From NCBI RefSeq assembly GCF_003334385.1, contig NZ_QOWN01000153.1: DNA of 670 nucleotides; one strand, 5' to 3'. Source of the stretch: Escherichia coli. Its GTDB lineage: Bacteria > Pseudomonadota > Gammaproteobacteria > Enterobacterales > Enterobacteriaceae. Below are positions 1 through 670 of the stretch, one piece after another. A model generated the notes under the pieces. That model saw only the letters and a list, made by a program, of their open reading frames with translations, did not search any database and was not told the DNA's origin. Within the stretch, counting starts at the first letter, position 1; the number at the start of each line of letters is the position of its first letter. Both the position numbers and the translations under genes were made by a program.

Positions 1-670
1 GAGGGGCCGTTCTACTTCCTCTTCACCGACAAGGATGGCGAAAAATACGGTCGCGCAAACAAACTTTCTGGTCTGGATAAGGCGCTGTCTGCTGGGGCTA
101 CTGAAATCACGAAAGAAGAATATTTCGCCCGCAAAAACGGTACATACTCAGGTTCACAACAAAATACTGGTGCATCTGACACGACCGCACAACCAGGGTC
201 AGTAAAAGTTACCGCTGACGAAGTAAACAAAATTATGCAGGCAGCCAATATCAGCCAGCCTGACGCCGATGAACTGCTTGCAGTATCACGTGGTGAATTT
301 GTTGAAGGGATTAGCGACCCGAATGATCCGAAATGGGTTAAGGGGAACCAGACCCGCGATTCTGTGAACCAGAACCAGCAAGAAACGGAACAGAACGACC
401 AGAAAGCGGAACAAAACAGCCCAAATGCGTTACAAAACGAGCCAGAAACGAAACAGCCTGAATCAGTGGCGCAACAGGAAGTGGAAAAAGTCTGCACCGC
501 CTGCGGTCAGACCGGCGGCGGCAACTGCCCTGATTGTGGCGCGGTAATGGGCGACGCAACATACCAGGAAACATTCGATGAAGAGTATCAGCCTGAAGTT
601 CAGGAAGATGATCCGGAGGAAATGGAAGGCGCTGAACATCCACACAAGGAGAACACTGGCGGCAATCAGC
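1..670 (+). CDS. recE: Internal fragment (both ends outside the window) of a RecE-like protein (exonuclease VIII of Rac-type prophages), covering the poorly characterised region upstream of the C-terminal nuclease domain
   Basis: Seen in sequence: frame +1 is open for all 223 complete codons (nt 1-669) with no stop. Codon choice is enterobacterial (CTG, CCG, GCG, AAA, GAA, CAG, AAC preferred) and the product is hydrophilic and protein-like, whereas the minus-strand ORFs translate to Cys/Phe/Ser/Trp-rich strings. Recalled, not searched: the segment [28 protein letters not shown]...[16 protein letters not shown]...[30 protein letters not shown]...[12 protein letters not shown] closely matches my memory of the E. 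coli K-12 RecE middle region, with scattered substitutions. Confidence that frame +1 is coding is about 0.85; confidence in the recE assignment is about 0.6. Confidence 0.7.
361..489 (+). other. Gln/Asn/Glu-rich low-complexity linker within the CDS ([43 protein letters not shown]), probably intrinsically disordered
   Basis: Direct translation of frame +1. The stretch is dominated by Q, N, E, K, P, S, T and has no aromatic or large hydrophobic residues. The DNA is built from reiterated CAG/AAC/GAA/CAA codons. Confidence 0.6.
493..537 (+). other. Putative C4 zinc-ribbon/zinc-knuckle motif CxxC-x7-CxxC ([16 protein letters not shown]) within the CDS
   Basis: Four Cys codons at nt 493-495, 502-504, 526-528 and 535-537 (TGC, TGC, TGC, TGT) in frame +1. 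They are the only Cys in the 223 translated residues and sit in a Gly-rich hairpin-like context (CxxCG...GGG...CPDCG). The spacing is typical of a small Zn-binding ribbon. Metal binding cannot be shown from sequence. Confidence 0.55.
541..669 (+). other. Strongly acidic segment following the zinc ribbon ([43 protein letters not shown])
   Basis: Direct translation: 14 Asp/Glu against 1 Lys (plus 2 His) in 43 residues, interspersed with Tyr/Phe. Compositional call only. Confidence 0.55.

What the first reader, a model, noticed from the sequence alone, without database searches (positions are those of the whole stretch)
1..670. Real coding frame is + strand frame 1 and is absent from the ORF track
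The track reports only three minus-strand ORFs, but the + strand frame 1 has no stop across all 223 codons. It is invisible to a start-to-stop ORF finder because both ends lie outside the window. Its translation is compositionally normal and uses enterobacterial codon preferences. The minus-strand ORFs translate to Cys/Phe/Ser/Trp-rich sequences, as expected when an E/K/Q-rich gene is read antisense (GAA to TTC, AAA to TTT, CAG to CTG). Annotating from the track alone would mis-strand the locus.
Basis: seen in the sequence. Interest (0 to 1): 0.45.

Follow-up and report, generated by a model that had tools for sequence, protein, structure and literature searches.

The report
Interior of a prophage exonuclease gene

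Summary
The finding is confirmed and ordinary. Frame +1 has no stop in any of its 223 codons (about 3e-5 expected by chance). The only ORFs of at least 60 aa that a start-to-stop finder lists are three minus-strand ones. The window is 100% identical to many E. coli chromosomes. It lies in frame inside an annotated 2,472-nt plus-strand CDS (WP_000048437.1, "exonuclease", 823 aa), as residues 387-609. The gene sits in a lambdoid prophage next to ompW, in the order dicB-DUF1482-exo-xis-int.

Frame +1 stays open in 8 of 8 diverged copies, and every other frame has stops in all of them. The 161-aa antisense ORF is broken in 6 of 8 copies, and no antisense ORF matches a protein family. The +1 translation matches PHROG exonuclease families at E down to 1e-156.

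Two side claims are weak. Codon usage does not separate the frames. The composition is not "normal": it is acidic and Q/N/E-rich, like a linker.

Beyond the finding, the protein is a mosaic. The window encodes three conserved islands, one a Cys4 zinc-ribbon-like motif, partly shared with the function-unknown centre of Rac RecE. The C-terminal nuclease is a DEDDh 3'-5' exonuclease, not RecE's PD-(D/E)XK domain.

The parts
1..670 (+). Internal segment of a protein-coding gene, frame +1. It covers codons 387-609 (plus one base) of an 823-codon prophage exonuclease CDS. Start and stop lie 1,158 nt upstream and 644 nt downstream of the window.
   Evidence: The window is 100% identical to L001:8001-8670, inside annotated CDS 6843-9314 (+), WP_000048437.1. 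The frame is open in 8 of 8 diverged homologues.
1..165 (+). Conserved island 1 (protein residues 387-441): GPFYF..GRANKL..L..G..EIs.EEy.ARK.GT. Predicted as a small beta-beta-alpha-beta-alpha unit. It always travels with this protein's type of N-terminus and is absent from Rac RecE.
   Evidence: Alignments A1 and A2. AF2 pLDDT is 91-96 for window residues 1-50. Co-occurrence with the window-type N-terminus is shown. No significant fold match.
166..261 (+). Variable S/T/Q-rich linker followed by the [19 protein letters not shown] stretch. A DNA-level mosaic junction lies near nt 201.
   Evidence: Several phage and E. coli copies match only nt 201-670. Length-variable in A2. pLDDT 49-58.
262..345 (+). 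Conserved island 2 (protein residues about 474-501): [21 protein letters not shown]. This is the most widely conserved motif of the family. It is shared with Rac RecE (residues about 455-481); function unknown.
   Evidence: A 'RecE family' gene matches at the DNA level only over nt 295-339 (H70).
346..492 (+). Q/N/E-rich, length-variable, low-complexity linker.
   Evidence: Indel-rich in A2. Mean hydropathy down to -2.2. pLDDT 47-49.
493..585 (+). Conserved island 3 (protein residues 551-581): CxxC-x8-CxxC followed by [17 protein letters not shown] Cys4 zinc-ribbon-like motif, also present in Rac RecE (residues 518-548).
   Evidence: All four Cys are kept in 84 of 87 cluster representatives that span it, while the residues between them vary.. 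Zinc binding is inferred, not tested. The Pfam Zn_ribbon_3 match in RecE is only E = 4.8.
586..670 (+). Strongly acidic tail ([17 protein letters not shown]...) leading towards the C-terminal DEDDh nuclease domain, which begins about 100 nt beyond the window's end.
   Evidence: Net charge is -12 over window residues 181-210. The Pfam PF16473 domain lies at protein residues 642-813.
12..497 (-). 161-aa antisense 'shadow' ORF, not a gene. Its wobble position coincides with the wobble position of frame +1.
   Evidence: It has an internal stop in 6 of 8 homologues and loses its start codon in one more. No family match. Register.
338..643 (-). 101-aa antisense ORF, not a gene.
   Evidence: No PHROG match, and only a chance-level NCBIfam match at E = 0.12. 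Its start codon is lost in 2 homologues. It lies wholly inside the conserved + strand CDS.
463..645 (-). 60-aa codon-aligned antisense ORF, not a gene.
   Evidence: No family match. Its Phe and Leu come from antisense GAA and CAG. Its stop is specific to this allele: the plus-strand Ser codon here is Pro in the other copies.

Best explanation
The window is the middle of a plus-strand protein-coding gene read in frame +1. It covers residues 387-609 of an 823-residue exonuclease of a lambda-like prophage of E. coli. In the identical copy examined the prophage is integrated beside ompW, and the gene sits just upstream of xis and int in the early-left operon. A start-to-stop ORF finder cannot report the gene because both ends lie outside the window. 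The three minus-strand ORFs are shadow ORFs that arise because the sense strand is rich in GAN, AAN and CAR codons.

Shown here: the frame, the gene boundaries, the conservation and the domain content.

Inferred: the protein works as a 3'-5' DEDDh exonuclease through its C-terminal domain (residues 642-813, outside the window). The window-encoded part is a non-catalytic region made of a small folded unit, a conserved [16 protein letters not shown] motif and a Cys4 zinc-ribbon-like motif, joined by flexible acidic Q/N/E-rich linkers. The same central region sits in front of unrelated nucleases in related proteins. I therefore infer that it acts as a docking or targeting module for a partner or substrate, not as part of catalysis.
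For: Open frame: 223 of 223 codons, P about 2.7e-5.
Identity and annotation: 100% identity to E. coli chromosomes under a + strand 'exonuclease' CDS; in frame, residues 387-609 of 823; GAGG-N9-ATG start.
Homologues: frame +1 is open in 8 of 8 copies at 83-96% identity, and every other frame has stops in all of them. Variable columns by codon position are 51/44/99 (chi-square p = 1e-6). No indels occur in the window among the full-length copies.
Distant relatives: at 32-60% identity they keep three amino-acid islands in this frame.
Family matches: PHROG 2082 covers 1-823/823, and the window segment scores E = 1.8e-156.
Nuclease domain: Pfam PF16473 at 642-813, E = 3.4e-67, covering 2-177 of 177 model positions. 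The DEDDh motifs DLE (646), NGANFD (741) and HNALDDA (796) are present.
Nothing else in the window: no Rfam family, promoter, terminator or notable repeat.
Modular reuse of the central region with both nuclease types.
Against: Nothing speaks against the frame assignment.
Codon usage gives no support: the host codon model slightly prefers an antisense frame.
The position-3 excess on its own cannot separate frame +1 from the 161-aa antisense frame, which shares its wobble position. The stops in homologues and the family matches do separate them.
Constraint in the window is modest: nonsynonymous codon differences outnumber synonymous ones in every pairwise comparison except one tie, e.g. 53 to 42, as expected for linker-rich sequence.
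The functional reading of the window-encoded part is inference only. There is no Pfam domain, no solved homologue and no fold match, and most of the model is low-confidence.
Confidence: 0.97

Rival explanations
1. One of the minus-strand ORFs (12-497, 338-643 or 463-645) is the real gene, or an additional overlapping antisense gene.
For: They are the only ORFs a start-to-stop finder lists. The 101-aa and 60-aa ORFs have no internal stop in the homologues examined. The host codon model scores minus frame 2 slightly above +1.
Against: The 161-aa ORF has an internal stop in 6 of 8 homologues. No PHROG match and only a chance-level NCBIfam match. None is annotated in RefSeq or in the phage records fetched. 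None extends beyond 165 codons in context. Their skewed compositions are exactly what antisense reading of E/D/N/K/Q codons predicts. No promoter-like site on either strand.
Confidence: 0.01
2. The gene is RecE proper (exodeoxyribonuclease VIII, a 5'-3' dsDNA exonuclease that works with RecT), as several phage records label it.
For: Several phage records annotate it 'exodeoxyribonuclease VIII'. NCBIfam NF007259 matches the central region at E = 3e-81. BLASTP against K-12 RecE gives 39% identity over 370 columns, and much higher over residues 473-625.
Against: The score of 273.7 bits is far below the curated cut-off of 1269. There is no PF12684 PD-(D/E)XK domain and no PF06630 N-terminal domain, both of which K-12 RecE has. 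The C-terminus is instead a DEDDh 3'-5' exonuclease. No recT follows the gene in any of the four loci examined, unlike Rac. RefSeq names it 'exonuclease' or '3'-5' exonuclease'.
Confidence: 0.02
3. Frame +1 is the historical coding frame, but this copy is a decaying, non-functional remnant of a cryptic prophage.
For: The gene is multi-copy (median 2, up to 9 places per genome). Frameshifted and truncated copies exist among database proteins. Amino-acid constraint in the window is modest.
Against: This copy is an intact 823-codon ORF with a Shine-Dalgarno sequence and complete catalytic motifs. Its length matches PHROG 2082 exactly. Full-length copies are carried by isolated phages such as mEp460_ev081, Tritos and HannyBb. 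The neighbouring prophage genes are intact.
Confidence: 0.05

Closest known systems
Lambdoid-prophage 'exonuclease' family (PHROG 2082; RefSeq WP_000048437.1; CP-933P / PPompW 'putative exonuclease')
   Same: End-to-end match, 1-823 of 823. Same gene order dicB-DUF1482/ydfD-exo-xis-int in E. coli prophages and in isolated phages. The DNA is 100% identical to many chromosomes.
   Different: Nothing. The window is a member of this family. I found no experimental study of this full-length protein in the searchable literature.
Rac prophage RecE (exodeoxyribonuclease VIII, NCBIfam NF007259; Pfam PF06630 + PF12684)
   Same: Central region: RecE residues about 453-591 align with residues 473-625 here, including SRGEFV(D/E)[13 protein letters not shown], the CxxC-x8-CxxC motif and the acidic [11 protein letters not shown] tail. 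Same position in the prophage, just upstream of xis-int. A 2023 review describes the RecE region N-terminal to the nuclease as being of unknown function (PMC11611040).
   Different: Different N-terminus (no PF06630). Island 1 (window nt 1-165) is absent from RecE. The nuclease is DEDDh 3'-5' (PF16473) instead of PD-(D/E)XK 5'-3' (PF12684). There is no adjacent recT.
T4 DexA and bacterial DexA-like exonucleases (PDB 8KEL; HREX / EcD, PMC12153337)
   Same: The C-terminal domain, outside the window, is the closest sequence match to a solved structure: E = 9.8e-8 over DexA residues 4-162. Both are DEDDh 3'-5' exonucleases.
   Different: DexA and EcD are small stand-alone proteins, whereas this one carries about 640 extra N-terminal residues. 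In my alignment DexA D90, which is Ala in the defence variant EcD, aligns with Asp718 here, and S87 aligns with Pro715 (my reading of the alignment). The 5hmC-recognition residues lie beyond the aligned stretch. No PADLOC defence model matches.

Membership tests
Protein-coding sequence in frame +1 | Uninterrupted reading frame, far longer than chance, that continues to a start and a stop in the flanks | tested here: met
   223 of 223 codons are open, P about 2.7e-5. The frame spans 826 codons stop-to-stop in L001, with an ATG plus GAGG.
Protein-coding sequence in frame +1 | Frame preserved, with a substitution pattern typical of coding sequence, in diverged homologues | tested here: met
   Open in 8 of 8 copies. 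Variable sites by codon position are 51/44/99. No indels in the window among the full-length copies. Amino-acid islands are conserved down to 32-60% identity.
Protein-coding sequence in frame +1 | Host-like codon usage that distinguishes this frame from the others | tested here: not met
   +1 scores 0.146 bits/codon against 0.259 for minus frame 2. The synonymous bias is 0.085 bits/codon. This is uninformative rather than contrary, since prophage genes are often weakly adapted.
PHROG 2082 / RefSeq prophage 'exonuclease' | Full-length profile match and identical annotated protein | tested here: met
   E = 0, 1871.8 bits, 1-823 of 823. Annotated as WP_000048437.1.
DEDDh 3'-5' exonuclease, Rv2179c-like (Pfam PF16473) | Domain match over the whole model | tested here: met
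   E = 3.4e-67, model positions 2-177 of 177, at residues 642-813. The domain lies outside the window.
DEDDh 3'-5' exonuclease, Rv2179c-like (Pfam PF16473) | Catalytic Exo I (DxE), Exo II (D) and Exo III (H-x4-D) motifs | tested here: met
   DLETMG at 646, NGANFD at 741 and HNALDDA at 796. Read from the sequence; activity was not tested.
RecE / exodeoxyribonuclease VIII (NCBIfam NF007259 equivalog) | Whole-protein score at or above the curated cut-off (1269 bits) | tested here: not met
   273.7 bits. Only profile positions 271-602 of 877 are matched.
RecE / exodeoxyribonuclease VIII (NCBIfam NF007259 equivalog) | C-terminal PD-(D/E)XK nuclease domain (PF12684) and N-terminal PF06630 domain | tested here: not met
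   Both are absent here and present in K-12 RecE. BLASTP gives no alignment to RecE residues 600-866.
RecE / exodeoxyribonuclease VIII (NCBIfam NF007259 equivalog) | Adjacent annealase gene recT | tested here: not met
   The gene is followed directly by xis and int in L001, L002, L004 and L011. In Rac, recE is followed by recT.
RecE / exodeoxyribonuclease VIII (NCBIfam NF007259 equivalog) | Central region ([16 protein letters not shown], Cys4 motif, acidic tail) | tested here: met
   The window segment alone scores E = 1.6e-64 against profile positions 437-585.
HREX defence exonuclease (EcD-type DexA homologue, PMC12153337) | Loss of the tetramerisation residue (DexA D90 replaced, Ala in EcD) | tested here: not met
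   DexA D90 aligns with Asp718. The alignment has moderate reliability (accuracy 0.69).
HREX defence exonuclease (EcD-type DexA homologue, PMC12153337) | Conserved Trp and acidic residue (DexA D169) for 5hmC recognition; protection against T4 | not testable with these tools
   The alignment ends at DexA residue 162. The phenotype needs an experiment. PADLOC gives no match.
Zinc ribbon | Two CxxC knuckles that bind zinc | tested here: inconclusive
   CxxC-x8-CxxC is conserved in 84 of 87 representatives. There is no significant Pfam match, AF2 confidence is only about 64, and metal binding was not tested.

The most novel reading that the evidence does not exclude
The window-encoded central region (the [16 protein letters not shown] motif, the Cys4 zinc-ribbon-like motif and the acidic tail) may be a self-contained, uncharacterised docking or targeting module. 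Lambdoid prophages would combine it freely with nucleases of opposite polarity (DEDDh 3'-5' or RecE-type PD-(D/E)XK 5'-3') and with two alternative N-termini. If so, it would explain the long-unexplained N-terminal part of RecE, which enhances linear-linear recombination. It would also mean the DEDDh-bearing proteins are targeted to the same partner or substrate, possibly for a role other than recombination, such as defence.
Probability: 0.2. Interest if true: 0.45.

Novelty: already known. Interest (0 to 1): 0.08.

Why it matters
The practical lesson is methodological. A start-to-stop ORF list on a short window cannot see a gene that spans the whole window, and it can leave only antisense shadow ORFs, so strand calls from such a track are unsafe. 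Biologically the gene is already annotated in thousands of genomes, so the frame call adds nothing new.

Two side points have modest value. Many phage records call this gene 'exodeoxyribonuclease VIII' although it lacks RecE's nuclease domain and has no RecT partner. And the window covers the only part shared between these proteins and RecE, a conserved region whose function is still unknown.

Tried and rejected
- Codon-usage discrimination of the six frames against neighbouring host genes was uninformative.
- Rfam at a permissive threshold gave one chance-level archaeal snoRNA match (16.3 bits against a gathering score of 35), which I rejected.
- The promoter/terminator scan and the repeat search found nothing of note.
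- PADLOC defence models gave no match.
- AF2 of the full 823-aa protein with a 5-sequence alignment failed (mean pLDDT 35.3), so I did not use it.
- AF2 of the window segment with 33 sequences was confident only for residues 1-50.
- Foldseek of that model against the PDB and BFVD gave no match at E <= 0.001.
- A profile of the window region against PDB sequences found nothing.
- Literature searches found no study of this full-length protein. One search was swamped by 'receptor' word-start matches, and 'Rv2179c + prophage + exonuclease' returned nothing.
- The large word-indexed homologue search returned almost only partial E. coli fragments and added little beyond confirming the frame.
- I considered the HREX/EcD defence reading for the C-terminal domain and did not adopt it, because the D90 equivalent is retained.

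Full report
**1. The observation**

The window's frame +1 translates without a stop across all 223 codons. The other five frames carry 4, 17, 8, 6 and 5 stops. With the window's base composition the chance that a codon is a stop is 0.046, so 223 open codons have probability about 2.7e-5. Frame 1 was open in none of 20,000 mononucleotide shuffles, and any of the six frames was open in 0.11%.

The mechanical ORF lister omits ORFs that run off either end. At 60 aa or more it shows exactly three ORFs, all on the minus strand: 12-497 (161 aa), 338-643 (101 aa) and 463-645 (60 aa).

**2. What the window is**

The window is 100% identical to many complete E. coli chromosomes. Related sequence occurs in 4,735 of 5,426 genomes, at a median of 2 and up to 9 places per genome. 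It is 91-95% identical to isolated or predicted lambdoid phages, including mEp460_ev081, the PPompW prophages, Tritos and HannyBb. In every listed record with annotation, the feature under the match is an exonuclease gene.

In strain LC-1302-2020 the window is L001:8001-8670, inside the + strand CDS 6843-9314 (WP_000048437.1, 'exonuclease'). The offset is 1158 = 3 x 386. Direct translation places the window's frame +1 product at residues 387-609 of the 823-residue protein.

The + frame is open for 826 codons stop-to-stop, and the ATG is preceded by GAGG. No minus-strand frame over the window exceeds 165 codons in this context. The gene order is dicB - DUF1482 - exonuclease - xis - int - ompW, which is the left end of a lambdoid prophage. 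The same order is seen in phage mEp460_ev081, in a diverged E. coli copy and in phage vB_EcoS-689R5.

**3. Independent evidence for the frame**

I compared eight copies at 83-96% identity. Frame +1 is open in all eight, and every other frame has stops in all eight. There are no indels in the window among the full-length copies. Variable columns fall 51/44/99 on codon positions 1/2/3 (chi-square p about 1e-6).

One caveat applies. The 161-aa antisense ORF is in the register whose wobble position coincides with that of frame +1, so the position-3 excess alone cannot separate these two frames. Other evidence does:
- The 161-aa ORF is interrupted by a stop in 6 of 8 homologues and loses its start in one more.
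- The three minus ORFs match nothing in PHROGs, and only a chance-level hit (E = 0.12) in NCBIfam.
- The +1 translation matches PHROG 20376 and 2082 ('exonuclease') at E = 1.8e-156 and 1.5e-132, and the RecE model NF007259 at 1.6e-64.
- An exhaustive HMMER scan of 1.84 billion cluster representatives found 82 relatives. The distant ones (32-60% identity) conserve three amino-acid islands in this frame.

**4.

The antisense-composition argument is right in kind:
- The 161-aa ORF is S 19.3 / F 11.8 / C 6.8 / W 3.1 %.
- The literal mapping GAA->TTC and CAG->CTG applies to the codon-aligned 60-aa ORF, where 9 of 10 Phe lie over GAA and 5 of 8 Leu over CAG.
- In the 161-aa ORF the register is shifted. 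Ser lies over E/D codons, Phe over N/K codons, and Cys/Trp over Gln codons.
- The 101-aa ORF is instead R/P/L-rich.

Two statements are weak. First, codon usage does not pick out frame +1. Against a model built from eight neighbouring host genes, +1 scores 0.146 bits/codon and minus frame 2 scores 0.259, and synonymous bias is only 0.085 bits/codon. Second, the product is not 'compositionally normal'. It is acidic (net charge -25), rich in E, Q, N, D and G, and poor in L, I and R.

**5. What the gene encodes and how the window fits**

Pfam finds one domain in the 823-aa protein: PF16473 (Rv2179c-like 3'-5' exoribonuclease, DEDDh superfamily). It lies at residues 642-813 with E = 3.4e-67 and full model coverage. 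The Exo I, II and III motifs are intact. The closest solved structure is T4 DexA (8KEL, E about 1e-7). The catalytic domain lies just beyond the window's 3' end.

K-12 Rac RecE has a different architecture: PF06630 at the N-terminus and the PF12684 PD-(D/E)XK nuclease at the C-terminus. The two proteins align only in the middle, residues 262-625 here against 278-591 of RecE. Similarity is very high from residue 473 on.

The NCBIfam RecE equivalog scores 273.7 bits against a cut-off of 1269, and no recT follows the gene. So the label 'exodeoxyribonuclease VIII' in several phage records is not justified. RefSeq's 'exonuclease' or '3'-5' exonuclease' is appropriate.

**6. Anatomy of the window-encoded segment**

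- *Island 1* (nt 1-165). Sequence GPFYF..GRANKL..EIs.EEy.ARK.GT. It is predicted with pLDDT 91-96 as a small beta-beta-alpha-beta-alpha unit.
- *Variable linker.* A DNA-level mosaic junction lies near nt 201, because several copies match only nt 201-670.
- *Island 2* (nt about 262-345). Sequence [19 protein letters not shown], the most widely conserved motif.
- *Q/N/E-rich linker.* It is length-variable.
- *Island 3* (nt 493-585). Sequence CxxC-x8-CxxC followed by [13 protein letters not shown]. The four Cys are kept in 84 of 87 representatives, while the residues between them vary.
- *Acidic tail.*

Local module mapping of the 25 long relatives shows three things:
- Island 1 always accompanies this protein's type of N-terminus.
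- Islands 2 and 3 also occur behind the RecE-type N-terminus.
- The C-terminal nuclease is either DEDDh or PD-(D/E)XK, and all four combinations of N-terminus and nuclease exist.

[quoted passage not shown] I infer, without a test, that the shared central region is a non-catalytic docking or targeting module. No solved homologue, Pfam domain or fold match supports a more specific claim.

**7. The HREX lead**

The DexA structure paper reports that an E. coli DexA homologue (EcD) degrades 5hmC DNA and protects against T4 (PMC12153337). In my alignment the residue that distinguishes EcD (DexA D90 replaced by Ala) is Asp718 here. The 5hmC-recognition residues lie beyond the aligned stretch. PADLOC has no match. 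I therefore do not assign the protein to that system. It remains an untested possibility, and it concerns a domain outside the window.

**8. Nothing else is hidden in the window**

There is no credible Rfam family, no sigma-70-like promoter or intrinsic terminator, and no meaningful repeat.

**9. Verdict**

The feature is an ordinary internal segment of a known, annotated prophage gene. It is not novel and its interest is low.

The modest points of interest are the mosaic architecture, the conserved Cys4-containing central module shared with RecE whose function is unknown, and the frequent mis-naming of this gene as RecE.

Noticed in passing
window 262-670; L001:6843-9314; L003:4790-7387 (Rac recE); L011:2173-4614: The central region encoded by the window is the only part shared between proteins with two alternative N-termini and two unrelated C-terminal nucleases (DEDDh 3'-5' or PD-(D/E)XK 5'-3'). 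All four combinations exist among 25 long relatives. One example is P0122, with a RecE N-terminus 100% identical to K-12's fused to the DEDDh domain.
   Followed up: partly
window 493-585: A CxxC-x8-CxxC motif followed by [13 protein letters not shown]. The four Cys are conserved in 84 of 87 cluster representatives and in Rac RecE (residues 518-548). It looks like a zinc ribbon in a region of RecE described as having unknown function. No significant Pfam match, and metal binding is untested.
   Followed up: partly
window 1-165: A small, confidently predicted (pLDDT 91-96) beta-beta-alpha-beta-alpha unit, GPFYF..GRANKL..EIs.EEy.ARK. It is conserved down to about 45% identity in relatives and absent from RecE. 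No significant Foldseek match in the PDB or BFVD.
   Followed up: partly
window about 201, about 295 and about 434: DNA-level similarity to different groups of prophage copies begins abruptly at these positions: 201-670 in some phages, 295-651 or 295-339 in others, and 434-670 in K-12-type recE at 84%. This is typical of lambdoid mosaic recombination junctions inside a gene.
   Followed up: no
phage records under hits H13, H17-H20; L011: Several phage records name this gene 'exodeoxyribonuclease VIII', although it scores 274 bits against a 1269-bit RecE cut-off, lacks the RecE nuclease domain and has no adjacent recT. This is probably annotation transferred from the shared central region.
   Followed up: yes
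database proteins P0001-P0120; trimmed hits: Most database relatives are 'partial' proteins on 0.4-1.2 kb contigs, and some contain stretches translated in frame +2 (e.g. ...[18 protein letters not shown]...). The gene is multi-copy (up to 9 places per genome), so it seems to break short-read assemblies, and some copies are frameshifted pseudogenes.
   Followed up: no
and summaries: One match lies in a record labelled as an Actinobacillus pleuropneumoniae phage, and 20 places lie on E. coli plasmids. I did not examine these; they may reflect contamination, phage-plasmids or real transfer.
   Followed up: no
window 463-465: The stop codon that ends the 60-aa antisense ORF exists only in this allele. 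The plus-strand codon is TCA (Ser, PESV) here and CCA (Pro, PEPV) in the other seven copies, where the antisense frame reads through with Trp.
   Followed up: yes
L001:6843-9314, protein residues 711-721 (outside the window): In the alignment to T4 DexA, the tetramerisation residues S87 and D90 correspond to Pro715 and Asp718. The Asp that is lost in the anti-T4 defence variant EcD is retained here.
   Followed up: partly

Follow-up and report, generated by a model that had tools for sequence, protein, structure and literature searches.

Does a stretch of Escherichia coli DNA that encodes a RecE-like protein segment belong to recE? The preliminary description of the 670-nt sequence analysed here (the window) assumed so, placing positions 262-670 in the middle region of the Rac prophage exonuclease VIII, just before its nuclease domain. 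The likeness is genuine. However, the window is an internal part of another gene, a widespread early gene of lambdoid prophages, and not of recE. The RecE-like part, which we call the hinge, is a cassette common to lambdoid prophages, with the modules on both sides exchanged. We regard the identity of the gene and this mosaic architecture as close to certain, and the function that we propose for the hinge, that of a docking module, as tentative; taken together, identity, architecture and mechanism receive a blended probability of about 0.7.

The gene and its relation to recE

Frame +1 is uninterrupted by stops over all 670 bases, and many E. coli chromosomes contain the window DNA at 100% identity, one of them that of strain 118UI (NZ_CP032515), where it falls within a coding sequence annotated 'exonuclease'. 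The positions of gene and window are as follows.

L001 7843-10314 (+): host gene of 823 codons, product of the WP_113344110 type, 'exonuclease' in RefSeq
L001 9001-9670 (+), window 1-670: the window, codons 387-609 of the 823

Upstream of the gene lie dicB and the DUF1482 gene ydfD, and downstream follow xis and int, at the ompW site. The gene order seen at NZ_CP032515 is repeated in phages Tritos, mEp460 and 813R8, and excisionase and integrase genes stand directly 3' of the gene in all four and at a further locus (L022). PHROG 2082 matches the gene over its full length, RefSeq names it 'exonuclease' or '3'-5' exonuclease', and it is very common; as a gene it is thus catalogued and ordinary. 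Because its first 256 residues match the ydfE product of the K-12 Qin prophage (b1577) at 96%, and because the same genes lie upstream (dicA-ydfA-ydfB-ydfC-dicF-dicB-ydfD in K-12), it is the intact form of the K-12 'ydfE' pseudogene. The K-12 copy is cut by IS2 after residue 256 and lacks the window region together with hinge and exonuclease domain. PADLOC reported no defence family, and Rfam returned a single chance match (E=0.34). A 161-codon open reading frame on the minus strand (12-497) was rejected as a gene: it runs antisense to the conserved, selected GAA/CAG-rich frame and carries no RefSeq annotation.

How far does the likeness to RecE go? Residues 474-609 (window 262-670) align with K-12 RecE 454-574 with 91 of 135 columns identical and one 14-residue indel, at a Smith-Waterman score of 473 against 50 +/- 7 (maximum 73) in 200 shuffles. 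These values bear out the proposed homology to the middle region of RecE. Its start at 262 was also accurately placed, since nothing upstream of that base has a RecE counterpart. BLASTP against K-12 RecE, suggested at the time as a check of the frame +1 translation, is significant for the full proteins (E=9e-61; identity is high at 474-625 against 453-591), and positions 437-585 of the NCBIfam exoVIII model match window residues 58-222 (E=1.6e-64). The K-12 RecE sequence had been given only partly correctly in the preliminary description: two of the four strings quoted there are the window's own sequence and absent from K-12 RecE, which reads IACNACGQTGGDNCPDCG where the window's own string had been given. 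Over the whole product, the similarity is confined to particular modules.

aa 1-257: YdfE-type N-terminal region
following this: helical middle domain, a distant relative of RecE 278-391 (25% identity over about 115 aa)
aa 387-473: lineage-specific segment before the hinge, 87 residues absent from K-12 RecE
window part 262-670: hinge, about 70% identical to RecE 454-591
aa 642-813, just 3' of the window: predicted C-terminal DEDDh 3'-5' exonuclease of the DexA/Rv2179c-like family

The C-terminal domain is where the expectation of a recE gene fails. Pfam recognises one significant domain in the protein, Rv2179c-like PF16473 (E=3.4e-67, residues 642-813, model positions 2-177 of 177), and the DEDDh catalytic residues are present as D646/E648 (DLETMG), D746 (NGANFD) and H796/D801 (HNALDDA). 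Family match and catalytic residues together assign the domain as a DEDDh 3'-5' exonuclease, and not as the PD-(D/E)xK nuclease, a 5'-3' enzyme in RecE, that had been predicted downstream of the window. Pfam finds neither PF06630 (the N-terminal exonuclease VIII domain) nor PF12684 (PDDEXK, RecB family, the nuclease part of RecE that has been crystallised) in the protein, whereas both are found in K-12 RecE as a control, PF06630 at residues 2-178. Likewise, BLASTP of RecE 600-866 gives no match to the 823-aa protein. On the NCBIfam exoVIII equivalog NF007259 the protein scores 273.7 bits, below the cut-off of 1269 and over profile positions 271-602 only, where K-12 RecE scores 1830 bits. At the DNA level, the sole block shared with K-12 recE runs from window position 267 to 39 nt past the window's end (77% over 443 nt), and K-12-type recE matches window 434-670 only, at 84%; window 1-200 is confined to YdfE-type genes.

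The neighbourhood tells the same story. In place of the recT gene expected next, excisionase and integrase genes follow; tblastn with RecT over the 18.7-kb locus gave a best E of 4.3, and no recT was found within 9 kb. The upstream neighbours are Qin-like (dicB, ydfD) and not Rac-like, and the flanks as a whole do not form a recET-type module. The position of the gene is nonetheless that of K-12 recE: both immediately precede the integration genes, at the same place in the early-left operon. Although homology to RecE 454-591 is genuine and many database records name the gene family 'exodeoxyribonuclease VIII', the recE reading is refuted at every locus examined, and we give it practically no chance. 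The 823-aa protein is also unlikely to act as a RecET-type recombinase, because the gene comes without a single-strand annealing partner and the predicted polarity of its nuclease is 3'-5'.

Mosaic architectures around the hinge

Within the window, the plus strand divides into segments with clearly different distributions.

1-201 (+), aa 387-453: YdfE-lineage-specific segment, then a Ser/Thr/Gln-rich stretch
202-261 (+), aa 454-473: short segment found in DEDD proteins with a RecE-type N terminus (phage 813R8), absent from K-12 RecE
262-357 (+), aa 474-505: modA island, with its core at 286-345
358-486 (+), aa 506-548: acidic low-complexity spacer rich in Q, N and E, of variable length
370-417 (+): imperfect 21-nt (7-codon) tandem repeat within the spacer, 2.3 copies, Tandem Repeats Finder score 59
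487-588 (+), aa 549-582: Cys4 element, with Cys codons at 493-495, 502-504, 526-528 and 535-537
589-670 (+), aa 583-640: first part of the acidic tail; the tail reaches the DEDDh domain about 93 nt past the window

Outside the YdfE-type exonucleases of E. coli phages, tblastn gives no match to window 1-201, and BLASTP finds no counterpart in K-12 RecE; in hybrids with a RecE N terminus and a DEDD domain, the match to the window DNA is confined to bases from 201 on. Bases 262-670, in contrast, are the part of the window common to all architectures, which we derived from piece-wise BLASTP together with fetched loci.

YdfE-type N terminus, hinge, DEDD: 118UI, Tritos, mEp460 (823 aa); then xis-int
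RecE N terminus, RecE middle, hinge, DEDD: P0129 (805 aa); then a DUF4224 gene and integrase, no recT
RecE-type N terminus, hinge, DEDD: phage 813R8 (813 aa); then xis-int
RecE N terminus, hinge, PDDEXK: K-12, 673R7, Rac-SA53; then recT
RecE N terminus, hinge, short tail: Shigella phage 75/02 Stx (682 aa); then gam, a recT-like gene and an exonuclease
RecE with modA, without the Cys4 element: Gifsy-2; then recT
RecE with the Cys4 element, without modA: P0144 (991 aa); then recT

The exchange is plainest in P0129, where K-12 RecE 1-452 (at 100% and 94% identity) is joined to a DEDD domain 98% identical to that of the 823-aa protein, in the context sieB-kilR-ydaE ... int. In the 682-aa form of Shigella phage 75/02 Stx, Pfam finds PF06630 only and no nuclease domain. 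Compared with K-12 RecE, the hinge keeps the same order of elements, with modA 84%, the Cys4 element 82% and the acidic tail 67% identical (RecE 553-588). The 823-aa protein differs from RecE in its DEDDh 3'-5' nuclease, in its lack of PF06630 and of a recT partner gene, in the extra 87 residues before the hinge and in a spacer 14 residues longer. These comparisons show the hinge to be a shared cassette with modules swapped on either side.

These architectures are far from rare. Of 5426 complete E. coli genomes, 4735 contain window-like DNA; the median number of places in a genome is two and the maximum nine. The DNA of the gene's DEDD domain is found in 4064 of the 5426 genomes (8099 places) and that of the K-12 recE nuclease domain in 1736 (1827 places), the latter accompanied by recT in all matches listed. 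The two sets of places add up to 9926, roughly equal to the 9981 window-like places. A 'RecE middle region' is therefore not diagnostic of recE: the DEDDh form without recT is about 4.4 times commoner (8099 against 1827 places). Many phage records mislabel the DEDDh-type gene as 'exodeoxyribonuclease VIII', and whoever mines prophages for RecET recombineering pairs, or annotates them, needs to check the C-terminal domain. The RecE-chassis variant with its nuclease swapped, and a hinge carrying a portable motif without a name, seems to be undescribed; a search of an incomplete library of searchable literature returned nothing on the YdfE-type exonuclease or the Cys4 element.

The conserved motifs of the hinge and their possible role

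What generally sets the hinge apart is that it is the only part common to all architectures, and that its conservation is uneven. The ratio pN/pS is 0.09 for modA, 0.68 for the spacer, 0.16 for the Cys4 element and 0.88 for the acidic tail, as crude values from summed Nei-Gojobori proportions over few short pairwise comparisons. Even at synonymous divergences of 0.7-0.9, the two islands stay at 0.06-0.2. By this measure, modA and the Cys4 element appear to be under strong purifying selection amid fast-evolving, acidic and repeat-prone spacers, while the high conservation among E. coli copies is in part due to recent recombination and not to constraint. The spacer consists of 84% polar residues, with 10 acidic and 2 basic ones, and the 14-residue indel against K-12 RecE corresponds to two units of its 21-nt repeat; the acidic tail has 15 acidic and 3 basic residues. 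modA is 84-94% identical across all architectures, and it stands alone, without the Cys4 element, in RecE-like proteins of Gifsy-1/2, SPN3UB and Klebsiella phages. A PDB sequence search with the window gave no relative, only chance matches to designed armadillo repeats.

The Cys4 element is the better marked of the two. Its cysteines C551, C554, C562 and C565 are spaced C-x2-C-x7-C-x2-C as two CxxC knuckles in register. In an 11-sequence alignment, C, CPDC, VMG and Y are invariant, with CPDC-G-x-VMG-x-x-T-Y as the invariant core. AlphaFold2 with a 43-row alignment reaches moderate confidence over the knuckles (pLDDT 70-76) and places a short helix on ATYQETFD between low-confidence flanks. The element is probably a small knuckle stabilised by metal, with a short helix after it. 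Foldseek of the AlphaFold2 model against the PDB gave nothing below E=5, and the element has no significant match among Pfam or NCBIfam models. In five of 43 carriers there are fewer than four cysteines (at least four in the other 38), so metal binding may not be universal.

The element also travels. A tblastn search with 33 residues found it at the C terminus of Dam methylases of P2-like phages (phiT5282H, SI7/SW3/SW5, ST16-OXA48phi5.4 and Klebsiella phages) and in proteins of Aeromonas phages and plasmids. In phiT5282H, SI7 and ST16-OXA48phi5.4 it is 47-58% identical over 36 residues and follows the catalytic core; this Dam is an unrelated enzyme (PF02086), in which the element is terminal and not internal and comes without modA or the acidic spacer. 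A 36-column profile run against 1.84 billion representative proteins gave 58 matches, 9 of them spurious; these nine, long matches in multiple stretches, reflect an unrelated 'VTGDATYKATF' repeat and were discarded, while all other matches carry the element. Pfam assigned domains to a minority of 37 representatives at E<=0.001 (PF06630 in 6; Dam, PF16473 and PF12684 in 3 each), most having no family, and Dam partners number 4 at E<=0.1. Small carriers are encoded close to Kil and Gam in early regions of the Mu-like type, and in Aeromonas plasmids a carrier lies directly upstream of a DHHA1-domain gene. The element lies within 30 residues of the C terminus in 19 of 36 carriers, and the sources name carriers only 'hypothetical' or 'exonuclease'. 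This distribution shows the element to be portable across unrelated phage proteins.

What could such a hinge do? We tentatively propose that it acts as a flexible tether with two independent docking motifs, modA and Cys4, which, in the infected cell, would recruit the attached catalytic domain to one shared partner or site. modA and Cys4 each occur without the other, which suggests two separate contacts. The Cys4 knuckle would probably bind a protein and not DNA; a protein partner is favoured because the element is acidic and sits at the end of unrelated enzymes. Its presence on Dam methylases and on Mu-like early proteins suggests a common host connection. Lambdoid, P2-like and Mu-like phages of Gammaproteobacteria would on this proposal attach Cys4 to the RecE nuclease, the DEDD exonuclease, Dam and small early proteins alike. 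We hold the docking mechanism to be a working proposal that is somewhat likelier to fail than to stand. Its sharper form, in which the roughly 30 residues C-x2-C-G-x2-G-G-G-x-CPDCG[AP]VMGDATYxEMF are a portable, metal-stabilised docking module that steers enzymes to a common host target, is more doubtful again.

Could the hinge instead be a passive disordered linker, conserved through recent common descent and prophage recombination? Much of it looks the part: the spacer and acidic tail are nearly neutral (0.68-0.88) and change length by repeat slippage, AlphaFold2 confidence is low over most of the region, and the hinge coincides with the mosaic junctions. But a linker of this kind does not account for the low pN/pS of both islands at considerable synonymous divergence. 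Nor can its shared descent explain the conservation of Cys4 in unrelated proteins, as seen in Aeromonas, Klebsiella, Enterobacter and Salmonella phages and in Mu-like phages. We consider the linker explanation improbable.

To the same degree, we doubt that the Cys4 element acts as a zinc ribbon that binds nucleic acid and holds DNA, either ends or single strands, for the attached enzyme. Zinc ribbons of DNA- and RNA-handling proteins typically have CxxC...CPxCG knuckles; the element fits this pattern, and its identifiable fusion partners (RecE nuclease, DEDD exonuclease, Dam) all act on DNA. The charge, however, is wrong for such a role: the 30-residue core carries a net negative charge in 36 of 43 carriers (mean -1.9) and contains hardly any Lys or Arg, and strongly acidic stretches border it in the exonucleases. 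The curated zinc-ribbon models also give no significant match (Zn_ribbon_3 at E=4.8 in RecE, DZR at E=0.52 in the Stx-phage form), and the zinc-ribbon Pfam models do not match the 823-aa protein at all.

A third explanation would have Cys4 or modA mediate oligomerisation or regulate the protein from within, for instance by holding the nuclease in check until it is signalled to act. In its favour, RecE's nuclease forms tetramers (PMC11611040) and DexA alternates between dimeric and tetrameric states (PMC12153337), and the acidic spacers could conceivably take the place of DNA in the active site by mimicry. A contact specific to the nuclease is hard to reconcile with the occurrence of Cys4 on proteins that share no catalytic domain, namely Dam and small proteins that carry it at their extreme C terminus. 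AlphaFold2 predicted no contact between domains, in a model of the full protein (45-row alignment, mean pLDDT 39.8) too poor to judge either this or disorder, the DEDD domain itself being unmodelled. Overall, we rate a regulatory module as quite unlikely.

If the docking proposal held, it would offer a handle on the long-unexplained N-terminal and middle part of RecE. A 2023 review still describes the N-terminal portion as 'of unknown function' and records an advantage of full-length RecE in linear-linear recombination (PMC11611040), in agreement with what the preliminary description had stated on both points. The two constrained motifs of the hinge offer concrete targets for work on the role of RecE's non-nuclease part. 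Fu et al. (2012) are said to have found the linear-linear advantage abolished in every N-terminal truncation of RecE, in which case the hinge by itself would not suffice for that phenotype.

The exonuclease domain and its relatives

The nearest solved structure to the protein is a 227-aa 'Exodeoxyribonuclease' (PDB 8KEL/8KEN, E=6e-8), which we take to be T4 DexA. DexA has been studied crystallographically, and a standalone DexA-like protein of E. coli, EcD ('HREX'), has Ala at the position of DexA D90 and takes a dimer-only form (PMC12153337). HREX/EcD selectively cleaves 5hmC DNA and protects against T4 (PMC12153337). Among the activities that might be considered for the 823-aa protein, DexA/EcD-like degradation of particular DNA, whether for scavenging or for the exclusion of modified phage DNA, is by analogy the most concrete lead. 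Unlike the 823-aa fusion described here, DexA and EcD stand alone, measure about 190-230 aa and have no hinge.

With the published forward primer for EcD we recovered an EcD-like protein of 189 aa with Ala at position 78 (A78), which is 37-39% identical to residues 641-823; the match of the reverse primer was a chance match in a contig encoding a portal protein. D718 of the 823-aa protein aligns with DexA D90 and EcD A78, and Pro stands at the S87 position. With these residues, the substrate preference of EcD or DexA is not transferable to the 823-aa protein. P2-like contigs have a Dam-like gene with a Cys4 element at its end and, about 1.7 kb upstream of it, the EcD-like gene. The lambdoid protein fuses exonuclease and Cys4 element into one chain, where the P2-like contigs keep an EcD-like gene beside a Cys4-tailed Dam. 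The proximity of the two genes in the P2-like contigs is suggestive of an association that would echo the lambdoid fusion.

Variation and apparent decay of the RecE/YdfE chassis

In the AF2 model of the full-length 823-aa exonuclease, a single part is modelled with confidence (residues 245-340, pLDDT 77-92):

L001 about 8575-8862 (strain 118UI): helical domain, residues 245-340 of the 823-aa protein

The helical domain overlaps the segment that is weakly similar to RecE 278-391 (25% identity); the RecE/YdfE 'chassis' may have its true common core here. A deletion variant is seen in P0150, a RecE-like protein of 756 aa in which RecE residue ~249 (…GANAGGGN) is joined straight to the second knuckle (GGGN-CPDCG). 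The junction counterparts in K-12 RecE are residues 246 and 524, so that about 270 residues, modA and the first knuckle among them, have been lost in frame. Both ends of the deletion share a GGGN/GGDN microhomology, which suggests that P0150 is the product of a microhomology-mediated deletion.

Prophage copies of the YdfE-type exonuclease family seem to decay frequently. In phage vB_EcoM-606R7 the annotation splits the gene into two CDSs, so that it is probably disrupted, like K-12 ydfE:

L016 2110-3030 and 3186-4553: split gene, both parts annotated 'exodeoxyribonuclease VIII'

In homologue searches with the hinge and the Cys4 element, hits labelled 'exonuclease, partial' numbered in the hundreds; they are 80-260 aa long and come from contigs of 250-800 bp. 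This prophage gene is multi-copy, a single genome having as many as 9 window-like places, and short-read assemblies are evidently broken by it at the hinge.

A close relative of the hinge is recorded from a phage attributed to another host:

PP818812.1 3162-3569: RecE-like gene of Actinobacillus phage vB_Apl-pPE4 (database matches H71/H122)

Its hinge is 67% identical to that of the E. coli window gene overall and 94% identical over the Cys4 element. The recorded host, Actinobacillus pleuropneumoniae, is unexpected for so close a hinge relative.

Standalone exonucleases and EcD

Homologues of the C-terminal exonuclease domain also occur as standalone genes in Klebsiella P2-like phages:

L010 696-1253: '3'-5' exoribonuclease'
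L011 832-1398: '3'-5' exoribonuclease'

These are 28-34% identical to the C-terminal domain of the 823-aa protein. Judged by sequence, they may be catalytically dead, because their first catalytic motif reads DLI where D-x-E is expected.

The experimentally studied anti-T4 exonuclease EcD has been presented as a bacterial defence gene, in a paper from which the word 'prophage' is absent (PMC12153337). Three IMG/VR contigs encode EcD itself or an almost identical allele (189 aa, A78):

L027 and L028 ~3480, L031 ~4915, minus strand: EcD-like gene
L027 and L028 ~5195, L031 ~6430: end of the Cys4-tailed ORF

In all three, some 1.7 kb downstream of the EcD-like gene start, there is a Dam-like gene that ends in the Cys4 element, and the settings look like the early region of a P2-like prophage.

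The Cys4 element on small proteins

On Aeromonas plasmids, a variant of the element (C-x6-C-x2-CPDC) is carried by proteins of 154-155 aa:

L012 2219-2686: Cys4-type protein
L013 2222-2686: Cys4-type protein

Both genes overlap the start of a gene for a DHHA1-domain (RecJ/NrnA-like) phosphoesterase; this arrangement is a further pairing of the Cys4 element with a nuclease-type enzyme. The early regions of Mu-like phages encode small proteins with the element at the extreme C-terminus:

L021 4001-4504: 167 aa
L023 1009-1470: 153 aa

Their neighbours in these transposable phages are genes for Kil, DUF3164 and Mu Gam.

An antisense reading frame

Window 12-497, minus strand: 161-codon ORF, antisense to the coding frame

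Unannotated in RefSeq, this ORF most likely arises as a side effect of a sense strand rich in GAA/CAG/AAC codons.

Follow-up and report, generated by a model that had tools for sequence, protein, structure and literature searches.

The 670-nt stretch of Escherichia coli DNA analyzed here (the window) is an internal part of an intact ydfE-type exonuclease gene that a lambdoid prophage carries in its early-left operon, and the point at which it begins to resemble K-12 recE (window nt 262 to 267) marks a real boundary between modules of a mosaic prophage gene family that is very common and already annotated; as such, it is ordinary lambdoid mosaicism. Taken as a whole, the explanation that we regard as very probable is that of a modular ydfE-type exonuclease in which nt 262 to 267 is one of several breakpoints between paralogues. 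The initial annotation had proposed a module swap giving a RecE variant; the module boundary it placed here is real, at about nt 262 to 267, whereas its reading of the gene as a RecE variant is incorrect.

An intact ydfE-type gene in a lambdoid prophage

Frame 1 of the plus strand is open over all 670 bases, and its peptide is the one quoted in the initial annotation. The window matches E. coli 118UI (NZ_CP032515.1; match H1) with 100% identity; there, it covers codons 387 to 609 (window 1 to 670, plus strand; the frame-1 translation begins at residue 387) of a 2,472-nt CDS that encodes an 823-aa protein annotated "exonuclease" (WP_113344110.1; locus L001, 4843 to 7314). The host element is a lambdoid prophage integrated beside ompW, in which the gene order runs from the repressor through ydfB, ydfC, dicB, a DUF1482 gene (ydfD-like), the exonuclease gene, an excisionase gene (xis), and an integrase gene (int) to ompW. 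This arrangement recurs in mEp460, a sequenced temperate phage whose copy is 95.4% identical over the window, and no annealing-protein gene, recT or other, was found between the repressor gene and int in either L001 or mEp460. The phrog_2082 ("exonuclease") profile is matched end to end (residues 1 to 823 of the protein against positions 1 to 823 of 823; 1870 bits); this family includes the "exodeoxyribonuclease encoded by cryptic prophage CP-933P" and the PPompW putative exonuclease of EHEC prophages. Nucleotide identity to the window gene is 92 to 95% in phages mEp460, PPompW, Tritos, and HannyBb, whose copies show no material difference from it.

The closest K-12 counterpart is a pseudogene. 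The first 767 nt of the 118UI gene are 95.3% identical to ydfE of the K-12 Qin prophage (b1577; MG1655, L006, 6079 to 6999), and the two genes share the synteny dicB-ydfD-ydfE-(xis)-int. K-12 ydfE is interrupted by IS2E after about 255 codons, so that codons 387 to 609, the part seen in the window, are missing from K-12; the window gene is the intact form of this truncated pseudogene. This truncation explains why a comparison with K-12 could point to no gene other than recE. A literature search found no paper linking ydfE to an exonuclease, and a search for Rv2179c, the family of the C-terminal domain described below, returned mainly papers on Mycobacterium tuberculosis and none on a prophage gene.

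Other features of the locus were recorded alongside the exonuclease gene. Between ydfC and dicB (L001, 3163 to 3802), where K-12 Qin has the dicF small RNA, there are two hypothetical genes that overlap and run in opposite directions. An antisense open reading frame of 161 aa with a GTG start occupies window nt 12 to 497 on the minus strand; it lies wholly within the sense CDS and, given this complete overlap with an annotated gene, is presumed to be spurious. An Rfam scan of the window gave only a chance-level snoRNA match (E = 0.34), no inverted repeats were found in the window, and the PADLOC defense-system models matched neither the 823-aa protein nor the L003 allele (see below) nor RecE.

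The C-terminal nuclease and the relation to RecE

Beyond the end of the window, the protein terminates in an Rv2179c-like (PF16473) DEDDh 3'-5' exonuclease domain, which Pfam detects at aa 642 to 813 (E = 3.4e-67; model positions 2 to 177 of 177) and which spans aa 640 to 823 in the AlphaFold2 model described below. The Exo I motif IDLET (D646 and E648), the Exo II motif NFD (D746), and the Exo III motif HNALDD (H796 and D801) are all present by motif; the Exo I and Exo II residues also align to 8kel, whereas Exo III was located by motif only, and these five positions are the putative catalytic residues. Sequence comparison links the domain to 8kel, an exodeoxyribonuclease of 227 aa, and the domain's best Foldseek matches in the PDB are RNase T and 3'hExo. 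Rv2179c-like and phage DexA-like DEDDh exonucleases are small, single-domain enzymes of about 170 to 230 aa, whereas here the domain makes up the C-terminal quarter of an 823-aa protein. On this reading, the protein would be an active 3'-5' exonuclease on a RecE-like scaffold, working without a dedicated annealing protein.

RecE of the K-12 Rac prophage is likewise a large protein of a lambdoid early-left operon, and the two proteins have in common a central module of about 150 aa (67% amino acid and 77% nucleotide identity) that comprises a conserved motif, a Q/E-rich linker, a CxxC-x9-CxxC ribbon, and an acidic tail. In both proteins, the C-terminal nuclease is preceded by a long N-terminal region whose function is not known; for RecE, the role of the N-terminal region is described as unknown (PMC11611040). 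They differ in the N-terminal domain, which is not Exonuc_VIII in the window protein; in an extra mini-domain of 50 aa that the window protein carries; in the nuclease, which has another fold and is DEDDh with predicted 3'-5' polarity rather than PD-(D/E)XK with 5'-3' polarity; and in the neighboring recT, which RecE has and the window gene lacks.

We therefore weighed these differences against the proposal that the window gene is a functional recE allele, that is, a 5'-3' PD-(D/E)XK exonuclease acting with RecT, whose domain ahead of window codon 88, and nothing else, had been swapped. Its appeal lies in the roughly 136 central codons of the window that match RecE, in the database records that name some relatives "exodeoxyribonuclease VIII," and in a distant match further upstream to RecE residues of about 270 to 401. 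The central match (67%, E = 2e-57) is to a shared module, however, and is insufficient for RecE membership. The Pfam scan of the 823-aa protein found neither Exonuc_VIII (PF06630) nor DUF3799 (PF12684, PD-(D/E)XK), whereas the same scan of K-12 RecE as a control returned Exonuc_VIII at aa 2 to 178 (E = 1.4e-97) and DUF3799 at aa 615 to 850. The NCBIfam RecE equivalog NF007259 scored 273.7 bits against a cutoff of 1269, with a match limited to aa 246 to 625; the similarity to recE stops at gene nt 1867, and the locus has no gene for RecT or any other annealing protein. With both RecE Pfam domains absent, a DEDDh C terminus, and no adjacent recT, the gene cannot be described as a variant of RecE that carries another upstream domain, and we consider a functional recE allele extremely improbable. 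On the grounds of domain content, NCBIfam score, the missing recT, and the existence of a ydfE counterpart, the window gene was rejected as a recE allele.

The junction with K-12 recE and the modules around it

The K-12 reference was the 866-aa RecE of a K-12 derivative (L002, 3513 to 6113), where recT directly follows recE. A BLASTP search of window codons 1 to 87 against the entire protein found nothing detectable (best E = 8.8), in agreement with the initial annotation, which had noted that these codons do not resemble K-12 RecE. Codons 88 to 223, in contrast, align with RecE residues 454 to 574 at 91 of 135 positions, interrupted by one 14-aa gap (E = 2e-57); the earlier statement that this part tracks K-12 RecE closely is correct in that the match is real but too strong as to degree, as the identity is only 67 to 77% with an indel and not near-identity. 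At the nucleotide level, a sensitive blastn search gave a sole significant HSP, window 267 to 670 against recE 1365 to 1726 (77% identity, including a 42-nt indel; E = 2e-96), and all remaining HSPs between the window and recE had E values of 2.6 or more. The nucleotide alignment to recE switches at TGACGCCGATGAACTG (window nt 262 to 277), and the mosaic junction was placed at codon 88 (D474; window nt 262 to 267, plus strand) from the HSP start at nt 267 and the BLASTP start at D474, opposite RecE D454. Identity to RecE in 20-aa intervals is 15 to 25% at aa 451 to 470 and 65 to 90% at aa 471 to 500. The abrupt drop anticipated near nt 255 to 265 was thus found by both protein and nucleotide alignment, and neither uniform nor gradually falling identity describes the data; the change at the junction is a step, not a gradient. 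Base composition across the junction showed no step. When whole genes were compared, similarity to recE was confined to gene nt 1425 to 1867 (recE 1365 to 1765; 77% identity), and a second junction with recE therefore lies at gene nt 1867, 39 nt past the end of the window.

For an AlphaFold2 model of the 823-aa protein, built from a 50-sequence alignment, the mean pLDDT was 69 and the pTM 0.30, values expected for a beads-on-a-string protein. The N-terminal domain (aa 1 to 206) and a helical mid-domain (aa 241 to 345) are confident folded units; short helices at aa 458 to 467 and 475 to 482 and a zinc-ribbon-like hairpin near aa 549 to 568 were modeled at lower confidence. The C-terminal domain and the zinc ribbon reached only moderate confidence because the alignment is shallow there. 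Segments with pLDDT below 50, which we read as predicted disorder, fall at aa 207 to 236, 346 to 384, 439 to 457, 465 to 473, 499 to 548, and 569 to 637. From this model, the protein would consist of folded modules strung together by disordered linkers. When the whole model was searched with Foldseek, the only matches were DEDDh enzymes, aligned through the C-terminal domain, and the N-terminal domains had none. The mid-domain is a distant homologue of RecE residues of about 270 to 401 (aa 246 to 374 against RecE 270 to 401 in the NCBIfam RecE model; E = 8.8e-14), which means that the ydfE-type and RecE lineages are collinear over a longer stretch, with the mini-domain present in only one of them.

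That mini-domain opens the window (nt 1 to 150, plus strand; aa 385 to 436, approximately), and both the model and its conservation mark it as a folded beta-beta-alpha-beta-alpha unit, with a pLDDT of 93 to 96 in the whole-protein model and 89.5 when modeled alone. Its consensus is ERxGPFY...GxKxGRANKxxGLxKALxxGxxEIsxEEyxARKxGT, and the R, GPFY, G, and EI are invariant in 15 diverged Enterobacterales proteins. Pfam and NCBIfam assign no family to codons 1 to 87, for which the only hints were subthreshold (SHOCT, with E of about 0.02 in 4 of 15 members, and DUF5417), and the mini-domain had no significant structural match. Among the representatives recovered, it occurs only with a ydfE-type N terminus and never in Exonuc_VIII-type proteins; this also answers which architectures carry the 87-aa upstream segment, a question raised in the initial annotation.

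The mini-domain is followed by a low-complexity linker, predicted to be disordered (nt 151 to 213, plus strand; aa 437 to 457, with pLDDT below 50 at aa 439 to 457), which holds a breakpoint at about nt 201 to 203 with respect to alleles of the L003 type, whose N terminus is RecE-like, and by a short helix segment (nt 205 to 261, plus strand; the model helix at aa 458 to 467) that the alignments show to be common to L003-type alleles, whereas K-12 RecE and L004 have other sequence there. The junction at nt 262 to 267 adjoins the segment of pLDDT below 50 at aa 465 to 473. From there on, BLASTP and blastn define the central module common to RecE (window nt 262 to 670 and on to gene nt 1867, plus strand; aa 474 to 622, corresponding to RecE aa 454 to 588), which matches positions 465 to 585 of the NCBIfam RecE model (E = 1.7e-60). 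Near its start lies a motif with the family consensus LAAxRGExxxGISDPxDPxW (nt 289 to 336, plus strand), one of the few strings to stay conserved when 50 diverse family members are reduced to a consensus. Compared with K-12 recE, the window has a 42-nt (14-aa) insertion, seen as the alignment gap, at nt 391 to 432 (plus strand) in a linker rich in Q, N, and E that is predicted to be disordered. Imperfect 18-nt direct repeats occur in this linker at nt 408 to 425, 445 to 462, and 580 to 597 (repeat family D1), which suggests that the linker may be prone to indels. Between the repeats, a predicted Cys4 zinc ribbon, CxxC-x9-CxxC (nt 493 to 540, plus strand; moderate pLDDT of about 67), was recognized in the sequence; the Cys4 motif is kept in K-12 RecE at residues 514 to 529 (CNACGQTGGDNCPDCG), in a part of RecE whose function is regarded as unknown, and it probably binds zinc. 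RecE also gives a weak match to Zn_ribbon_3.

Module exchange and abundance across the family

Breakpoints were read from pairwise alignments of four alleles and of database representatives. Two of the alleles, L003 and L004, combine a RecE-like N-terminal half with a DEDDh C terminus. The 118UI gene is 97.4% identical to L003 over the 3' 1,114 nt (from gene nt 1359, window nt 201), and its 5' 1,358 nt cannot be aligned to that allele; with L004, the identity is 93.1%, starting at gene nt 1450 (window nt 292) and reaching the end of the gene. L003 itself is 92% identical to K-12 recE over L003 nt 339 to 792 and 75% identical over L003 nt 1192 to 1837. Because sister alleles are 93 to 97% identical downstream of the breakpoints and unalignable upstream of them, the junction is attributed to recombination and not to gradual decay. 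Another locus, L005 of E. coli VL40 (1309 to 4517), has a recE-family gene that is split by IS600 into pseudogene fragments; the broken recE is followed by a gene for a Gam-family host-nuclease inhibitor and then an AAA ATPase gene, in a different layout of the early-left operon.

The alternative in which no recombination took place, and codons 1 to 87 are a fast-evolving linker sharing ancestry with RecE residues 402 to 453 so that the junction is simply the edge of a conserved block, draws on the larger-scale collinearity given by the mid-domain homology, on the prediction that about half of the 87 codons are disordered, and on the tendency of linker regions to acquire indels. Codons 1 to 50, however, are a confidently folded and conserved domain, and that mini-domain is exclusive to the ydfE-type N terminus; identity changes as a step, and alleles that are nearly identical downstream turn unalignable upstream at nt 201, 267, and 292, which requires exchange. 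We consider this alternative unlikely. Exchange between prophage paralogues is the preferred reading, in which nt 262 to 267 would be one of several module-exchange breakpoints, the others being at about nt 201, about nt 292, and gene nt 1867. Those at aa ~453, ~474, and ~622 lie in or at the edge of predicted disordered segments, and recombinants would survive since crossovers that fall in linkers do not disrupt the folded modules; the modules would thus be reassorted whole.

Word-indexed searches with the 87-aa segment and with a profile of the mini-domain returned almost only short E. coli fragments, which say little on architectures, and the survey of the family comes instead from an exhaustive search of representatives (253 proteins at E ≤ 0.001), followed by local BLAST against the module sequences. 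All four combinations of N-terminal arm (RecE or ydfE type) and nuclease (PD-(D/E)XK or DEDDh) exist among these representatives: a RecE-type arm with PD-(D/E)XK in K-12 RecE; a RecE-type arm with DEDDh in L003, L004, and P0066; a ydfE-type arm with DEDDh in the window gene; and a ydfE-type arm with PD-(D/E)XK in P0128, which has the mini-domain and in which Pfam confirmed DUF3799. Among 50 long family members, Exonuc_VIII was found in 20, DUF3799 in 12, and the Rv2179c-like domain in 9; at least 29 of the 50, for example P0067, have no nuclease domain recognized by Pfam. The module made up of the motif and the zinc ribbon, at 67 to 95% identity, is found joined to PD-(D/E)XK, to DEDDh, or to no recognizable nuclease.

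Two representatives carry rearrangements of their own. In P0066 (805 aa), residues 1 to 453 are 88 to 100% identical to K-12 RecE and the DEDDh C terminus is 98% identical to that of 118UI, which suggests that the nuclease domain was swapped recently, at the downstream junction. P0059 (527 aa) is a natural deletion in which aa 368 is joined to aa 664; the window region and the Exo I motif are gone, and the protein is probably a defective derivative, showing that the window region can be lost.

The arrangement in the window is widespread. Among 5,426 complete E. coli genomes, 3,613 contain at least 80% of the window in one contiguous piece, and the arrangement is also present in 17 sequenced phage genomes, so the junction cannot be an assembly or sequencing chimera of a single genome, and we dismiss that explanation. 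Window nt 1 to 200 occur at 5,232 places in 3,298 of the 5,426 genomes, compared with 1,966 genomes for the K-12 recE equivalent (the 200 nt upstream of the junction), from which it follows that the window arrangement is the commoner of the two in E. coli. Many genomes hold multiple copies of the window segment. A 77-aa fragment that is 100% identical to part of the window has been deposited as Gardnerella vaginalis on a 233-nt contig (P0029); the likeliest source is contaminating E. coli DNA in that assembly.

A survey of lambdoid phages reports genes for DnaQ-type 3'-5' nucleases near int, as well as "RecE-2" proteins, distant RecE relatives that have no recognizable nuclease domain (PMC12315714, Genome Res 2025). 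The window gene fits the DnaQ-type genes in position and domain type, and the domain content of the present family agrees with the RecE-2 and DnaQ-type genes of the survey; neither a RecE-like scaffold fused to a DnaQ-type domain nor the breakpoints mapped in the present analysis are described in the survey's main text.

For annotation, the results correct a trap: proteins of this family are often labeled "exodeoxyribonuclease VIII" or RecE from the shared middle module, and the proteins so mislabeled have another nuclease, of opposite predicted polarity, and no RecT partner. K-12 is a poor reference here, as its own ydfE is truncated by IS2, whereas about 60% of complete E. coli genomes carry the intact gene. 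The module map indicates that the scaffold and the nuclease swap independently of each other and that breakpoints fall only within predicted disordered linkers; it is a clean if unsurprising case of lambdoid mosaicism and offers a modest lead only on the function of the RecE N-terminal region. What interest remains lies in the unannotated conserved mini-domain and in the coupling of one scaffold to nucleases of opposite predicted polarity, although neither will greatly surprise specialists in lambdoid mosaicism. Under the preferred reading, the N-terminal and central scaffold would serve either type of nuclease, presumably by binding a partner or DNA. More specifically, and quite tentatively, the N-terminal and central region of the RecE/ydfE type could be a scaffold that works with any type of nuclease by binding a common partner or DNA structure, with the mini-domain as a binding module of the ydfE lineage; we think this is possible but doubtful. 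If it is true, scaffold chimeras would provide a handle on the role of the RecE N terminus in linear-linear recombination.
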